The position numbers were made by a program, and so were the translations under genes. This document shows positions 1 through 64,000 of a DNA stretch of 64,000 nucleotides, piece by piece. The DNA comes from Candidatus Micrarchaeota archaeon. Lineage in GTDB: Archaea > Micrarchaeota > Micrarchaeia > Norongarragalinales > Norongarragalinaceae. The stretch covers positions 65,989 through 129,988 of the forward strand of contig JACPGT010000005.1 in the NCBI GenBank assembly GCA_016188965.1, given 5' to 3'. Numbering within the stretch: the stretch's first letter is position 1; every line of letters starts with the position of its first letter. A model generated the notes under the pieces. The model was not told the DNA's origin. It saw only the letters and a list, made by a program, of their open reading frames with translations, and searched no databases.

Positions 1-1
1 G

Positions 2-925
2 GACGGCACGCGTGTCAACGCCACCATCCCGCCCATTTCGCTCGACGGCACCACCATCACGCTGCGCAAGTTCAAGAAAGACCCGCTCTCCGTCATCGAC
101 CTGGTGCAGTACAACACCATCTCATACGAAGCCGCGGCTTTTCTCTGGCTGTCCGCCGACGGCATGGGCGCGTTTCCGGCCAACGTGCTAGTCGCCGGCG
201 GCACGGCTTCGGGAAAAACGACGTCCCTCAACATGCTGACCGGATTCGTCCCCAACAATGAACGCATCGTCACCATCGAAGACACGGCCGAATTGAACCT
301 GCCGCTGGAACACTGGATCCGCATGGAAGTGCGCCCCCGCAGCATCGAAGGCAGCGGCGAAGTCAGCATGGACGACTTGGTCAAGAACAGCCTCCGCATG
401 CGGCCGGACCGCATCATCGTGGGCGAAGTCCGTGGCGCCGAAGGGCACACCATGTTCGCCGCCATGAACACGGGCCACCGCGGCGTCATGGGCACGGTGC
501 ACGCCAACTCGGCCAAAGAGACGCTGGTCCGCCTCACGTCGCCGCCCATCGACGTGCCCTTGAGCATGATTTCGTCGCTCAACCTCATCGTCATGCAGAA
601 CCGCATCCACGACCGCCGCAAAGGCGCCATCCGCCGCATCACCGAAATCGCCGAACTGGTGCCGTCGGAAGAACTGCGCATGCCCACCCTGCAGGTCCTC
701 TACCAATGGGACCCCATCGCCGACACGTTGCAATCCACCGGCATCCCGTCATTCTACCTCCAATTGCTTTCCCGCTACACGGGGCAGAACATGGACGATC
801 TGAACAAGGAAATTCAGGCCCGCGCCGACGTCCTCAAGAAGCTGGCCGACCAGTCCAAACGGCACATCAACGACGTGTGCGGCGTGACCCAGAGGTACCT
901 GGCGTCCCGCCGCCTCAAGGTGTAA
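2..925 (+). CDS. Type IV pilus / Tad-like assembly ATPase (CpaF/TadA/ArlI superfamily), 5' end outside window
   Basis: The frame is open from the window edge (DGTRVNATIPPISLDGTTITLRKF precedes the GTG listed at 104). Walker A GGTASGKTT, RPDRIIVGEVRG and GHRGVMGTVHANS motifs. Followed by two TadB/C-like genes and three pilin genes. Confidence 0.85.
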   Translation, partial: DGTRVNATIPPISLDGTTITLRKFKKDPLSVIDLVQYNTISYEAAAFLWLSADGMGAFPANVLVAGGTASGKTTSLNMLTGFVPNNERIVTIEDTAELNLPLEHWIRMEVRPRSIEGSGEVSMDDLVKNSLRMRPDRIIVGEVRGAEGHTMFAAMNTGHRGVMGTVHANSAKETLVRLTSPPIDVPLSMISSLNLIVMQNRIHDRRKGAIRRITEIAELVPSEELRMPTLQVLYQWDPIADTLQSTGIPSFYLQLLSRYTGQNMDDLNKEIQARADVLKKLADQSKRHINDVCGVTQRYLASRRLKV

Positions 926-928
926 ACC

Positions 929-2011
929 ATGGCCGTCAACCGGGAAACGTTGCAACGCATCAAAGCCGCCATCGAGCTGGAGCGCGAAGACGAAAGCGAC
1001 GCCACGCTAGGCGGAAGCCTCGTCGAAACCGACCTGCAAAAAGTCATCGAACGGTTCAAGCCAGCCGAAACGAAAGCCGCCGACATCGCGGTCAAAAAGC
1101 CGTTGAACTTTGAAAAAGTCGCCTTTCCGGCACGTGGAATGCTAGGCGGCCTCGGTTCGGTCTACACCCGCCTCTCCGGCCTCATGCTCAAACTATCCAA
1201 GCTCTTCGCCCGCCTGCCCATGAGCGCCACCTTGGCGGCCAGTCTCACCGCGGCCGGCATGACCGTCGCGCCCGAGACGTACCTGGCCGCGTCCGTGACC
1301 GCAGGATTTCTCGTCGCAGCGCTGATTCTCGCACTGGTCAGCATCATCAGTTTGGCCATCAACGACCCCCTGCTCGCACTGGCCGCTCCCGTGTTGAGCA
1401 TATCGGCGTTCTTTGCCGTGCTGATCGTGGCCATGAGCATGCCGGCCATGAAAGCCGCGTCGCGAGCCGCCGACGTCGACCGGACGCTGCCCTTCGCCCT
1501 GCGCCAGCTGTCCACGCAAGTCAAAGCCGGCGTGTCGTTCCACCGCGCCATGCAGTCCATCGCCACGTCCAACTACGGCCTCTTAAGCGAGGAGTTCACC
1601 CGCGTCGTATCCGACGTCAACCGCGGCGACACCATGGAAAACGCGCTTCTGAAACTGGCGAGGCGCAACCGCTCCAAAGGCCTGCGGCGAACCGTGACGC
1701 AGGTGCTGCGGTCGTTCAAGACCGGCGGCAACCTTTCCCGGATCATCACCGACATCGCCGAAGACGTCTCGTTCGAAGTCCGCATGAGCATCCGCGACTT
1801 CACCGAGAAACTCAACTTCATCAACGTCATCTACATCATGGTCGGCGTCGTCGCCCCCGTCACATTGGCCATTCTTTCGGCCATCCTCCAGATCCCCTTG
1901 TTTTCCGGCGGCATCCCGCCCAGCCTGATCTATCTTGCATTCGTCGGGATCCTCGGCGTCATGGTCGCCATACTTTGGATCACCAAACGCATGGAGCCTG
2001 CCGCATGGTAA
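929..2011 (+). CDS. TadB/TadC-like pilus platform membrane protein (T2SS-F domain)
   Basis: Starts 3 nt after the ATPase stop. Has the LPFALRQLSTQVKAGVSFHRAMQSIA motif typical of GspF/TadB/FlaJ-type domains, flanked by hydrophobic helices. Confidence 0.75.
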   Translation: MAVNRETLQRIKAAIELEREDESDATLGGSLVETDLQKVIERFKPAETKAADIAVKKPLNFEKVAFPARGMLGGLGSVYTRLSGLMLKLSKLFARLPMSATLAASLTAAGMTVAPETYLAASVTAGFLVAALILALVSIISLAINDPLLALAAPVLSISAFFAVLIVAMSMPAMKAASRAADVDRTLPFALRQLSTQVKAGVSFHRAMQSIATSNYGLLSEEFTRVVSDVNRGDTMENALLKLARRNRSKGLRRTVTQVLRSFKTGGNLSRIITDIAEDVSFEVRMSIRDFTEKLNFINVIYIMVGVVAPVTLAILSAILQIPLFSGGIPPSLIYLAFVGILGVMVAILWITKRMEPAAW

Positions 2012-2916
2012 CCCTCGAAGAACAATGGAAGAGCCTCAAGAACTACTACAAAGCCACCGGATTCGACCTTCCTTTCGAACACTTCTGCGTGGCCATGTTC
2101 GGAGCGGCCCTGCTGATCGCAGGCACCTTGTTGGCGCTGCATTTGAGCGTGGCCATCGCCGCCGTCGCCTTCCTCACGGCCGTCAGCATGATCATCGCCA
2201 TCCCCCTGTCGGTCCGCAACAACCGCATCGCGGCCATCGAGACAAACCTGCCCGACGCGCTCAAACACATGGCCTTGGTCCTCAAAGCCGGCGGCACGAC
2301 CGAGACGGCCGTCGAGGAAGTGGCCAACGCCGACTACGGACCCATCAGCTCCGAACTGAAAAAATCGCTCGCCCAGATGCGGGAAGGCAAGAGCTTCGAC
2401 GCCGTTCTGAACGAAGCGGCCGCCAACTCCGGCTCCTTGCTGTTCACCCGCACCGTCAACATCGTGCTCGACGCGAAAAAAGCCGGCGCGGGCCTGGCGG
2501 ACATCATGTTCAGCATCGCCGAGGACGCCCGCGACGTGCTGCACATCAAGCGCGAACGCAAGTCCCGCACCACCATGCACGTGTTGTTCCTCTTCGTCTC
2601 CGGCGTGGTACTGGCACCGTTCATCTTCGGCTTCTCCGTCAGCATCGTGCACTACATCAACACCGGCATCTCCTCCGCGCTTCCCAACACGGCGTCGGCC
2701 AACAACTCGCTATGCACGCTGAACCTGGTGCTGACGCTGTTCATCATCGCACAGACGCTCATCGCGGCGTTGGCCATCGGCCTCATCCGCGAAGGCAAGT
2801 TCACCAAGTACCTGCTGTACGCTCCGTTCCTCGTCCTGGGTGCCCTTATTATATTCGAAGTGGGTAAGTTTGCCAGCACGGCCATCGTCGGCGGCAACAT
2901 CATCGCGTGCGGATGA
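2005..2916 (+). CDS. Second TadB/TadC-like platform membrane protein
   Basis: The ATG at 2005 overlaps the upstream stop (ATGGTAA). LPDALKHMALVLKAGGTTETAVEEVA motif plus several TM helices. The ORF-track start at 1975 lies further inside the upstream gene, so I prefer 2005. Confidence 0.75.
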   Translation: MVTLEEQWKSLKNYYKATGFDLPFEHFCVAMFGAALLIAGTLLALHLSVAIAAVAFLTAVSMIIAIPLSVRNNRIAAIETNLPDALKHMALVLKAGGTTETAVEEVANADYGPISSELKKSLAQMREGKSFDAVLNEAAANSGSLLFTRTVNIVLDAKKAGAGLADIMFSIAEDARDVLHIKRERKSRTTMHVLFLFVSGVVLAPFIFGFSVSIVHYINTGISSALPNTASANNSLCTLNLVLTLFIIAQTLIAALAIGLIREGKFTKYLLYAPFLVLGALIIFEVGKFASTAIVGGNIIACG

Positions 2917-3119
2917 AAGAAGGAAAACGGACCCGGAAGAAAAAAAACAAAGGCGGAAAAGTCGTGGAAAGGAAAACGGAAACTGGAAAAAAAGCACGAA
3001 ATTCGGCAAAAGGACGCCGCGCCCAGACCGCCATCGAATACGTCATGATGATCAGTGCCACGGTCGTATTCATCACCCTCACCGCATTCTTCATCAAAAC
3101 GAGGGTCATCGCGCCATGA
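2913..3119 (+). CDS. Flp-like / class III signal peptide mini-pilin with long basic leader
   Basis: ATGA overlap with the upstream stop. Contains KGRRAQTAIEYVMMISATVVFITL, i.e. the Q-x-A-I-E-Y prepilin motif followed by a single hydrophobic helix. The roughly 35-aa K/R-rich leader is encoded by a polypurine tract. Confidence 0.6.
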   Translation: MKEGKRTRKKKNKGGKVVERKTETGKKARNSAKGRRAQTAIEYVMMISATVVFITLTAFFIKTRVIAP

Positions 3120-3343
3120 ACGAAAAACGCGGACAAAATACCTTCGAATACATCCTCATCCTCACGGCCGCCATCATGCTGGTGGCCTTGACGACGTACT
3201 TCCTGATGAACGGAATCTTCGCGCCCCAGAGCGAGAAGTTGGATAACCAGAGCGCGCAAATCAAAGACTTCAAGAAACAACTCCAAGACCAAGGCGGAAG
3301 CGGCGCGCCGGGCGCCTCCGTCAGCCCGCAGCCGCCCCCATGA
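3116..3343 (+). CDS. Class III signal peptide pilin
   Basis: ATGA overlap with the previous pilin. MNEKRGQNTFEYILILTAAIMLVALTTYF is a short basic leader, a GQ-x-x-FEY motif and a hydrophobic helix. Confidence 0.65.
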   Translation: MNEKRGQNTFEYILILTAAIMLVALTTYFLMNGIFAPQSEKLDNQSAQIKDFKKQLQDQGGSGAPGASVSPQPPP

Positions 3344-3432
3344 CCTGCCGCGGAAAGGCCGCCCAAAGCTTTTAAAACCGGCCTCCGTTAGCTTTTCATC
3401 CTAATCATAGGAACACAGGAGGGAAAAACTTC

Positions 3433-3756
3433 ATGAAACGCGGTCAAGGAACTTTTGAATACGTCCTGCTGCTGGGCGGCGTGCTGCTCATCGTCGTGCT
3501 GGCCATCGTCGTGCTCCAGAACACGGCACAACAGAGTTTCCAAGGCACCGGGCAACAACAGTGTAGTGCCCGCCTGCTGACGGAACTGACGTGCCAGAAC
3601 AGCAACCCCAGCGACGCCAACCGCTGGAACGAATGCTCCCAGGTCAACGCCACGACGTACCCCTGCGCACCCGTGGTTGGCCCCGTCGCCCCATGCGCCG
3701 GAGTGGCTCCCGCAACCGGCATGGCGTACTGCGGTACCAAGCCCTTGAGCGGCTAA
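3433..3756 (+). CDS. Class III signal peptide pilin (Cys-containing globular part)
   Basis: MKRGQGTFEYVLLLGGVLLIVVLAIVVL. GGAGG lies 9-13 nt upstream, a TTTTAAAA box at about 3369, and a T-rich terminator region follows after 3760. Confidence 0.75.
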   Translation: MKRGQGTFEYVLLLGGVLLIVVLAIVVLQNTAQQSFQGTGQQQCSARLLTELTCQNSNPSDANRWNECSQVNATTYPCAPVVGPVAPCAGVAPATGMAYCGTKPLSG

Positions 3757-3868
3757 GGAACAACCCTTAGCCCCATTTTTTTCTTTTTCTTCCCTTTTCT
3801 TTTCCGATTTTTTTCTTTACCCAGCGTCAAGCCTACGTGGGAAAAACGTAACGGGAAGAAGCCAAGGC

Positions 3869-5392
3869 TTAGAACGGCACGACGATTCCTTTTTGCTTCA
3901 ACGCGTCCCGGAACTCACCCATGATTGCATCCAGGCCGGACTGCGTCTTGGACTCGAAACGCAGCGAAATCTTGGCTTCCGAATTCGACGCGCGCACCAG
4001 TCCCCAGCCATCGGAAAACAAGACTTTCGCGCCGTCAAGCTGAAGCACCTCGTGTCGGGCCTTGAAACCGTCGGCGAGCTGCCGGACTACGTCGAACTTG
4101 CGCTCGTCCGGTACGTCCAGGCGATACTCGCGCGACGAGACGTATTTCGGCAATGAGGCGACTTGGTTGGACAGCGCGCCGGATTCGCGGATGATTTCCA
4201 GCACCTGGCGCGCCGCGTACAGCGACTCGGACAGCCACGGCTGCGCGCCGTCCAGGAAGAAAAAGTGCCCGGACATCTCGCCGGCCAACCTGGCGTCCTT
4301 CGAAAAGAGCACGTCTTCGATGAGCGTGCGGCCCGTGGGCGACCACACCGCGGTTCCGCCCAACGCCTTGATTTCATCTTCCACGGCCTGCGAGCACTTG
4401 ATTTCCACGATGACGCGCTCGGACGGATTGCGTGCAAGGAAGCGTCGGGAAAAAAGGACGAGCAGTTGGTCCGGCGCCACGATGCGGCCTTTTTCGTCCA
4501 CGGCACCCACGCGGTCACCGTCGCCGTCGAACATCAGACCCACGTGCGCCCGATGCGTCAGGACCGCGGCTGACAAGTCCGTATAGTTGTCCGGGTCCGC
4601 TGGGTCCGGCAAATGCACGGCAAACGGCTTGGACGCGTCGCAGTGCAGTTCGATCACGTCAACGCCCAAGGAGCGGAACAAAACGGGAGCGAAGAGCGAC
4701 GAGACGCCGTTGCCGCAGTCCAGCACAACCCGGATGCCGGATAAATCCGGCGCGCCTTGACGCAAAGCATCCAGGTATACGGCGCGGATGTCGCGCGATT
4801 CAAGAGTGCCAGCGCCGGAGGAAAAACGGTCCTGGATGGCCAGATCGCGCACGCGCCGCACATGCTCGCCGCCGGCGCTCTTGCCGTCGTACGTGAACTT
4901 GACGCCGTTGTACTTCGGCGGGTTGTGCGACGCCGTGATGGCCGCCCCGCCGGTGGTCTTGAGGAAAGAATTGGCAAAGTAGATTTCCGGAGTGGTGCAC
5001 ACGCCGATGTCCGTCACGTCGCAACCCACGGCCTGCAGGCCTCGGATGAATGCGTCGGCATAGGCCGGGGAAGACGGGCGGTTGTCGCGTCCCACCACGC
5101 AGGAAGATTTCGAGCCGGAGCGTTCCTGAAGGTATGAACCGAAGGCCTGGCCAATGCGAAAATATACGGAGTCGTCCAGGTCCTGGCCCACGTAGCCGCG
5201 CACGTCGTACTCGCGGAAGATGCCCGGCGGAACCGCAGGGGGGAGCGACCCCCCTTCAGTTTCACGGTTATCACAAATCCGGATGGATTTGTGTGAGCCA
5301 CACAATTTCCCGCTGGAAATTGTGCTGTCCTCCGGATTCCCCCCCAACGAGCGCGGTGAATTGGATTGTGGATTTACTCGAATTTCAGGCAT
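3869..5392 (-). CDS. Phosphoglucomutase/phosphomannomutase-family phosphohexomutase
   Basis: Active-site TASHNPPKYNGVKF, Mg site FDGDGDRVG, and a conserved N-terminus beginning at GIFREYDVRG. The first ~55 codons overlap hairpin repeats, so the true start is uncertain. Confidence 0.85.
   Translation of the reverse strand: MPEIRVNPQSNSPRSLGGNPEDSTISSGKLCGSHKSIRICDNRETEGGSLPPAVPPGIFREYDVRGYVGQDLDDSVYFRIGQAFGSYLQERSGSKSSCVVGRDNRPSSPAYADAFIRGLQAVGCDVTDIGVCTTPEIYFANSFLKTTGGAAITASHNPPKYNGVKFTYDGKSAGGEHVRRVRDLAIQDRFSSGAGTLESRDIRAVYLDALRQGAPDLSGIRVVLDCGNGVSSLFAPVLFRSLGVDVIELHCDASKPFAVHLPDPADPDNYTDLSAAVLTHRAHVGLMFDGDGDRVGAVDEKGRIVAPDQLLVLFSRRFLARNPSERVIVEIKCSQAVEDEIKALGGTAVWSPTGRTLIEDVLFSKDARLAGEMSGHFFFLDGAQPWLSESLYAARQVLEIIRESGALSNQVASLPKYVSSREYRLDVPDERKFDVVRQLADGFKARHEVLQLDGAKVLFSDGWGLVRASNSEAKISLRFESKTQSGLDAIMGEFRDALKQKGIVVPF
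5237..5328 (-). repeat. Partial hairpin repeat (three hairpins related to the inner modules of copy C)
   Basis: CACAAATCC-GGAT-GGATTTGTG and CCACACAATTTCC-CGCT-GGAAATTGTGCTGT parallel CACATAAGTTC-AACG-GAACTTGTG and CCACACAAATTGC-CGAA-GCAATTTGTGCTGT of copy C. A GGGGGG-AGCGA-CCCCCC hairpin is also present. Confidence 0.65.
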
Positions 5393-6528
5393 CCGCGAAC
5401 CACTGCATCAGAGCTCAATGAAGCATGCGGCCAAATCTTGGACCCGGCCAATACGCGCGCACCGCCTTCCAAGCGTACGCCTTCACCCAGCATGCACTGC
5501 TTTTCCACGCGGCCGTTCTCGCCCAACTGCACGCCCTGGTCCAAAATGGAGTCCTCGACCCACGCCTTGACGCCGACTTGCACGCCGTCGTACAGGATGC
5601 TGCGGATGACCGTGGCGCCGGCGTCCACCCGGACGCCCGGTCCAAGGACGGAAAAAGGTCCTACGGTCGCACCGGCGGCGACCTGGCAACCGGAACCGAG
5701 GATGACCGGCGGCACCAGCCTGGCCGCAGGGTCGACCGTCGCGGACGGGTCGACTACGGTGCCAATCTGGCGGTGCTCCATCACGCGCATGTGCGTGTCC
5801 AAGTAGCTTTCGACGGAATTGGTGTCGCCCCACACGCCGGAAAAAGCGAAGCCGTACAAAGGCAGGTTTTGGTAGAAATGGTGCCATAAGTCGCCGATGC
5901 GGTCGGCCTTGCCGGCCTTGTCTTTGGCCCACTGCACGAATTCCGGCAGGCTCTTGCGCAGGAACGACTCGCTAAGGATGTAAACGGCAGTGGACGCCTG
6001 GCGCGAAAGCGCCTCCTTCACGGAGGGTTTTTCCTGGAACGCCACGATTCGGCCTTCCGTGTCCGTCTTGGTCACGCCGTACTGTTCGACCAGCCGCGGG
6101 TTTGCCAATTCGTACAATGCCAAGGTAGCGGCGGCTTGCTTTTGGCGGTGGTACGTCAACATACGGTCCAAATCAAGGCCGTAGACCGTGTTGTCGCCGC
6201 CGATGACGAAGCTCTCCTCGGGCCCCAATTCCTGGACCAGCTGGTACAACGCGCCCACGGCGCCAGGCTTGTCCAAGTCGCTTTCCGAGTGTTCGTAATG
6301 GTACTCCATGTCCACGCCGAACTCCGAGCCGTCGCCGAATGCCTCCTCGATGGATTCCTGGTTCTTGTTGAGCGACACGACGACCTTGCTGACGTTGGCC
6401 GACTCCACCATGTGCAGCAAGTGGGCCAGCACGGGCTCGCCGGCGACGCTGACTTGCGCCTTGGGAATACGCAGGGTCAATGGTTGCAACCGGGAGCCGT
6501 AGCCGCCGGCCAAGATAATCGCACGCAT
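5374..6528 (-). CDS. Sugar-1-phosphate nucleotidyltransferase with C-terminal left-handed beta-helix
   Basis: MRAIILAGGYGSRLQPLTLRIPKAQV is the NTP-transferase G-rich loop. The C-terminal half has hexapeptide-like repeats. Confidence 0.85.
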   Translation of the reverse strand: MRAIILAGGYGSRLQPLTLRIPKAQVSVAGEPVLAHLLHMVESANVSKVVVSLNKNQESIEEAFGDGSEFGVDMEYHYEHSESDLDKPGAVGALYQLVQELGPEESFVIGGDNTVYGLDLDRMLTYHRQKQAAATLALYELANPRLVEQYGVTKTDTEGRIVAFQEKPSVKEALSRQASTAVYILSESFLRKSLPEFVQWAKDKAGKADRIGDLWHHFYQNLPLYGFAFSGVWGDTNSVESYLDTHMRVMEHRQIGTVVDPSATVDPAARLVPPVILGSGCQVAAGATVGPFSVLGPGVRVDAGATVIRSILYDGVQVGVKAWVEDSILDQGVQLGENGRVEKQCMLGEGVRLEGGARVLAGSKIWPHASLSSDAVVRGCLKFE

Positions 6529-6762
6529 GAAAAATCACGATTCACGATTTCCATAAGGGGATTCGAATCCGGCTGCCCAAAAGCGGCAAAGCGGCCATTA
6601 AGGCCCATTGCCGCATCAAAGCATCCGGAAAGGAATTGGGCCGAAAATCGCATAAAAACGTTTGGAACCGGTACGGAAAGGTTCAACAACATCGCTTGGA
6701 ATTGGACAGGATCGAGAGCAAAACCCAGCATTTAAATATGTAACTACTTAAAAGTTATAACC

Positions 6763-7848
6763 ATGGCAGATGATCATGGTCACGGCGGAAGCCACGACGC
6801 CGGACACGGCGGTTCTCACGGACACGGAGGCCATGCCAAAGGCGGAAGCCATGGCGGCGTGGGCCGGCGCGAACCGCTCATCTTCATGCTCCTATTGGGC
6901 GGCATGCTTCTGATTCCCGTCGCCTTGCTGTTCGTATTCAAACTGCCGCTGGCCCTGGCCGTCAGCATCGTCCTGGTCCTGTTGGCCGCCGCGGTGCTCG
7001 CGCCGCGAATCCAGGAAGTCAAGGAGTACGAACGCGGCGTGCAATTCGACTTCGGCCGCTACAAAAAGACCTTGACGCCGGGATGGTATTGGATCCTGCC
7101 GCTGTTCCAGAAAGTCGAACTGGTCGACATGCGCACCCAGACCATCGACATCCCGCCGCAGGAAGTCATCACCAAAGAAGACATCGCTATTACCATCGAC
7201 GCCATCGCGTACTACCGCATCGTAGATCCCAAGAAGGCCATCGTGGAAGTCAAGGACGTCCGCGGACCGCTGGAACACGTCCTGCACGGCGAAATCACCA
7301 CCCAAATCGGCAAGATTCCGCTCCAGGACGTACTGGAAAAACTCGACGAAATCAACCAGCACCTGCACCACCAACTCCAACTGGTCGAACAGGACTGGGG
7401 CATCCATGTGTCCAACGTCGAAATCACGCACGTCAAGCTGCCCTCCGAACTGGAAGCGGCGTTCCGCAAGAAGCAGGAAGCACTCGAATACAAGGAAAAG
7501 CTCGAAACCGAAAGCCGCGCCAGAAGCGTCGCCCTGCGCATCCTCACCGAAGCGACCGAAGCCATGGGCGAGCGGACGATGACCTACCTCTACATGGAGA
7601 CGCTCAAGCGCGTCGCCGACGGCCGCGCCTCCAAAATCATCCTCCCCATGGAACTGACCCAGTTGGCCCACGCCTTAAGCGCGCAGGTCAAAGCCCAAGG
7701 CGGGCAGGTGGATGAAGAAAAACTCGCCGCGAGCCTGGTCGGCGCATACCTGAAAACCCAAAAACAGGCCGCCACGACGACCAAGACCACCCGCGTCCAA
7801 GTCGACGCCGAAACGGAAAAACCCGGCCGCGCACCCCAAGCCGGCTAA
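6763..7848 (+). CDS. SPFH/band-7 (stomatin/prohibitin-like) membrane protein with His/Gly-rich N-terminus
   Basis: A TM helix is followed by PLFQKVELVDMRTQTIDIPPQEVITKEDIAITIDAIAYYRIVDP. The N-terminus is MADDHGHGGSHDAGHGGSHGHGGHAKGGSHGG. An ATTTAAAT box lies about 27 nt upstream. Confidence 0.85.
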   Translation: MADDHGHGGSHDAGHGGSHGHGGHAKGGSHGGVGRREPLIFMLLLGGMLLIPVALLFVFKLPLALAVSIVLVLLAAAVLAPRIQEVKEYERGVQFDFGRYKKTLTPGWYWILPLFQKVELVDMRTQTIDIPPQEVITKEDIAITIDAIAYYRIVDPKKAIVEVKDVRGPLEHVLHGEITTQIGKIPLQDVLEKLDEINQHLHHQLQLVEQDWGIHVSNVEITHVKLPSELEAAFRKKQEALEYKEKLETESRARSVALRILTEATEAMGERTMTYLYMETLKRVADGRASKIILPMELTQLAHALSAQVKAQGGQVDEEKLAASLVGAYLKTQKQAATTTKTTRVQVDAETEKPGRAPQAG

Positions 7849-7926
7849 GCGGGCAAGCCTGCGGGCCGAAGCTGCCAGCCCGGAAATAGAACGTTTTTAT
7901 AGGGCCGCGGACCCAAGACTAAACTT

Positions 7927-8310
7927 ATGGAACCGATTTCCAAGACCCCTAAAGAGGCGTATGTCGAAGGACGCCTGGTGGGACTCAACGAACTGGTCAG
8001 CCTACTGAAAGACGCGTTGGACGAACAAGGCGACCACCGCGACGGCATCACGAAGAGCATCGTGCAGCATATCTACAGCGAGACCAACTCCATCCTGGAC
8101 GACGTCCACGGCCAACACCCCGTCGCCGTCGCCAACGTCCTGCAGAAACAACAGGACACGCTGGAAACCACCAGCAAAAAGGCCTTGAGCACCATGGAAA
8201 GAAAGACGCCGGAGGAAGCCGCGCCGCAAGTCCGAAAAAGCGTCGACGCCGCCGACGAACTCATGAAGAAACTCATGGCGCTCCGCGAACAGGAAGCCGC
8301 CGCCAAATAA
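7927..8310 (+). CDS. Hypothetical helical protein
   Basis: The ORF has plausible composition and a TTTTTATAG box about 30 nt upstream. No family recognised. Confidence 0.4.
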   Translation: MEPISKTPKEAYVEGRLVGLNELVSLLKDALDEQGDHRDGITKSIVQHIYSETNSILDDVHGQHPVAVANVLQKQQDTLETTSKKALSTMERKTPEEAAPQVRKSVDAADELMKKLMALREQEAAAK

Positions 8311-8382
8311 CCCGAAAACCCCAGAAACGCGGCAGACGTATTAGCGCCGCCCCGATATTGCGTTGACAAAAGACGACGAGAA

Positions 8383-8997
8383 GTGACACCGCCCATGAAT
8401 GAACCTAATTTCGCCACCCCCGGCCAACAACTGGCCGTCGTAGAAGAATTCGAACCGGCCAACGGCTGCTTCGAAGAAGACGGCAAAGTCTTCGCCGCCG
8501 TCATGGGCAACGCCAAAACGGAAGCCCACCAGGCATCGGTGAGCAACCCCAAAGCCATCGACCACCTCCAGCGCGGCGACCTGGTCGTCGCCGTGGTCCG
8601 CGACGTGTACGATTCCATCGCCCTGCTGGAATTCCAACCCCTCAAACCCCGCGCCGCTTTCAGCACGTACAGCTACATCCGCATCGCCAACGTGCAACGC
8701 GGCTACACCGAATCGTTCCGCGACGTCTTCCGCATCGGCGACTTCGTCAAGGCGAAAATCCAAGAAGTGAAGCCCTTGGGCATCTACCTGACCATGGCCG
8801 AACCCGGCCTCGGCGTCATCCGCGCATTCTGCGCATCTTGCCGCAAGGAAATCCAGCCCAACGATTCAGGCATCGACATCCAATGCCGCAGCTGCGGCCG
8901 CCGCCAAAACCGCAAACTGGCCAACGCCACGAACGCCCCCCGGCCGCCGCGCCGCGACTTTAGCCGCGACCGCCGCCCGCCCCGCTCCAACAGGTGA
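8383..8997 (+). CDS. csl4: Exosome RNA-binding subunit Csl4-like (S1 domain plus zinc ribbon)
   Basis: PGQQLAVVEEFEP N-terminal motif, an S1-like core (GDLVVAVVRDV...GDFVKAKIQEV) and a C-terminal CASC...CRSC zinc ribbon. An alternative ATG start exists at 8395. Confidence 0.6.
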   Translation: MTPPMNEPNFATPGQQLAVVEEFEPANGCFEEDGKVFAAVMGNAKTEAHQASVSNPKAIDHLQRGDLVVAVVRDVYDSIALLEFQPLKPRAAFSTYSYIRIANVQRGYTESFRDVFRIGDFVKAKIQEVKPLGIYLTMAEPGLGVIRAFCASCRKEIQPNDSGIDIQCRSCGRRQNRKLANATNAPRPPRRDFSRDRRPPRSNR

Positions 8998-9004
8998 TAA
9001 CTGA

Positions 9005-9265
9005 ATGAAAATCTTGGAAGAAGAAAAGAACAACCTGAAAATCCTCATGGAAGGCATGGATATCGGCGCCGCCCAGGCCCTGGCCGAACAACTGCTGGAG
9101 AACAAGGACATCACCTTCGCCGCCGCCATCTACGACCACCCCACCAAGCGCAACCCCGTTTTGCACGTGAAAGGCAAGAACCCCAAGAAGGAAGTGCTCA
9201 AGGCGTTGGAAGCGCTGCAGGAGGAGTCGCATGCATTCGAGGAAGCCCTCCGCAAAGCCGAGTGA
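9005..9265 (+). CDS. rpoL: DNA-directed RNA polymerase subunit L (Rpo11)
   Basis: MKILEEEKNNLKILMEGMD...ITFAAAIYDHP...HVKG aligns by eye with archaeal RpoL (EGEDHTLGN...VSFASY..PHP). Confidence 0.6.
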   Translation: MKILEEEKNNLKILMEGMDIGAAQALAEQLLENKDITFAAAIYDHPTKRNPVLHVKGKNPKKEVLKALEALQEESHAFEEALRKAE

Positions 9266-10175
9266 GCTTGCCCGAAAATACCTGCCGCCGGCCGCCCTCC
9301 TGCTATTCGTCGCACTCTTCGGCCTGACGCAGAACGCCTTCTTCGCCCTCGCGGCCATCATCAGCCTGGCGTACCTTCTGTACGCCGAATTCAAGCACAC
9401 CCAGGACTGGAAGGAACTGCTCACCAGTTTTGCCATCGCGTTGGGCGCCTGGATCGCCTTGAGCCTCCTTCTGAACACCACCTCGCCCATCAACATCATC
9501 ACGTCCTGCAGCATGCTGCCGGATTTCGAGCGCGGCGACTTGATTTTCCTGCAAGGCGCCGACTCCGTCACGCCCACGCTGTCGACGCCGTTGCGCCTGC
9601 AATCCGCCCAATACCTCCCCGCCGAAGTGACGGTCCAAGGTCAGACCGTCGCCCGCATCTATCAGCCCACCGCGGACGGACAAGCCGCATTCCAACCGCG
9701 GTTCTCCACGTGCGCCCGGCAGCCGCTGGACAAAAGCAAAACGGCCCAGGACCAAGTATGCCTCAAATCCATCGGCGTCCAAGGGACGGACGTTTCCATC
9801 CTCGCATCGCCGGACGTCGTGGTCTTCGACTCGAACACATCCGCCGGCCTCATCATCCACCGCGCCTTTTCCGTACTGAACGCCTCGGACGGACCCTTCC
9901 TTCTGACCAAAGGCGACAACAACAACTTCCTCGACCAGCAAAGCGGATTCCAACTGATTCCGTACCGCACCGCCGGACGCGTCCTGCTCAACCTGCCCCT
10001 GTTAGGCGCGCTGACGTTGCGCGACGGCTCCCTGCAATGGATTACCGAAAACGACATTCCCGTCAAAGGCAAAGTCTTACTCCGCATCCCCTACATCGGC
10101 TACATCAAGCTATTGCTTTTCCTGCAGATCCAAGCGCCGGCCGGATGCGACAGCGTGCTGGAGAAACCGGCGTAA
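9231..10175 (+). CDS. Signal peptidase I, archaeal Sec11-type
   Basis: TM helices are followed by the catalytic-Ser box TSCSMLPDFERGDLIFLQG and a KGDNNNFLD box. Overlaps the rpoL 3' end, and the exact start is uncertain. Confidence 0.75.
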   Translation: MHSRKPSAKPSELARKYLPPAALLLFVALFGLTQNAFFALAAIISLAYLLYAEFKHTQDWKELLTSFAIALGAWIALSLLLNTTSPINIITSCSMLPDFERGDLIFLQGADSVTPTLSTPLRLQSAQYLPAEVTVQGQTVARIYQPTADGQAAFQPRFSTCARQPLDKSKTAQDQVCLKSIGVQGTDVSILASPDVVVFDSNTSAGLIIHRAFSVLNASDGPFLLTKGDNNNFLDQQSGFQLIPYRTAGRVLLNLPLLGALTLRDGSLQWITENDIPVKGKVLLRIPYIGYIKLLLFLQIQAPAGCDSVLEKPA

Positions 10176-10197
10176 AGGACCGCGCCCCCAAAGCCGA

Positions 10198-10605
10198 CTA
10201 AAGAAGTTTCAATTCTTCCGCCAACGCGTGCGTGCTCCAGACGCGGATGCGCGGCTGCCTGAAGTGACGGTCGTGCGTCCAGATATCCGCACCCACGGAC
10301 AGAGCGCAGGCGATGTAGACCTGGTCCTTTTCGTCCGCAATCAGATGTTCGGACGGAGTACGATAGGGTTCCAGCTCTTCCAATTCGACGAATTTAATGC
10401 GTCGGAGGAAACGGCTGACCATTTGCTTCACGTCATCAGGGCTTTCACGGCTACGCTGGCATAATTCGGAAAAGTACTTGAAAAATTCATCCAACAGGAA
10501 GGAAGGCGCGTACAACTCCAAGTCCCGGTTGAACAATATCCGGCGGGTGAGTCCGTCACGCAAAAAAGCCGAGTACAGGACGTTGGCGTCAACGACGAGC
10601 TTCAC
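10198..10605 (-). CDS. vapC: PIN-domain toxin (VapC-like)
   Basis: VKLVVDANVLYSAFL with conserved acidic residues. I chose the GTG at 10605 because GGAGG lies 6 nt upstream. Overlaps the upstream antitoxin gene. Confidence 0.75.
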   Translation of the reverse strand: MKLVVDANVLYSAFLRDGLTRRILFNRDLELYAPSFLLDEFFKYFSELCQRSRESPDDVKQMVSRFLRRIKFVELEELEPYRTPSEHLIADEKDQVYIACALSVGADIWTHDRHFRQPRIRVWSTHALAEELKLL

Positions 10606-10831
10606 GTTTGGCCTCCTTCCATCGTTTCGCCATACCCGCGTCAACCTTGGCGGCCAATTCCTCGACATCCCTTTCCGTCAACTGGCTTTTCGACGCCAGA
10701 CGGTCGGTCGTCTCAAGGTCATCCAATTGTTGCTGGATGATGGCGCGAACCTGGCTGGACCAACGGATTTCAGGATGCTTGTCCATCCGCCGCTTCAATT
10801 CAGGCGGCACGGACAACGTCAAACTTACCAT
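10589..10831 (-). CDS. Antitoxin-like small DNA-binding protein (VapB-type partner)
   Basis: An 80-aa ORF immediately upstream of and overlapping the PIN gene. The MVSLTLSVPPELKRRMDK N-terminus resembles a ribbon-helix-helix strand. Confidence 0.55.
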   Translation of the reverse strand: MVSLTLSVPPELKRRMDKHPEIRWSSQVRAIIQQQLDDLETTDRLASKSQLTERDVEELAAKVDAGMAKRWKEAKREARR

Positions 10832-10967
10832 ACACGTTCACCAACGTAATAATTACGTTTAAATTTTAAAAGCATGCCGGTTTGGAGATCGTAAACCCAG
10901 ATTGTCCGAAAATCCCTCGACTTCCACAATTAGGTTAATAATGTTTTAGTCACAATACCAAACCCCT

Positions 10968-11714
10968 ATGCACTTCGCGGTCAAGGATGCCAAGTTCTTC
11001 AAGTCGTGCGTCGACGCCATCGCCAATTTGGTTGACGAAGGCGCATTCGAGGCGACCAAGGACGGCCTCCATTTGCGCACCATGGACCCCTCGCAGATCG
11101 CCATGGTGGACTTCAAACTGCCGGTTTCGGCGTTGCAGAAGATGGACGTGGACGGAAAAGCATCCGTCAGCGTCAACCTGGCCGATTTTTCCAAGGTCTT
11201 GGCCCGAACGCGCTCGGACGAGAGCCTGGAAGTGATGCTGGACGAAAAGGAATCCAAACTCCACCTGACTTTTTCTGGCGACTCAAAACGAGTCTTCAAG
11301 ATGCCGCTTTTGGAATCCGCCGCGGCCATGCCGAAAGAACCCAACGTGCCTTTCAACGCCACCGTCAAAATGAAAGGCGGAGCGCTCAAAGCCATGCTGC
11401 AGGACGCCGGCCTGCTGTCGTCGCACGTCGTGTTCAGCATCGACGAGTCCGGAATGACGCTGGAGGCCAAAGGCGATTCAGGTGACCTGCGCTCGGAAAC
11501 CACGAAGGATTCCGGAATCCTGGCCGCCATCACCGCCAAAGGCAATAGCCGCGCCATGTTCCCCTATGAATACCTCAACGACATCGCCAAGGCCTGCCCC
11601 GATGACGCCGCGTTGGAGCTGAACCTCAAGTCGGACGCGCCGGTCAAGATTGCGTACCAAATCGGCGACGCCCAACTGACCTATTATTTGGCCCCCCGCG
11701 TCGAAAATGAGTAA
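10968..11714 (+). CDS. pcn: DNA polymerase sliding clamp PCNA
   Basis: MHFAVKDAKFFKSCVDAIANLVDEGAFEATKDGLHLRTMDPSQIAMVDFKL is the typical archaeal PCNA N-terminus, and the 248-aa length fits. Confidence 0.9.
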   Translation: MHFAVKDAKFFKSCVDAIANLVDEGAFEATKDGLHLRTMDPSQIAMVDFKLPVSALQKMDVDGKASVSVNLADFSKVLARTRSDESLEVMLDEKESKLHLTFSGDSKRVFKMPLLESAAAMPKEPNVPFNATVKMKGGALKAMLQDAGLLSSHVVFSIDESGMTLEAKGDSGDLRSETTKDSGILAAITAKGNSRAMFPYEYLNDIAKACPDDAALELNLKSDAPVKIAYQIGDAQLTYYLAPRVENE

Positions 11715-11765
11715 GCGTCACAGGCAAGGCAAACAGCCAAAAACTCATCGCTCCTAGCGGATAGC

Positions 11766-12473
11766 ATGAAAATTCTCCCGTTCGTCATGCCGGGATTCCC
11801 CTCTATCGGGGACTCGCGTGACGTCTTCCGCTTCCTCCAGACGCAGCCAGACGTCATCATCGAAACGGCCTTGCCAACGCTGGCGCCGACAGGTTCGGCC
11901 CTGGTGCAGAAAGTTCGCAAAATCGTCAACCGCGCAGGCATCAAACCGGACGACGTGATGGCCACCTTCCGCAAGGATCGCAAAACCCAGAAAGCCATGC
12001 TCATGCTGCACGCAGAGCCAGAAGGCCACGATTTGAGCCAAATCCGCACCGCTTTTGACTACGCCATCGCGCCGTTTGACGCGCCGGCCATCGCCAGGCT
12101 CAACACCCTCGCCGGGTCCAAGACGGACGCCCCGTTCACGCAGTTCGGCGGCCAAGTCGCACCCGACGACGAACAGATGGAGGCCAAGGTCAAGGCCAGC
12201 GAAGGATTCATCTACCTCACCGTCGCACCCCAGCGCGAAGGCGACTTGTTTTCGGAGGAAAAAATCAAGACCGCCATTGAAAAAATCAAGACCGTCAAGG
12301 ACATCGAAGTCTTCTGCGGATTCGGCGTCAAGACTTCTGACGACGTCCGCATGCTCAAAAGCGCCGGCGCCGACGGCGTGTTCCTGGGAGCCGAAGCGTT
12401 GCACGCCCAAGAAAAAGGACTCACAACGTTCAAGCCATTCTGGCAAACCATGCAGGCGGCGGCCGAAGGATAG
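11766..12473 (+). CDS. Divergent tryptophan synthase alpha-like TIM-barrel protein
   Basis: ILPFVMPGFPS, IIETALPT, GFIYLTV and VFCGFGVKTSDDV...GADGVFLGAEAL parallel TrpA blocks. The catalytic SDP-ADG block is not conserved and there is no trpB nearby. Confidence 0.45.
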   Translation: MKILPFVMPGFPSIGDSRDVFRFLQTQPDVIIETALPTLAPTGSALVQKVRKIVNRAGIKPDDVMATFRKDRKTQKAMLMLHAEPEGHDLSQIRTAFDYAIAPFDAPAIARLNTLAGSKTDAPFTQFGGQVAPDDEQMEAKVKASEGFIYLTVAPQREGDLFSEEKIKTAIEKIKTVKDIEVFCGFGVKTSDDVRMLKSAGADGVFLGAEALHAQEKGLTTFKPFWQTMQAAAEG

Positions 12474-12500
12474 AAAAGCCCGAAAGGAGTCAACCAATCG

Positions 12501-13868
12501 ATGAAGATCCAATCCGTCAACCCCTACACCAACGCGGTCAACGCCGAAATCGACGCGCAGACGTCCGCGCAGGCCCTCGATACCTGCACGTCGTCGCACC
12601 GCGCGTTTGCCGAGTGGAGGAAAACCGACATCCACCAGCGCGGCGAACACCTCACGCGCCTGGCCGCCGTCCTCCGCAAGAACAAAGACGAATACGCCCG
12701 CCTCATCGCTATCGAAATGGGAAAGCCAATCACCCAAGCGCGGAGCGAAGTCGAGAAATGCGCCTGGACAGCAGAAGTATACGCGCAGAGCGCGCCGACA
12801 TGGCTCGAAGATGAATCGGTCGAAGCCGACGGACTCAAACATTACGTCCGCTACGAACCGCTCGGTCCCGTCCTGGGCGTCATGCCGTGGAATTTTCCGT
12901 TCTGGCAGGCCATCCGCTATGCCGTTCCCGCCCTCGCTGCGGGCAACACGACGGTATTGCGCCACTCCAACACCGTGCCCTTGTGCGCCCAGGCCATCGG
13001 ACGCGCGTTCGACGAAGCCGGCTTTCCCAAAGGCGCCTTCGGAGTCATCCTTACGGACCATGACGCCGTTGCCGAACTCATCGCAAGCCCCGCCATCGCC
13101 GCCGTTTCGTTCACCGGCAGTGAAAGCGCGGGTAAACACGTCGCCAAGCTTGCCGCAGGCGCGTTGAAGAAGTGCGTGCTGGAATTGGGCGGTTCGGACG
13201 CCTTCATCGTGCTGGACGACGCCGACGTCGACAAGGCCGCCAAAAACGCCGCGCAGGCACGCACCATCAATTCGGGCCAAAGCTGCATGTGCGCCAAGCG
13301 GTTCATCGTGTCGGAAAAGATCATGCCGGACTTCGCCGAAAAATTCACCAACGTCATGCAGTCATTGATCGTAGGCGACCCGCTGGACGACCAGACGCAA
13401 ATCGGACCGCTTTGCAACGCCAAACAGCGCGACGAAGTCGAAAGCCAGACGCAGGATGCCAACGCCAAAGGTGCGCGGGTGCTCTGCGGCGGCAAACGCA
13501 AGGAACCCGGATTCTTTTACGAACCCACCGTCCTATCGGGCGCCACCGGCGCCATGCGCGTCTGGACCGAGGAAGTCTTCGGACCCGTCGCGCCGCTGTT
13601 CGCCGCCCACTACCTGGAACAGGCCGTCCAAGTGGCCAATAACAGCGAGTACGGCCTGGATGCGTCGGTGTGGACGGATTCCATCGCAACGGGAGAAGCC
13701 GTCGCCCGCCAATTGGAATGCGGCGTGGTCTTCATCAATGGTACCGTCAAGTCCGACCCGCGCATGCCCTGCGGCGGCATCAAGAAATCCGGGATCGGCC
13801 GCGAGTTGGGCAAGTGGGGCCTGCGCGAGTTCTGTAACGTCAAGAGCATCAACGCGTACAACCCGTGA
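12501..13868 (+). CDS. NAD(P)-dependent aldehyde dehydrogenase (succinate-semialdehyde dehydrogenase-like)
   Basis: ELGGSDAFIV (catalytic Glu), NSGQSCMCAKRF (catalytic Cys) and FTGSESAG motifs. Confidence 0.85.
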   Translation: MKIQSVNPYTNAVNAEIDAQTSAQALDTCTSSHRAFAEWRKTDIHQRGEHLTRLAAVLRKNKDEYARLIAIEMGKPITQARSEVEKCAWTAEVYAQSAPTWLEDESVEADGLKHYVRYEPLGPVLGVMPWNFPFWQAIRYAVPALAAGNTTVLRHSNTVPLCAQAIGRAFDEAGFPKGAFGVILTDHDAVAELIASPAIAAVSFTGSESAGKHVAKLAAGALKKCVLELGGSDAFIVLDDADVDKAAKNAAQARTINSGQSCMCAKRFIVSEKIMPDFAEKFTNVMQSLIVGDPLDDQTQIGPLCNAKQRDEVESQTQDANAKGARVLCGGKRKEPGFFYEPTVLSGATGAMRVWTEEVFGPVAPLFAAHYLEQAVQVANNSEYGLDASVWTDSIATGEAVARQLECGVVFINGTVKSDPRMPCGGIKKSGIGRELGKWGLREFCNVKSINAYNP

Positions 13869-14227
13869 CGAAAGCCAAGCGGATAAAGACCATGCGTAAA
13901 GAAGAACCGGAACCATTCCACGCCCAGACGCGGGCATTGGCAGGGTTGGTGGAAACGCACCTGGCGCGAAGATACCGGGAAAACATGACGTGGGCGCAGT
14001 TGCACGCCCAACTAGCCAGACACGAAAACGCCCAATTAAAGCAACGGTACGGCGATTTTCTTGAAACGGTAAAACACGCCGATCGGACGCGGTTCAAAGA
14101 CAGGACCGATCCATACCATTACCAGAAAAACGCCCTCGCCTACCTGTTGGGAATGAAGGAATCGTCGTTTGAAATCGACAACCAGGGCAAAGTCTGCCGC
14201 AAAACCATACGCGCCGCCAAGAAATGA
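13865..14227 (+). CDS. Hypothetical basic protein
   Basis: GTGA overlap with the aldehyde dehydrogenase stop suggests translational coupling. No family recognised. Confidence 0.35.
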   Translation: MTKAKRIKTMRKEEPEPFHAQTRALAGLVETHLARRYRENMTWAQLHAQLARHENAQLKQRYGDFLETVKHADRTRFKDRTDPYHYQKNALAYLLGMKESSFEIDNQGKVCRKTIRAAKK

Positions 14228-14438
14228 CTCGGCGAAAAAAGGCCCGCGGGTTGCATTCCACACACCGAAAAAATCGAAGAAGAACAAGCGGACAGAAACG
14301 GAAAAAGAAAAAGGACCCGAAAAACAGCCGAGCAGTACACGGCACAGACCATCCGGTACGTCGCTCGCCCGTTTTTTCTAACCGTCGTCCGCACATGCCG
14401 CCGTCACCTTTTTCAACCGCCTCCGCATAGACTCATTC

Positions 14439-15842
14439 ATGCGCACCGAATCCGACTTCTTAGGTCCCGTGCAGGTGCCCGACAACGCCTATTACGGTGG
14501 ATTCACCGTCCGAGCGGCCAAGAACTTCCAACTCTCACCCAACCGCGCGCCGCCGCACCTGATTCACGCCATCCTGCTGATCAAGAAAGCCTCCGCCTTG
14601 GCCAACCGCGAACAGGGCCTGCTGGACTCCATGAAAGCCGACGCCATCCTCACGGCCGCCGACGAAGCGCTTTCCGGAAAATTCGACGACCAGTTCATCC
14701 TCGACGCGTTCCAGGCCGGCGCCGGCACGCCGTACAACATGAACGCCAACGAAGTGCTGGCCAACCGTGCGACCGAGCTGTTGGGCGGACGCAAAGGCCA
14801 ATACCTCGTGCATCCGAACAACCACGTCAACATGAGCCAGTCCTCCAACGACGTCATCCCCACCGCCGTGCGCTTGGCCTGCCTGCTGGGCCTGCCCGCT
14901 CTTGAAAAAAACCTCGAAAATCTCGAAACCGCATTATCCAAGAAAGCCAAATCGTTCGACAAACTGGTCAAGCCGGCCCGCACCCACCTGCAAGACGCCG
15001 TACCCATTACGCTGGGCCAAGAATTCCAGTCCTATGCCTCGGCCCTACGCCGCAGCCAAAAACACCTCCATGCCGCAGCCGATGCACTCAAGGAAATCCA
15101 CCTGGGCGGTACCGCGGCCGGAACCGGCATCAACACCACGCCAGACTACCGCGCCATCGTCGCCAAACACCTCGCCAAAGTCTCCGGCATGGCCTTGCGG
15201 CCCACGGAAGACGCCGTCGAACTCACCCAGAACCACAACGACTTCCTCCATTTCAGCCAAAGCCTCTCCTTGATCGCCACGGACATCTGCCGCATCAGCG
15301 TCAACCTCAAGCTGCTCTCATCAGGACCCAAGACGGGCCTTGGCGAAATCATGCTACCGGACGTCGAGCCCGGATCCTCCATCATGCCCGGCAAAGTCAA
15401 CCCATCCATTCCCGAAGCTGCCGAAATGGCCAGCATGCACGTATTGGGCGCCATGCATGCCGTCGAGCTATCCTGCATCAACACCCAATTGGACCTCAAC
15501 ACCAACACGCCGCTAATCGCGCACGAACTGCTCACATCCATGGACGTGTTGTCCAACGCGCTGGCCATGCTCACGCGCGACTGCGTGTCCAGCATCCGCG
15601 CCAACCCCAAACAACTGCAGAAATACGTCGACGACAGCACCATCGTAGCCACGGCGTTGAACCCCATCCTGGGCTACAGCCAAGTCAGCAAATTGGTCCA
15701 GGAATCCGTCAAATCAGGCAAACCCATCCGCCAACTGGTGCTGGAACGCAGGCTCCTGCCGCCAAAAGAACTGGACCGCGTGCTGGACCCGGCTTCGCTG
15801 ACGCGACCCAACATCAAGGCCAAGAAAACCGGAAAGAAGTAG
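14439..15842 (+). CDS. Class II lyase, aspartate ammonia-lyase / fumarate hydratase family
   Basis: The signature GSSIMPGKVNP. The N-terminus ESDFLGPVQVPDNAYYGGFTVRAAKNF looks more aspartase-like. Confidence 0.85.
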   Translation: MRTESDFLGPVQVPDNAYYGGFTVRAAKNFQLSPNRAPPHLIHAILLIKKASALANREQGLLDSMKADAILTAADEALSGKFDDQFILDAFQAGAGTPYNMNANEVLANRATELLGGRKGQYLVHPNNHVNMSQSSNDVIPTAVRLACLLGLPALEKNLENLETALSKKAKSFDKLVKPARTHLQDAVPITLGQEFQSYASALRRSQKHLHAAADALKEIHLGGTAAGTGINTTPDYRAIVAKHLAKVSGMALRPTEDAVELTQNHNDFLHFSQSLSLIATDICRISVNLKLLSSGPKTGLGEIMLPDVEPGSSIMPGKVNPSIPEAAEMASMHVLGAMHAVELSCINTQLDLNTNTPLIAHELLTSMDVLSNALAMLTRDCVSSIRANPKQLQKYVDDSTIVATALNPILGYSQVSKLVQESVKSGKPIRQLVLERRLLPPKELDRVLDPASLTRPNIKAKKTGKK

Positions 15843-16214
15843 AACCGCACGCTTGAATCCATGCTCATGGCGACGCAACGCCAAACCAGAACCCCCCGCG
15901 TCCTCATCAGCCCCCTGGCCGTTGATGAACCCCAAACCCCGCCAACCAGTGAAACAACGCAGAACCGGTTGGAAAAAGCCGGCTCCGCCGCCATCCTGGC
16001 CATCTTTTTGATCAGCATCCTCTTGCTGCTGCTCAGCCGCCTCGGCGTCCGCGTTTGAATGCCAAAAAGGAGACCAAACACAATAGCGGAACTTGGCGAT
16101 GTGGGTGGAAGCCCCATCGCTTTCGCGCTTACCGGCCAAACCGTCCGCGGTTTATTATAATACCTTGGACATACAACTACGCACCCCCTACAAGGGGCAA
16201 GGAAGGCAGATTCC

Positions 16215-18149
16215 GTGTACCAGTTAGAAGCACCTTTTTCGCCCACCGGCGACCAGCCGGCGGCCATTGAAAAACTCATCCGCAACGTCCAGGCCGGGCC
16301 CTGCCGGCAGACCCTGCTGGGTGCCACCGGAACGGGAAAGACCTACACGGTTTCCAACGTCATCGCCCAAACGGGACGGCCTGCGCTAATCGTCTCGCAC
16401 AACAAAACGCTGGCCGCGCAGCTGTACAACGAGTTCAAAGAGTTCTTCCCGCACAACAACGTCGGCTACTTCGTCTCGTACTTCGACTACTACCAACCGG
16501 AAAGCTACCTGCCGGCGCAGGACTTGTACATCGAAAAAGACACCAAGCGCAACGAGACCATCGAACAGATGCGACTGGAATCCACCGCCCACCTACGGTC
16601 TGACCGCCACGCCGTCATCATCGCCACCGTCTCATGCATCTACGGCCTCGGCTCGCCGGCGGACTTTGAAGGCCTCTCGCTGCGGCTTCACGCCGGCCAA
16701 GAACTCAACCGCCAACAATTGCTCCGCCAACTCATTGCCAGCCAGTACCAACGCACCGATGAGCCCCGCAAAGGCGCCTTCCGGGTAAAAGGTGACACCG
16801 TCGACGTGTTTCCCGGATACGGCGAGAACGCCTACCGCCTCCGGTTATACGGCAACGCGTTGGAAAAAATCACGCTGGTGCACGGCGTCAGCGGCCAGAA
16901 GATCCGCGACCTGCAAAACGCCGTGCTGTTTCCCGCCAAACACTTCGTCACGCCTCCTGAAAAGACGGCCCGCGCGCTTGAAACCATCCGGGCCGAATTG
17001 GACGCCCGCCTGCCTGAACTGGGCGACTTGGAACGCCACCGCTTGCAACAGCGCACCGAATACGATTTGGAACAGATCAAGGAACTCGGCTATTGTAGCG
17101 GTATCGAGAACTACTCCCGCCACTTCGACGGCCGCCTGCCCGGCACTCCGCCGTCCTGCCTCATGGACTTCTTCCCAAAAGACTTCCTCCTGATCATCGA
17201 CGAATCCCACGTCACGCTGCCGCAGTTGCATGCCATGTACAAAGGCGATTTTGCGCGCAAGAAGAACCTCATCGACTACGGATTCCGCCTCCCTTCCGCT
17301 TTCGACAACCGTCCCTTGAAGTTTGAAGAATTCGAAAAATACATGGACAACACCGTCTTCGTCTCGGCCACGCCCGGCGTCTGGGAGCGCCAACAAGGCC
17401 CCATCGTCGAGCAATTCATCCGGCCCACCGGCATCGTCGATCCGCAGATTACCGTCCTGCCGGCGAAAGATCAAATCCAAGACGTGCAGAAGCACATCGC
17501 GCAAACCACCAAAGCCGGACACCGCAGCCTCATCACCGTGTTGACCAAGCGCTTCGCCGAAGACCTCACCGAATACCTCGACGGAAAAGGCGTCAAGGTC
17601 CGCTACCTGCATTCGGAAGTGGAGAACCTGGAGCGAACCGAAATCCTCCGCCAACTCCGCCTCGGTGAATTCGACTGCCTCGTGGGCATCAATTTGCTGC
17701 GGGAGGGACTTGACCTGCCCGAAGTCGCGTTGGTGGCCATCCTGGACGCGGACAAGGAAGGCTTTTTGCGGGCCGAACGCTCGCTCATCCAGACCATCGG
17801 CCGCGCATGCCGGAACACCGAAAGCCAAGTCATCATGTACGCCGACCGCATGACCGACTCGATGAAGAACGCCATCGACGAGACGAACCGCCGCCGGTTA
17901 CGCCAAATGGCCTATAATGCCGCCCACCACATCACGCCGAAGACCATCCAGAAGAAAATCGCGCAAGGCGCCGCCGAACTGCAGGACATCGCCACCATTC
18001 CAAAGAAGCAACTTCGTGAAAAAATCGTCAACACGGAGGCCGAGATGCACAAGGCGGCCGAACAGCTGGACTTCGAAAAAGCCATTTCCTTGCGCAACCA
18101 ACTGCGCGCATTGCAGAAACAACACGCGCAAAAGAAACGCGAAAAATAA
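16215..18149 (+). CDS. uvrB: Excinuclease ABC subunit B
   Basis: GTG start. [26 protein letters not shown] box and a C-terminal UVR motif. Confidence 0.95.
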
Positions 18150-18236
18150 AACCAAGAAAACAAAGCGAAAAAAGAAATCCGAAGCCGAAACAGCAAAGGA
18201 AAACGGAAAAAAAGCAACGAATAAAGAGGAACGGAA

Positions 18237-21080
<2,844 letters not shown>

Positions 21081-21094
21081 AAACAACGGACGAA

Positions 21095-22648
21095 ATGGAA
21101 AAACCGAAACCCCTACCTCACGCGCCCGGCGTCTACCAGTTCGCCAAAGCCGACGGCACCGTGCTGTACGTCGGAAAAGCCAAGAACCTCGCTTCCCGTG
21201 TCGGCTCCTACTTCTCGCAAGACGCGCCGGAAAAGGCCCGCCGCCTCGTCAGCGAAGCCGAGCGCTTGGAAACTACGCTGACGCACAGCGAAACCGAAGC
21301 CTTGCTTCTGGAACAGGCACTCATCCAACAACACTTACCCGAATACAACGTCATGCTCAAGGACGGCGTGCGCTACGCCTACCTCCTGCTGCAGAAAAAA
21401 CCGTTCCGTTTTCGGACCATCCGCCGACAACCCGGACAAAGCGTGCCGAAAGGCAAGCTCTACGGCCCGTTTGCCAAAGGCTCGCACCGCTGGGAACTCA
21501 TCCGCCTCCTAAGCGCCCTGTTTTTCGAAAAGACCGGCCGGCCCTTCGGAACCTCGGCGGGAGACGAAGCCTACGAGCTGATCGAATCCGTGCTGGACGG
21601 CAAAAACGACATCCGGACCGAACTTCAAAAACGCATGGCCGACGCCTCCAAAATACAGGATTACGAAAAAGCCCTCCGGTACAAAAAACGACTCGACGCC
21701 TTGGAGGCCATGGACGAACACCAGGCCATCGAACAGAAGACGTCCGCGCACCAGGACGTGATCGGTTACGCCCAGGACGGCGACCGTCTGGCCGTCCAAG
21801 TGTTCCGCGTGCGCTTCGGCGTGTTGCGCGAACAGGAAAAATACGCCTACGAGACCATCGCCGAAAACCCCCGGACCGAATTCATCACCTGCTACTACGC
21901 CACGCACGAGCCGCCCACGCAAATCATCATCCGGCCGGAAACCCTTCCCGCCGTCCGCACGCTATTTCCCGACGCGTCGGCCAAGTCGCCCAAAAACGGC
22001 ACCGCGGCCGAACTTCTGGAATTGGCCGAAAAAAACGCGCAACGCCTGCTGGCATCCAACGTCCCGGACGACGTCATCCAACTGCAACAAGCGTTGCACC
22101 TACGCAAGCAGCCGAGGCGCATCGAAGGCTTCGACATCTCGACGCTGCAAGGCAATCAAACCGTCGGCGCCATGGTCTCGTTTTACGACGGAAAAGCCGA
22201 CAAAGACAACTACCGCTACTTCAACATCCACACGCCGGCAGCGGAGGGGCTGCCGAAAACCACGGATGTACCCGAGCGCAACAAACCCCGCGACAACGCC
22301 ACGTACGGTCCCCGGCCGGACGACTTTGCCGCCATGCGCGAAGCCGTGTACCGCCGCTACGACCGCCTCGTACGCGACAAGCAGCCAATGCCGGACCTCG
22401 TGCTCATCGACGGAGGAAAAGGCCAACTCTCCGCGGCATTGGATGCCTTTGAGCAAGCCGGCGTGCGCATCCCCGTCTGCGCGCTTGCAAAGGAGTTCGA
22501 AGAAATATACCTGCCGGAGCGCAGCATACCCATCCGCTTGGCCCGCAACCACGCCGGCCTCAAGCTGCTGCAGCGCGTGCGCGACGAAGTCCACCGTTTT
22601 GTCATCGGTTTCCACCGAAGAAAACGCGGTAAAATGCCAACAGAATGA
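21095..22648 (+). CDS. uvrC: Excinuclease ABC subunit C
   Basis: GIY-YIG motif PGVYQFAKADGTVLYVGKAKNLASRV, starting at the internal ATG 21095. The ORF-track extension back to 20507 overlaps uvrA and is discarded. Confidence 0.9.
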   Translation: MEKPKPLPHAPGVYQFAKADGTVLYVGKAKNLASRVGSYFSQDAPEKARRLVSEAERLETTLTHSETEALLLEQALIQQHLPEYNVMLKDGVRYAYLLLQKKPFRFRTIRRQPGQSVPKGKLYGPFAKGSHRWELIRLLSALFFEKTGRPFGTSAGDEAYELIESVLDGKNDIRTELQKRMADASKIQDYEKALRYKKRLDALEAMDEHQAIEQKTSAHQDVIGYAQDGDRLAVQVFRVRFGVLREQEKYAYETIAENPRTEFITCYYATHEPPTQIIIRPETLPAVRTLFPDASAKSPKNGTAAELLELAEKNAQRLLASNVPDDVIQLQQALHLRKQPRRIEGFDISTLQGNQTVGAMVSFYDGKADKDNYRYFNIHTPAAEGLPKTTDVPERNKPRDNATYGPRPDDFAAMREAVYRRYDRLVRDKQPMPDLVLIDGGKGQLSAALDAFEQAGVRIPVCALAKEFEEIYLPERSIPIRLARNHAGLKLLQRVRDEVHRFVIGFHRRKRGKMPTE

Positions 22649-22888
22649 CACGCGGAGCTCAAAAAAAAAAACATGCCGGAAAAAAGGATGAAAGCCCGCA
22701 TATACAACGGGCTGAAAAAGAAAAAAGAAGCCAGCGTTCAATGCGGTACAACGAACGCGACTCCCGAATCAGCCGGCTACGCCCCAGACTGCTCCGAGGG
22801 CGACGGCCGCTGACACCCATTCGACGACTTCCTCATCTCTGTCCGAATTCATGACCATCCCCCTGCACTTGAGCGTTGAAGCATTCGG

Positions 22889-23575
22889 TCAACCGAAGCC
22901 CAGACCCAAGAGACCGCCTGCGCTACCAACCGCGCTGCCAGTGGCTGACGCGCCCGACTCGCCGGCACCTGCCGCAGAATCGGACGCACTGCCAGACGCC
23001 GAACCGCCGGCCGAACCCGTGGCACTGCCTGCACCCGAATCCGAGCCAGCCGGGCCGCCGATGATGCCGGCGCTACCGGACGTACTGCCCGGCGTCGCAC
23101 CACTTGCCGAACCGCTGAAACCGCCGAAGAAATTCCCGGAAGTAACCGCAGTTCCTCTGGCTTGCGAACCGGCCGAACTGGAAGCGTCTGACTGCGTCGA
23201 ACCACCGGCGATTCCGGAACCGGAGGCAAACAATCCGCCGAAAAGGCCAACGTCGCCACCGCTGGACGCCTCGCCCTGCGATGCGTCCGAATACACGCCA
23301 TGCGCAACGAAAGCATCCGTCGCCATCTGGAAGCCAAACGACCGGCCCGATTCGTTCGATGCCGACGCGCCGCCGGAAAACGCCGACTGCAACGACGCGC
23401 CAACGTTCGCCATGAACGCGAAGAAACCGTCGAGAAGGCCGCTCGAGCTTCCGCCGGCCTGGCTATCAGCCGTTGCGAAAAGACCCAGCGAGGCCGAGCT
23501 GTCGGCTAACGCCAAGCTACTGAATGCCAACACGAACGCGCCCAACAACGTCAAGCGCAATGCAACACCCGACAT
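22889..23575 (-). CDS. Secreted Gly/Ser/Ala-rich low-complexity protein
   Basis: Signal peptide MSGVALRLTLLGAFVLAFSSLALA with GAGGGG 7 nt upstream of the ATG. Same strand as the two upstream secreted-protein genes. Confidence 0.55.
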   Translation of the reverse strand: MSGVALRLTLLGAFVLAFSSLALADSSASLGLFATADSQAGGSSSGLLDGFFAFMANVGASLQSAFSGGASASNESGRSFGFQMATDAFVAHGVYSDASQGEASSGGDVGLFGGLFASGSGIAGGSTQSDASSSAGSQARGTAVTSGNFFGGFSGSASGATPGSTSGSAGIIGGPAGSDSGAGSATGSAGGSASGSASDSAAGAGESGASATGSAVGSAGGLLGLGFG

Positions 23576-23633
23576 GCATAACCCCTCGTCTTTCTAAACC
23601 TGACACTGCATGGACGCAAAGATCCGTCCAGGA

Positions 23634-23900
23634 CTACTTGAAATCCGAATCATCCACGTCACCCGTGGACTGAAAATCGGCCGACCACTGCTCGAACTGG
23701 CCGAATTGCGCGTCGGCCGAATCCACCGAATTCAAATCACCGGAGTACGCGCCCGGCGACGGATTCGCCGTCGGACTTGCGGATGCCGAAGGACCCGGCT
23801 GCGTACAACCGGCCAGAGCCAACGCGCCGACCAGCAAAACACCCAGCCAAAAGCCCAATCGGGCGAACCTGCGCACCCCAACATTTTCCGTTGAGTCCAT
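23634..23900 (-). CDS. Small lipobox protein with acidic C-terminal tail
   Basis: Hydrophobic segment ending in LALAGC, then a P/S/A linker and an acidic tail (GDLNSVDSADAQ...DVDDSDFK). Its paralog occupies the same position at 28039-28407. Confidence 0.55.
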   Translation of the reverse strand: MDSTENVGVRRFARLGFWLGVLLVGALALAGCTQPGPSASASPTANPSPGAYSGDLNSVDSADAQFGQFEQWSADFQSTGDVDDSDFK

Positions 23901-23947
23901 CCACGTCAACCCCGAAAACCATCCAAAATCGAAAAAGGAAAAAAAAA

Positions 23948-25345
23948 CTAACCGGGAAGACCGGCCGAACCGGCCACGCCACCTGCACCGGACGCGCCGG
24001 CGCCGACGGAGCCGCCTGTAGCCGCAGCCGAAACACCGGCAGAGCCGGACGCGCTGCCGCTGGCGGACGCACCCGACGAACCGGCCTGGCCTTCCAAGCT
24101 GACGGATGCCGAACCGGCGACCTGGGCCGAAGCGCTGGGCGACGGCGTGGCTGACGGGGACGCCGTCGGACTGGGGGTAGCGCTCGGCGTTGCACTGGGC
24201 GACGCCGTGGGCGTAGGCGACACCGACTCATCCTCGTCCTCTCCGTCATCATCTCCATCGCCGGAACGAACGCCCAAACCCAAGCCTAAGCCCAGGCCGT
24301 TGTTGCCGATCTTGACCTTGACGCCGCCTTTGCCCATACCGTCCACACGGAAGCCTTCGCCCAAGTGAAGGCCCAGCGAAACGCGCAGGCCATCCTTGAG
24401 TGAAGCCGGAGGCATTTCCGTACGGAATGCCTCCGCCAGCTCGTGATTGATCGTCTTTTGGATGGCCACCTTCAAGTGAACCAAACCTCGGTGCGCCTGG
24501 CGCAAGTGGAACATGGCCTCCTCCATCGTCGAGGCGTTCGCCGCGGCCTGCAACGACGCATTCACGCTGGCCGATGCTTCGGCCAGGCCCTGCGTCGAGA
24601 AGTTCGCCGCCGCCAAGCGGTCGATGACGCCGTCCAGACGCGCCAGCACCGAGCCGGCACGGGCGATAGCCGCCTCCAAGCGGATGGACACCAGGTCTTG
24701 AGCCACGGCTTGGCGGAACTCACGCCACTTCGCATTGAACTCCCGCACCACGGCGCGTATTTCCGCCGTCGTGTTCGACGCGTTCAGCTTGACCTTCTGC
24801 GCCTCGGCAAAAGCCTTGAACTCGGCGACCAGCGTCGCGTTGGCGCCTTCCGACTCCAAGCGCTCCGCCAACGCCACGCGCTCGTCGAACGCCGCGGCGA
24901 TCTTGGCCTTGGCCACCAGCATCAATTCCGCCCGTTCCTCGGCCGTCAACTCGCCCTTGGCGCGGATTTTTGCCAAACGCTCTTGTAGTTTTTCCTGGCG
25001 CTCGCGCGTCTTTTCCAACGCTTTTTCGCGCTGTTCCTGGATCTTTTCGAACGCCGCACCGAAACGCGCCTCGATGCGTTCCTTCAACTCGGCCTCGCGC
25101 TCCTCGGCCTCTTCGGCCAATTCTTCAGCGCGCGCCTGCAGACGCTCGCGCATCTCGGCCTGCAATTCCTGCGCGGCCTGCAAACTTTGCGAAGCCTGGG
25201 CGTCAGCATTGGCCGCAACCGCGGCTTGGGCCGAACCGGAGATGCCGACGGATCCGGATGAATCCGCGGCAACCGTTCCGGCAAACCCCAACAGCAAAGC
25301 GCCTAACAATAGGACGCCCAATCCGCTTCGAACCAAATCCGTCAT
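23948..25345 (-). CDS. Secreted/anchored alpha-helical glycoprotein, paralog family member 1
   Basis: I chose the start at 25345 because AGGTGGATTGGAATG mirrors the paralog's start context. An N-terminal TM/signal is followed by a long charged helical region, many N-x-S/T sequons and an S/T/P/G tail. Clearly homologous to 28415-29596. Confidence 0.7.
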   Translation of the reverse strand: MTDLVRSGLGVLLLGALLLGFAGTVAADSSGSVGISGSAQAAVAANADAQASQSLQAAQELQAEMRERLQARAEELAEEAEEREAELKERIEARFGAAFEKIQEQREKALEKTRERQEKLQERLAKIRAKGELTAEERAELMLVAKAKIAAAFDERVALAERLESEGANATLVAEFKAFAEAQKVKLNASNTTAEIRAVVREFNAKWREFRQAVAQDLVSIRLEAAIARAGSVLARLDGVIDRLAAANFSTQGLAEASASVNASLQAAANASTMEEAMFHLRQAHRGLVHLKVAIQKTINHELAEAFRTEMPPASLKDGLRVSLGLHLGEGFRVDGMGKGGVKVKIGNNGLGLGLGLGVRSGDGDDDGEDEDESVSPTPTASPSATPSATPSPTASPSATPSPSASAQVAGSASVSLEGQAGSSGASASGSASGSAGVSAAATGGSVGAGASGAGGVAGSAGLPG

Positions 25346-25555
25346 TCCAATCCACCTTTCCATTCCAGTTTCAACCATCCCCATCCACGCGCAATGCACT
25401 CACCGAGAACACAGCACGCGTTTGCAATACACACCCCGGCATCGGTATTCTTAAACAAACTTGCCGGATGGTGAAAAACAAAGCTTCAGGAAGCCTCCAA
25501 AAAATGAAAAAAACTTTGTCCGAACTCCGTTGGCTTCAGGGATTGCCTCAAAAAA

Positions 25556-25569
25556 GGTGAAGCTTCACC
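25556..25569. promoter_or_regulatory. Perfect 14-bp palindrome GGTGAAGCTTCACC in a divergent promoter region (candidate operator)
   Basis: Lies between the secreted-protein operon (start 25345, minus strand) and the HTH_10 regulator (start 25636, plus strand). The related motif CTTCACCRAGGC recurs at 29758-29789. Confidence 0.35.
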
Positions 25570-25635
25570 GAGGCGCGATGGATTCAAACCACGTCTCCCA
25601 AGCGCTTTTCTACCCCGATTTCCCCACACTGAACC

Positions 25636-26286
25636 ATGTGGGTAGCACAAATGAGAGTCTGGCATTCGGATTCCTACGTTACGGAAAAGACGCGCTTGAT
25701 TGACGCCGGAATGGCGTGCCTCTACTTGAACACCTTCGAAGACCGCGGCAAAACCCACCTCTCCCGCGTGGCCTTGATCTATGGCCCAGATTCGGAAAAA
25801 CTCATCCGGACCATCCAAACGGACCCGCGCCTCAAAGTCGAAGACATCGTCGGCCGGCAGGTCTTCTTCACCATGCCGATTTCCAACGTGTTCCACCCGC
25901 TTTTGATGGATCGCAGCGTCTTCTTCCTCAAACCCGTGACCGCCGAAAAAGGCATCGAGCACTGGACCGTCGGCGCTTACCGCAAACTCGACCTCAAACG
26001 CCTCTACAACAAAATCAACGCGCTCAAACCCCAGGCAGGCGCGGAATGGGTATCCCTCAAAAAAGAACGCCTCGACTTATTCGCCCAGAATTCCTTCCAA
26101 CGCCTAAGCCCCAAACAACGCTGGGCTTTCGAGACGGCCTGCGCCCACGGATACTACACCTACCCTCGCAAGACGGACCTACAGCAACTTGCCCGCCGCT
26201 TGAAAGTTCCGACCAGCACGCTGCGCATCCACCTGCGCAAGGCCGAAGCCAAACTCATGCCCGCCCTCGGCCAAGCCCTATACTAA
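25636..26286 (+). CDS. Transcription regulator with C-terminal HTH_10 (Bat-like) domain
   Basis: LSPKQRWAFETACAHGYYTYPRKTDLQQLARRLKVPTSTLRIHLRKAEAKL matches the archaeal HTH_10 pattern. Confidence 0.7.
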   Translation: MWVAQMRVWHSDSYVTEKTRLIDAGMACLYLNTFEDRGKTHLSRVALIYGPDSEKLIRTIQTDPRLKVEDIVGRQVFFTMPISNVFHPLLMDRSVFFLKPVTAEKGIEHWTVGAYRKLDLKRLYNKINALKPQAGAEWVSLKKERLDLFAQNSFQRLSPKQRWAFETACAHGYYTYPRKTDLQQLARRLKVPTSTLRIHLRKAEAKLMPALGQALY

Positions 26287-26474
26287 CATGGCTAATAGCC
26301 ATAGCGCTACAAAAGACATAAGCTACGAGGATTGCAGCAACCATGCATGATCGAACTTCTCGCAACGGCCGCAGCCGCCTTCCTTGCCGCCTGGTGGCTT
26401 TGGCAAGACCCGAAAAACCGAAAACCAAAAAACGAAGCCGCAGAGCCCGTCGAAATCCACGGATAGACGTGAAC

Positions 26475-27962
26475 ATGAAAATGCAATGGCACAACATCAA
26501 CGAAGAGGACGCAACCTCGCTTAACTTTCTCTATCCATTCATCGACGTCTACCCGCGGCACTTCAAGACGCGATTCGGCTTCGTGCCCCGCGTGGCGATG
26601 GAGCTGAAAAAGGACCACGTGCGCTACAACCTGCACGACTCGTTCGTCCAGCAGATGCCCCGGCTCTACCGCTGGCTGGCACAAAAGGAAAACTTCAAAA
26701 AACTGGACCGGAACGTCTGCGAAGAATCCGAAGAACTGCACCGGCAGAGCGATGCGACCCGGAAAAAAGACCTGGCCGCCATGGACGACACCGCCCTGGC
26801 CCAGGAAGCCGTCGCGCTGTCCGACGCGCTCTGCAGCCTCATCGGCTGGGGACTGCTGCCGCCGCTAATCGACTTTGCCGGCGAACACATATCCAAAGCC
26901 GCCCTGGAGGCCATCCAAACACAAATCGAGAAACGTAAACTCGCGGGCCACCCCTCGGAATACTTCGTCACCCTCACCACGCCGACCGACGACACCCTCA
27001 CCCGCCAGGAAGAACGCGCCATACTGGAATTGGCATCGGCGTTCCGAAAGGAAGCCATTCCGAAAGACATCACGTTTGACGAATTCAAAAAACGCTTTTT
27101 GACCCTTCAGGACAAAGCCAAACGACACGCGGAATGCTTCGTCTGGACGTACTTCGGCTACTGCGGCCCTGCGCTGACCACGGAAAAGACGTTCGAAAAG
27201 GCGTTGGAACTCTCGCAAAAAAACGACGTCGGAGCGCGTCTGGAAAAACAAAACCTCGAATTGGAAGCCCTGCGCCGCAGGCAAAGACAATACGAAGCCG
27301 AGTTGGGAATGGACGCGGCACAACAATGGTCCGTGCACGTCGCCCGCGAGAGCGTCCGGCTCAAGACCGTCCGAAAAGACGCCATGGTGCACTGCGCCTA
27401 CGCGCTGGACGCCGTCCTCCGCGAAGCCGCTCACCGCACAGGCATCTCGCTGAATTTCTTGCGCGCCGCCAAATCCGACGAACTGGCCGCGGTTTTGGAC
27501 GGCACGCTGGGCAGCGCCGAATTAGCCAGGCGGCACGAATGCCTGGTCTATCTGAACGACGACGCGGACACCACGTTGCTGCAAGGCCCGGCCGCGTACG
27601 CATTCTGCAAGGAACAGTTCAAGGAACCGGACGTGTCGGCCGAAAAACACCTCGTGGGTCAATGCGCGCGTCCCGGCAAGGCAACCGGCCGCGTCATAAT
27701 AATCGACAAGGCCGAACAAATGCACAAAATGCAAGACGGCGACATCCTCGTCTCAATCGCCACCACCCCGGAAATCGTGCCTGTGATGAAACGCGCGTCG
27801 GCCATCGTCACCGAAATCGGCGGCATCACGTCCCACGCCGCCATCGTATCCCGCGAATTGGGCATCCCCTGCCTCATCGGCACTAAAATCGCCACGAAAT
27901 GGTTGAAAGACGGCGACCAAGTGGAAGTAGACGCAACCAACGGCACCGTTCGCAAACTCTGA
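26475..27962 (+). CDS. Protein with C-terminal PEP-utilising-enzyme mobile (swivel His) domain and unrecognised N-terminal region
   Basis: The C-terminus is GKATGRVIII...DGDILVSIATTPEIVPVMKRASAIVTEIGGITSHAAIVSRELGIPCLIGT. Start taken at the internal ATG 26475. Confidence 0.7.
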   Translation: MKMQWHNINEEDATSLNFLYPFIDVYPRHFKTRFGFVPRVAMELKKDHVRYNLHDSFVQQMPRLYRWLAQKENFKKLDRNVCEESEELHRQSDATRKKDLAAMDDTALAQEAVALSDALCSLIGWGLLPPLIDFAGEHISKAALEAIQTQIEKRKLAGHPSEYFVTLTTPTDDTLTRQEERAILELASAFRKEAIPKDITFDEFKKRFLTLQDKAKRHAECFVWTYFGYCGPALTTEKTFEKALELSQKNDVGARLEKQNLELEALRRRQRQYEAELGMDAAQQWSVHVARESVRLKTVRKDAMVHCAYALDAVLREAAHRTGISLNFLRAAKSDELAAVLDGTLGSAELARRHECLVYLNDDADTTLLQGPAAYAFCKEQFKEPDVSAEKHLVGQCARPGKATGRVIIIDKAEQMHKMQDGDILVSIATTPEIVPVMKRASAIVTEIGGITSHAAIVSRELGIPCLIGTKIATKWLKDGDQVEVDATNGTVRKL

Positions 27963-28038
27963 CGGAAAAAGGCCAAACCCCGCGTGCGAGAAATCGGATA
28001 AGAAAAAAACGGGAAAAGAGAAAAAGGACGGCGGGCGT

Positions 28039-28407
28039 TCAGCCGCCTTCATCCGAATACTCGACGTCGCCGGCGGACAAGTCGCCCGAAAGCGAATCCA
28101 ACTCGTCCAGGTCCGAACTTGCCGAATCCAGGTCCTGCGACGTGGAATCATCCACGTAACCGCCCTGCGCCGCAGGCGTGGCCGATGCGGCAGAGGATCC
28201 CGTATCGGAGCCGGAAGGCGCAAGGCTTGCCGAAGGCGCGACCGAAGCTGTTGCCGACGCCACGGATCCGGACGGGCCGGATCCCGACGGAGCCAAAGTA
28301 GCCGACGGCGCCGGAGTGGGCACAGACGATGGCAGCGTGCAGCCGACCAGGACCAAGCCGGCCAGAAAGACGGCCATGAGCGCCAACGAGGAGAAATTCA
28401 CACCCAT
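28039..28407 (-). CDS. Small lipobox protein with acidic C-terminal tail (paralog of 23634-23900)
   Basis: LVLVGC lipobox, a P/S/A/T linker and an acidic tail (DLDSASSDLDELDSLSGDLSAGDVEYSDEGG). Starts 7 nt after the upstream stop. Confidence 0.55.
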   Translation of the reverse strand: MGVNFSSLALMAVFLAGLVLVGCTLPSSVPTPAPSATLAPSGSGPSGSVASATASVAPSASLAPSGSDTGSSAASATPAAQGGYVDDSTSQDLDSASSDLDELDSLSGDLSAGDVEYSDEGG

Positions 28408-28414
28408 GCACCCC

Positions 28415-29596
28415 TTAAGCTACAGCAGGTTCCGGGCTGCCGGCGGCTTCACCTGACCCAATCGTCGGGGGCGTTGAGGGCGAAGCGGAAGCCGCGGAAG
28501 ACCCAGAAGCGTCAATCGAACCGGTGATGGACAACGAAGCATCCGACGCAACCGTAGGCATAGGCACTTCGCGGTACGCCTCCACCAGTTCCTTGTTCAC
28601 CGTCCGCTGGATGGCGTTGCGCAAGTGTACCAAACCGGCTTGCACCTGGCGCAGGCGCGCCAAAGCATGTGGCACGTCCGGCTCGGCCAAAACAGTGTCC
28701 AAGCGGGCCGATACGGCGGCCGACGCGTTCATCAGCGCCGTCGTGTTGAATCCGGCGGCCGTCAGGCGGGCGATGACCGCGTCCAAACGGGCCAGGACCT
28801 GCCGCGACGCGTTCACGGATTGAACCAGTTTGGCCTTGAGCAAATCGCGGGCCACGGCCTGCTTGAAGACTCTCCAGCGCTGGTTGAACGCCACGACAAT
28901 GTCCTTTCGCGCTGAATGGTTCGACGCGTTGGCGAATTGGTCGCGCGCGGCCTGCGCATAGGCGACGAAATCCGCCACCAACGACGCGTTGGCGCCCTCG
29001 GCTTCCATCTTCTGCGCCAAGGCGATGCGCTGCTCGAACGCGGCTTTCACGTGCAGCTTGGACGCATCCGCCAGTTCCGCACGTTCGGACCCGTTCAAAT
29101 TAGCCTTAGCCTTGAGCGACTTAATCTTCAACGCCAACTCGGCCTCGCGCTCGCGCGCGGCTTGGACGGCGTCACGGCTTTTCTCCCGCAACTGTTCCAT
29201 CTTTTCCCGGGCGTTTTCCCGCGTGTCCCGGACGCGCTCCTGTGCCTGCTTCCGCGCGTCTTCAATTCGTTCCTTGGCGTTCTGGCGGGCTTTTTCCAGG
29301 CGCTGCTTTGCATTCTCGCGTGCCTCTTCTAAGCGTTCCTTGGCGTTTTCCCGAGCCTCGGCACGTTTATCCAACGCCTCCTTCACGCGGGCCTTGATGG
29401 GCAAAACGGGCGAGACTTCCGGAGTAGGCGAAACCGCGTCGGCCTGGACCGAAGCCTCGGCCGTTGCATCCGCCGAAGCGGCGACTTCTAACCCCGTCAC
29501 CGACGACGAATCCACGGACACGTCCAGCGCCGTGATACCCCCAGCCAATGCCAGCAACCCGGCCAACACGAAAAACGAACCATACTGCAACGACAT
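28415..29596 (-). CDS. Secreted/anchored alpha-helical glycoprotein, paralog family member 2
   Basis: Start at 29596 with AGGTGATTGGAATG. Long blocks are shared with member 1 (ERAEL...AAFEQRIALAQKMEAEGANASLVADF...FNQRWRVFKQAVARDL...VLARLDAVIARL...GLVHLRNAIQRT). Confidence 0.7.
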   Translation of the reverse strand: MSLQYGSFFVLAGLLALAGGITALDVSVDSSSVTGLEVAASADATAEASVQADAVSPTPEVSPVLPIKARVKEALDKRAEARENAKERLEEARENAKQRLEKARQNAKERIEDARKQAQERVRDTRENAREKMEQLREKSRDAVQAAREREAELALKIKSLKAKANLNGSERAELADASKLHVKAAFEQRIALAQKMEAEGANASLVADFVAYAQAARDQFANASNHSARKDIVVAFNQRWRVFKQAVARDLLKAKLVQSVNASRQVLARLDAVIARLTAAGFNTTALMNASAAVSARLDTVLAEPDVPHALARLRQVQAGLVHLRNAIQRTVNKELVEAYREVPMPTVASDASLSITGSIDASGSSAASASPSTPPTIGSGEAAGSPEPAVA

Positions 29597-29753
29597 TCCA
29601 ATCACCTGATACCTCGGACGCCCAAGGCAACCGAAAATCCGCCGTTCACCACGACGGAGCATCACTTTACGCCGTCAGTACCGGAGAGGGTTATTTATAC
29701 TTACTTACGATCCGAAACGAAAAAAAGCTTCAAAAGAATCGCGTTTGAAAAAA

Positions 29754-29789
29754 GAAGCTTCACCAAGGCTCGGATTCCTTCACCAAGGC
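29754..29789. promoter_or_regulatory. GAAGCTTCACC half-palindrome plus direct repeat CTTCACCAAGGC x2 (candidate operator)
   Basis: Lies between the paralogous secreted-protein operon (start 29596, minus strand) and the membrane wHTH regulator (start 29823, plus strand). Confidence 0.35.
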
Positions 29790-29822
29790 AGGTTTTTTAG
29801 GCGGGTCCGGCCATAGCATACC

Positions 29823-30536
29823 ATGCGCCAAACTTTTGCGGCCGTACTATGGTTATTGCTGATAGGCACCATCGCGTCAGCCGCCACCGTCTTTGGCACG
29901 ATTTACAGTGAAAACATCCAGCCGGCGCGCGCCGTCATCCAAATCAACACCACGCCGCAACAGCAAGTCATCACACCCGACGGCACCTACTCGTTTTCTC
30001 TAGCGCCCGGCGCTTACCGGCTGGCCGCCGTGGCCGCCAACGCATCGGCGGAAAAGACCGTCATCATCCAAGGGGACGGTGAATTCCGCATAGACTTGAT
30101 CCTTCTGCCCGGCGTGCCGGAGGAAGACGCCGCATTGGCCGACCTGTTGGACGTGCCGGACGTCAGCACGCCTGCGGACTCTCCGCAGTCTGCCGACTAT
30201 TCAGGACCTGCCGCCATCGTGCTGGCACTGCTGCTGGTGGCCGCGGTAATCTACGGTCAACGCCACCGTTTTGCGCGCACGGCATCCCACGCGCCGGACA
30301 CGCCGCCGCTTCCGCCCGCGTCGCCATCCGTCTCCACACGCGTCCTGACGGCCGACCAGCAGAAAGTCATGCAAGCGTTGTCGTCGTTCGGCAACCGCGC
30401 CTCGCAAAAAGACCTCCGCAAGGCCCTAGGCCAGTGGAGCGAAGCGAAAGTGTCCATGGAATTGACGGAGTTGGAGGACATCGGCGTTATCCAGAAAATC
30501 AAGAAAGGCCGCGGCAACGTCATCCGGCGAGCATAA
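29823..30536 (+). CDS. Membrane-anchored winged-helix regulator with extracytoplasmic CarboxypepD_reg-like domain
   Basis: A signal/TM segment, then a beta-sandwich-like region (TVFGTIYSENIQP...DGTYSFSLAPGAYRL), a TM helix, and C-terminal LTADQQKVMQALSSFGNRASQKDLRKAL...GVIQKIKKGRGNVI. Confidence 0.65.
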   Translation: MRQTFAAVLWLLLIGTIASAATVFGTIYSENIQPARAVIQINTTPQQQVITPDGTYSFSLAPGAYRLAAVAANASAEKTVIIQGDGEFRIDLILLPGVPEEDAALADLLDVPDVSTPADSPQSADYSGPAAIVLALLLVAAVIYGQRHRFARTASHAPDTPPLPPASPSVSTRVLTADQQKVMQALSSFGNRASQKDLRKALGQWSEAKVSMELTELEDIGVIQKIKKGRGNVIRRA

Positions 30537-30613
30537 AAGCACCGAAGCTCTTACACGAAAACCCGAAAAATCACGAAAGGTGAAACCGCATAAAAATCCT
30601 CGCCGTCTTACTA

Positions 30614-31114
30614 ATGGCTTCCGTCCTCTTTCTCGGCTGCATCCAAGCCCCAGGTGGCGCTTCGCCCACGGAAAAACCCATCTCTGAAATCGTCAAGGAA
30701 GACGTGCCCACGCCGACGATCAAGGCCAGCGTCACGCCGTTGGCATCCGCGAACGCAACGCCGGGCCAAAAGGTGACCGCAAGCCCCACCGCTGCCGCGA
30801 CGCCGGCTGGCACCGTTTCCACCACCGTCGTCGCCCAAGTCCGGGAGTTCGCCGTCGAACTGGACGACGATGGATTCTACCCCGACGCTATCACCGTGCA
30901 AAAAGGCGTGCCGGTCAGACTCACGCTGAAACTACGCGAACGCAACGTGTACTTCGGCGGCGCCGACGTCAAGTCGTCCGTCTTCAACGAGTTGGGCATG
31001 AAGCCGGGAGAAAGCCGGACCGTCGCCTTCACGCCGGAAACCTCGTTCGAAGCACAGGACATCTGGCCGGCATCCAACGTGCTGAAAGGCACGCTGAAAA
31101 TCAACGTTGAATGA
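30614..31114 (+). CDS. Lipobox protein with cupredoxin-like C-terminal domain
   Basis: LFLGC lipobox, a T/P/A linker, and a C-terminal beta domain (FAVELDDDGFYPDAITVQKGVPVRLTL...GTLKINVE). The N-terminus looks truncated with the ATG at 30614. Confidence 0.55.
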   Translation: MASVLFLGCIQAPGGASPTEKPISEIVKEDVPTPTIKASVTPLASANATPGQKVTASPTAAATPAGTVSTTVVAQVREFAVELDDDGFYPDAITVQKGVPVRLTLKLRERNVYFGGADVKSSVFNELGMKPGESRTVAFTPETSFEAQDIWPASNVLKGTLKINVE

Positions 31115-31261
31115 ACGGCAAGCACCCCCCTGCGTCCGAACGTGGCGCGACAGAAAAACCGGAAGACCGCGACAGACGTTGCCCGCCGGCATTTGTATGG
31201 TTTTTCTTACCCTGCGCACGCAGGACGCCGGCCCATCTGAAGCTTTAAAACCCGCCTTTTC

Positions 31262-31828
31262 GTGAAGCCTTGCGAGGGGATTTCTCGCATGCTGGTCGAC
31301 TTCACGCTCTGGACATACCTATTGATTCTGGCCGCCGGAATCCTCGGAACGCTGCTGGCCTTCTTGCGGCCCTCGCGCGACACGCTGAAGCACGCCCTAC
31401 TTTTGGGCGCGTTCCTGGCCGTCTTCGACTTCATCTTTGAGAACGCCGGCGCCATGGCCGGGTTGTGGTACTCCCAAGGCGCACCCATCTACCTCTGGGC
31501 CGTTCCCTACCAGGTCTTCTTCATCGCCCTGTTCGCCGGCATGGCCTTCCACGTCGTCTTGCCGGCGCGCAAAGACATGCTGTACATCATGGCCACGTCG
31601 CTTCTGATCGCTGCCATCGGCACCGGCATCGAATCCATCCTCTTGGACCACGGCTTACTCACGTACGCCGGTGGCTGGACCAGCACGCATGCCGTCATGG
31701 CTTACTGGGCCACGTTCATGCTTTTGCACTTGGTCAACCTCAAACTATCGGGTCACCGCGTCCTGCATGACAACGGCCAAACGAAAGCCCATAAAGCCGG
31801 CGCGCTGATCAAGAAGAAGCGGCGCTAA
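31262..31828 (+). CDS. Hypothetical polytopic membrane protein
   Basis: Four to five hydrophobic helices and a CTTTAAAA box at about 31243. Possible starts are the GTG at 31262 or the ATG at 31289. Confidence 0.5.
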   Translation: MKPCEGISRMLVDFTLWTYLLILAAGILGTLLAFLRPSRDTLKHALLLGAFLAVFDFIFENAGAMAGLWYSQGAPIYLWAVPYQVFFIALFAGMAFHVVLPARKDMLYIMATSLLIAAIGTGIESILLDHGLLTYAGGWTSTHAVMAYWATFMLLHLVNLKLSGHRVLHDNGQTKAHKAGALIKKKRR

Positions 31829-31864
31829 GGCATCAAAAAAGCAAACGTTAGCGACCGGCATTAC

Positions 31865-32070
31865 TTACAGCAAACCAAGAAAGTAACCCGACTCAATACT
31901 CCTGGTTTCTTGCAAATCTCCACGATTTGCAAGGTCTTGCGGGTTGCGATCCGCAAGGCCACATAAGTTCAACGGAACTTGTGATGCCACACAAATTGCC
32001 GAAGCAATTTGTGCTGTGCGGCCTATCAAGACCGACTTAATCGTCGTGAAATTTGTCAGTCTTGCTATAG
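31865..32070 (-). repeat. Modular hairpin repeat element, copy C (expanded, six hairpins)
   Basis: The reverse complement starts CTATAGCAAGACTGAC... and ends ...CTTGGTTTGCTGTAAG. Four extra hairpins are inserted between the two found in copy A. Confidence 0.8.
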
Positions 32071-32123
32071 CGCAGCGCGCGGGCTTACGACCAGTAGCCA
32101 CCGGCCCGTTCGTTACTACGACA

Positions 32124-33116
32124 CTACCACTGCAACGATCCGCCAGTCTGATACTCGGTGACGCGCGTCTCGAAAAAGTTCTTCTCTTTCGGCAAATCCG
32201 TCGTTTGGCTCATCCAGGGGAACGGATTCTCGCGGTTGTACACCTTCGGCAAATTCAAGCGCTGGAGGCGGCGGTCGGCGATGTGCTCGACGTACTTCTT
32301 GAACTCCTTGGCGTTGATGCCCAACAAACCCTGCGGGCAGGCGTCGTCCGCGTAATTCTGCTCGAGGATCACGGCCTTCTTGATCAAGTCCACCACTTCG
32401 TCCTGGAATTCCTGCGTCCAGACCTGCGGAAACTCCGCCTTGATGGTGTTGATCAAATCGCAGCCGAACGCCAAATGCAGCGATTCGTCGCGCATGATGT
32501 ACTCGAACTGCTCGCCCACGCCGATCATCTTGCCCTGCCGCTTCAAAGCCAGCATCATGGCAAAGCCGGCGTAAAAGAAGATGCCTTCCATGATGACGTA
32601 AAAGCCGATGAGGTCGCGGAGGAACTTCTGGATGTTCTCGTTGCCGTTCGTCGAAAAATGCGGGTCGAAGATGGATGAGGTCAGTTGCACCACGAAGTCG
32701 TCCTTCATCTTGATCGACGGGATGGACTGGTACATCGTGTAGATCTCCTCGGGGTCCAGGCCAAGGGAATCACAGCAATAGATGAACGTATCCGTATGCA
32801 CCGCTTCCTCGTATGCTTGCCGCAAGAGGTACTGGCGGGACTCTGGGTTGGACACGTGGTTGTAGACGGCCAGTACGATGTTGTTCGCCGTCAGGCTTTC
32901 GGCCGTCGAGAAGAAGCCGAGGTTCCATAGGATCATGCGCCGCTCGGACTCCGAAAGCACCGCCGGATTCTTCCACTGCTCGACGTCCTTCTGCATGGAC
33001 ACTTCCTCGGGCGTCCAATTGTTCGCCACGCCGGCCTTGTAGTGCTCACGCGCCCAGAGATACGTCATGGGCAGGATCTTGTTCGGATCGGTCTTGGGGT
33101 TGTTGATGATGCTCAT
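32124..33116 (-). CDS. nrdB: Class I ribonucleotide reductase beta subunit (R2)
   Basis: Di-iron ligand blocks EEAVH, EGIFFYAGF and RDESLHLAF. Lies immediately downstream of nrdA. Confidence 0.9.
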   Translation of the reverse strand: MSIINNPKTDPNKILPMTYLWAREHYKAGVANNWTPEEVSMQKDVEQWKNPAVLSESERRMILWNLGFFSTAESLTANNIVLAVYNHVSNPESRQYLLRQAYEEAVHTDTFIYCCDSLGLDPEEIYTMYQSIPSIKMKDDFVVQLTSSIFDPHFSTNGNENIQKFLRDLIGFYVIMEGIFFYAGFAMMLALKRQGKMIGVGEQFEYIMRDESLHLAFGCDLINTIKAEFPQVWTQEFQDEVVDLIKKAVILEQNYADDACPQGLLGINAKEFKKYVEHIADRRLQRLNLPKVYNRENPFPWMSQTTDLPKEKNFFETRVTEYQTGGSLQW

Positions 33117-33136
33117 ATCGTGGGTTCACCGTTTTG

Positions 33137-36022
33137 CTATTGACAGGCCTCGCACGTCGGGTCGTCAATCAAGCACACTTTCGGCCCGGATGACGCCATG
33201 CTGCTGGAAGGCGCCGCCGCGGCCTGCGCCACCGCCGCTTCGGCAATCGCCTGCGCCGTCGGAGCGGATGCGGCGACGGCGTCCTGCGTGCGTTTCTGCG
33301 TGAAGCCGAACTTCTCGGCATCCAGCGTCGACTTTTCGATCTGGCTGGCCGCCAAACTACGCAAGTAATACGTCGTCTTCAAACCGAGCAGCCACGCGTA
33401 GGCGTACACGTCGTTCAGGCGCTTGCCCGAGAGGCCCTTCAGAAAGACGTTCAGGCTTTGGCTCTGGTCAATCCACTTGCCGCGGTAGGCCGCCATCTTG
33501 ACCATGGTCTCGGCATCCACGTCGAAGGCTTCCTTGTACTTGGCCTTGAGTTTCTCCGGAACGCCCGGAACCGCTGCGACGTTGCCGTCGTGGTACTTCA
33601 TCTGTTCCAGCATCTCCTGGCCCCACAAGCCCAGCTTCTTGAGGTCGTCGATAAGGTACGAGTTGACCACCGTGAACTCGCCGGAGATGTTGGCCTTGAC
33701 GTACATGTTCTTGTAAATGGGCTCGATGGACGGGTAGCAACCGGAGATGTTCGAAATCGTAGCCGTGGGCGCGATGGCCATGGTGTTGCTGTTGCGCATG
33801 CCGAACTGCCGTACGTGCGCGCGCACCGGCGTCCAATCCAAGCGGGCCGTGCGAGGCACGTCGATCTTCAAGCCACGTTCTTTTTCCAGCAAGTCGACCG
33901 TGTCGACCGGAAAGAGTCCGCGATCCCACTTGGAGCCCGGGTACGTCTCGTACGGTCCACGCTCTTTGGCCAGTTCCGACGAAGACAGGATGGCGTAGTA
34001 CGACACCAACTCCATGCTGTAATCGGCGAACTCCAGCGCCTCAAGCGAGTCGAACGCGTAATCCATCTTGAAAAGCGCGTCCTGGAACCCCATGATACCC
34101 AGGCCGATCGGGCGGTGGCGCATGTTCGATGTTTTGGCCTCCAGCGTAGGGTAGTAGTTGACGTCTACCACGTTGTCCAGCATCCGGATGGCACAACGCA
34201 CCGTCTGCGCCAGCAGCTCGGCATCCAGTTTACCGTCCACGATGTGACGTTCGAGGTTGACCGAGCCTAAGTTGCACACCGCCGTCTCCTCGGCCGACGT
34301 GTTCAGCGTGATTTCCGTGCAGAGGTTCGAGCTGTGCACCACGCCCACATGGTCCTGCGGCGAGCGCACGTTGCAGGGATCCTTGAACGTGATCCACGGA
34401 TGGCCCGTCTCGAAAAGCGACGTCAGCATCTTGCGCCACAGCTTCTGGGCCGAAACGAGTTTGTGCTTCTTCATCGAGCCGGCACGCGCCCGCTCCTCGT
34501 ACTCTTCGTACTTCGTCTCGAAAGCGCGGCCGTACAAATGGTGCAGTTCAGGCACTTCCTCCGGCGAGAACAACGTCCAGGACTCGTCCTTCAGCACGCG
34601 CTTCATGAATAAATCAGGAATCCAATTGGCCGTGTTCATGTCATGCGTGCGCCGGCGCTCATCGCCGGTGTTCTTGCGCAAATCCAAAAAGTCCTCGATG
34701 TCCAAATGCCACGTCTCGAGGTACGCGCACGTGGCGCCGCGGCGTTTTCCGCTGCGGTTGATGGCCACCGTCACGTCGTTGGCGATCTTGAGGAAGGGGA
34801 TGACGCCCTGGCTTTCCACGCCCGTGCTCTTGATCCACGAGCCGGTGGCGCGGATGTTGCTCCAGTCGTTGCCCAATCCACCGGACCATTTCGACAATTG
34901 GGCGTTGTCGCCGATGCACTTGAAGATGTGCGTCAAGTCATCCGTGACCGTGGTCAAATAGCAGGACGACAGTTGCGGGTGCGCCGTACCGGAGTGGAAG
35001 AGCGTCGGCGTGGACGGCACGAAGCGCAAACTGGAAATCATCTCGTAGAATTCCAGGGCGCGCGCCGTGCGGTCGCCTTCCTCGTTGAGGCACAAACCCA
35101 TGGCTACGCGCATCCAGAACGACTGGGGCAGTTCGCGGCGTTGCTCGTCCCACTTCATGAGGTACCGGTCGTACAACGTCTGGATGCCCATGTAACGGAA
35201 CAGCGAGTCGCGCTCAAGCAGGAGGCCTTCCGAAAGCGACTTTAGGTCGAACTCCAGCAACCGCTCGTCCAGGGTGCCTTGCTTGACGCCGGCTTGGATG
35301 TTGCGCACGAACGACTCGCGGTACGCCACTTGTTGCAACCGCTCGTCCCGCAGCGACTGACCGCAGACTTCCTTGTAGAGCTTCTGCAAAAAGAGACGGG
35401 CCGAAACGAAGTCAAACCCGGGATCCTTCTCGATAAAAGCGATGGACGCCAAGACCATGGCTTTTTCAATTTCTTCCGTGCTCACGCCGTCGTAGATGTT
35501 CTTGACCACTTCGTTGATGACGGCATCCAAAGGCACGCCGGAAAACTCGCGCGAATGCCGCTCCAAGGTACCGCGCACCTTCTGCACGTCGAACAGGACC
35601 AGGCGACCGTCACGCTTGCGCACCGTCAACTTGCCCAAAAGCGACTTCTCGACGTTGCGCTTCTTCTCCTCCTCGCGTTCCTTCTGGCGCTTGGCACGGT
35701 ACAGGATGTACGCCTTGGCCACTTCATAGTGGCCGGCCTTGACCAAATGCTTCTCGACGATATCCTGGATGTTCTCCACGTTCGGATAGAAATCGATAAA
35801 GCGCGTTTGGACCTCACCGACGACGTCCTCCGTAAGCCGCTCCGCCGCCGCGGCCGGCAGGGGCGAACCGGAAGCGATGACGGCCTTGGCCACGGCGTTC
35901 TGGATGCGGCTGGCGTCGAACGGGACCACTTCGCCGTTGCGCTTGCACACCATTAATTTGCCATCCATATCCGCCGCCTCCCGTTTTTCCAAGAAATCCA
36001 AATCCCTTTGCTCTTTTTGCAA
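33137..36022 (-). CDS. nrdA: Class I ribonucleotide reductase alpha subunit with two ATP-cone domains
   Basis: ATP-cones VCKRNGEVVPFD and VRKRDGRLVLFD, the catalytic SSNLCTEI motif and a C-terminal CEAC pair. An alternative start exists at 35968. Confidence 0.9.
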   Translation of the reverse strand: MQKEQRDLDFLEKREAADMDGKLMVCKRNGEVVPFDASRIQNAVAKAVIASGSPLPAAAAERLTEDVVGEVQTRFIDFYPNVENIQDIVEKHLVKAGHYEVAKAYILYRAKRQKEREEEKKRNVEKSLLGKLTVRKRDGRLVLFDVQKVRGTLERHSREFSGVPLDAVINEVVKNIYDGVSTEEIEKAMVLASIAFIEKDPGFDFVSARLFLQKLYKEVCGQSLRDERLQQVAYRESFVRNIQAGVKQGTLDERLLEFDLKSLSEGLLLERDSLFRYMGIQTLYDRYLMKWDEQRRELPQSFWMRVAMGLCLNEEGDRTARALEFYEMISSLRFVPSTPTLFHSGTAHPQLSSCYLTTVTDDLTHIFKCIGDNAQLSKWSGGLGNDWSNIRATGSWIKSTGVESQGVIPFLKIANDVTVAINRSGKRRGATCAYLETWHLDIEDFLDLRKNTGDERRRTHDMNTANWIPDLFMKRVLKDESWTLFSPEEVPELHHLYGRAFETKYEEYEERARAGSMKKHKLVSAQKLWRKMLTSLFETGHPWITFKDPCNVRSPQDHVGVVHSSNLCTEITLNTSAEETAVCNLGSVNLERHIVDGKLDAELLAQTVRCAIRMLDNVVDVNYYPTLEAKTSNMRHRPIGLGIMGFQDALFKMDYAFDSLEALEFADYSMELVSYYAILSSSELAKERGPYETYPGSKWDRGLFPVDTVDLLEKERGLKIDVPRTARLDWTPVRAHVRQFGMRNSNTMAIAPTATISNISGCYPSIEPIYKNMYVKANISGEFTVVNSYLIDDLKKLGLWGQEMLEQMKYHDGNVAAVPGVPEKLKAKYKEAFDVDAETMVKMAAYRGKWIDQSQSLNVFLKGLSGKRLNDVYAYAWLLGLKTTYYLRSLAASQIEKSTLDAEKFGFTQKRTQDAVAASAPTAQAIAEAAVAQAAAAPSSSMASSGPKVCLIDDPTCEACQ

Positions 36023-36112
36023 CCTGGGCAGAACCCGCGCGACGTGCGCATCCGGCGCGGTTTTTCCCCAAAGGAAAAACGCCGCAAAGGCCGCCGTTGC
36101 TAAAGCTCAATA

Positions 36113-36128
36113 ATTCCATATATTGTAC
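36113..36128 (-). promoter_or_regulatory. Candidate NrdR box overlapping the nrdA promoter region
   Basis: The minus strand reads GTACAATATATGGAAT, which matches about 11 of 16 positions of the NrdR-box consensus as I recall it (acaCwAtATaTwGtgt). A TATATAAG box is adjacent. I found no convincing second box. Confidence 0.3.
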
Positions 36129-36274
36129 TTATATACCTTGTGGACCCCCAGGTATAGTATCCCTTACCCATTTCATCGGATAACGAAAAAACGGCGATAA
36201 CCACGCGAACATCGGCGCGGATGGAAAAAAACAGGCTTACGGAAAAGAGGAAAAAACGGAAAAAAAACCGAAAA

Positions 36275-36727
36275 CTACTCGTTCTGCAGCGCCTCGACTT
36301 CTTTGACGAAAGTATCCAAATCGTCAAAAGAGCGGTAGACGGAAGCGAAGCGGATGTACGCGATTTCGTTGACCTTCTTCAGCCGCTTGAGCACCAACTC
36401 GCCCAGCTTGCTGGACGGGATTTCCGTGGAGGCCCGCCGACGCAAGTCGCGCTCAACCGCATCCACCAGTTCCTCAAGCTGCTCTTCAGTCACCGGCAGC
36501 TTGACGCAGGCCTTGCGGATGCCCGAAAGCAGTTTGTCACGCGCGAATTTTTCCTTGTGGCCGTCCTTCTTGATGACAAACAAGTCCAACATCTCGACGC
36601 GCTCGTACGTGGTGAATCGCTTGCCGCATTTCTCGCACTCGCGCCGCCGGCGCGTCAGCTCCAGGTCCTCAGCATCACGCGAGTCCAGCACCTTGGTCTC
36701 GGAGTGGTCGCAATACGGACACTTCAT
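36275..36727 (-). CDS. nrdR: Transcriptional repressor NrdR
   Basis: MKCPYCDHSETKVLDSR...CEKCGKRFTTYERVE zinc ribbon plus an ATP-cone. An ATTTAAAC box lies about 27 nt upstream. Confidence 0.9.
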   Translation of the reverse strand: MKCPYCDHSETKVLDSRDAEDLELTRRRRECEKCGKRFTTYERVEMLDLFVIKKDGHKEKFARDKLLSGIRKACVKLPVTEEQLEELVDAVERDLRRRASTEIPSSKLGELVLKRLKKVNEIAYIRFASVYRSFDDLDTFVKEVEALQNE

Positions 36728-36958
36728 GACAGCCTAGTATGCGCCGAGCCATTTAAACACAACCGGCAGCGGGAAAGCACGCAGGGCCTTTAAAAAAGGA
36801 AAAAGAGATTCGAAAAGACCGCAACGGAAAAAGAAAGGGAGGCAAGGCCTGCGAAAAAGGAAATGGGCCACTGAAAAGTCGAAAAAAAAGGTCCGCGGAA
36901 CGTTTTTAAGCGGTTTTCCATACAAGAGGTAGACCTCATTTTCAATCCAGGTGACCTT

Positions 36959-37150
36959 ATGGCCAAGAAAGTCAAATTCGAAGAACTGACCAAATACGAG
37001 CAGGCCCGCATCGTCGGCGCCCGCGCGCTACAGCTGTCGATGGACGCGCCGCCGCTGGTCGAAGTGCCCAAGAAAATGATCGACTCCGTCAAGCTTGCCC
37101 GATTGGAATTTGCCAAGAAAGTCGTGCCCCTGCAAGTGCTGCACGAATAA
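36959..37150 (+). CDS. rpoK: DNA-directed RNA polymerase subunit K (Rpo6)
   Basis: LTKYEQARIVGARALQLSMDAPPLV is the Rpo6/omega signature. AGGTGA lies 6 nt upstream. Confidence 0.85.
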   Translation: MAKKVKFEELTKYEQARIVGARALQLSMDAPPLVEVPKKMIDSVKLARLEFAKKVVPLQVLHE

Positions 37151-37238
37151 CAAAGACCGCACCGCGCGATATGAAGCCAGAGCGTAAGCGCGCCGAACCC
37201 TTTAAATATTGGTCATCCAATATAAGGTCGGTGATTTC

Positions 37239-37502
37239 GTGAAGCAACCCGACGTCAAAATCTACTCCACGCCTTCGTGCGTGTACTGCAGACTGGCCAA
37301 GAACTACTTCCAGCAGCAGAGAATCGCATACTCCGAAGTGGACGTCGCCGCCAACCCCAAAGCGGCCGAAGAAATGATCGAGAAAAGCGGCCAACTGGGC
37401 GTGCCAGTCATCGACATCGGCGGAAAGATCATTGTCGGCTTTGACCAACCCGCCATCCGTGAAGCACTCGGCCTTGACGGCATCCAAATCCACCGCAAAT
37501 GA
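37239..37502 (+). CDS. Glutaredoxin/NrdH-like redoxin
   Basis: VKIYSTPSCVYCRLAKNYF...GVPVIDIGGKIIVGFD. I prefer the GTG at 37239 to the TTG at 37209 on length grounds. Confidence 0.75.
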   Translation: MKQPDVKIYSTPSCVYCRLAKNYFQQQRIAYSEVDVAANPKAAEEMIEKSGQLGVPVIDIGGKIIVGFDQPAIREALGLDGIQIHRK

Positions 37503-37743
37503 ACGAACCGAAACGCTTCACCATAAAAATGAAAAACCAAAGCGAACCGAACGCCGTTGACCGCTTTCGGGAAGCGTGAAGCGTCGCCGGCGTCTTTGCC
37601 TCAGCCAAGGACGCCAATCACATATCGCCGGTGCGGCGAGTGTACGCCGAACCGGGAAAAACCAAAGACATGCAAGGCCCCGTGCGTCTAGTCCACGGTG
37701 TTGACCACGTCGCGGTCAGAGCCATGAACTAAATCTGAACCCC

Positions 37744-38958
37744 CTACTCGTACCGGATGGCATCCGCCGGGTTCAACATGGCCGCCGAGCGTGCCGGAAG
37801 CACGCCTGAAATCGCGCCGACGAGGAACGAAAAGGCCAACGCGCCTGCCGCCAGTTCCCAGGAAAGCGTGGCGGTAAACGCGGCGTATCCGTTGGACCGA
37901 ATCGCCGCCTCGGCTCCGAACGTCAAAAGCGCGCCGACGGCCACGCCCACGGCTCCGCCTAAGAGACCCAGCAAGCCTGATTCAATGAGGAACAACACCA
38001 AAATGTCGTTGTGCTTCGCACCCACGGCCTTGAGGATCCCGATTTCCTTAGTGCGCTCCAGGATAGCCGTATACATCGTATTCATGATGCCGATGCCGCC
38101 GACTACAAGGGAAATGGCCGCGATGCCGACGAGGAAGACCTGAACCACGCCGAAAATGTTATTGAAGTATTCCGCGATCTGTTGCGGCGTCGACACGGCG
38201 AACGTCTCGGCGCCTTTTTCCTGACCCTTAAGCTTGCGCAGCTTCTCGCGGATGCGTTCGGCCACCGTATCCAAATCTACGCCGCGCTGGACTTTGACCA
38301 AAATAAGGGAAACCAGCTTGGGGTCCTCGAACACGAGGCGGGCGCGGTCCATCGTCATGTAGACGGAGCTGTCGTCCTGGTCGTTGCCTGAACTCTTGAA
38401 GATGCCGACGACCTGGAACGGCTTGCCCTGGATGGTGATCGCATCGCCTAAGCCCACCGGCTTGTCGAAGAAGTCATCCGTCATCTTGTGGCCGATGACG
38501 ATCTTGTCCGAATCGCCGTCGCGCAGGCGGCGGCCTTGCGAAATCTCGGTGAACTGCGTCTCGTCCAGAACTTTGGAACTGGAGTCCGTAGGCGTGCCCA
38601 CGATGAACGTCTGTTTGCTTTGGCCTTTGTACGTCACGCCCGCGCCCTTCATCAAGAGCGCTGACGCGTCGTTCACGCCCCGGAGCTTGCGGATGGCCCG
38701 CATGTCATCCTCATCCAAAGGCTTCTCCGTTGTGGAAGACACCAAAGGCCCTCCGGTGACGCCGTTGTAACCCACCACGGTGACTTTGTCCGTGCCGAGT
38801 TTCTGAAACTCGGCCACGACGGTGTCCTGGAGGCCCTGGCCCAACGCGAGCAGTCCGACGACGGTGGCAATGCCGATGAAGATGCCCACGATGGTCAAGA
38901 AGCTGCGCGTGCGCCGGTGCGTCAAGTTGCGCGCGGCCAGCAGGAAGTAATCCTTCAC
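37744..38958 (-). CDS. ABC transporter permease, MacB/FtsX family
   Basis: An N-terminal TM, a large extracytoplasmic MacB-type domain and a C-terminal FtsX 3-TM module. Confidence 0.85.
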   Translation of the reverse strand: MKDYFLLAARNLTHRRTRSFLTIVGIFIGIATVVGLLALGQGLQDTVVAEFQKLGTDKVTVVGYNGVTGGPLVSSTTEKPLDEDDMRAIRKLRGVNDASALLMKGAGVTYKGQSKQTFIVGTPTDSSSKVLDETQFTEISQGRRLRDGDSDKIVIGHKMTDDFFDKPVGLGDAITIQGKPFQVVGIFKSSGNDQDDSSVYMTMDRARLVFEDPKLVSLILVKVQRGVDLDTVAERIREKLRKLKGQEKGAETFAVSTPQQIAEYFNNIFGVVQVFLVGIAAISLVVGGIGIMNTMYTAILERTKEIGILKAVGAKHNDILVLFLIESGLLGLLGGAVGVAVGALLTFGAEAAIRSNGYAAFTATLSWELAAGALAFSFLVGAISGVLPARSAAMLNPADAIRYE

Positions 38959-40147
38959 TTCTTCCTACCCCATTTGCCCCAGGCCCAGCGCCCGGCGTAC
39001 GCTAAGACCGCCAAGGCCACGATGACCAACCACCAGTTCGTCTCCGCCTTCGGCTCCAGCTGGAAACGGGCAATCTCATCGTCCGTGTACGTCGGCACGG
39101 CTACTTGGACCTTCTTTTGGTACAACTGATTGGTCGCATCGCGGAACTCCAACGCCACGTCCAACACCGGGTCGTCCTTCAAAGCGAAGACGTCGAAGTC
39201 CAGCGTCTCGAAGTCGTCCGACGCCACCGTGCCAACGTAATACCGGTTCGCTCCGGCGGATTGGTACGAAGCCGCGTCCTCGAGGCGCGCGGTGAGGAAC
39301 TTGACTTCCTCCGAGCCGGAATTGACCAGCTTAAGCGACACCTTGCCCAACGCGTTGGGCCGCAGCAGAGTGGACGAGTCCAACTGGACGTCCAGAAGCG
39401 GTTCCGCGCCCACCTGCAGACCCACCACGTCCTTGAGGGAGTACTTCGTGCCCGCCGCGTCCTCGAACGCCACGCTGACCGGCACGCGGTACGCCTTGGA
39501 CTCCGCGCCGGTCGTGGCCAGCAGGTCGAACTGCACGGTCTGCGACGCTCCGGCCACGATGCGGTCCACGCGCCGCTCCGAGCCGCCCCGCAGGGGCACG
39601 AACGGATCCGTCAGGTTCAGCACGATACGGACGTTCTTGAATTCCGTGGGACCGAAGTTGCGCAACGTCAAACTCACCAGGCCGCTTTGGCCCGGCGCCA
39701 GTTTTTCCGGCACGGACGACACGGCATCCAACGCCAAGTCGCCGCTTTGCGGCTGGATGTAGATGGAAAAATTCGAACCGATGAACGGCGAGCCGGCCGA
39801 CTTGCAGCCGAAAGAAAGCTTATTGTCACCCAGGATGGCGTCCGGCGCGACACGTACCTTGTACTTCAGAAGCCACCCTTGGCGCCCGGGAAGATAATCC
39901 AGCGTGCGTGCGGCATCTTCGTTGGCATCCAAAGAAAAAGGGAACTGCGGGTCCAGCTGGCACTGCAAGCCGGCCTGCGCCTCGCTGGCGTACACGTCCA
40001 ACCACAAGTCAACGTAGCTTCCCGGCTCGGCCGGATACGGCACGTACTTGAGCGCCGCCAGACTCAACGAACCGCCCAGCACGGACGCGTTGGCCGCCGC
40101 GGCGAATCCCGACATCAAAACCAAAGCAAATACCCAGAATTTTACGC

Positions 40148-40151
<4 letters not shown>
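38955..40151 (-). CDS. Cell-surface beta-rich protein with signal peptide and C-terminal TM anchor
   Basis: Signal MSVKFWVFALVLMSGFAAAANA, a C-terminal WWLVIVALAVLAYAG anchor with a basic tail, and 4-nt overlaps with both flanking ABC genes. Confidence 0.6.
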
Positions 40152-40834
<683 letters not shown>

Positions 40835-41044
40835 GAAAAACCAGAACCGACCGCAACCTGCCTGATCTTGGAAAAAACACGACTCACGGACCCTTCAGGG
40901 AAAAACACCGTAAAAAGCTATCGGACGGCCAATAGGACGCTGTAGAAACAAAAAAAAGGCAGCGCAAGTCGACGGAATCAGGCTCGAAAAACGCACGTTG
41001 CTATGCCAACCGATTAAAACGAGCGGCAGCACCAAAGAACAATC

Positions 41045-42124
41045 ATGGCACTATCCAATCTCGACGTACACTACCTCATTCTCGAGGCCAAAGCCCTGGA
41101 AGGCGAGTTCCTCCAAAAGGCATTCGGCCAATCCGGCACGTTCCGTTTCAAATTCCGCCACACCGACTGGGTATTCCACCTGCCGGAAGCCGCCTTTTTG
41201 ACGCAGACGCCGCCGCAGTTCACGGCGCACCCCGATTCGTTCGTCATGCTGCTGCGCAAAAGGCTGACCGGACGGCTGGAAAAAATCAGCCAAATGGGCT
41301 TCGACCGCATCGTCCAACTGCATTTTTCCGACGTCTCGATCATCGTCGAGCTCTTCGGCGAGGGCAACCTCCTTCTGCTGGACCAAATCGGCTACATCCT
41401 AAAACCGTGGCGAGGCGAGCAATTCGCCTCCCGCAAGCTGTACGCCGGCCAGAAATACGTCGCCCCGCCACAGGACAAAACCCATCCGTCCGCCTGGACG
41501 CCCGCACTGCTTGAAGGCTTAGCCGGGCCCATCATCGCGGGCTTGAGCAAAACAGTCAACCTCTCGCCGTTCTACCTGGAAGAAGTCTGCATCCGAGCGG
41601 GCGTGGACAAGAAAAAACCGGCCAACCGCCTGCCGGCCGAGGACAAAGCCAACCTCCAGACCGCCCTGCGTGGCCTGCTGGACGAACCGCTGGCGCCCCG
41701 GATCTACCTGGAAGACGGAAAACCCATGCACGCCGCGCCGTTCGAACTGAAAAGCTTGGAAGCAAAACAACAACAGGCCACGGCCACGTTTTCCGAAGCA
41801 CTGCAAACCGTACACGCACACGCCACGGCCCTCAAAGCAGCGGAAGATGCCAACGCCGCGCCCGTCATGGCCGACGAGCGCAAGACGGCGGTGCTGGAAA
41901 AACAACACGCCGGCCTCGAATCGTTCCAACAACGCGCGTCAGACGCCCAGAAAAAAGCCGAATGGATCTACCTGCATTTCGACATCATCGAGAAACTGCG
42001 CAACCACAGCGACTCGGAGGAAGAAACCATCCGAAACCAAAGCATCCTGCCTCCGCAGCTCAAATGGCGCAAGAAACGCCACCGCATCGAGATCGAACTG
42101 CCCGACAGCCCCACTCCACCATAA
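41045..42124 (+). CDS. NFACT-N domain protein (RqcH/FbpA-like, short form)
   Basis: N-terminal LDVHYLILEAKALEGEFLQKAF...FRFKFRH and GEGNLLLLD blocks resemble NFACT-N. The C-terminal half is coiled-coil, and no NFACT-R region is seen. Confidence 0.5.
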   Translation: MALSNLDVHYLILEAKALEGEFLQKAFGQSGTFRFKFRHTDWVFHLPEAAFLTQTPPQFTAHPDSFVMLLRKRLTGRLEKISQMGFDRIVQLHFSDVSIIVELFGEGNLLLLDQIGYILKPWRGEQFASRKLYAGQKYVAPPQDKTHPSAWTPALLEGLAGPIIAGLSKTVNLSPFYLEEVCIRAGVDKKKPANRLPAEDKANLQTALRGLLDEPLAPRIYLEDGKPMHAAPFELKSLEAKQQQATATFSEALQTVHAHATALKAAEDANAAPVMADERKTAVLEKQHAGLESFQQRASDAQKKAEWIYLHFDIIEKLRNHSDSEEETIRNQSILPPQLKWRKKRHRIEIELPDSPTPP

Positions 42125-42239
42125 AAAAACGCAAGTAGCGGACCGGAAAAGCCATAGCAAATACCAAGCGGGCGCTGGCCGAAAAAGAAAACAAAAAGAC
42201 ACGAAAAAGCAGATAGGAAAAGGAAAACGAACGTCCGGA

Positions 42240-42521
42240 TCAGACGCCCATGTCCGTGGCGGACTCCGTCAGGCCACGGCGGTCCACGACCATCACGTCC
42301 TTGACGTCCAGAACGGCGCCGTACGGGATGGTGATGAGGCCCGAGGCATCGTGCGTGGCGCGAGTGGCGTACGCCGAATCCGGGTTGGGCTCCAAGAGGA
42401 TGGTTTCCAGCTTGCCGGTCACTTCATCCAGGAACAAGTCAATCACGCGGCCCAAATCCTCGCCGTCCGTCGTGATGATGCGTTTTCCTGCCAGTTGCTT
42501 GGCAATCGCGTATTTGACCAT
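42240..42521 (-). CDS. PRC-barrel domain protein
   Basis: LAGKRIITTDGEDLGRVIDLFLDEVTGKLETILLEP...ITIPYGAVLDV is the typical PRC-barrel pattern. Confidence 0.7.
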   Translation of the reverse strand: MVKYAIAKQLAGKRIITTDGEDLGRVIDLFLDEVTGKLETILLEPNPDSAYATRATHDASGLITIPYGAVLDVKDVMVVDRRGLTESATDMGV

Positions 42522-42812
42522 AAAAACACCTTTTGCGCCGTTCGTTGGTGCGGCTATATGCGGCCACGCCGCTTAAATAGATTATGCAGAACGAGACTGC
42601 GGTTTTAAACGTTCCGCCACCACGCTTCCGTAAATCCTCTACCGGGCGCGCAAAACGCGGCCTGACGAGGGAAAAAAGGCATTACGGGTCGAAACCGCAG
42701 ACACAACAGTACCACGATTCCACTATTCGGACAATAACCGTCTTTGAATTTCGACCACCGTGCCACCGGTTGGATTATATTTTCAATTCCAGTAAGCTTG
42801 CCGGTGGTACTC

Positions 42813-43100
42813 ATGCAAATCAAGGACGAAGTCATGCAGATGCTTGAAACGCTCAAAAAAGCCGGATTCAACCCCGTCGACGCCGTGTTCGAAGGCGCCG
42901 TCGGCGTCAAGGAAGACACCACGCTTGCCTTCATGGACAAGCTGAACGAAAAACAACTCGTCTCCGGCGTCGTCCGCATCATCTACACGGCCGACGGCGA
43001 CCAGGTGCGCTTTGTTGAAATTCCCGTGGGCCAAGGCGGAGAGCAACAACTCGAACAGCAAATGGGAGCCGCCGGCCAAGGAGGAGCGGGCGGACAATAA
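42813..43100 (+). CDS. Hypothetical small protein
   Basis: I prefer the internal ATG 42813 (MQIKDEVMQMLETLKK). Ends in a Gly/Gln-rich tail. Confidence 0.35.
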   Translation: MQIKDEVMQMLETLKKAGFNPVDAVFEGAVGVKEDTTLAFMDKLNEKQLVSGVVRIIYTADGDQVRFVEIPVGQGGEQQLEQQMGAAGQGGAGGQ

Positions 43101-43158
43101 GTCCGCAAAGCGCAAACCGCGCTTATTTTTAACTGCCCGGGCCACCACGCGTCAGAAT

Positions 43159-44163
43159 ATGGCGTTCATCCTCACGTTGGAACAAAAACGCGAACGTTCG
43201 CCCTACTATTACTTCGGCCCCTCCAAACACGCCGCGGCATCTACCTGCCTCTGGACTAAGAAAGCACTGACCGGCGAAGGGTACTGCTACAAGATGACGT
43301 TCTACGGCATCCAATCGCACCGCTGCATCCAATGGTCGCCCTGCCCCGTGCACTGCAACTATGCCTGCCGCTTCTGCTGGCGCGACACGTCCATCCACTC
43401 GCCCGTCTGGGAAGGCCCGATAGACGACGCGGAAATCCTGGTGGAAGAAAGCGTCAAGGCGTTCAACCACCTGCTCAACGGATATCCGGGCAACAAAAAC
43501 ACCATCGCCAAGCGCATGGAACAATCGCGCGACCCCATCCACACCGCCATTTCGCTGGACGGCGAACCTACGTTGTACCCCGAACTGCCGGCGCTCATCC
43601 GCGCCTTCCACAAGCGCCGCATCACCACGTTCTTGGTCACCAACGGCTCGAACCCGGCCATGCTGCGCCTCTTGGAAGAAGAAGACAGCCTCCCGACGCA
43701 AGTCTACATCTCCTTGAGCGCGTGGGACGAAGCGTCGTTCAAAACCATCCAACAACCCCTGCAACCCGGATTATGGGCCCACTACCTCGAATCGCTGGAC
43801 TGGATGCGCCAAGCGAACCACGACCGCCGCGTCCTGCGCATGACTTTAGCCAAGGGCCTGAACCTGTCTGATGAAAGCCTCGAAGGTTTTGCCAACATCA
43901 TCCGCCGCTCCGGCGCGGAATACGTCGAAGTCAAGTCCTACACGCCCGTAGGCAAAAGCCGCCTGCGCATGGGCCCCGATTTTGCGCCCACGCACGAAGA
44001 CATGCAGCAAGCCGCCCAAACCTTGGCGAAAAAGACGGATTACCTTGTCACGGCCGAACACAAACCATCTCAAGTCGTCCTGCTCTGTCGGGATGAAAAA
44101 GCGAAAACAAACCGCATGCTTAAACTGCGCGAACTCTGCGGAGAGCAAAGGGCCTACAACTGA
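43159..44163 (+). CDS. taw1: tRNA 4-demethylwyosine synthase (radical SAM, Taw1/TYW1)
   Basis: Radical-SAM cluster CNYACRFCWR preceded by the conserved HRCIQWSPC block. Start at the internal ATG 43159. Confidence 0.8.
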   Translation: MAFILTLEQKRERSPYYYFGPSKHAAASTCLWTKKALTGEGYCYKMTFYGIQSHRCIQWSPCPVHCNYACRFCWRDTSIHSPVWEGPIDDAEILVEESVKAFNHLLNGYPGNKNTIAKRMEQSRDPIHTAISLDGEPTLYPELPALIRAFHKRRITTFLVTNGSNPAMLRLLEEEDSLPTQVYISLSAWDEASFKTIQQPLQPGLWAHYLESLDWMRQANHDRRVLRMTLAKGLNLSDESLEGFANIIRRSGAEYVEVKSYTPVGKSRLRMGPDFAPTHEDMQQAAQTLAKKTDYLVTAEHKPSQVVLLCRDEKAKTNRMLKLRELCGEQRAYN

Positions 44164-44243
44164 AAAACCACCCGGCCTCCGTCGGAAACCGCCTGAAAAC
44201 ATGCCACGGTTTTTATACCGGCACGCGCACAGCCCACTACGCC

Positions 44244-45686
44244 ATGGACGACCTGCCGTTCGATTCTACCTTGGACGTGCCCATTCCGAAAGACCCGCTG
44301 CAACAGATCATCGGACAGCGGCAAGCCGTGAAACTTGCCACCATCGCGGCCAAACAACGCCGCAACCTCCTCTTGGTCGGACCGCCCGGCATCGGCAAAA
44401 GCCTTTTGGCACAAGCCATCTCGCACCACTTGAACGAGCCAACGGAGGAAGTCTCGGTCCTGCATAACCCCGAGACGCCGGAAAAACCACTCATTGAAAT
44501 CATCACGAAGGAACAGCTAGCGAAAGAGAAGCGCATGAACGCGCAAATCCAAGGCAAACTCGTCGGCCCGAAAGAAGTGCCCAGTTTCGTCGCCGAACGC
44601 CTGGGCTTCCGCTGCCGCCGCTGCGGACGCCTGTCCGACGCCGGCGAACGCGCATGCCCCGGCTGCGGCCTCGACAAGTACACCGCGGCCTTTGGCAACA
44701 CTATCCTCTCCGAATACCTGCAAGAAGCCAAGCCCCAGACGCGCGTGCACACCACCCGCCTGCTGGATGACGGCCGCGAAGAAGTCATCGTCTATGAACG
44801 CAAGGGCGACAACGTCCGCGTCCTGGACCAAAAAGCGCTGGAAAAAATCGACCAACTCAAGAAAAAGAAACCGCGGAAAGTCCTCATGCCGTTCGGACGC
44901 AAGTCGTTCGTCATCGCCACCGGCGCGTCCGAGACGGAACTCTTGGGAGACGTGCGGCACGACCCATACGGCGGACACGCCGGCGTTGGGGTCCAGCCGT
45001 ACTTGCGCGTTGTGCCCGGCTCGGTGCACGATGCCCACCAAGGCGTCCTGTTCATTGATGAACTAAGCTCGCTGGGCCACGTACAACGCTTTTTGCTCAC
45101 CGCCATGCAGGAACGCAAATACACCATCGTCGGCCGCAATCCCCACTCCGCCGGCGCGTCCTGCCGCGTCGAAGACGTGCCGTGCGACTTCATCCTGGTT
45201 GCCGCGTCGAACATCAACGACCTACAGAACATCCTGCCGCCTTTGCGCTCGCGCATCGTAGGCAACGGCTACGAAGTCCTGCTGGACACACATATGCCGG
45301 ACACTCCCGAAAACCGCCGCCAACTCGTCCAATTTATAGCCCAAGAAGTCATGAAGGACGGCCGCATCCCGCCGGCCTCGCGCAGCGCCATGGACGCGAT
45401 TTTGGACGAAGCCCGCCGCCGCGCACGCGTCGTCGACGAGACGGATAACGCGTTAACGCTGCGCCTGCGCGAACTGTCCGGCGTCATCCGCCTGGCCGGC
45501 GATTTTGCCGTCTCGGAAGGAAAAAACCTCATCGAAGAAGACGACATTACCGTAGCCATATCCCGCTCGCGCAACATCGAAGAACAACTCCGTGACCGCT
45601 ACGGCTCCGTGTGGAAAGCAGGGGCCAAGGAATTCCAGACGCACTTGGACAAGCGCGCCGACGTAGACTCCCGAGAGGTGGCTTAG
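44244..45686 (+). CDS. Lon-like AAA+ ATPase without recognisable protease domain, with zinc-ribbon insertion
   Basis: The N-terminus parallels archaeal LonB (IIGQRQAVKLA...LLLVGPPGIGKSLLAQ). Walker B is GVLFIDELSSL, and a CRRCGR...CPGCG insert sits where LonB carries TM helices. At 480 aa it ends before any Ser-Lys protease domain. Confidence 0.65.
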   Translation: MDDLPFDSTLDVPIPKDPLQQIIGQRQAVKLATIAAKQRRNLLLVGPPGIGKSLLAQAISHHLNEPTEEVSVLHNPETPEKPLIEIITKEQLAKEKRMNAQIQGKLVGPKEVPSFVAERLGFRCRRCGRLSDAGERACPGCGLDKYTAAFGNTILSEYLQEAKPQTRVHTTRLLDDGREEVIVYERKGDNVRVLDQKALEKIDQLKKKKPRKVLMPFGRKSFVIATGASETELLGDVRHDPYGGHAGVGVQPYLRVVPGSVHDAHQGVLFIDELSSLGHVQRFLLTAMQERKYTIVGRNPHSAGASCRVEDVPCDFILVAASNINDLQNILPPLRSRIVGNGYEVLLDTHMPDTPENRRQLVQFIAQEVMKDGRIPPASRSAMDAILDEARRRARVVDETDNALTLRLRELSGVIRLAGDFAVSEGKNLIEEDDITVAISRSRNIEEQLRDRYGSVWKAGAKEFQTHLDKRADVDSREVA

Positions 45687-45689
45687 AAA

Positions 45690-45980
45690 ATGCCTAAAAC
45701 GCCCAGAACCAAATCCATCAACCTTACCGGAACCGGACCCATCGGCATGTTCCACCGCCGGTTCACACCCCAAAGCCCTGCCGAACGCTACGCGATGAAA
45801 CCGGGCAGCTGGCACCCCGGGTGGCAAAAACTACCCTTCCACGCCGTTTGGCAAGACAACATCGCCGCCGCCATGAAAAGACGCAACGCGGCAGTCAACG
45901 CCGCAATCAAACGCATGCCCAAAAAAACGAACGTCGTGCCCAACGCGCGCCGAACCATGCGACGGCCTACCCGCCGCTAG
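45690..45980 (+). CDS. Hypothetical basic protein
   Basis: Starts 3 nt after the AAA+ stop. No family recognised. Confidence 0.3.
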   Translation: MPKTPRTKSINLTGTGPIGMFHRRFTPQSPAERYAMKPGSWHPGWQKLPFHAVWQDNIAAAMKRRNAAVNAAIKRMPKKTNVVPNARRTMRRPTRR

Positions 45981-46072
45981 GCAAGCCATGCGAAACCTGC
46001 TTTTTTCACCGAGCGGACGCTTGAAAGAAAAAAAAACGGCCGCGCGATGCGGCGTCTGAAACGGAAAAAAAG

Positions 46073-46498
46073 CTACTTCTTGCGGCGGTGGTGCTCGACC
46101 GCTTTTTGGATCAGCGTGCGGTGGTGTTCTTCCACGCGCGAGTCGTATTCCTCCAGAGGCACGATGACCTTGCCGGACTGGTAAATCATCAACGCGACCA
46201 CGGCCATGCCGAACCAGAACAGGAAAACCGCCACCGGGCCCAGCAAGACGCCGAGGAAGTCCTCGTACGAGAACGAATACACCAAAGCGTTCGAATCGAT
46301 GCTCCAACCGAACAATTGCGGCACCAATTCCGGACGCAGCAAGGCGGCGCGGCCCTTTTCCACCATGACGAACAGTTCGTACAGCGACTGGGCCAGCTTC
46401 AGGACGGCGGCGAAGACGAAGAACGCGCCGGCGACCTTCAACAAATGCAGGCGTCTTCCGCCGACTTTCAACCACATGACCTTGTGCAACATGACCAT
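46073..46498 (-). CDS. Hypothetical membrane protein
   Basis: Three hydrophobic helices. Start chosen at ATG 46498, with a GGGG motif upstream and an ATTTAATAG box about 60 nt upstream. Confidence 0.45.
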   Translation of the reverse strand: MVMLHKVMWLKVGGRRLHLLKVAGAFFVFAAVLKLAQSLYELFVMVEKGRAALLRPELVPQLFGWSIDSNALVYSFSYEDFLGVLLGPVAVFLFWFGMAVVALMIYQSGKVIVPLEEYDSRVEEHHRTLIQKAVEHHRRKK

Positions 46499-46632
46499 CA
46501 ACCCCAAACCGGCTTGACACGGCCTCCGGATTTGCGTGCAGACATAACTTTTCGACGCTATTAAATCCTTGCGAGGGCCGATTTCAGCGGCCACCGGCCA
46601 GCACCCCTCGAAATTTTCTTCTAAGCCAGGGC

Positions 46633-47376
46633 ATGAAGAAAATTCCAGAGGGATGCAAAATGAGCAGGACGGATATTGATTACAACAAAAAAGCGATTCT
46701 AAAATACATGTTCAAACATGCGCGAAGCATCCGAAATCATCGATTTTCGGCAATGAACCTTAAGCGGGCCTACCTAGCGGGGGTAATTTCGGGCGATGGA
46801 AGAATCAGTTGTTTTCCTCCATTTCCTACAAAACACATGCGAACAACCGTGCTTATTTACAACCAGTCCATACCGTTTTTGAATTATCTTAAGGAAATGA
46901 TCTGCAAAGAATTTGGCGTTAACGGCAGAATTAGTCCAAAGAAAGGGGAAAATTGCTTTGAATTGGCCATTTACAGCCGAGCATTTTGGATCTATCTAGC
47001 GAGCAACGTAGACCTGCCACTTGACAAAAAATACCTTCAGGTTCCTCCGTCAATTCAAACAAAAAAACTGTTCAGAGAGTACCTGGCCGGATTGTTCGAT
47101 ACGGATGGATATTTGTCGTACACGTTCGGAATCATGCTATCGAAGCGCAATTTAGGTTACTTGAAAAAAATAAGTATGCTTTGTAGAAAATATTACGGGT
47201 TGCGTTTTGGAAAAATCTCGATAAACGAATTGAGGCAGAATGGAAAAACATATGGCAGAGTAATCATGCACCTCAGAAAAGCGGACGTCCGAGTATTCAT
47301 AAAAAATATACCCCTTCGGCATGAGAAATATATACCGCGCATAGCAAAGGTTCTGAGAGGGCCCGTCGTCGAATAA
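46633..47376 (+). CDS. LAGLIDADG homing endonuclease (double-motif)
   Basis: Two LAGLIDADG motifs, YLAGVISGDGRI and YLAGLFDTDGYL. The gene is visibly AT-richer than its surroundings. Confidence 0.8.
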   Translation: MKKIPEGCKMSRTDIDYNKKAILKYMFKHARSIRNHRFSAMNLKRAYLAGVISGDGRISCFPPFPTKHMRTTVLIYNQSIPFLNYLKEMICKEFGVNGRISPKKGENCFELAIYSRAFWIYLASNVDLPLDKKYLQVPPSIQTKKLFREYLAGLFDTDGYLSYTFGIMLSKRNLGYLKKISMLCRKYYGLRFGKISINELRQNGKTYGRVIMHLRKADVRVFIKNIPLRHEKYIPRIAKVLRGPVVE

Positions 47377-47498
47377 GCCTTTTCGTCCGACGAAGGGGCT
47401 TCGGCTGTGGTAAGACGTCGAAAGTACCTTAGGCAAGCTGAGGCACTTGCGGAACTTTTACACAGCGAAGATCGCCGGTTCGATTCCGGCCGGGCCCA
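47359..47498 (+). tRNA. tRNA-like gene, apparently disrupted by several short insertions (anticodon unassigned)
   Basis: A clean 3' portion: AGATC GCCGG TTCGATT CCGGC CGGGCCC A, followed by TTTT. The only complementary 5' acceptor strand, GGGCCCG, lies at 47359-47365, 140 nt upstream. D-loop-like GTGGTAAGA flanked by GACG/CGTC, and an AAAGT/ACTTT candidate anticodon stem. Confidence 0.45.
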
Positions 47499-47752
47499 TT
47501 TTGAGCAAAACCGCCGATACAACAACGCACGCGTTGTTGTCCGCTGGACTTGGCGGAGGCCAAGTCTTCGCGTCCTGCCGGGTACGTCGCCTAGCTATTT
47601 CGCTTTTCGGTCTACGTTTAATCCATACGCAGAAAAAGAAGCACAGCTCACTTCAATGCGAAAACCAACCATGAAAACCAAGAACCTCATCGCCCTTGCC
47701 GCCGCATTGGCTCTCACCGCCGGCCATTGTATACGTCACCCTGCCCTTCTTG

Positions 47753-47938
47753 ATGGCCATGCCGCTGTCCGCTCACGCCGTCGACGCCTACGTCCTGCAC
47801 CAACAGAACCCATTGATCACCGGCATCGTCATAGGCCTGGCCTTCGCCCTAATCGGCCTTCTGACCTACGTGATCTATTCTCTTTTGCGGCCAACGACTA
47901 AACCGATGGACCGGATGGAGTTGCCTCAAGAGCCGTGA
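47753..47938 (+). CDS. Small membrane protein (possible remnant of a frameshifted longer ORF)
   Basis: Contains the TM helix LITGIVIGLAFALIGLLTYVIYSLL. Its stop overlaps the GTG of the next gene (GTGA). Confidence 0.3.
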   Translation: MAMPLSAHAVDAYVLHQQNPLITGIVIGLAFALIGLLTYVIYSLLRPTTKPMDRMELPQEP

Positions 47939-48351
47939 GACGGCCCATCCAGCAGCGCGCGGCGCCCGTCGCCCTGGCCTGCGGCATCCTGCAGGACGGC
48001 GAGCGCGTCTTTTTCCTCAAACAGAAAGACGGTCAAGGAATCGAACGCATCGGACTGCCGTTCGTCATGCTCTTTGCCGGACAGGACCCCGTCAAGAAGA
48101 TGACGGAATTCTTCCTGGCGCAGACCGGCATCGACGGCCACGTCCAAGACGTGCGCTTCCAGGCCAACCACAACGCCGGTTCGCGCAAGAACAAACGAAT
48201 CATCCCAGTGTTGGGATTCCGCGTGGAAGCCAAAGTAAGACAGGCCAAACCCGCGGCCGGATACTCCGGCTATGCCTGGATGACGCTGGACGCCGCCAAG
48301 AACCAACGGCTTGACCGCATGAGCGAATGGCTGCGCACCATCCAGACCTGA
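47935..48351 (+). CDS. Hypothetical protein, possibly NUDIX-fold with degenerate Nudix box
   Basis: GQDPVKKMTEFFLAQTGIDG only loosely fits G-x5-E-x7-REUxEExGU. Confidence 0.4.
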   Translation: MRRPIQQRAAPVALACGILQDGERVFFLKQKDGQGIERIGLPFVMLFAGQDPVKKMTEFFLAQTGIDGHVQDVRFQANHNAGSRKNKRIIPVLGFRVEAKVRQAKPAAGYSGYAWMTLDAAKNQRLDRMSEWLRTIQT

Positions 48352-48397
48352 AACACACGCGCACCAACTTTATAGGCCACGACTGCGTCTATCCATC

Positions 48398-49441
48398 ATG
48401 CCATTCATCCTGGCCACCTGCGCTGCCGACGTCCAGCAGGCCAAACGCCAGGCACAAAAAGCGCAAGCCGCCGCGTACCGCCACGACGTAGCCTGGCTTA
48501 CGCATTCCGAATCCGCCGCCGTGCAGGCCTGGGTCCGCGCCTACGCCAAGAACGCCCACTACCCCATCTTCCTGGCCGGACAGCAGACTCTGCCGGACCT
48601 GCCTCCGTTTAACGGCCCGCACGCCGGATACAACGCCGCGCTGGCATTGGGCGCCCTGTTCGAACAACCCGTACTGTTTTTGGCCGACGCCGACTTGACG
48701 GCCGAAGCCACGACCAAATTGCGAGAACTGGATGCGGAAGCGGCGCAAGGCGCGTGCACGGGCGCAAGCGACGAGCCGCACAGCTGGCAGAACCACGCCG
48801 AAAAAACATTGCAAAGCGTTGCCACCGGCGTCGTCAGCCCCGACTTCGCCGCACGTCAGCTGCAAGCCGCCTTGGAAGGCAACGTGCCATCCGACTTGGT
48901 GCAACCCTGCCACCAAGCGCTATGCATCAGCGCCCGCGCCGCCGAATACGCCTGCCTGCCACCCATCGGCCCGGCACCCCTGGACGTCTACGCCAACACC
49001 GCGTTTTTCTTCCACGTCAGCCTCATGCAGCCCAAATTCGCCTGGGTCCGCCACGAACCGCCCTCGCCTGCCGACTCCGCCCGCCTGGAAAAAGCCTGGA
49101 TACAAAGCGAACAGCTTGAAACCTACATGCGCGTGCTGGACTACGTCTTCGAAAAAACGCGCATGCGCACCATCTCCGACTTCTTGCTGGACGAAGCCGT
49201 CACCAACGCCTACTACCCGGCGCGCGCCGCCTGGACCGACGAACAATACCAAGCCGTGCTCAAACTCCGCCACCCAAGCTTGAACCTGGCTTACGCCCGG
49301 CTCACCCGCGCCCCGACGCAGCCGGACAAAGGCCAGATGAAAACCGCCATCCGGGCGTTCTTCGCCGCCCAAAACGCCTGGAAAGAAACCATCCGCACGT
49401 GCGGCGAAAAGAACCTCGAAGAGAAGCTGCGGCTGTGCTGA
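48398..49441 (+). CDS. Hypothetical protein
   Basis: A 347-aa ORF with a CTTTATAG box about 28 nt upstream. No family recognised. Confidence 0.45.
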   Translation: MPFILATCAADVQQAKRQAQKAQAAAYRHDVAWLTHSESAAVQAWVRAYAKNAHYPIFLAGQQTLPDLPPFNGPHAGYNAALALGALFEQPVLFLADADLTAEATTKLRELDAEAAQGACTGASDEPHSWQNHAEKTLQSVATGVVSPDFAARQLQAALEGNVPSDLVQPCHQALCISARAAEYACLPPIGPAPLDVYANTAFFFHVSLMQPKFAWVRHEPPSPADSARLEKAWIQSEQLETYMRVLDYVFEKTRMRTISDFLLDEAVTNAYYPARAAWTDEQYQAVLKLRHPSLNLAYARLTRAPTQPDKGQMKTAIRAFFAAQNAWKETIRTCGEKNLEEKLRLC

Positions 49442-49554
49442 AAGCCAAGCCCGCCAACCGAATACCGCCATGCAGGAACGTGACGAGAAAGACGCGGACC
49501 CAACCGAACCGCCGTACATCCGCCACGATGAGGACGGTGCCGAAAACAAAAGCC

Positions 49555-49562
49555 TTTAAATT
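49555..49562 (+). promoter_or_regulatory. TATA box (TTTAAATT) with purine-rich BRE for tRNA-Phe
   Basis: Centred about 30 nt upstream of tRNA position 1. The same GCYTTTAAA pattern precedes many genes in the window. Confidence 0.55.
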
Positions 49563-49587
49563 CAACCGGGCAAAGGATTCTTCCGTC

Positions 49588-49701
49588 GCCGCAGTAGCTC
49601 AGCCTGATCGCCGCAAATCTGTTTTTCTAGTTTACGGCGAGGCTTAGGAGAGCAATCGGCTGAAGACCGATATGCCGGGTGTTCAAATCACCCCTGCGGC
49701 A
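49588..49701 (+). tRNA. tRNA-Phe (GAA) with ~41-nt intron in the D-loop
   Basis: GCCGCAG TA GCTC AGCCTG[intron]GA GAGC A ATCGG CTGAAGA CCGAT ATGCC GGGTG TTCAAAT CACCC CTGCGGC A. The intron forms the TCGCCG/CGGCGA helix. A TTTAAATT box lies 30 nt upstream and a T-run follows downstream. Confidence 0.8.
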
Positions 49702-49974
49702 TTTTCTTTTTCTTTCACTTCATAGTCCGGGACAAATCAATCCGGGCATTCCTGAACAAGGATTATGCGGCACCGAAAAGACGCGTAGCGCAACGGGGCA
49801 TGGCAGGACGCGGAAAGACCCGGCGTTCAACGGCCTAGCGGAACGTGCCAAAGCCCGACTTGAAAAATACGACTGAAAATAGCCAAAACGCGCGCATCCA
49901 TACGGCCGTAACGGCAGTTGGAAAGCCGCCGGAAAACGCGGACGACATCAAGCGAAGACAAAAACCCACCCGGG

Positions 49975-50196
49975 CTATACGCAAACTTCAACCGCTTTTT
50001 TGTTGTTCGACGCGCCCCGCACGACGCGCACGCGCGAGGCCGGCACGCCGAAATAATCGGCCAAACGTTGGCAAACTTCAGCATTGGCCTTACCGTCCAC
50101 CGGCTTGGCGCGGACACGGACTTTGAACTCGTTCTCGCCGATCTTCTCGACTCCGGGCTTGTCGGAGTGGGCGGAAACGCGGACCATCACTTGCAT
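49975..50196 (-). CDS. DUF167 (YggU/UPF0235) family protein
   Basis: VRVRAKPVDGKANAEVCQRLADYFGVPASRVRVVRGASNNKKAVEV. Start at ATG 50196, with a CTTTAAG box about 25 nt upstream. The longer ORF-track version runs through a repeat element. Confidence 0.7.
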   Translation of the reverse strand: MQVMVRVSAHSDKPGVEKIGENEFKVRVRAKPVDGKANAEVCQRLADYFGVPASRVRVVRGASNNKKAVEVCV

Positions 50197-50243
50197 GAAA
50201 AACAAAAGCAACCAAAGCTCTTTAAGGCCCGGATTCAACCTGC

Positions 50244-50341
50244 CTATAGCAAGACCGGCAAATTTCACGACGATTAGGCCGGTCTTGCTAGACACCAAAC
50301 CAAGACTATTTTGTCGGGTTACTTTCTTGGTTTGCTGTAAA
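50244..50341 (+). repeat. Modular hairpin repeat element, copy A (two hairpins)
   Basis: CTATAGCAAG-ACCGGC-loop-GCCGGT-CTTGCTAGACACC-AAACCAAG-loop(GTCGGGTTACTTTC)-CTTGGTTT-GCTGTAAA. Ends 13 nt before the start codon at 50355. Confidence 0.8.
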
Positions 50342-50354
50342 GGGGGTTTCGTGC

Positions 50355-50807
50355 ATGCGCACATTGGTTTACACTTTATTGGTCCTCGGTTTTCTCTTGG
50401 CAGGGTGCAGCACCCAACTGGCCCAACCGACGCCTGAACCAACCAGCCCGGCCGCAACCGCGAGCGCGACGGCCGAAACAAACACGAACGCCAACGCGGC
50501 CAACCCCGCTGCGACGCACTGCGTACAACTCGGGTACAGAAACGAAATCGTCGACACGCCGCAAGGCCAAAGCGGCACCTGCCGGTTTCCGGACAACTCC
50601 ACCTGCGACGACTGGAAGTTTTTCCGAGGAGAATGCGGCCAGGCGTTCAGTGCCTGCACGAAAAAGGGAGGAAAACTGGGCGCGGTCCTGATGGGACCGA
50701 ACGGGCCGGTGACGTCCAATTCGACGTGCCAATTCAACGACGGCACCATATGCGAAGAAAACGAGCTTGCCGACGGCACGTGCCAACCTGGACAACAAGT
50801 CGCATGA
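50355..50807 (+). CDS. Lipobox protein with two DUF333-like Cys-rich repeats
   Basis: LLAGC lipobox. NPAATHCVQLGY...GTCRFPDNSTCDDWKFFRGEC resembles the DUF333 pattern, and a second degenerate repeat follows. Confidence 0.7.
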   Translation: MRTLVYTLLVLGFLLAGCSTQLAQPTPEPTSPAATASATAETNTNANAANPAATHCVQLGYRNEIVDTPQGQSGTCRFPDNSTCDDWKFFRGECGQAFSACTKKGGKLGAVLMGPNGPVTSNSTCQFNDGTICEENELADGTCQPGQQVA

Positions 50808-50941
50808 ACGCCCAGCCGACATCCGAGCCACTTTAAAACCCGAACAGCCGAAGGCTGCACGCCGACGTAGGACCAATTTTTTCCGCTTCTTTTTGCGGCG
50901 TCCGTAAAGCGCCGCAGTCGTTATTCTCCTTTTTTCATTGG

Positions 50942-53900
50942 TCAGCGGTCCAGCCGGAAAAAAGTGATGGAGTACGCCGGGAAAACGTAAGAAAAATTGG
51001 CCGAAACAGCGAGGGTGGATTCAAGGTAGTCCGTCTGGTCAATAGAGTCCTGCAACGCGTTGGCCTTCAAAGCGTATACGGAAGCGACGGGCAAAGGAAT
51101 GAAGTTTTTCAGCTGAATGGTTTGAACATGCGCCGCCGAGTCACGGTTGATAACCGCCAAGTACAACGACTGGCCGTCGGCCGAGACGCTGCTGACGGCG
51201 GTGAAGCGCGGCACGTCCGTGTTCGTCACGGCGTCATGGACCGTCAGCGAGTCGTACGCGACCGGCACCATGCGGCCACCCCAGCCAAAGTAGCGGGAAA
51301 ACGCCAGGAACGTCCGGCCATTGAGGTTGACCTTGGGCACGCCGGCGTAGTCGCCCACCAAGCCGGTGGCGAATTTTTCCTTGGGAGACGCGGCATTCCA
51401 GAAGAACAGCGACCCACCGTGCACTCCGTTTTCCAGCATGAACGCCAGCTCGGACGCCAAGTAAGCCGAGTCGATGAATCGGTCCGTTGCCGTGTACTTG
51501 AAATTGACCAGGATACGGTTGTACTCGTTGATCCAGATGGGAAAATCCGGATCGCCCACCGCGCGGCTAAGGTACTTCGAAGCCAACTGCTGCGCCTGCC
51601 GGAACCGGTACGAATCGGCATAGGCGGCGGCCATGGAACGCAACGGATAGTCCCGCACGCCGTCCTTGCCCGGATAGAGAAAATAATCGTGCACCGCCAT
51701 GCCCGCGACGAGGGACTGTTTGCCTTGCTCCGCGATGTACTGCAGAACGCGGTCCATGGAAAACGAGCCGGAGTTCTGCGTAGGCAAGATGCATTTGAGG
51801 CCGGTTTGGATGCGGCGGATGGACTCGCACAAGTCGACGAACCGGCGCGCGAAGCCCTCCTCGTTACCGACGTACTGCGCGTAGTACGGCTCGTTACCCA
51901 ACTCGACGTACCGCAACGAATACGGCGCCACGCGGCCCCGGGCAGCACGAAGGTTGGCATAGTTGACGCTACCGGAACCGTCCGCGGCCCGCAGATCCGT
52001 CACGGGCCAGCCCTGCGCAGTAATTTGCTGGGCCTTTGCCGCATAGTCCGCGTCCGCCGGCAACACGAGGTACTGGATCATGGCCGTGAGGCCTTCCACG
52101 CTTCCGTACTTGCGGAAAGAAGGAGGCAACGCATCGGTGGAGCAGCCGTACTTGATTTCGCAAGGATTCGGCAACTGGGGAACGAACTCGAAGTTGAGGC
52201 GCTCAGCAAGCGTGCCGTAATCATCCAGCGTCAGCACGTTGGCATCGAACCGGTACCGAACCTGTGCGTCGGCCGCATCCTGTGGCAGCGCGCCGGAATA
52301 CGTCGGACGCACCACGTACTCGTCGATCTTGAAGCGGTACGAGTCGGAACGTTGGCTAGCCGACGTGACCGATGCGCCCACGCTCTCTTCGTTCAGCGTG
52401 CCGAAGTAGGCATCTTTGGTGCGCAGCGCCGTGTCCGACGGGAACGTCGCGAGCACCGCCTGACCAACAAAGTTATCGTCCAGCCAGACTTTAGACGTCA
52501 AGTCGTTGAGAACGTCCACCCCATACCACCGGTCGAACGCCAGCGGCGCCGTCGTTACGGATTGAGCGAACCCCGGCGTGCCGAAGCGGAATTCCAGGCG
52601 GCGGTCCGGCAACAAATAAACGTGGAAGCGGCCGGTCTTCATGATGAACGCCTTGGATGCCACCGAAAAAGGCACGCTCGAAGAAAGCTGGATGTCAAAA
52701 CGCGTGTACAACGCCGCCTGGGGAAGCGAAAGTTCGCGACCGACTTCAGGAAACACGCGGTGAACCTGCGTCGTCGAGCCTGACACCTTAGTGTAGCTGA
52801 TCGAGTGCCGGTTGAGCCCTTGAGCAAAGGAAAGCGACGCGTCGAACCACTCCACACGGTAATAATTATCGCTGGCCGAGCCGTCGGCCTTGGATTCATA
52901 CCTCAAATCCATGTCCGGCAGCGGATATTGCAGTCGCCAGTTGAACTCCGGGAACGATTCATCGATCATCGGATTGGAAAGGCCGTTGGACCGCCGATAC
53001 TCCGACGGATCGAACATCCAGATGTTGCGCGGCGTGCCTGCGTCGGCCAGATGCATCCGCCACAGCGGCCGGTTCAGCGATGCGCCGGAAGGAACGGATG
53101 AGCCTGCCAATTCGGAAAAAATGGGAAAATCGTAATCCTGCACGCGGTCGGCCATCGAATTGCCGCCCAGCACGCCACGGTCCACATACGGCACCGACGT
53201 CTGTTGCGCGTCAATCAAAAGAACGCCGGCAATCGGGACCGGTGTCGCGCTCGGCGCGGCCGTTGCAGAAGGACGAGGCATTGGGCTGACGGACGGCAAT
53301 ACCGTGGGCAACGGAGGCATTACGGAAGGGACCGGAGGCAACAGCGGATACCAAGTGAAGTTTGCGTTGCGCGCATGCTCCAGTGCGAACGGGGCATAGA
53401 AGCCCGAACCGGGCCCGCCGCGGCACGAGCCGTCGGACCAACCCGGTTGTTTGATCCACACCAAGGCGTGCACGGAATCGTCGCCGGTCTGCGTCGTGAA
53501 CGGAACGCCGGCGCCGCGGCCCGACGGGTTGCACCAGATCCCGTCCGGATGCGGGCCTTGGCCGTTGCGCGACGTGTCGATGATGAACGGCTTGCCGCCC
53601 ACGCGGGCGGACATCTGCAAGCCGTACCGGATATTCTCATCCGTGTAGATGAAGTTAGCCACGTTCAAGGCAAAACCATCGGCTTCCGAAATGTCCAACT
53701 CGTTCAAACGCCGCGACATCTCGACCACGCCCACCCACCGCGGGTTGGCCGCGTCCACATACACGGCCGCGCCTTGGGCCTTGAGCACGCGGATGGCGTG
53801 GCGCATCAAGTCCCACCGCGTGGCAACCTCCGACGCATTCAGGCAACTGAGCGCCGCCGTGCCGTCCGGTTCCAACACCACGATGGCCTTGCGTCCGGCA

Positions 53901-54637
53901 AGGCTCGAAGCGATGCCTTCCACGTAAGCGCGGTATGCCGCCGGCGAGGCGAAGCCGCCGGCTGCCGCACCGCCGCAATCCCGCTTGGGCAAGCTATAAA
54001 TCACGATGAGCGGCACCTGGCCCTGCGTCGAAGCGTCGTCCAGAAGCGAATCGGCCCGCGCCCGCACGTCCGCCTCGTGTCCGGAAAACCAGATGGCCAC
54101 CGGTTGCGGCCACAGCTTGTCCAACTGCGCCGCATCCTCCGGACGGCTTTGGCGCCACGCGTCGGCCTGAAGACGGGTCGGAATCTGCGGGTCGACATAC
54201 AGACGGACGTTGGAAAAAGGATTGAACCGATCCGGTGCGGGCGTCACGCTGGGAGACGCAGAAGCCGTAGGTTCCGGCGCAGGCACCACGGAAGGCGCGG
54301 ACAGCGGAGGCGAAAGAGGGGCCGTCGGCGAGGCCGAGGATGAGGAAGCGGAAGGATAGGCTCCCCCGATGAACGACGGCGCGGGGGAAGGGGGCACAGA
54401 GGAAGCGGAGGGCGACACCGGCAACGGGACGTCCGTATCCGAAGACGGCGGATACGCCAGGGCGGTGGCGTCAGCCAAGGGCAGCACCTCGAATTCCGCA
54501 ATCGGAGTCGGAGTAACGAGGGACTGCGGAAAGACGACAAACCCGGCGGGGGATGCCGGAGTCAACGTCAGCCACAAACCAAGAAGCGCGATGCCGACGG
54601 CGAAGATCAACAACGCTTGACGATGACTCGGACGCAT
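50942..54637 (-). CDS. Secreted multidomain glycoside hydrolase: GH6 domain plus C-terminal clan GH-A-like (beta/alpha)8 domain
   Basis: Start at 54637, with GGAGGT 8 nt upstream. A signal/TM and P/S/T linker are followed by GH6 blocks PLIVIYSLPKRDCGGAAAGG, IVVLEPDG, IIDTSRNG and WIKQPGWSDG. The C-terminal region has YVELGNEPY and PIWINEYN, the acid/base and nucleophile motifs typical of clan GH-A. Confidence 0.85.
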   Translation of the reverse strand: MRPSHRQALLIFAVGIALLGLWLTLTPASPAGFVVFPQSLVTPTPIAEFEVLPLADATALAYPPSSDTDVPLPVSPSASSVPPSPAPSFIGGAYPSASSSSASPTAPLSPPLSAPSVVPAPEPTASASPSVTPAPDRFNPFSNVRLYVDPQIPTRLQADAWRQSRPEDAAQLDKLWPQPVAIWFSGHEADVRARADSLLDDASTQGQVPLIVIYSLPKRDCGGAAAGGFASPAAYRAYVEGIASSLAGRKAIVVLEPDGTAALSCLNASEVATRWDLMRHAIRVLKAQGAAVYVDAANPRWVGVVEMSRRLNELDISEADGFALNVANFIYTDENIRYGLQMSARVGGKPFIIDTSRNGQGPHPDGIWCNPSGRGAGVPFTTQTGDDSVHALVWIKQPGWSDGSCRGGPGSGFYAPFALEHARNANFTWYPLLPPVPSVMPPLPTVLPSVSPMPRPSATAAPSATPVPIAGVLLIDAQQTSVPYVDRGVLGGNSMADRVQDYDFPIFSELAGSSVPSGASLNRPLWRMHLADAGTPRNIWMFDPSEYRRSNGLSNPMIDESFPEFNWRLQYPLPDMDLRYESKADGSASDNYYRVEWFDASLSFAQGLNRHSISYTKVSGSTTQVHRVFPEVGRELSLPQAALYTRFDIQLSSSVPFSVASKAFIMKTGRFHVYLLPDRRLEFRFGTPGFAQSVTTAPLAFDRWYGVDVLNDLTSKVWLDDNFVGQAVLATFPSDTALRTKDAYFGTLNEESVGASVTSASQRSDSYRFKIDEYVVRPTYSGALPQDAADAQVRYRFDANVLTLDDYGTLAERLNFEFVPQLPNPCEIKYGCSTDALPPSFRKYGSVEGLTAMIQYLVLPADADYAAKAQQITAQGWPVTDLRAADGSGSVNYANLRAARGRVAPYSLRYVELGNEPYYAQYVGNEEGFARRFVDLCESIRRIQTGLKCILPTQNSGSFSMDRVLQYIAEQGKQSLVAGMAVHDYFLYPGKDGVRDYPLRSMAAAYADSYRFRQAQQLASKYLSRAVGDPDFPIWINEYNRILVNFKYTATDRFIDSAYLASELAFMLENGVHGGSLFFWNAASPKEKFATGLVGDYAGVPKVNLNGRTFLAFSRYFGWGGRMVPVAYDSLTVHDAVTNTDVPRFTAVSSVSADGQSLYLAVINRDSAAHVQTIQLKNFIPLPVASVYALKANALQDSIDQTDYLESTLAVSANFSYVFPAYSITFFRLDR

Positions 54638-54695
54638 GACGCCAAACCTCCACGACGAGGAAAAAAGCATCCGGCGGGCCGCATGCTGCCTGCGG

Positions 54696-54791
54696 TTATA
54701 GTCGACCACGAAAGTAACCCGACTTAAGAGTCGTGGTCGACTATCTAGCAAACGGCTCGAAAGTCTCGGCGGACTTTCGAGGTTTGCTATA
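54696..54791 (-). repeat. Modular hairpin repeat element, copy D
   Basis: The reverse complement reads TTATAGCAAAC-CTCGAAAGTC-loop-GACTTTCGAG-CC-GTTTGCTAGATAGTC-GACCACGA-loop(GTCGGGTTACTTT)-TCGTGGTC-GACTATAA. Lies 58 nt upstream of the glycosidase start. Confidence 0.75.
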
Positions 54792-54925
54792 ATCGACTGG
54801 ATGATTCAATGCCCCAACGGCAGTGGTGGCTGGAGCGGCTAATATTAAACCGGACGGCACGCCTTACGAAAACCAGTCGAAAAAACGGATGCGCTTACAA
54901 AAACGGACAAAAAAAAGAAAAGAAG

Positions 54926-54996
54926 TGCGACCGGCGGGAATCGAACCCGCGTATCGACCTTGGCAAGGTCGTATCATACCACTAGACCACGGTCGC
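54926..54996 (-). tRNA. tRNA-Gly (GCC)
   Basis: The reverse complement folds as GCGACCG TG GTCT AGTGGTA TGAT A CGACC TTGCCAA GGTCG ATAC GCGGG TTCGATT CCCGC CGGTCGC A. Confidence 0.9.
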
Positions 54997-55281
54997 TTTT
55001 TTCCTGAACTTGTTTTCCTGCCGTCCTTTCCTTTGGTGCAGCTTTTCTTCTTAAAGAAAAGATGCCTACCCGGGTACGGCCGCTTATTTGATTTCGCCGT
55101 ACTGCCGTCAGTTCCTAGTTAAAACTGACGAATTGGAAACAAGGAAAAGACGCATTCCTGTGCCAATCAGGGAAAAAGCTTATGCACACAACGGCTTTTA
55201 AAACCGTTTTCTTTGAAGCCGGAACGCCGGCGATGGAAAAAAGAGGAAAAAACCGACCGTAATAACGGCCGGCACTTTTTG

Positions 55282-55377
55282 CTATAGCAAGCCACGAAAG
55301 TTTCCCGGATGTATTCGTGGCTTGCTAGACACCAAGACTTGACAAATCGATTGCGACAGTTCAAGTCTTGCTGTAAA
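55282..55377 (+). repeat. Modular hairpin repeat element, copy B (two hairpins)
   Basis: Same scaffold as copy A with different, perfectly compensated stems (CCACGA/TCGTGG and AAGACTTGA/TCAAGTCTT). Confidence 0.8.
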
Positions 55378-56149
55378 ACAGCGCCAGGAATGTGCCGACC
55401 CACGCGCTAAGCATGGCGCCTACGGACGTGACCATACCGGCGGTGCCTTGGATCAGCACGTCGGCAAAGCCCGACGCGCCTTGTGGCTGCCCTTCAGTCT
55501 GAACTGACGCGTCGTCTAACGTGTTGAACACCGGGTTCAAAGTCGCGGATGCGTCGGTTGCACCCGATGGGGGGGTCGAACCGGAACCGGCGCTTGACGA
55601 GATCACGCTCGAACCGCCGGCGGACGAAGCGCCGAAAGCCACGTCAAAATCATACGGCACGCCGGATGCGCGCACTCGGTCGCGCAACGCGCTCCAATAT
55701 GCAGTCATGTGATCGGCAACCGTTTGGCGTTGTGCATCCGTTGCAGCGTCCGACCAGGCTTGTTTTTCCTCGGCTAATTCCAAACGCGCGTCGGCGACGA
55801 TCCCGGGGTCAAACCCGAGGCCGACCAAATCATCCAGGATGACCGATAAGCGGGCGAAGTGTTCTTGGACTATTTCCGACTCGCCGGAACCCACTCCGAC
55901 TGAAGTCGATTGACTCGTGCTGACTTGAGTTTGAGTGGACGAGTTGTCGCCGGTGCGGACGATGCTTACGGCCGATCCGCTGGCTCCTGAACCTTGCGTT
56001 GTTACCGAACCGGATGTCCGGATTGTGGCGTCGCTTGAAGCGGACGAGTCGACGGAAGCGGTGACGGCGGAAGATTGGGCAAATATCATGCCGGCCATCA
56101 TCGCCAAAATTATAGTCAAAGCCGCCAGGCGTCGTTCATGCGCGTCCAT
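55361..56149 (-). CDS. Secreted S/T/A-rich protein, distant member of the helical secreted family
   Basis: GGAGGTGATGGAAGATG start context and a signal/TM segment. Has the block FARLSVILDDLVGLGFDPGIVADARLELAEEKQAWSDAATDAQRQTVADHMTAYWSALRDRV and a C-terminal TM. Confidence 0.6.
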   Translation of the reverse strand: MDAHERRLAALTIILAMMAGMIFAQSSAVTASVDSSASSDATIRTSGSVTTQGSGASGSAVSIVRTGDNSSTQTQVSTSQSTSVGVGSGESEIVQEHFARLSVILDDLVGLGFDPGIVADARLELAEEKQAWSDAATDAQRQTVADHMTAYWSALRDRVRASGVPYDFDVAFGASSAGGSSVISSSAGSGSTPPSGATDASATLNPVFNTLDDASVQTEGQPQGASGFADVLIQGTAGMVTSVGAMLSAWVGTFLALFYSKT

Positions 56150-56279
56150 CTTCCATCACCTCCATTGGTCGTTGTTCCTCTTTGCCACGTTTCATCAATG
56201 AGATTTGAAAAAGCAAAAAGAAAGAAAGGGTCCGCCGACCCTGTTTGGATCGGCGGATTGGTCGGTTCCACGTCCTCCA

Positions 56280-57761
56280 CTATGCTCCGGGCGACGGACT
56301 CGGCGTGGCCGTTGGCTCGGGCGTCGGAGTCGCGGTCGGCTCCGGAGTGGGAGTCGCCGTAGGTTCCGGCGTTGGAGTCGGCGTCACCGTCGGCACAGGC
56401 GTCGGGCTGGCCGTCGGTTCCGGACTCGGAGTAGCCGTGGGAGCCGGTGTCGGCGTTGCGCTGGGAGTGGCCGCAGGCGTCGCAGTCGGCGTAGCCGTTG
56501 GTTCCGGCGTGGCTTCCTGACCTTCCGTCTCGACGTCCACGCTCACGCTGTTGTTGACAGTGGCCGAAGCGGTGCCGTTCAACGAGTCCACGAAGGCGTT
56601 GACCATCGTATTGATGTCTACGATGATCTGCGTCAGAGCGTCTCCGGATTCCGCACTCACCGACACGTCCGTACCGGTCGTGGCGCTGGCCGAACCGTTG
56701 TCCCCGCTGGCCGCGGCCGCGGCGTCACTGGACGCATCGACCGAGGCTGACGAGCCGCCGTTGGCGCTGGCCTCGACGTCGACCGACGTGTCAGCCGTTG
56801 CCGTGGCGGTGCCGTTCAACGCATTGACGATGGCCTGGACGAAGGTGTTGATATTGACGATGATGGTCGTCAAACCACCTTCTTCAGGTTCCGGCGTCGC
56901 ACTGGGAGTGGCCGTGGGCTCCGGACTCGGAGTAGCCGTCGGCTCCGGCGTCGCACTGGGCGTCGCTGTTGGTGTCGCAGACGGGGTAGCCGTCGGCGTG
57001 GCCGTCGGTTGGTTGGCCTCCGCTTGGGCCAATGCCTGCAGCAGCACGTTCAACTGCAACGTCAGCTGCTCCACCTGGGCCTGCAACTGGGCTACGGCCG
57101 TGGCCTTCGCATTGGAGTCGTCCGTCGCATTGACACCCGCTTGGGCCATGGCGTTCTGCTTAGCCAACAGGAAGAGCTTGACCTTGTCGCCGAAGTTCTT
57201 CCAGTAAATCTTCATGTCGGAAGTGACCTGGGCACGCGCGTCCGCATCCCCGGCCTCGACGAAGGCCTGGGCCTGCGAGTCCAATTTGATGCGGGCGTCC
57301 GCAATCATCTGCGGGTCCACGCCTTGGTCTTCCAGATCGTTCAGCATCACCTTGAGTTTGATGAACTCACGGGCGCTGGCCGACGCACTGGCTTCGCCGT
57401 TGCCGCTGGCCGAAGCTTGTGCATCCGTCTGAGCATTCACGGATTCTTTAATCGTTGCGTCGTCCGATTGCGCGTTGACGTCCACCGACGTGTCGCTGGA
57501 AACGGCCGCGTTAGCTGACGCGTCGCCGCCCAGAGCACTGGCCGTCGCGTTCACCACGCTACTGATGAACACCTGTATCTTCAGTACGACGTCACTCAAG
57601 GTACTGGTAACGCCGTCGATGACGACGTTTACGCTGGTATCCGCACTGGCCTGACTTGAGGCTTGCGAAACGGTCGCCGTTGTCTCGGCAACAAGCAAGC
57701 CCGACATCATGACCAGCGCCAGCATACCTAACCATGCCGTATTCGGCGCTGGTGTATTCAT
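56280..57761 (-). CDS. Secreted S/T/A-rich protein with TPEPTATP linkers and internal repeats
   Basis: A signal/TM segment. The block FIKLKVMLNDLEDQGVDPQMIADARIKLDSQAQAFVEAGDADARAQVTSDMKIYWKNFGDKV is homologous to the downstream gene. Three IIV-x-INT-x-V-x-A-x-V-x-x-LNGTA repeats and two T/P/E/A linker arrays. Confidence 0.65.
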   Translation of the reverse strand: MNTPAPNTAWLGMLALVMMSGLLVAETTATVSQASSQASADTSVNVVIDGVTSTLSDVVLKIQVFISSVVNATASALGGDASANAAVSSDTSVDVNAQSDDATIKESVNAQTDAQASASGNGEASASASAREFIKLKVMLNDLEDQGVDPQMIADARIKLDSQAQAFVEAGDADARAQVTSDMKIYWKNFGDKVKLFLLAKQNAMAQAGVNATDDSNAKATAVAQLQAQVEQLTLQLNVLLQALAQAEANQPTATPTATPSATPTATPSATPEPTATPSPEPTATPSATPEPEEGGLTTIIVNINTFVQAIVNALNGTATATADTSVDVEASANGGSSASVDASSDAAAAASGDNGSASATTGTDVSVSAESGDALTQIIVDINTMVNAFVDSLNGTASATVNNSVSVDVETEGQEATPEPTATPTATPAATPSATPTPAPTATPSPEPTASPTPVPTVTPTPTPEPTATPTPEPTATPTPEPTATPSPSPGA

Positions 57762-57859
57762 ACAATCACCCCTCGTTTTTCGTGGGTCCGCACCGCGCGT
57801 ACGCTACGCCCGCGGCGAAACCATCGGCTAGTTCCCCAAAACTCGTTGGGGCTTCAGAC

Positions 57860-58197
57860 GAGTGTCAGCAAAGCATGTGACCCGCCCCGGTCAACCCCGG
57901 CGCATGCCGCAACACCCCGTGCGGCGTCATGTCCTGCCACCACCTCCTCCCAAGGTTCCGCGCCGATTGCACCTGGCAGATGCTCGACAAGTCGGGCAAA
58001 CCGCCTTGGCCGACGCGGAGGGTTTTGCGCAGCAAACCGCGCGTGCAGTTTGCAAAGGCATCCGGAGGGAAGCAAGGTCGCCCGTTTTCCAAGGGATGCC
58101 AAACGCATGCCGCAGGCATCGAGCCGACGTTCTTGCGAGCGCCGGTTCGGTGGCCTTTGGCGGATAGTTGGTACGGATGAAATTACTTAACGGTTTT
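57860..58197 (+). ncRNA. Candidate SRP (7S) RNA; ends approximate
   Basis: AAAGGCATCCGGAGGGAAGCAAGGTCG at about 58056-58082 closely resembles the universally conserved helix-8 apex (AGGC..CCGGAAGGGAGCAACGG in archaea; GGUCCGGAAGGAAGCAGCC in E. coli 4.5S). The 645-nt region has no credible CDS, many GC-rich helices, and a TTTTT run at 58193-58197. Confidence 0.5.
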
Positions 58198-58406
58198 TCC
58201 GCAGGCATGCCCGGACACTTAAGTGACGCGCGCCATGGCTTGACAAAACGATAAGTAACCGGACCGGATGGCTTTCAGAATAGCGAAAACGGCTGAACCC
58301 TTTTCTGGAAGCGAGATCACGACTGCTTTGGGTAAAAGCGAAAAGGCGGCGCGTTGCCGTCCAACACGGAAGGCAACAAGGATGCCGGTCGGACAAACGG
58401 CGGAAA

Positions 58407-58739
58407 TCAATAGATGCGCGTGCCCACCGGCATGTCGTGACTGGGCGCCAAGAGGGCCAAGTCTTCCGCTGCCTCGCCCGCAGCCAGCAGCATGCCGTTG
58501 CTTTCGATTCCCTTGAGTTTTTTGGGCATCAGGTTGCATAAGACGACGATTTTGCGGTCCGTCAGTTGGTCGTCGGTGTAGACCTGACCGATGCCGGCCA
58601 CCAGGGTGCGCGGCGCTTCCTCGCCGACGTCCACGGACAACTGGACCAGCTTGTCGCTGCCTTCGACGCGCTGGGATGAGAGGATTTTGCCCACGCGCAG
58701 TTCCAGCTTCGAAAAATCGTCGTATTGAATTACGTCCAT
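58407..58739 (-). CDS. tRNA-binding domain protein (CsaA/Trbp111-like)
   Basis: MDVIQYDDFSKLELRVGKILSSQRVEGSDKLVQLSVDVGEE...VVLCNLMPKKLKGIESNGMLLAA. Confidence 0.75.
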   Translation of the reverse strand: MDVIQYDDFSKLELRVGKILSSQRVEGSDKLVQLSVDVGEEAPRTLVAGIGQVYTDDQLTDRKIVVLCNLMPKKLKGIESNGMLLAAGEAAEDLALLAPSHDMPVGTRIY

Positions 58740-58781
58740 CGGGCGGCTCACCGGCAACTGTTGTGGACGCATACGCTTTAT

Positions 58782-59480
58782 TTACCCACCGGCCTTGCGG
58801 ACCGAACGCAACGACTGCGCATGCCGGATCAGGCCGGCCTGGCGGCCCACGCGCTCATCGATGTCCGCCAGGTAGGCGTCGATGAAATGCGCACGGGCCG
58901 CGGGCTCGAGGAACGCCTCGGCACAGGCCCGCAGACCGGCGCGGGAATGCGCCTGGAATACGTCGCCCGTTTTGGAGTGCCGGTTGAGGGAGGAAACGTC
59001 CAACAAATGGAATGAATGAAAGTTCCGCTTAGACGAAAGAAGGTGCCACAAGTTGAAAACGGTGGGCGCGTAACCCGCATTATGCAGGATGGCCAGTTCA
59101 CGCGCGAGATCCTCGATGATATCGCCATGCTCTTCCCGATAGAGATATTGAAAGGCCACGGGCTTGGATGCGTCGCCCTTGCCCACGACGGGAACCAACC
59201 GGGATGAATCCGCGTCCATCAACAATCCCTTCCAGGGTTCCTTGCCGTCCACCCGGACCATGCGCGCCGGAGGAACCGACAAACCCAATTGACGCAACTC
59301 ATCCAGGGTATGCAGCCACCGTTTCAACTGTTCCGCCGAAGTCCCCCGATCGGCCGTCTTAACGACTTGCATACGGAACGAACCGTCCGAGTAACGCACC
59401 TCGGCCTCGCGCAGCGGACCACCTTTACCGGGAGCCAGCGTCCGCATCAGCCGGATGGTTCGGATAACCGGATTTTTCAA
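58782..59480 (-). CDS. Hypothetical protein
   Basis: A 232-aa ORF on the same strand as and adjacent to the tRNA-binding protein gene. No confident family. Confidence 0.45.
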   Translation of the reverse strand: MKNPVIRTIRLMRTLAPGKGGPLREAEVRYSDGSFRMQVVKTADRGTSAEQLKRWLHTLDELRQLGLSVPPARMVRVDGKEPWKGLLMDADSSRLVPVVGKGDASKPVAFQYLYREEHGDIIEDLARELAILHNAGYAPTVFNLWHLLSSKRNFHSFHLLDVSSLNRHSKTGDVFQAHSRAGLRACAEAFLEPAARAHFIDAYLADIDERVGRQAGLIRHAQSLRSVRKAGG

Positions 59481-59619
59481 GGCGTCAGACCGACCCCGAT
59501 TTACGCCAGTGCATCGATACCATCCACAAACCCATCACCATCCGCATTGCAGACGCCGAGGAAACGTCCGCCCATAAACCCTTCGGAGTGTTTGTGGGCC
59601 TCGCACCGCCTCGACCCCC

Positions 59620-60486
59620 TCACTCCAAAACTTCCACCGCATCCACAACCCCATCACCGTTCTCATCGAATCCCTGCACCACGTGCGCCAGGTCTTCCTG
59701 GTCCCACCAATTTTTCTGCCGGGCCAGGGCCAGCACGGCCACGCGCGTCGAATTATGCGAGCCGCCGGCCAACAACAACATCCTCTTTCCGGACGAAAAC
59801 GGGCTTTCCACCGCCTGCACTACGCCGACGTCGTCGCCGTAATGCTTGCCCGTGCGCATCGAATGCACTTCGAACGAAGGCGTGAAGCGGATGGGCAGCA
59901 AGGCGTTGGCCTCATGCGACAGCATGTTGACTTTCGGCCCCCCCACTACGATCAAGTTGCCGCCGCGCAAGGCAGATGCCTGCGTGTCCAGGTAATACAA
60001 AGGATAACCCACACCGGCGAATTGCGCCAAGAAGGCCGCCAGCTCGATGGATGCGAATTCGGAACCCCGGGCCCGGAATGCGCCGTGCGGTTCCGGCGAC
60101 CCCACCACCATTTTGGCGTCCAGCATTCCCTCGCGGATAAACGGCAGCAAGAACGCGGGGGCGGACTTTCGCGGCTCGGCATATGGCTTCCATTCCGATA
60201 GGGGAATGGCCAAAGCCTCGGCCGTGGCGGCGTATTTCTTCGCATACGCGCCGCCCCTCTCCTCCATGCCATGAAGCCGGATGAGCCCTTCCCGCGCCAA
60301 CAAGCGCAGATGATAATAGATGGTCTGCGGATGCATCTTCAATTGACGGCTCAATTCCGCCGCGTATTGCGGCGTCGAAAGCGCACGAAGGATGCGCAAC
60401 CGGTCCGCATTCAGTACAGCGAAAGCCGACGGCTCGACTAAAGCCGCGTTGAGCGACCGATCATCCCGAATCAGTTTAACCCGCAC
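59620..60486 (-). CDS. ArsR-type winged-helix regulator with large C-terminal domain
   Basis: GTG start. LNADRLRILRALSTPQYAAELSRQLKMHPQTIYYHLRLLAREGLI is followed by a ~190-aa uncharacterised domain. Confidence 0.6.
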   Translation of the reverse strand: MRVKLIRDDRSLNAALVEPSAFAVLNADRLRILRALSTPQYAAELSRQLKMHPQTIYYHLRLLAREGLIRLHGMEERGGAYAKKYAATAEALAIPLSEWKPYAEPRKSAPAFLLPFIREGMLDAKMVVGSPEPHGAFRARGSEFASIELAAFLAQFAGVGYPLYYLDTQASALRGGNLIVVGGPKVNMLSHEANALLPIRFTPSFEVHSMRTGKHYGDDVGVVQAVESPFSSGKRMLLLAGGSHNSTRVAVLALARQKNWWDQEDLAHVVQGFDENGDGVVDAVEVLE

Positions 60487-60613
60487 AATAATAGGATTAT
60501 CATTTTCTTTAAAATCCTATTGGAAAGCCGCACACCTGTTTGAAAGGCCCGTCAGCGGCATTTAAATATATAATGTAAAATAAACTTTACATCGAGTTTC
60601 GGAGTATCAGCAT

Positions 60614-62383
60614 ATGTGCGGCATTTTCGGAGTGGTAGGACATCGGCCCGCAGGACCCATCCTCTTGGAAGGACTGAAGAAACTGGAGTACCGCGGGTAT
60701 GATTCGTGCGGTATCGCGTCCGTCAGCGAAGGCAAGCTGCACGTCCGCAAGGGCATCGGGAAAATCGACGAAGTGGAGCAAAGACACGGCTTAAGCGGCG
60801 TGCCGGGCACCGTCGCGTTGAGCCATAGCCGCTGGGCCACGCACGGAGGAGTGACGGACCAAAACGCCCATCCGCACACCGACTGCGCCGGCAGAATCGC
60901 GATCGTGCACAACGGCATCATCGAGAACTTCCAGGAACTGAAACGAGAACTGCATCAAAAAGGACACCGCATCGCATCCCAGACGGATACCGAACTGATC
61001 GCCCATCTTTTGGAGGAATTCCCGGGCTCCTTGGAAACCAAGATGGCGCAAGCCGCGGCCCGAATCCGAGGCAGCTTCGCGCTTCTGGCCGTCAGTACCG
61101 AGGAACCCCACAAGATGGTGGCGCTTCGCTGCGAAAGCCCGCTGGTCATCGGCATTGGTTCGGACGCCATCTACGCCGCGTCCGACGTCATGCCATTCCT
61201 GGAACACACCGACCAGGCGATTTTCCTGGAAGACCACGAAATGGCAGTCATCACGCCGGGGGCCGTCTCGTTCGAGAACGTCCGAACGCGCTCATCCGTC
61301 AACAAAAAACCGAGGACGCTGCAATGGACGGCCGAACAGGCAGGAAAAGAAGGCCATCCGCACTTCATGATCAAGGAAATCCTGGAACAGCCCGCCGCCA
61401 TCCAGAACGCGATGCGCCAAGACCCGGACAAGCTGGAAAAATTCGTACAACTCATCCGCAACTCGCGTGATGTCAAATTCGTCGCCTGCGGCACGTCGCG
61501 CCACGCCGCCTTGGTGGGCCGATACGCCATAAACCGGCTCGCCGGAAAAACCGCCGAAGTCTACATCGCCTCGGAGTTCTCCTATTTCGCCGACCAAAGC
61601 ACGCCCGACACGCTCATCATCGCAGTCTCCCAAAGCGGCGAGACGGCCGACGTGCTGGTGGGCTTGCGCAAAGCCAAAGCCAAAGGCGCGAAAGTGGCAA
61701 GCATCGTCAACGTCGTCGGTTCGTCCATCGACCGCGAATCCGACGCGAGCCTTAGCTTGAACTGCGGGCCCGAAATCGCCGTCGCATCCACCAAGGCGTT
61801 CACTGCCCAATTGGTCGTCCTCTACGTGGTGGCGCATGCCTTGGCCGGAAAATCGGCGGAAGGAACCGCCGCCTTGAAGCAAGTGGCAGCTCACGCCGCG
61901 GACCTCATGCCGCAATGGAACGAAACCACCCGCGCCTTGGCCGCGTCCTGGACCGAGCACGAACACGTCTATTTCCTCGGCCGCGGCGTCAACTTTCCCG
62001 TCGCCCTCGAAGGCGCGCTCAAGCTCAAGGAAATATCCTACATCCACGCCGAAGGCATGCCCGCTGGAGAGCTCAAACACGGCACCTTAGCGCTGATCGA
62101 AACCCACACGCCGGTCGTCTTGCTGAACCCGCACGATTACACGTTCGTCGACACGCTGTCCAACGGCTCCGAAACCAAAGCCAGGGGCGCACGGCTCATC
62201 GGCGTCTCGGACAGGTCCAACGAGGCTTACGACGCGTACATCCCCCTCCCGCAAGTAGCGGAATTGTTCTACCCCTTAGTCAGCGTGCTGCCGTTGCAAT
62301 TATTGGCCTACCACGCCGCCGTGTTGAGGGGCCACGACGTTGACAGGCCGAGAAACCTCGCAAAATCCGTAACGGTTCGTTAA
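60614..62383 (+). CDS. glmS: Glutamine--fructose-6-phosphate aminotransferase
   Basis: MCGIFGVVG N-terminal nucleophile, two SIS domains and a C-terminal KSVTV-type ending. An ATTTAAAT box lies upstream. Confidence 0.95.
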   Translation: MCGIFGVVGHRPAGPILLEGLKKLEYRGYDSCGIASVSEGKLHVRKGIGKIDEVEQRHGLSGVPGTVALSHSRWATHGGVTDQNAHPHTDCAGRIAIVHNGIIENFQELKRELHQKGHRIASQTDTELIAHLLEEFPGSLETKMAQAAARIRGSFALLAVSTEEPHKMVALRCESPLVIGIGSDAIYAASDVMPFLEHTDQAIFLEDHEMAVITPGAVSFENVRTRSSVNKKPRTLQWTAEQAGKEGHPHFMIKEILEQPAAIQNAMRQDPDKLEKFVQLIRNSRDVKFVACGTSRHAALVGRYAINRLAGKTAEVYIASEFSYFADQSTPDTLIIAVSQSGETADVLVGLRKAKAKGAKVASIVNVVGSSIDRESDASLSLNCGPEIAVASTKAFTAQLVVLYVVAHALAGKSAEGTAALKQVAAHAADLMPQWNETTRALAASWTEHEHVYFLGRGVNFPVALEGALKLKEISYIHAEGMPAGELKHGTLALIETHTPVVLLNPHDYTFVDTLSNGSETKARGARLIGVSDRSNEAYDAYIPLPQVAELFYPLVSVLPLQLLAYHAAVLRGHDVDRPRNLAKSVTVR

Positions 62384-62486
62384 CGACAAGGCAAAAAGAA
62401 GAAATGAAAAAAAAAGAAACCATAAAAAGCGCCGCATCCGTCAAGAAACCTCCCGTTTTTAAAATCTTCCGGAACTGAAAACCCCA

Positions 62487-63122
62487 ATGCCCACCCACGC
62501 CGTATTGTTGGACCTTGACGGCGTCCTGTTGGATTCCCGCGACGCCTTGGTCAACCTCTACCAGGACATGATCCGCGAGTTCGGCCTGCCGCTCCGCTCG
62601 CGCGACGACATCCTGGAATGCAGCGGAAAGACCGAAGAACAATGGATCCGGACCATGGCGCCGGAAATGGACGAAGCCGTCCTGAAAACAGCCATCCAGT
62701 GGTGCGAGTCCCACTACGCCCAATCCTATCTGCCCGTCTTTGCCAAACCGATGCCCGGCGCCAAGGAACTGCTATACCACCTGCAGGCGCGGCGGGTCAA
62801 GAAAGCCATCGTCACCAACCAATCCAAAGCCCAATCCGTCGCCTCGCTCAAACTCATCGGTTACGGCGGCATCGACGCCGTCGTCACCTATGAAGACGTG
62901 GAAAAACCCAAGCCCGATGCCGCCCCCCTACGACGCGCCCTCGAATTGCTCGGCGTACCCGCCCAAAACGCGCTCTACGTCGGCGACACGCAAATCGATC
63001 TGGATGCAGGAATTGCCGCCGGTGTGCGCACCATCCTTCTGAAAGCGCCGTGGAACGCCCACGTGCAGGCCGACAAAGTCGCCGAATTGGACGACATCCT
63101 GGTGAAGATGTACAATGCCTGA
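62487..63122 (+). CDS. HAD-superfamily phosphatase
   Basis: LLDLDGVLLDS (DxDxV motif), VTNQSK and VGDTQIDLDAG. A TTTTTAAAA box lies about 28 nt upstream. Confidence 0.8.
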   Translation: MPTHAVLLDLDGVLLDSRDALVNLYQDMIREFGLPLRSRDDILECSGKTEEQWIRTMAPEMDEAVLKTAIQWCESHYAQSYLPVFAKPMPGAKELLYHLQARRVKKAIVTNQSKAQSVASLKLIGYGGIDAVVTYEDVEKPKPDAAPLRRALELLGVPAQNALYVGDTQIDLDAGIAAGVRTILLKAPWNAHVQADKVAELDDILVKMYNA

Positions 63123-63174
63123 AACCACTACGGCTCCAACGGCCGCAACGACCCGAAGACAAAAAAACAAACCC

Positions 63175-64000
63175 ATGCAAAGCCGCTTTGAAAAAGAGGC
63201 CAACCGAAGCCACGACCCCGACACCTCCAACCACGCACCCACCGCAGTCATCCTGGCCGCCGGACGTGGCCGCCGCCTGTGGCCCGTGGGCGAAAGCCTG
63301 CCCAAATGCATGATCCGCATCCTCGGAAAACCCCTCATCGAATGGGTGTTGGAAGCAGTCCTCCCGCATTGCCGAAAAGCGGTCATCGTCGTCGGCTACA
63401 AGAATGAACTCGTCACCGACTACTTCTCCAAGAAACCGTACGCAAGCCAACTGGAATTCGTCGAACAGGCCGAACAGAAAGGCACGGCGCACGCCCTGCT
63501 ACAAGCCAAAGAACGCGTCCGCGGACCTTTCTTCACCGTCAACGGCGACAGTTTCGCCGAACCCCGGTTCTACAGCGAATTCACCCAACAGATGCAACGG
63601 CAACCCGGCCAGTGGTTCGGCATGGCGAAAAACATGGAAGACGCCCGGCCCTTCGGCCTCATCCACCAAAAAGACGGCCGAATCGTTTCCTTCGAAGAAA
63701 AACCAAAACAACCCCAGGGAGGCCTCGTCGCGCTGGGCAATTATTACCTTCCCGACGCGTTCTTCTCCTACCTTGAAAACGTACCCCTTTCGGCCCGCGG
63801 AGAATACGAATTGACCGACGCACTCAACGCGTTCTGCAGCGAACACGCATTGACGGCCCACGCCTTCGACGGCTTCCGAAGCGAAGTCACGTATTTCTGG
63901 GACCACCTCGACTTGAACATCCACGCCTTGGAAAACCTCATGGAAGAAAAAAACGAAGGCACGATTGAACCGGGCGCCGTGCTCGAAGGCAAGCTATTCC
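63175..64000 (+). CDS. Sugar-1-phosphate nucleotidyltransferase (GlmU-like N-terminal domain), 3' end outside window
   Basis: The ORF track omits it because it has no stop in the window. By hand translation, the frame from ATG 63175 reads AVILAAGRGRRLWPVGESLPKCMIRILGKPLIEWV...EQAEQKGTAHAL...GEYELTDAL and stays open to 64000. Confidence 0.8.
   Translation, partial: MQSRFEKEANRSHDPDTSNHAPTAVILAAGRGRRLWPVGESLPKCMIRILGKPLIEWVLEAVLPHCRKAVIVVGYKNELVTDYFSKKPYASQLEFVEQAEQKGTAHALLQAKERVRGPFFTVNGDSFAEPRFYSEFTQQMQRQPGQWFGMAKNMEDARPFGLIHQKDGRIVSFEEKPKQPQGGLVALGNYYLPDAFFSYLENVPLSARGEYELTDALNAFCSEHALTAHAFDGFRSEVTYFWDHLDLNIHALENLMEEKNEGTIEPGAVLEGKLF

Follow-up and report, generated by a model that had tools for sequence, protein, structure and literature searches.

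Correia elements of Neisseria (CREE/NEMIS) are bacterial repeats of fixed length (100-155 bp) that carry 26-bp repeats and a constant number of hairpins. In the BOX elements of Streptococcus pneumoniae a single unit, copied in tandem, makes up the internal modules. Most catalogued repeat families like the one described here are bacterial. MITEs are documented in archaea, where 44 of them were described in 30 genomes (PMC3852290). REPs are palindromes of 20-40 nt with loops of 4-5 nt and a GTAG or CGTC tag at the end; their dimers are usually head-to-head, and a survey reported REP families only from bacterial phyla (PMC3733652).

We analysed an expanded six-hairpin repeat, copy B, in the spacer downstream of nrdB within a 64-kb stretch of DNA (the whole of which is referred to as the window). 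It is likely that copy B is a member of a family of small mobile DNA elements that code for no protein, namely MITE-like palindromic repeats of uncultured archaea near Candidatus Micrarchaeota MAGs, and that it carries a nested module. Our literature searches turned up no account of a family like this from Micrarchaeota or any other DPANN archaea. With the TA-duplicating prokaryotic MITEs (derivatives of IS630/Tc1-mariner) the family shares small size, lack of coding capacity, terminal inverted repeats, TA ends, dispersed and mostly intergenic copies, presence/absence polymorphism and nesting. It differs from them in having no known parent IS, in the shortness of its inverted repeat (8-16 bp), in being built entirely of hairpin units with fully compensated stem variation, and in hosting a second module that has no inverted ends. 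The likeness to Correia elements lies in the palindromic structure, intergenic position, TATAG ends, apparent insertion at TA, probable co-transcription with neighbouring genes and promoter-like ends that an element can bring. Yet the 26-bp inverted repeat is absent, and nothing beyond its first five bases, TATAG, is shared, so that membership in the Correia elements was rejected. BOX elements are similar in having terminal modules, a variable number of internal modules and stable multi-hairpin structures, whereas their sequence is unrelated, their host is different, and the block described below is an ordered set of four different hairpins. REP, REPIN and BIME repeats are likewise composed of hairpin units, mostly head-to-head, in mosaics of variable unit number; they too occupy 3' UTRs and spacers, and their spread is likewise one of DNA (PMC3733652, PMC3116915, PMC2817692). 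Unlike them, the present family has larger units and loops, TA flanks and an archaeal host, and no RAYT gene was seen near its copies. Membership in REPs or REPINs was also rejected, since the hairpin ends carry no GTAG or CGTC and a YGTC motif lies inside the loops instead.

Structure of the six-hairpin copy

According to the original prediction, copy B keeps the terminal modules of copy A, with both loops, and has four extra hairpins inserted between them. All six hairpins and both loops are present as written on the minus strand (Table 1). Once the insert is removed, copy B aligns to copy A without internal gaps at 87% identity, and the terminal modules are thus indeed retained. The four extra hairpins are present as well; however, they are not separate additions between the two terminal hairpins but one contiguous insert in the base of hairpin 2. 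Since copy B without 32017-31909 aligns gap-free internally to the 95-nt A-type copies, the insert is a single 109-nt block. The flanks of the whole element read gcgcTA[TAGCAAG...TTGCTG]TAagt. A covariance model of the core hairpin (R1) recognises hairpin 2 with 58.5 bits (E 4e-12), and hairpin 1 is a diverged, inverted version of the same core hairpin. The window contains two occurrences of the 17-nt hairpin-1 loop, where chance predicts 0.12 (0 of 100 shuffles), and three of the 14-nt core of the hairpin-2 loop, where it predicts 0.48 (1 of 100 shuffles). Relative to shuffled sequence, the folding z-scores of copy B are -4.8 for the minus and -6.7 for the plus strand. The GC content of the element is 46% and that of the window 59%; a 78-aa ORF that spans copy B is a by-product.

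Table 1. Coordinates of the repeat copies, their parts and the genes around copy B in the window
Feature	Position	Strand	Remarks
Copy B, whole expanded element	31865..32070	-	read directly from the sequence; body 32067-31868
TA dinucleotides flanking copy B	32069-32068 and 31867-31866	-	read from the sequence
Hairpin 1 (A-type) of copy B	32024..32067	-	TAGCAAGACTGAC / loop AAATTTCACGACGATTAA / GTCGGTCTTGATA
Nested four-hairpin block, 109 nt	31909..32017	-	ACAGCACAA...TTGCAAG; in 5' arm of hairpin 2, between GC and AAAC
Cassette 1 of copy B	31987..32018	-	CACAGCACAAATTGC-TTCG-GCAATTTGTGTGG
Cassette 2 of copy B	31960..31983	-	CACAAGTTC-CGTT-GAACTTATGTG; single C·A mismatch
Cassette 3 of copy B	31936..31957	-	CTTGCGG-ATCGCAAC-CCGCAAG
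Cassette 4 of copy B	31909..31933	-	CTTGCAAATC-GTGGA-GATTTGCAAG
Hairpin 2 (core hairpin) of copy B	31872..31908	-	AAACCAGGA / loop GTATTGAGTCGGGTTACTT / TCTTGGTTT
Copy A	50245..50339	+	two-hairpin A-type; 15 nt upstream of ATG of DUF333 lipoprotein gene
Copy C	54697..54791	-	two-hairpin C-type; between tRNA-Gly and GH6 gene
Copy D	55283..55375	+	two-hairpin; variant hairpin-2 loop CAAATCGATTGCGACAGT
Two cassette hairpins of the same kind	5272..5324	-	CACAATTTCC.., CACAAATCC.., linker TGGCTCA; outside any TATAGCAA element
nrdB, ribonucleotide reductase small subunit	32124..33116	-	Pfam Ribonuc_red_sm, E 1e-88
nrdA	33137-36022	-	Pfam
Convergent ORF, 188 aa	31262..31828	+	no Pfam match; orthologous ORFs in L032 and L040
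T6 tract	31835..31840	-	25 nt past copy B; candidate archaeal terminator of nrdAB

Composition and distribution of the family

The window holds four copies of the family, A, B, C and D, the last of which lies beyond those first noted. The hairpins are therefore not unrelated terminator stems without similar sequence elsewhere, because copies recur both in the window and outside it. The basic unit is one hairpin with a stem of 14-16 bp and a loop of about 19 nt, the ends of which form the inverted repeat TATAGCAA...TTGCTATA. This terminal repeat is found in nearly all copies and reaches 16 bp in L011, which together with L010 represents the smallest copies, a single 49-nt hairpin (tTATAGCAAtcccgga-CTATTTTGTCGGGTTACTT-tccgggaTTGCTATAAa). 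Copies range from 49 to 247 nt, with length differences that are not multiples of three, and contain 1, 2, 4, 6 or 7 hairpins. This variation, together with the recurrence of the cassette block elsewhere, bears out the proposal that the family is modular and that cassettes are gained and lost. Tandem and nested copies also exist: in L042 the GCTAGA linker of one copy has a further hairpin unit at its TA, and in L051 two elements share one TA. An alignment of the core hairpin (n=11) has changes on both sides in 7 of its 14 stem pairs, 95% of the cells pair, and no shuffle reaches the observed covariation score. In two-hairpin copies the core-hairpin model gives its best match to hairpin 1 on the opposite strand. 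It follows that two diverged units, joined head to head, make up the usual 95-nt element, and most copies of the family are pairs of this kind.

An exact-pattern scan of 185,579 species genomes revealed real copies only in two MAGs deposited as Micrarchaeota; the remaining matches lacked the hairpin and were mostly due to chance. A scan of metagenomes added about 20 distinct copies on contigs that include groundwater-metagenome records. Viral contigs gave 82 exact 14-mer matches, none of them with the hairpin. A hairpin census of about 307 kb detected further family members with different loops. Because the loop itself had served as the search pattern and the members found by the census carry other loops, the near-invariance of the loop in our collection is partly an artefact of the search. 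Loops differ between subfamilies, and a YGTC core is common to many of them. In Rfam 15 the whole window had no match at the gathering score, the second repeat described below had no match, and the sole match at E<=10 over 31780-32140 was PYLIS_3 with 11 bits, a chance hit.

Two arrangements of copies around genes are worth pointing out. Copies A and C face each other at 50245-54791 across the DUF333 lipoprotein gene and a gene for a 1231-aa GH6 protein; the adjoining tRNA-Gly (54925-54996, minus strand) separates this region from copy D on its far side. It has the appearance of an acquired island with the repeat at its borders. A search for GH6 orthologues was meant to compare the insertion sites of copies A, C and D, and in the protein collection neither the lipoprotein nor the GH6 protein had a close orthologue (best identity 43%). 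In L019 (3215-4103) a four-hairpin expanded copy and a two-hairpin copy in opposite orientation flank a single methyltransferase gene (3423-4028), a layout that resembles a composite transposon.

A second module nested at a fixed point

The block enters copy B at a single point, between ..CCGC and AAACC.., and this GC^AAAC point is common to other copies. The full block recurs in L042 in reverse orientation, inside hairpin 1, at the mirror-image position GTTT^GC, and in L064 outside any element with TATAGCAA ends. Shortened blocks were found in L049, L068, L046 (7104-7253), L042 (10251-10400) and the window itself (5272-5324), and the same block with two, three or four cassettes is present in at least six other copies. 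The order of cassettes and their linkers is constant: [CACAA-1] TGGCAK [CACAA-2] (TG)GC [CTTG-3] AC [CTTGCAA-4]. Between copies, nearly all changes in the stems are Watson-Crick-compensated, the exceptions being single mismatches, while the loops vary freely. The nested block has neither inverted ends nor an accompanying duplication. A different pair of cassettes occupies nearly the same insertion point in L019 and L055. Here one palindromic module nests within another at a fixed point, and the family offers a clean example of such nesting. The block is found precisely at GC^AAAC in either hairpin of the host element, and also in a tRNA-like duplication and in another repeat. One may speculate that it represents a second, undescribed mobile module, and that palindromic DNA in DPANN archaea acquires ordered hairpin sets by a site-specific, structure-guided mechanism, for instance through template switching at hairpins or the action of an HUH nuclease, but we consider this idea rather doubtful.

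The other repeat that hosts cassettes has the ends GGGGGGGAATCCGGAGGA...CGTGAAACTGAAGGGGGGTCGCTCCCCCCTGCGGTTCCG. Its copy in the window (5230-5345, minus strand) carries two cassette hairpins and lies within the ORF 3869-5392, and two more copies are present in L064. In the window it is in frame and free of stops in the 5' part of this phosphomannomutase-like ORF (GIFREYDVRG), the sole upstream start of which is the ATG at 5392. In L064 (3990-4440) direct repeats of a tRNA-like 3' end (GGGGGTTCAAATCCCCCCTCCTCCA plus the GGGGAAAC hairpin) bracket at least six cassette hairpins. The second of these tRNA-like repeats resembles a T-arm split by an intron-like insert, and ARAGORN reported no tRNA there.

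Insertion at TA dinucleotides

Evidence for mobility comes from a pair of alleles. At one locus L042 carries an expanded 147-nt copy (10253-10399) where L052 has none; the left flanks are 99.7% identical and the right flanks only 94%, and as the two alleles come from two metagenomes, they fit insertion and precise excision alike. The empty junction is gatgagttTAacgta (gagttTAacg, L052), and the filled one reads gatgagttTA[TAGCGAC...CGACTA]TAacgta (L042). Of about 30 copies, nearly all have TA on either side, mostly in the form T|TA...TA|A, and identical 95-nt copies (L047 and L058) occupy two sites of contig Ga0209726_10000318. Judging from these junctions, the family element inserts at a TA dinucleotide (context T-TA-A) and has TA at both ends. 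It is small and non-coding, has terminal inverted repeats, shows TA at the empty and the filled site, and occurs in dispersed as well as identical copies; with every defining feature tested thus present, it appears to work like a MITE with TA duplication. A putative transposase acting in trans would move the element, and the TA duplication suggests that this may be an IS630/Tc1-like DDE enzyme. No transposase or autonomous element with TATAGCAA ends was found in about 300 kb of related sequence, the neighbours of the copies included, and no long element with these ends on both sides turned up when it was looked for. The flanking TA could also be the element's own, which speaks against this form of the mobile-element reading: insertion would then take place 3' of a TA without duplication, as in single-strand transposition of the IS200/IS605 type.

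The nrdB spacer offers a further comparison. Pfam matches and the ORF context agree with the predicted position of copy B downstream of nrdB, between convergent genes, and 37 nt separate it from the end of the convergent ORF. The prediction had called for comparison of orthologous loci. In L032, the closest relative at this locus (NrdB 95% identical), the distance between anchors is 399 nt, whereas it is 601 nt in the window; the shortfall of about 202 nt equals the length of copy B, and without copy B the spacer measures 92 nt in the window against 90 nt in L032. The core-hairpin model, run with filters off, found nothing significant in the nrdB spacers of L040 (38 nt), L032, L035-37 and L038, so that none of these four related spacers has a copy. 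These comparisons indicate that copy B stems from the insertion of an A-type pair of 95 nt into the spacer 3' of nrdB. A 9-nt stretch in an element-free nrdB spacer (GGGTTACTT in L033, 1602-1610 / GGGGTTACTTT in L032) matches the core of the hairpin-2 loop with an E value of 9.5 and may be either chance or a relic. In L035 (10994-11115), L036, L037 and L038 (7736-7900), a hairpin (GAGCAATCTCC..GGGGATTGC) comes after nrdB, and behind it lies a synonymously diverged second copy of the last ~60 nt of nrdB (KNFFETRVTEYQTGGSLQW*). This arrangement resembles a scar left by integration into the gene's 3' end.

The T6 tract is the sole oligo-T on the nrdB-sense strand of the spacer. Since copy B lies between the nrdB stop and this tract, it is probably co-transcribed within the nrdAB 3' UTR. 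There its hairpins could at most slow read-through or, as REP and BOX elements suggest by analogy, exonucleolytic decay from the 3' end. The likely effect on nrdAB is small, amounting to a longer and highly structured 3' UTR, and the presence of copy B at this locus could be explained without a dedicated function.

Alternative explanations

The question is whether the family could instead be maintained as RNA, either as a small RNA or as a modular element of 3' or 5' UTRs, with its hairpins and conserved loop bound by a protein or another RNA. The covariation in half of the core-hairpin stem pairs, which no shuffle equals, the 19-nt loop that is nearly alike in copies A, B and C despite their different stems, folding far more stable than that of shuffled sequence, and the location of several copies just upstream of start codons all agree with such a functional structured RNA. 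However, compensated stems are equally expected of palindromic DNA. Moreover, if the element functioned as RNA, G·U pairs should be tolerated on just one strand, and we counted 31 predicted G·U pairs on the forward and 38 on the reverse strand, with equal folding energies on both (23 copies in 20 sequences; 22 of the copies are distinct). The copies have no fixed orientation towards genes: in spacers between tandem genes seven copies are co-oriented and four are antisense to both neighbours by our gene calls, and others follow stop codons or lie between divergent genes. The adjoining genes are mutually unrelated (methyltransferase, aminotransferase, DUF373 protein, lipoprotein, GH6 enzyme, nrdB), and no gene context is common to the copies. 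The lack of G·U asymmetry, the variable orientation and the unrelated neighbours together point to DNA-level spread and not to a dedicated RNA. Hairpin units that take either orientation within an element, the copy that is polymorphic for presence with a clean TA junction, and the lack of a matching Rfam family argue in the same direction, and we consider a functional RNA quite unlikely. For the same reasons of orientation and neighbourhood the element is not simply a 5' leader, as had been anticipated, and a cis-regulatory leader or riboswitch was rejected. Even less credible, and in our view highly improbable, is a bidirectional terminator or insulator between nrdAB and the convergent gene that is selected at its site. 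The convergent setting of copy B would suit it, as would the plus-strand gene, which has no T run of four or more within 31800-32140. Archaeal termination, however, depends on oligo-T tracts and not on hairpins, the T6 tract in the nrdB sense lies outside copy B, relatives have nrdB spacers of 38-90 nt without the element, and elsewhere the family is also found upstream of genes and between tandem genes.

If the spread is at the DNA level, the mechanism might differ from that of a MITE. Here, a REP/REPIN-like system deserves attention: an HUH tyrosine transposase of the RAYT or IS200/IS605 type would recognise single-stranded DNA hairpins and insert them 3' of TA without duplication, and the head-to-head pairs would be REPINs. 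The mostly head-to-head units, the usual type of REP dimer (PMC3733652), the perfect palindromic stems and the subfamily-specific loops, many with a YGTC core, are consistent with this explanation, and so are the L042/L052 junctions if one TA is derived from the element. Nonetheless, the GTAG or CGTC tag is missing from the hairpin ends, and units of 47-49 nt with loops of 15-19 nt exceed the 20-40 nt and 4-5 nt of REPs, which in addition come only from bacterial phyla in the survey (PMC3733652). No tyrosine transposase was seen beside any copy among the neighbours examined, and on a given strand the paired hairpins show complementary, not identical, loops. On balance, we regard a REP/REPIN-like origin as unlikely and prefer the MITE-like reading.

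Several other candidates were tried. The element ends in TATAAAA exactly 30 nt before an ATG in L011, L020 and L049, and start codons in these genomes are preceded by an AT-rich peak at -31 to -24. In a minority of copies the element may therefore supply a TATA-like box, or may target one. A promoter role of the family was rejected, since only 3 of about 12 co-oriented copies fit and insertion into TA-rich promoter boxes explains the TATAAAA spacing equally well. Kissing of loops 1 and 2 was discarded because only 3-5 bp can pair and these are unconserved. Inspection of the sequences also dismissed integron attC sites, CRISPR, C/D or H/ACA RNA and bacterial intrinsic terminators on account of absent core motifs, mixed orientations and the archaeal host. 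As MITE-like DNA, the family would be a marker of recent genome change in uncultured archaea with small genomes, and it would account for unusual spacers with several hairpins, which might otherwise be taken for regulatory RNAs. The element should be of interest to specialists in mobile DNA and does not constitute a new kind of regulator.

Host genome and other features of the window

MAGs deposited as Candidatus Micrarchaeota are the genomes nearest to the window. Proteins encoded in the window include PCNA, a radical-SAM enzyme of wyosine formation, archaeal-type RqcH, LonB and a UpsF/ArlJ-like pilus protein. A possible tmRNA near the cassette array of L064 scored 29 bits against a threshold of 47 and was confirmed neither over a wider range nor by ARAGORN. 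PCNA and the wyosine-formation enzyme, together with the unconfirmed tmRNA, exclude a bacterial host. The host being an archaeon, bacterial promoter and terminator rules do not apply.

Two further features of the window lie apart from the repeat family. At 49590-49700 (plus strand) Rfam detects a partial tRNA (49639-49694, 35 bits) that ARAGORN missed; the stretch reads like a tRNA with anticodon GAA and an insert of about 35 nt in the region of the D-arm, which would be a non-canonical archaeal intron. At 56266-57032 a direct repeat with a 24-nt period (nine copies of a 116-nt register) lies inside the ORF 56280-57761 (minus strand), which has no Pfam match and probably encodes a repetitive protein.

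Follow-up and report, generated by a model that had tools for sequence, protein, structure and literature searches.

The 64,000-nt stretch of Candidatus Micrarchaeota DNA analysed here, referred to as the window, contains a LAGLIDADG endonuclease ORF that runs into a tRNA-Val(UAC) gene with two short introns. The two genes overlap by 18 nt: the last 15 coding nucleotides of the ORF are also exon 1 of the tRNA, and its stop codon TAA supplies the first 3 nt of intron 1. A low-GC cassette that carries the ORF separates the tRNA from a probable promoter block (Table 1).

Table 1 Features of the endonuclease-linked tRNA-Val locus, in window coordinates.
Feature	Position	Strand	Remarks
Host promoter block of the tRNA-Val locus (putative)	46541-46578	+	Now upstream of the LAGLIDADG cassette
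TATA-like TATTAAAT in the host promoter block	46559-46566	+	
Low-GC LAGLIDADG cassette (inserted segment, ~750 bp)	46611-47358	+	Absent at the syntenic site of relatives
Perfect 10-bp hairpin, AATTTTCTTC / GAAGAAAATT	46612-46644	+	Cassette 5' leader; inverted repeat I8
LAGLIDADG endonuclease ORF	46633-47376	+	247 aa from the first ATG; from the ORF list
Likely true start of the ORF (ATG)	46660		238 aa; Shine-Dalgarno-like GAGGG upstream, at 46648-46652
LAGLIDADG motif 1, YLAGVISGDGR	46768-46800	+	Putative catalytic D55
LAGLIDADG motif 2, YLAGLFDTDGY	47080-47112	+	Putative catalytic D158
TATA-like AAATATATA within the ORF	47326-47334	+	EKYI codons of the HEKYI motif; read from the sequence
tRNA-Val(UAC) gene, 140 nt	47359-47498	+	Exons 47359-47373, 47408-47420 and 47455-47498
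Intron 1, 34 nt	47374-47407	+	D-loop, position 15/16; junction ambiguous by up to 2 nt
Intron 2, 34 nt	47421-47454	+	Anticodon stem, position 29/30
Anticodon TAC of tRNA-Val	47459-47461	+	
Predicted junctions of the mature tRNA-Val			GUCGAA|UGGUAAG and GACGUCG|CUUUUACAC
T-tract right after tRNA-Val	47499-47502	+	Likely archaeal terminator; read from the sequence

The initial annotation had the ORF entering the 5' acceptor strand of a disrupted tRNA-like gene. That strand, GGGCCCG (47359-47365), is the true 5' end of the tRNA: it is the exact complement of CGGGCCC (47491-47497), which comes after a canonical T-arm, GCCGG TTCGATT CCGGC, and orthologous tRNA-Val genes start with the identical GGGCCCGTAGTCGAA. 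To call it the only pairing sequence was slightly overstated, as GGGGCTT at 47395 gives a poorer, one-intron ARAGORN model. In the acceptor stem of that model two positions do not pair and another is a G-T wobble, and the start of the model is further excluded by the orthologues, which begin at GGGCCCG. The gene is disrupted in that two bulge-helix-bulge (BHB) introns interrupt it; it is otherwise intact rather than broken. On the spliced 72-nt sequence, ARAGORN finds a tRNA-Val(tac) with a perfect 7-bp acceptor stem. A MAFFT alignment shows it to be colinear with the orthologues on the related contigs L045, L046, L048 and L049, and its exons are the same as those of L046 except for C9 and the variable loop. 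The predicted fold of the 140-nt pre-tRNA includes both the acceptor stem and the T-arm (z = -4.9). Downstream of the gene, L046 and another relative, L050, keep the flank TTTGAGCAAA.

Intron 1 has a strict hBHBh' motif: the central helix GUCG/CGGC is fully paired (4/4), with bulges AAU and UGU, an intron helix of 8/8 and an exon helix of 3 bp. It appears in the alignment as a 34-nt insertion relative to the four orthologues. Three sliding registers are possible, of which register 1 gives the orthologous D-loop AATGGTA. The motif of intron 2 is relaxed: its central helix ACGU/GCGG pairs at 3/4 positions with one A.G mismatch, the bulges are CGA and AAC, the intron helix is 7/8 and the exon helix is again 3 bp. 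Its excision restores the TCGCT/AGCGA stem seen in L046, and in the tRNA-Val of another endonuclease-linked locus, L001, this position is likewise interrupted by an intron. Neither intron holds an ORF. As read from its sequence, the tRNA-Val(UAC) gene is thus complete and interrupted by two non-canonical BHB introns, both of which the archaeal splicing endonuclease would excise.

The two introns also explain why annotation tools miss the gene. On the raw locus, ARAGORN returns no tRNA by default, nor when introns in the anticodon loop are permitted at that default score, and at lower thresholds its output is noise; with Rfam at E up to 10, the only match is weak, partial and tRNA-Sec-like. The window contains a second tRNA gene with a non-canonical intron, tRNA-Phe (49588-49701), and ARAGORN in default mode missed both intron-containing genes. 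With the overlap between the ORF and tRNA-Val, these misses make automated annotation likely to mishandle such loci. No other tRNA-Val was found within the 64 kb.

The ORF had been described as a double-motif LAGLIDADG gene, AT-rich relative to its surroundings, and both points are confirmed. It matches Pfam LAGLIDADG_3 with an E value of 1.3e-9, exceeding the curated cut-off. In a five-sequence alignment, G54, D55 and G56 of motif 1 are invariant, as are L151-Y160 of motif 2 except position 154; both acidic residues, D55 and D158, are therefore conserved throughout. Motif 1 aligns with LLGLIWGDG of I-DmoI and LAGFIAGDG of PI-PfuI, and motif 2 with FIAGLFDAEG of PI-PfuI. A profile search of the PDB retrieves the same two enzymes (PI-PfuI 3e-12, I-DmoI 1e-7). 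The AlphaFold2 model of the protein (pLDDT 71, pTM 0.74) has two predicted alpha-beta-beta-alpha-beta-beta-alpha halves with their elements in the expected order. Its best structural matches are PI-PfuI, I-DmoI (TM 0.70) and I-Tsp061I (top Foldseek hits: 1dq3, I-DmoI and 2dch); weaker ones include the bI3 maturase and WhiA. Altogether, sequence and predicted structure indicate that the ORF encodes an intact LAGLIDADG enzyme with two motifs, of the I-DmoI/PI-PfuI type and with presumed cleavage activity. The later of its two start codons is backed by the 238-aa protein cluster P0001 and by ATGAGCAGG, which is kept in L050. The first ATG (46633) is enclosed by the leader hairpin; L050 also keeps this hairpin, with the ATG replaced by GTG.

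The G+C content is 41% in the ORF and 40.5% in the cassette, against a window mean of 59.1%. Among all 748-nt windows across the 64 kb the cassette is the G+C minimum, about 5 standard deviations (of 3.4) under the mean. Its right edge is tRNA position 1, and its left edge is uncertain within 46579-46611. A 10-nt direct repeat around it (46570-79 and 47354-63) might have been a target duplication, but its 9/10 match is no better than chance. Just left of the cassette, the block 46541-46578 is kept as CGCACTTTTAAATCCTTGCGAAAGC in endonuclease-free relatives, immediately 5' of the tRNA leader; the archaeal TATA consensus suggests that it acts as a promoter. The second TATA-like element, AAATATATA, lies inside the ORF, 33 to 25 nt upstream of tRNA position 1, and its equivalent in L050 is GATATAAAC. 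It is a candidate internal promoter of the tRNA, a role proposed from its sequence and position.

Related Micrarchaeota provide both empty and occupied sites. Alleles of the uninterrupted kind that the initial annotation proposed to look for were found in four related contigs, L045, L046/47, L048 and L049, which have the promoter, leader and tRNA-Val and lack a LAGLIDADG gene. At this syntenic site, their neighbouring AAA protein is 79-91% identical to that of the window. The site is occupied in L050, where a diverged LAGLIDADG allele takes the corresponding place: the host flanks share 85-89% identity with those of the window, whereas the endonuclease gene shares only ~50-60% at the nucleotide level and 51% at the amino-acid level. 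The L050 left flank is L045-like as far as the TATA box and its leader is window-like, which may hint at co-conversion of flanking markers with the endonuclease gene, but the lineages are not conspecific. More generally, the endonuclease-positive and endonuclease-free alleles compared here belong to different species-level lineages, not to one population. The tRNA-Val of L045, L048 and L049 has no intron, and that of L046/47 and L050 has a canonical one only (at 37/38 in L046/47). Syntenic plus-strand orthologues and L050 speak against the idea that the window tRNA results from inversion of the minus-strand arrangement seen at L001, L002 and L004.

As these relatives share the promoter, leader and tRNA-Val without the LAGLIDADG gene, the ORF is a free-standing inserted cassette between the tRNA promoter/leader and the tRNA. 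The endonuclease-carrying insertion envisaged by the initial annotation is thereby upheld. Its other suggestion, a mobile intron, fails: apart from the short overlap all of the ORF precedes tRNA position 1, the 34-nt introns are ORF-less, and Rfam cmscan of 46000-48200 with E up to 10 gives no match to group I or group II intron models. There are no extein flanks around the ORF (46633-47376) either. The opposing case of a free-standing, vertically inherited gene is right in its first half only, for the gene is patchily distributed among relatives.

We consider it likely that the cassette encodes a free-standing homing endonuclease of the I-DmoI/PI-PfuI type, inserted downstream of the promoter/leader of an intact tRNA-Val(UAC) gene and directly before its first base, and that it belongs to a lineage homing to the ends of tRNA genes. 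The enzyme would cut alleles that lack the cassette, at the junction of leader and tRNA or close to it; a cassette-bearing allele would then serve as repair template, so that the endonuclease gene is copied in, and the insertion, by splitting the target, would protect the carrier. The leader varies among endonuclease-free relatives, so a target spanning the junction would have to accept sequence differences in one of its halves. The 5' half of the tRNA in L050 is unchanged, identical to that of endonuclease-free alleles, and the target is therefore not wholly inside the tRNA. Transcription of the endonuclease gene would start from the tRNA promoter that the cassette has captured. It is possible that the tRNA is co-transcribed and released by RNase P, or that it is driven by the A/T-rich TATA-like element within the ORF, which the conserved C-terminal codons encode.

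The association with tRNA genes extends across the family. Under strict automated criteria, a tRNA gene is flush with 68 of the 82 informative free-standing homologues; at least 7 further ones adjoin a tRNA on inspection, bringing the count to at least 75 of 82. The background density at the same loci is ~0.07 tRNA-like genes per kb. These homologues come mostly from DPANN archaea, and the adjoining tRNAs are Val, Leu-UAG-like and Thr. Isotypes assigned with a home-made BHB splicer and ARAGORN are unreliable for multi-intron class II (Leu-like) tRNAs, so that the label "Leu(UAG)-like" relies on closure of the acceptor and T-arm and on a conserved anticodon-loop motif, GCTTAGG or TTTAGAC. The endonuclease gene takes one of three arrangements: codirectional at the tRNA 5' end, convergent at the 3' end, or codirectional just past the 3' end. 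Within each subfamily, a conserved C-terminal motif stands at fixed distances from tRNA +1. Partial tRNA duplications occur beside some of the linked tRNAs (L004, L016 and L040). A broader proposal, tentative and on balance doubtful, is that a large, undescribed lineage in DPANN and other archaea homes to tRNA gene ends, with subfamilies specific for Val, Leu-UAG-like and Thr, and that repeated cutting and repair help to drive the unusually high load and fast turnover of non-canonical BHB introns in the adjoining tRNAs, together with the tRNA fragments.

The introns could have a more direct part. If the endonuclease targeted the uninterrupted tRNA body, neighbouring BHB introns would protect the carrier and be co-converted with the cassette, so that the enzyme would spread tRNA introns. 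Several observations fit: within the Micrarchaeota set only the endonuclease-positive allele of the window has two non-canonical introns, the endonuclease-positive tRNA-Val genes of L001, L005, L006, L007 and L022 all have introns, and the tRNA-Leu-like genes adjoining homologues, among the endonuclease-linked copies, are all 101-172 nt or longer, which implies 1-3 introns, some of them in the T-loop. However, four endonuclease-positive loci are called tRNA-Val without any intron removal, three of them at 73-75 nt (L002, L004 and L053) and one, L052, at 89 nt with uncertain intron status. L050 combines an endonuclease with a canonical intron only, and intron positions vary by locus (15/16, about 21/22, 29/30, 33/34, 37/38), so that no single protected site emerges. 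Moreover, no paralogous intron copies were found in the window or in 130 loci, and there is thus no evidence for intron transposition. We regard such co-mobilization as unlikely. Decay of the tRNA is a very unlikely account of the same introns: a pseudogene damaged by insertions that arrived with the cassette, while a working tRNA-Val(UAC) lies elsewhere. The locus is not called by ARAGORN (default) or Rfam, the central helix of intron 2 has one mismatch, and our view is limited to 64 kb of the genome. Yet both insertions have BHB geometry, and exact excision restores all stems, a perfect acceptor and orthologous exons at the syntenic site of the relatives' tRNA-Val(UAC). The window also holds another tRNA with a non-canonical intron, and no other tRNA-Val.

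Other accounts dispense with homing. A domesticated, immobile LAGLIDADG protein could have a host function at the tRNA locus, such as that of a DNA-binding regulator or an RNA maturase-like factor, comparable to the WhiA and bI3 maturase found among the weaker structural matches; the intact ORF and its conservation across many phyla at a fixed position relative to tRNA +1 would suit this role. It is distinctly unlikely, given that the gene is present or absent among close relatives at an otherwise conserved locus, that its G+C content is strongly atypical of the host, that both catalytic acidic residues are kept and that endonuclease alleles have diverged far more than their flanks; BHB splicing in archaea is also known to need no maturase. 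Finally, tRNA genes are classic integration sites, and the partial tRNA duplications mentioned above could be read as traces of a virus or plasmid of the integrase type, which would have integrated at the tRNA as its attachment site and left the ORF behind as cargo. But the inserted segment has the LAGLIDADG gene alone, without an integrase gene or a flanking direct repeat of a tRNA segment; it lies between the promoter and the tRNA 5' end; more than 70 loci repeat this one-gene layout; and viral contigs hold only 6 distant relatives. An origin of this kind is extremely improbable.

A free-standing endonuclease that probably homes to the tRNA end bears on how archaeal tRNA genes gain and lose BHB introns and on why tRNA genes attract mobile DNA. 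Related Micrarchaeota offer a natural system, with one orthologous tRNA-Val that has 0, 1 or 2 introns, with or without an adjoining endonuclease gene. The family as a whole (at least 75 loci, three arrangements, several isotypes) suggests that archaea have a class of homing site not recognised before, the termini of tRNA genes. Should the lineage also drive intron turnover, a selfish DNA element would be linked to how tRNA introns arise and turn over in archaea. The enzymes could in addition supply new long-target nucleases whose natural targets lie in universally conserved genes. We found no description of LAGLIDADG genes abutting archaeal tRNA genes in the full-text literature searched, which excludes most subscription journals.

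Among known enzymes, the closest are I-DmoI, I-Tsp061I and PI-PfuI, all archaeal, which resemble the window ORF in fold, in motif architecture and in both catalytic acidic residues despite a sequence identity of only about 18-21%. They are encoded inside rRNA introns or inteins, whereas the window ORF is free-standing, intergenic and abuts a tRNA. LAGLIDADG_3 genes are also carried by mobile archaeal group I introns of Micrarchaeota, Woesearchaeota and Pacearchaeota (Nawrocki, Jones and Eddy 2018, PMC6125680). All 39 such introns interrupt rRNA genes; the window locus shows no sign of a group I intron, and its LAGLIDADG gene is located outside the tRNA.

Two phage systems are comparable in genetic behaviour. 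Genes of the seg and mob type, such as SegB, occur in or beside tRNA genes and spread by cutting the endonuclease-free allele and co-converting its flanks. Phage T4 SegB, a free-standing homing endonuclease, is discussed in PMC13096335. It is a GIY-YIG enzyme of a bacteriophage, in contrast to the LAGLIDADG enzyme described here, which belongs to a cellular archaeal chromosome and is flush with, and overlaps, the tRNA end. The "collaborative homing" of F-CphI from cyanophage S-PM2 likewise pairs a free-standing endonuclease gene with an intron-interrupted neighbour, as at the window locus. In that system the neighbouring intron protects the target. The F-CphI family is described in PMC6083498; there the neighbouring intron is of the self-splicing group I type and interrupts psbA, whereas the introns of the window tRNA are BHB introns spliced by protein, and protection of the F-CphI kind is not supported across all tRNA-linked loci.

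As for the tRNA itself, ARMAN/Micrarchaeota (ARMAN-1/2) are reported to have multi-intron tRNAs and a splicing endonuclease of the epsilon2 type with broad specificity (PMC4033280). The multi-intron tRNAs of Thermoproteales and ARMAN-1/2 are like the window tRNA-Val in having non-canonical introns with hBHBh'-type motifs, and there is no difference in kind. New with respect to them are how fast introns turn over between closely related lineages and the fact that a homing endonuclease gene is physically linked to the tRNA.

The AT-rich ORF at this locus encodes a LAGLIDADG-family protein that most resembles I-DmoI and PI-PfuI. As the initial annotation had proposed, it carries two motifs, YLAGVISGDG and YLAGLFDTDG, and its match to Pfam LAGLIDADG_3 exceeds the curated threshold. 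The active-site residues are intact: the aspartates that close the two motifs, D55 and D158, do not vary when the protein is aligned with four non-self homologues from the protein database. A PDB profile search retrieves the PI-PfuI endonuclease domain (E 3e-12) and I-DmoI (~1e-7). Its AlphaFold2 model (pLDDT 71, pTM 0.74) contains two alpha-beta-beta-alpha-beta-beta-alpha halves and superposes best on PI-PfuI, I-DmoI (TM ~0.70) and I-Tsp061I. The true start is likely ATG 46660, as it follows a GAGGG element, agrees with the 238-aa protein cluster P0001 and is kept in contig L050.

ARAGORN and Rfam make no call on the raw sequence 47359-47498. Its 3' part is a canonical T-arm and acceptor 3' strand, of which GGGCCCG at 47359, inside the ORF, is indeed the exact complement. 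Comparison with homologous loci suggests two intervening sequences; once they are removed, ARAGORN calls the remaining 72 nt as tRNA-Val(UAC), whose 7-bp acceptor stem is perfect and whose D, anticodon and T arms are normal. The tRNA-like gene initially described as disrupted is therefore interrupted twice, but not broken. Intron 1 shows a bulge-helix-bulge (BHB) in which the central helix (GUCG/CGGC) pairs at 4/4 positions, the bulges measure 3 nt, and the intron and exon helices have 8 and 3 bp, respectively; in intron 2 the central helix is 3/4 (one A.G mismatch), with 3-nt bulges, a 7/8 intron helix and a 3-bp exon helix. Among three sliding registers possible for the intron 1 junction, we chose the one reproducing the orthologues' D-loop AATGGTA; an unbiased MAFFT alignment with four orthologues puts a 34-nt insertion at the same position. 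The acceptor stem and T-arm also form in the predicted pre-tRNA fold (z = -4.9). Since the tRNA begins inside the ORF, the two share 15 nt of exon 1, and the TAA that ends the ORF provides the first three bases of intron 1. A one-intron model that begins at 47395 is ruled out by the orthologues, and its acceptor stem is faulty.

Features of the endonuclease-tRNA locus and its surroundings
Feature	Position	Strand	Description
AAA (Lon-like) gene	44244-45686
Region between AAA and membrane-protein genes	45690-46070
Promoter block	46541-46578
Upstream TATA-like element	46559-46566
Leader hairpin	46612-46644		10 bp, perfect
LAGLIDADG ORF	46633-47376	+	247 aa
Internal TATA-like element	47326-47334		AAATATATA
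Intron 1	47374-47407	+	34 nt, D-loop, position 15/16
Intron 2	47421-47454	+	34 nt, anticodon stem, position 29/30
tRNA-Phe(GAA)	49588-49701	+	114 nt, missed by ARAGORN; spliced 74 nt called tRNA-Phe
tRNA-Phe(GAA) intron	49607-49646		40 nt, D-loop

This tRNA-Val is an ordinary member of the multi-intron archaeal tRNA class. Host splicing at both positions is plausible, because the window also holds a tRNA-Phe(GAA) with a D-loop BHB intron (central helix 4/4, exon helix 3, intron helix 6) and because reports on ARMAN-type archaea describe tRNAs with several introns as well as an epsilon2 splicing endonuclease of broad specificity (PMC4033280). Further long tRNA-like genes of 118-200 nt, recognized by acceptor and T-arm closure, occur in the related contigs L046/L047 (10261-10450), L055 (1060-1259) and L051 (262-379); the sequences suggest that multi-intron tRNAs (perhaps Pro, and Phe; isotypes tentative) are common in these lineages.

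Homologues of the neighbouring AAA protein, 79-91% identical, lie on contigs of which several are named Candidatus Micrarchaeota at source. Their common gene order begins with the AAA gene and a small, oppositely oriented gene for a membrane protein; the conserved promoter block (CGCACTTTTAAATCCTTGCGAAAGC) comes next, and a leader, short and variable, separates it from tRNA-Val(UAC). The related contigs L045, L046/47, L048 and L049 have no LAGLIDADG gene at this locus; they supply the uninterrupted alleles sought for comparison and bear out the initial proposal of an endonuclease-carrying insertion. Their tRNA-Val(UAC) is intronless, except that L046/47 has a single intron of 37 nt at the canonical site, 37/38. 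In the window, the promoter block is retained and followed by the inserted cassette, then by tRNA position 1. The AT-richness first noticed is equally real: G+C is 40.5% in the cassette versus 59.1% (sd 3.4) in the window, the minimum for such segments in the 64 kb.

Metagenome contig L050 shares the window's flanks, at 85-89% nucleotide identity, and has a LAGLIDADG gene at the same site, likewise reading through into the tRNA (…GPVVEW*), which has a single intron at the canonical position. The two endonuclease genes are only ~50-60% identical in DNA and 51% in protein. Endonuclease-free L045 and endonuclease-bearing L050 are 81-98% identical in the left flank as far as the TATA box. Given the empty sites and the divergence of the two endonuclease genes, the ORF is, judged by sequence comparison, a patchy insertion among close relatives that evolves or gets replaced far faster than its flanks, as expected of a selfish homing element. 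The first ~90 nt of the cassette (leader and N-terminus) are ~88% identical, well above the alleles as compared over 46660-47358 and L050 1529-2226, which suggests that these are mosaic.

A perfect hairpin, AATTTTCTTC/GAAGAAAATT, encloses the first ATG in the cassette leader and is kept in L050 (1483-1515), with GTG in place of that ATG; it could restrict translation or be a marker of the cassette's end. The 10-nt direct repeat bracketing the cassette, TGCGAGGGCC at 46570-46579 and TGAGAGGGCC at 47354-47363, is probably due to chance, as eleven similar short families occur within 1.25 kb. The region following the AAA gene appears variable, with 32-50% identity to L050 and a length below that of the 298-aa ORF which L046 has in its place.

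Adjacency to tRNA genes recurs across the family. Among the four database homologues, L001, L002 and L004 have tRNA-Val(UAC) on the opposite strand, its 3' end within the ORF end; the fourth locus, L003, is cut by a contig end. Surveys covering JGI metagenomes and one genome for each GTDB species yielded another 120 loci, mainly from Nanoarchaeia, Woesearchaeota, Micrarchaeota and Iainarchaeum, in which tRNAs were detected by T-arm and then 7-bp acceptor closure. Once duplicates were removed, 109 loci were left: 39 with a same-strand tRNA whose 5' end is at or inside the ORF 3' end, 21 with a convergent tRNA whose 3' end is at the ORF 3' end, 8 with an intronless tRNA-Thr(UGU) just upstream, 20 with long ORFs (inteins or other contexts), 7 cut by contig ends and 14 without a tRNA call. 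At least 7 of these 14 do carry a tRNA (five Leu-like with an extra T-loop intron, one Val, one Thr), so that at least 75 of the 82 informative free-standing genes abut one, against a background of ~0.07 tRNA-like genes per kb at the same loci.

Partners are isotype-specific: tRNA-Val accompanies the closer relatives, and a class II tRNA with anticodon loop UAG (Leu) a large, more distant group. At 101-172 nt or more, these Leu-like genes would hold one to three introns. A conserved C-terminal protein motif lies at fixed distances from tRNA +1, -39..-25 in the window and -33..-19 or -40..-26 in most of the Leu-like group. The Leu-like genes that follow the ORFs in L012, L020, L093, L107 and L126 have an added T-loop intron of ~60-100 nt, between …GGTTCGAA and TCCTGCC…, with up to three introns per gene. 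Partial tRNA copies beside endonuclease-linked tRNAs, namely repeated T-arm and acceptor 3' fragments (L016 3745-4020, L040 1179-1354) and a 32-nt 5' fragment (L004 2829-2860), may have been left behind by repeated rounds of break repair or recombination. A subfamily with C-terminus …YYIRF…DF (L018, L026, L067-L074, L087, L088, L099) lies ~50 nt downstream of the intronless tRNA-Thr(UGU), on the same strand.

We infer that endonuclease-free alleles are cut by the enzyme where flank and tRNA end meet, or close to that point; recombinational repair would then copy the cassette in, splitting the target. The tRNA half of this target is conserved, which would explain how the endonuclease lineage can persist and move among diverged hosts. 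The endonuclease mRNA in the window would start at the captured tRNA promoter, with its TATA-like element. As for tRNA-Val, it could be co-transcribed and released by RNase P, or driven by the internal TATA-like element, encoded by conserved HEKYI codons, with GATATAAAC as its counterpart in L050. Where ORF and tRNA converge, these A/T-rich codons, read as their reverse complement, would give a T-rich tract after the tRNA.

It is attractive to regard the introns as an immunity device travelling with the endonuclease, in a collaborative homing, since the two non-canonical introns are unique to the window among its relatives and endonuclease-linked tRNAs are rich in introns. However, the tRNAs of loci L002, L004, L052 and L053 are called without removal of any intron, the tRNA 5' half is unchanged in L050, and intron positions differ between loci. 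Domestication of the protein is disfavoured by its patchy presence, G+C anomaly and kept catalytic residues. So is a tRNA-Val pseudogene, as intron removal restores all stems exactly and the gene is syntenic with the relatives' tRNA-Val. An integrase-type element at the tRNA is also disfavoured, with neither an integrase nor att repeats at the locus. The mobile intron initially considered as an alternative did not hold up as a group I intron, which Rfam excludes around the ORF; known archaeal group I introns all lie within rRNA genes (PMC6125680).

In full-text literature searches we found no description of free-standing LAGLIDADG genes that directly adjoin and overlap archaeal tRNA genes in a recurrent and isotype-specific manner. 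The nearest functional analogues include two free-standing phage endonucleases: T4 SegB, in a tRNA gene region, and F-CphI, adjoining a psbA intron.

Follow-up and report, generated by a model that had tools for sequence, protein, structure and literature searches.

Bacterial MITEs are shorter than 200 bp, with terminal inverted repeats (TIRs), TA termini, target-site duplications and folding into stem-loops (PMC2229807, PMC10969869). Correia elements carry promoters, and the presence of TA-flanked MITEs varies between strains (PMC2229807, PMC10969869). RUP has been linked to IS630 at TA targets, and an IS630-type enzyme is suspected for Correia elements (PMC2229807). In archaea, small non-autonomous repeats include SM1-SM4 of Sulfolobus and, in Methanocaldococcus jannaschii, palindromic repeats (Suyama et al., 2005, in PMC2229807); IS transposases are believed to move some of them, and others lie in frame within genes. 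IS200/IS605 elements are present in >65% of Micrarchaeota genomes (PMC13343696). The literature searched yielded no RAYT-REPIN system in archaea, and a limited search turned up no account of repeats like these from Micrarchaeota or other DPANN.

The hairpin family described here was studied in the window, by which we mean the whole 64,000-nt stretch of DNA that was analyzed. The window belongs to the genome of a Candidatus Micrarchaeota (DPANN). Its proteins are consistent with an archaeon (PCNA, class III signal peptides, an exosome Rrp4-like protein, DUF7343), and the nearest NrdB proteins carry Micrarchaeota annotation. In behavior, the family is closest to TA-flanked bacterial MITEs (Correia, RUP) together with REP/BIME/REPIN. 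Like Correia/NEMIS of Neisseria and RUP of S. pneumoniae, its members are ~100 bp long, intergenic and multicopy, have terminal inverted repeats and TA at both ends, fold into long stem-loops on both strands, have ends that can form promoter boxes for a neighboring gene, and are variably present (PMC2229807, PMC10969869). They differ from Correia and RUP in their archaeal host and in the promoter element that they imitate, a TATA box at -27 instead of the sigma-70 -10 box; moreover, each end is a perfect hairpin unit with a large conserved loop, and the tops of the stems differ among copies yet stay compensated. With REP/BIME/REPIN, the family shares short palindromic units with a conserved foot, inverted pairing into a copied unit, mosaic combination of modules, lineage-specific variants and a hairpin form that matters (PMC3116915, PMC3733652). 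In contrast to REP/REPIN (Proteobacteria, RAYT), the GTAG/CGTC tag is absent, the foot being TAGCAA, CAGCAA or TAGTAA, and the units are longer, with 18-19 nt loops and TA at both ends. Among the alternatives that an earlier note on this DNA had raised, a REP/BIME-like DNA repeat is the best fit.

The Sulfolobus and M. jannaschii repeats are likewise small, non-autonomous and archaeal, but the phylum differs (DPANN here) and the comparison draws on published descriptions; their reported in-frame insertions may be compared with a hairpin cluster inside a PMM ORF at 5238-5324. We know of no sequence relationship between those repeats and the present family. IS200/IS605 elements have asymmetric ends, whose left and right hairpins share a strand, and they insert beside a one-sided 4-5 nt target without duplication. 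The analogy with IS200/IS605 PATEs, also offered in the earlier note, breaks down on this symmetry, since the end units here are inverted and have TA on both sides; the likeness lies in the hairpins needed at element ends and in an IS family that is common in Micrarchaeota (PMC13343696).

Hairpin Elements of the Window

Copies A (50244-50341) and B (55282-55377), first described as sharing conserved junctions around fully paired stems, have the sequences claimed and the common scaffold CTATAGCAAG...CTTGCTAGACACC...GCTGTAAA. The inner stems differ between the copies and each pairs perfectly (first pair ACCGGC/GCCGGT in A vs CCACGA/TCGTGG in B; second pair AAACCAAG/CTTGGTTT vs AAGACTTGA/TCAAGTCTT). 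An exhaustive perfect-stem scan showed that perfect stems of 13-14 bp are the longest stem-loops of the 64 kb and that they lie at the loci originally listed. A unit covariance model found eight units in the window, confined to four of the five listed loci (31866-32069, 50245-50339, 54697-54791 and 55283-55375). Of the three copies that had been listed as related to A and B, those at 31865-32070 and 54696-54791 carry units, whereas 5237-5328 is without a TAGCAA-type unit (best 10.8 bits). It is instead a different short hairpin module, GCCACACAA-stem-tetraloop-stem-TTGTGCTGT, common to the interior of 31865-32070, with feet CACAAAT/ATTTGTG or CTTGCAA/TTGCAAG and loops of 4-5 nt.

The left unit of copy A (50245-50292, plus strand), of the beta type, is made up of TA, TAGCAAGACCGGC, the loop AAATTTCACGACGATTAG and GCCGGTCTTGCTA, and has a 13-bp perfect stem (model 73.4 bits, E 7.6e-17). 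Its right unit (50291-50339, minus strand), of the alpha type and inverted relative to the left one, consists of ACAGCAAACCAAGA, the loop AAGTAACCCGACAAAATAG and TCTTGGTTTGGTGT (43.6 bits). Copy A is sited between divergent genes, and the outer end of the right unit, GCTGT followed by AAAG, is 16 nt from the DUF333 ATG at 50355. In copy B, an alpha-prime unit on the left (55283-55329, plus strand; TAGCAAGCCACGAA, loop AGTTTCCCGGATGTA, TTCGTGGCTTGCTA; 61.1 bits) is joined to an inverted, divergent beta unit on the right (55330-55375, minus strand; ACAGCAAGACTTGA, loop, TCAAGTCTTGGTGT), for which the model score is weak (14.5 bits) and which overlaps the final codons of ORF 55361-56149 on the minus strand. 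The composite at 54697-54791 pairs an alpha unit with an unusual foot (54697-54745, plus strand; ATAGTCGACCACGA, AAGTAACCCGACTTAAGAG, TCGTGGTCGACTAT; 35.3 bits) with an inverted gamma unit (54744-54791, minus strand; TAGCAAAC-(CC/GG bulge)-CTCGAAAGTC..GACTTTCGAG-GTTTGCTA, terminal GCTATAAT; 25.7 bits). Two independent Logan contigs from different samples (L076, L077) both end inside this gamma hairpin, at the equivalent of ~54764; with two contigs terminating inside one hairpin, the repeats break assemblies. The long composite at 31866-32069, flanked by convergent genes for a 188-aa membrane protein and nrdB, has a degenerate alpha unit (31866-31914, plus strand) and a beta unit (32022-32069, minus strand), with four short hairpins in its interior (31909-31933, 31933-31960, 31960-31983 and 31990-32013).

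The short-hairpin cluster at 5238-5324 holds three hairpins of the other module and no TAGCAA unit: GGGGGG..CCCCCC at 5238-5254, CACAAATCC..GGATTTGTG at 5272-5293 and CACAATTTCC..GGAAATTGTG at 5301-5324. It lies between the NTP-transferase and PMM genes or within the 5′ end of the PMM ORF (3869-5392, minus strand), which crosses the three hairpins in frame and whose ATG overlaps the end of the NTP-transferase gene. PMM is 507 aa long in the window vs 434 aa in the metagenome-assembled genome JACQQD01 (L047 17651-20190). Neither ATG nor GTG offers a start between the cluster and the F-x-x-YD-x-RG motif conserved in PMM, and the sole in-frame TTG is inside a hairpin, so the short hairpins may be translated as an N-terminal extension. 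Hairpins also distort gene calls, as at the PMM start and at the end of the 262-aa ORF.

Several neighboring features deserve mention in their own right. At 49590-49698 (plus strand) is a tRNA-Phe(GAA)-like gene with an apparent ~35 nt insertion after the 5′ part of the D-arm, reading successively GCCGCAGTAGCTCAGCCTGA, tcgccgcaaatctgtttttctagtttacggcgaggc and TTAGGAGAGC..CTGAAGA..GGGTGTTCAAATCACCC..CTGCGGCA; Rfam matches its positions 7-64 only (35 bits) and ARAGORN missed it. The insertion may be a non-canonical archaeal tRNA intron. A free-standing LAGLIDADG_3 ORF (46633-47376, plus strand; E 1.3e-9) is followed after ~100 nt by a tRNA-like 3′ half (47473-47505, plus strand) with T-arm CGCCGGTTCGATTCCGGC and acceptor strand GGGCCCA; this is 83% complementary to part of tRNA-Gly, has no Rfam match, and might belong to a split or intron-containing tRNA or else be a fragment of one. 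The ORF at 50942-54670 (minus strand) encodes a 1242-aa secreted protein with a GH6 (cellulase-type) domain and no close homologue among 5.8 billion proteins, its best partial match being a GH6 protein of Candidatus Paceibacterota, a CPR bacterium (43% over 23% of the length). The class I ribonucleotide reductase at 32124-36022 (minus strand) has a small subunit that shares ~80% identity with many proteins of bacteria (Acidobacteria, Thermoanaerobaculia, Dependentiae), which suggests cross-domain transfer of the nrdAB operon. Finally, 24-nt periodic direct repeats (56266-57032; nine copies, 60-72% identity) lie in ORF 56280-57761 (minus strand), which encodes a low-complexity protein of 493 aa that weakly matches a PARP-like repeat, and which adjoins the serine/threonine-rich 262-aa protein, itself without a Pfam family.

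Unit Anatomy and Composite Architecture

When the window, two MAGs and ~20 confirmed metagenome contigs are compared, all TAGCAA-type hairpins prove to be versions of one ~48-nt unit. Its order is TA, the foot [T/C]AGCAA, 4-8 variable compensated bp, an asymmetric loop of 18-19 nt, the complement, TTGCT[A/G] and TA. The loops are conserved (GAAAGTAACCCGAC, AAATTTCACGACGAwTAG): the alpha loop is GAAAGTAACCCGAC..AG, the alpha-prime loop GAAAGTTTCCCGAC, and the beta loop AAATTTCACGACGAATAG, which aligns with alpha-prime save for small indels, while the gamma loop has turned self-complementary (AAAGTTTCCCGAAACTTT). In the window, GAAAGTAACCCGAC has three exact occurrences (31879+, 50326-, 54710+) and AAATTTCACGACGATTA has two, vs 0.12 expected by chance. 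Outside the window, loop conservation is partly ascertainment, because the collection scans demanded the exact alpha loop motif.

In every composite that the model resolves, within the window and at 12 or more loci elsewhere, a sense unit comes first and an antisense unit second (outside the window, L004, L005, L006, L010, L012, L015, L017 (twice), L019, L020 and L036). L022 runs sense, antisense, sense, antisense, and L003 and L021 are lone units. With the left unit sense and the right unit antisense, a composite has dyad symmetry with two inverted ends. The copied element is usually this inverted pair, of 92-95 bp, and sometimes encloses extra short hairpins; elements are non-coding, range from 47 to 206 bp, and amount to four composites in 64 kb. 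Terminal inverted repeats are present both as the outer 14 bp or more ([T/C]AGCAA...) and as the inverted whole units. TA occupies the outer 5′ end in 20/20 aligned sequences (columns 2-3 invariant), and almost all 3′ ends read GCT[A/G] followed by TA. This TA may represent a target-site duplication; being self-complementary, it could equally belong to the inverted repeat. In some gamma units (L005, L020, L025), a helix at the base closes the structure around two or three hairpins. Past the right-hand TA of the alpha-gamma composite, the sequence TAATnGnnTnnATGATTCAA is common to window 54790-54809 and the non-syntenic L006 5796-5815 (JACQQD01) and absent beyond other alpha-gamma copies; it could mark a longer element variant or be a coincidence.

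Folding and Covariation

Folded as RNA, copies A and B form two hairpins apiece (-38.7 to -45.2 kcal/mol, z -6.0 to -8.2), and they are similarly extreme as DNA (z -7.0 to -8.6); 0/200 shuffles folded as well, and the hairpins are very stable on either strand. Among 20 alpha units, 95.1% of cells are paired and double changes occur in 8/14 pairs; the corresponding figures for 15 beta and alpha-prime units are 96.4% and 10/13 pairs. The alpha-unit level of covariation was reached by 0/500 shuffles, and slid controls pair in just 26-42%. The foot itself covaries, from TAGCAAG/CTTGCTA to TAGTAAG/CTTACTA and from TAGCAA/TTGCTA to TGGCAA/TTGCCA. Cells that are not Watson-Crick comprise 6 G·U and 20 other mismatches, about the neutral share from random single changes, and no strand bias was found when G·U was set against A·C mismatches. 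The stem variant ATCCCC appears three times in JACQQD01, and stem variants look lineage-specific.

When tabulated, the covariation that had been claimed from two copies holds up, with 95-96% of cells paired, far beyond chance. The loops, and not the junctions alone, are conserved. Compensated stems do not by themselves establish selection on structure, since they can also arise when quasi-palindromes undergo template switching or when a master element has been copied recently.

Dispersal Among Micrarchaeota

Pattern scans and the covariance model show that the family reaches beyond the window, into other Micrarchaeota genomes and metagenomes. An exact-pattern scan of species-representative genomes gave matches in two groundwater Candidatus Micrarchaeota MAGs, JACQQD01 and JACROM01; two Paenibacillus matches, within coding repeats without a hairpin, were set aside as chance. 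A metagenome scan returned 30 matches, from which ~20 contigs were confirmed and 10 matches without hairpins were rejected as chance. Copies are found at unrelated loci in at least three genomes and ~20 metagenome contigs. IMG/VR scans with the alpha and beta patterns gave 28 loci, of which the covariance model confirmed none, so no viral carrier was found there.

Apart from the element itself, the MAG loci and the window have no DNA similarity. The alpha-beta composite at window 50245-50339 is 97.9% identical over 95 nt to that at L005 4008-4102 (JACQQD01), and the proteins of the window and JACQQD01 are 88% (NrdB) and 57% (DUF333) identical. Two identical composites stand at separate loci (L018, L030) of contig Ga0209726_10000318. 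Around nrdB, gene order is kept among relatives apart from L044, where other genes lie downstream, and the space downstream of nrdB measures 295 nt in the window, 90 nt in L040 (NrdB 95%) and 38 nt in L046 (88%). The window's 31866-32069 element is missing from this syntenic site in L040, L044 and L046; the covariance model detected no unit in 65 kb of these three, nor in L047 (~85 kb of relatives). In L047 (JACQQD01), 4 nt are shared by the NTP-transferase and PMM genes, between which the window has hairpins. Among the nrdB relatives no clean empty allele was found, and their flanks are too diverged for a duplication to be read. Exact-protein look-ups with DUF333 and the 262-aa protein retrieved the same strain alone, with identical alleles; every population sample of the window strain has the same alleles of copies A and B, and no recent movement was seen. 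DUF333 has one homologue, with 57% identity and a different gene context.

Element Ends and the Promoters of Apparently Leaderless Genes

In each of the six window genes inspected (ATGs at 6763, 10968, 14439, 25636, 29823 and 41045), a T/A-rich box occupies ~-33 to -24 relative to the ATG and there is no room for a leader; from the position of this box, leaderless transcripts are apparently the rule in the window genome. At L003, L006 and L020, the ATG of an ORF of 280-497 aa lies exactly 27 nt outside the alpha foot (GCTAT followed by AAAA...), which puts TATAAAA at -30 to -24. In the window, the CTAT end at 54697 is 27 nt from the minus-strand ATG that opens the 1242-aa GH6 ORF, a spacing that is ambiguous in that the source gene call begins at a later ATG (1231 aa). 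The 27-nt register is thus present in 3-4 of ~46 element ends.

An element end with its flanking TA reads GCTATAA(A/T), so insertion into a promoter would keep or recreate a TATA box in register for a leaderless neighbor, and the element end may be used as a promoter. If the element and one TA are removed from the sequence, the flanks would rejoin as TATA-like TTTATTAAA, AAATTAAAAG and CATTAAAAC. Either elements would insert into the TA of the TATA box, or only those insertions that keep an in-register TATA box would survive.

A Family of Probably Mobile DNA Elements

The family probably consists of small non-autonomous mobile DNA elements (MITE/REPIN-like) that are moved in trans and inserted at TA. 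A TA duplication and a cognate transposase apart, it behaved as a MITE in the tests on terminal inverted repeats and on size, non-coding character, copy number, dispersal and variable presence. Mobile DNA is favored over an RNA gene by the sense-antisense order of the composites, the TA at their ends, the G·U share near neutrality, the close identity of copies at unrelated loci and the relatives without elements at syntenic sites. What is observed is how the units are built and covary, how copies are scattered, that syntenic sites lack them, and the 27-nt register; transposition, the enzyme, a target duplication of TA and promoter use of the end are inferred. A transposase encoded elsewhere in the genome would recognize both symmetric ends, and insertion would take place at TA dinucleotides of AT-rich intergenic DNA, often in the TATA box itself. 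The symmetric ends, TA flanks and CAG/TAG termini favor a putative DDE enzyme of the IS630/Tc1-mariner type; an HUH Y1 enzyme of the RAYT/IS200 kind would be the alternative, kept in play by the preserved hairpin formation, the REPIN-like pairing and the frequency of IS200/IS605 in Micrarchaeota. Stem complementarity might be kept because the enzyme uses the hairpin or cruciform form, or because the palindrome arms are corrected by template switching; movement as a plain double-strand cut-and-paste MITE does not explain the 95-96% complementarity of variable stem positions. The earlier remark that the window has no transposase or recombinase is borne out by the absence of any such domain in its ~50 ORFs and of any Y1_Tnp match, and neither an autonomous copy nor a transposase was found in the window or in the annotated neighborhoods of L040, L044, L046 and L047.

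There is a smaller but appreciable chance that the family is a REPIN-like replicator in Archaea, that is, vertically persisting hairpin pairs whose foot and loop are read by one domesticated transposase and which double as TATA-box/insulator cassettes. Such a replicator would explain the lineage-specific compensated stems.

Alternative Explanations

The elements might instead be REP-like sequences used by the host, with hairpins kept for a transcript or DNA function and mobility secondary or ancient, which we consider unlikely as the main account. Possible roles are protection of upstream mRNA 3′ ends, a block to read-through among densely packed genes, and delivery of a TATA box to a downstream leaderless gene; bacterial REP and Correia elements have comparable roles (PMC10969869). 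At L006, L003, L020 and window 54697, the element does sit between co-directional genes, right after the upstream gene or tRNA, with its end at -31 to -24 of the downstream ATG. The stability of the hairpins on both strands speaks for the same reading, and the lineage-specific stem variants suggest long residence with compensatory change. Weighing against it are the mere 3-4 of ~46 element ends in the 27-nt register, the position of copy A between divergent genes, the overlap of copy B with an ORF end, and relatives without elements at the same sites. Archaeal termination, moreover, is not known to depend on hairpins (cf. PMC7515710). A host role of this REP-like kind is compatible with mobility, and the two may coexist.

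A structured RNA family, whether small RNA genes or cis-regulatory UTR elements with loops read by a protein or RNA, is improbable. It would account for the strong covariation, with changes on both sides in 8/14 and 10/13 pairs, for the conserved loops, and for the gamma basal helix, which in enclosing two or three hairpins (L005, L020, L025) resembles a multi-branch RNA. Yet the inverted arrangement means that any transcript has one unit sense and its partner antisense, G·U pairs show no enrichment, the small hairpins have tetraloops that match no stable RNA motif, orientation to flanking genes varies, and there is neither conservation at syntenic loci nor an Rfam match. The folded-RNA alternative that the earlier note had left standing is disfavored by dyad symmetry, by G·U pairs that are not in excess, and by relatives that have no elements at syntenic sites. 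The note's failure to recognize the family was warranted, as the elements have no Rfam match (best 11-18 bits, E above 0.6). With gathering and permissive thresholds, Rfam found in the window a tRNA-Gly (54925-54996, minus strand), a partial tRNA (49639-49694) and nothing else. Readings of the loops as C/D-box, H/ACA, K-turn or hammerhead were rejected, with no box motifs by eye and no Rfam match.

It is very improbable that the elements are duplex binding sites of a regulator or chromatin protein, in which the loop box and the TAGCAA/TTGCTA half-sites would label a regulon or serve as activating sites upstream of promoters. This would fit the conserved foot hexamers, the dyad symmetry and the 14-bp box that is conserved ahead of some leaderless genes (~-45 to -65), but binding to double-stranded DNA gives no reason for self-complementary spacer arms, the flanking genes are functionally unrelated (GH6, DUF333, nrdB, tRNA-Gly, PMM), and the sites are missing in relatives. 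Least credible of all is an archaeal integron with attC-like structure-specific recombination sites: conserved feet below complementary stems that vary freely are the hallmark of attC sites, and three composites do lie within 5 kb among lineage-specific genes (50.2-55.4 kb), but the feet misfit the R''/R' consensus RYYYAAC/GTTRRRY, the stems are perfect and without extrahelical bases, the flanking genes form no co-directional cassette array, and no integrase domain occurs among the window ORFs.

Implications for Micrarchaeota

DPANN genomes are very small and thought to be streamlined, so one repeat family occupying 4-5 loci within 64 kb is a considerable burden. Should the elements be mobile, they would show between which Micrarchaeota DNA is exchanged, a 95-nt element being 98% identical across deeply diverged genomes, and they would offer a handle on the mobilizing enzyme. 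If the REPIN-like reading were true, they would be portable TATA-box and insulator cassettes for leaderless genes in compact genomes. Where element ends fall in TATA register, they provide a natural experiment on the ways in which archaeal promoters tolerate mobile DNA or borrow it, a parallel to the Correia elements of Neisseria.
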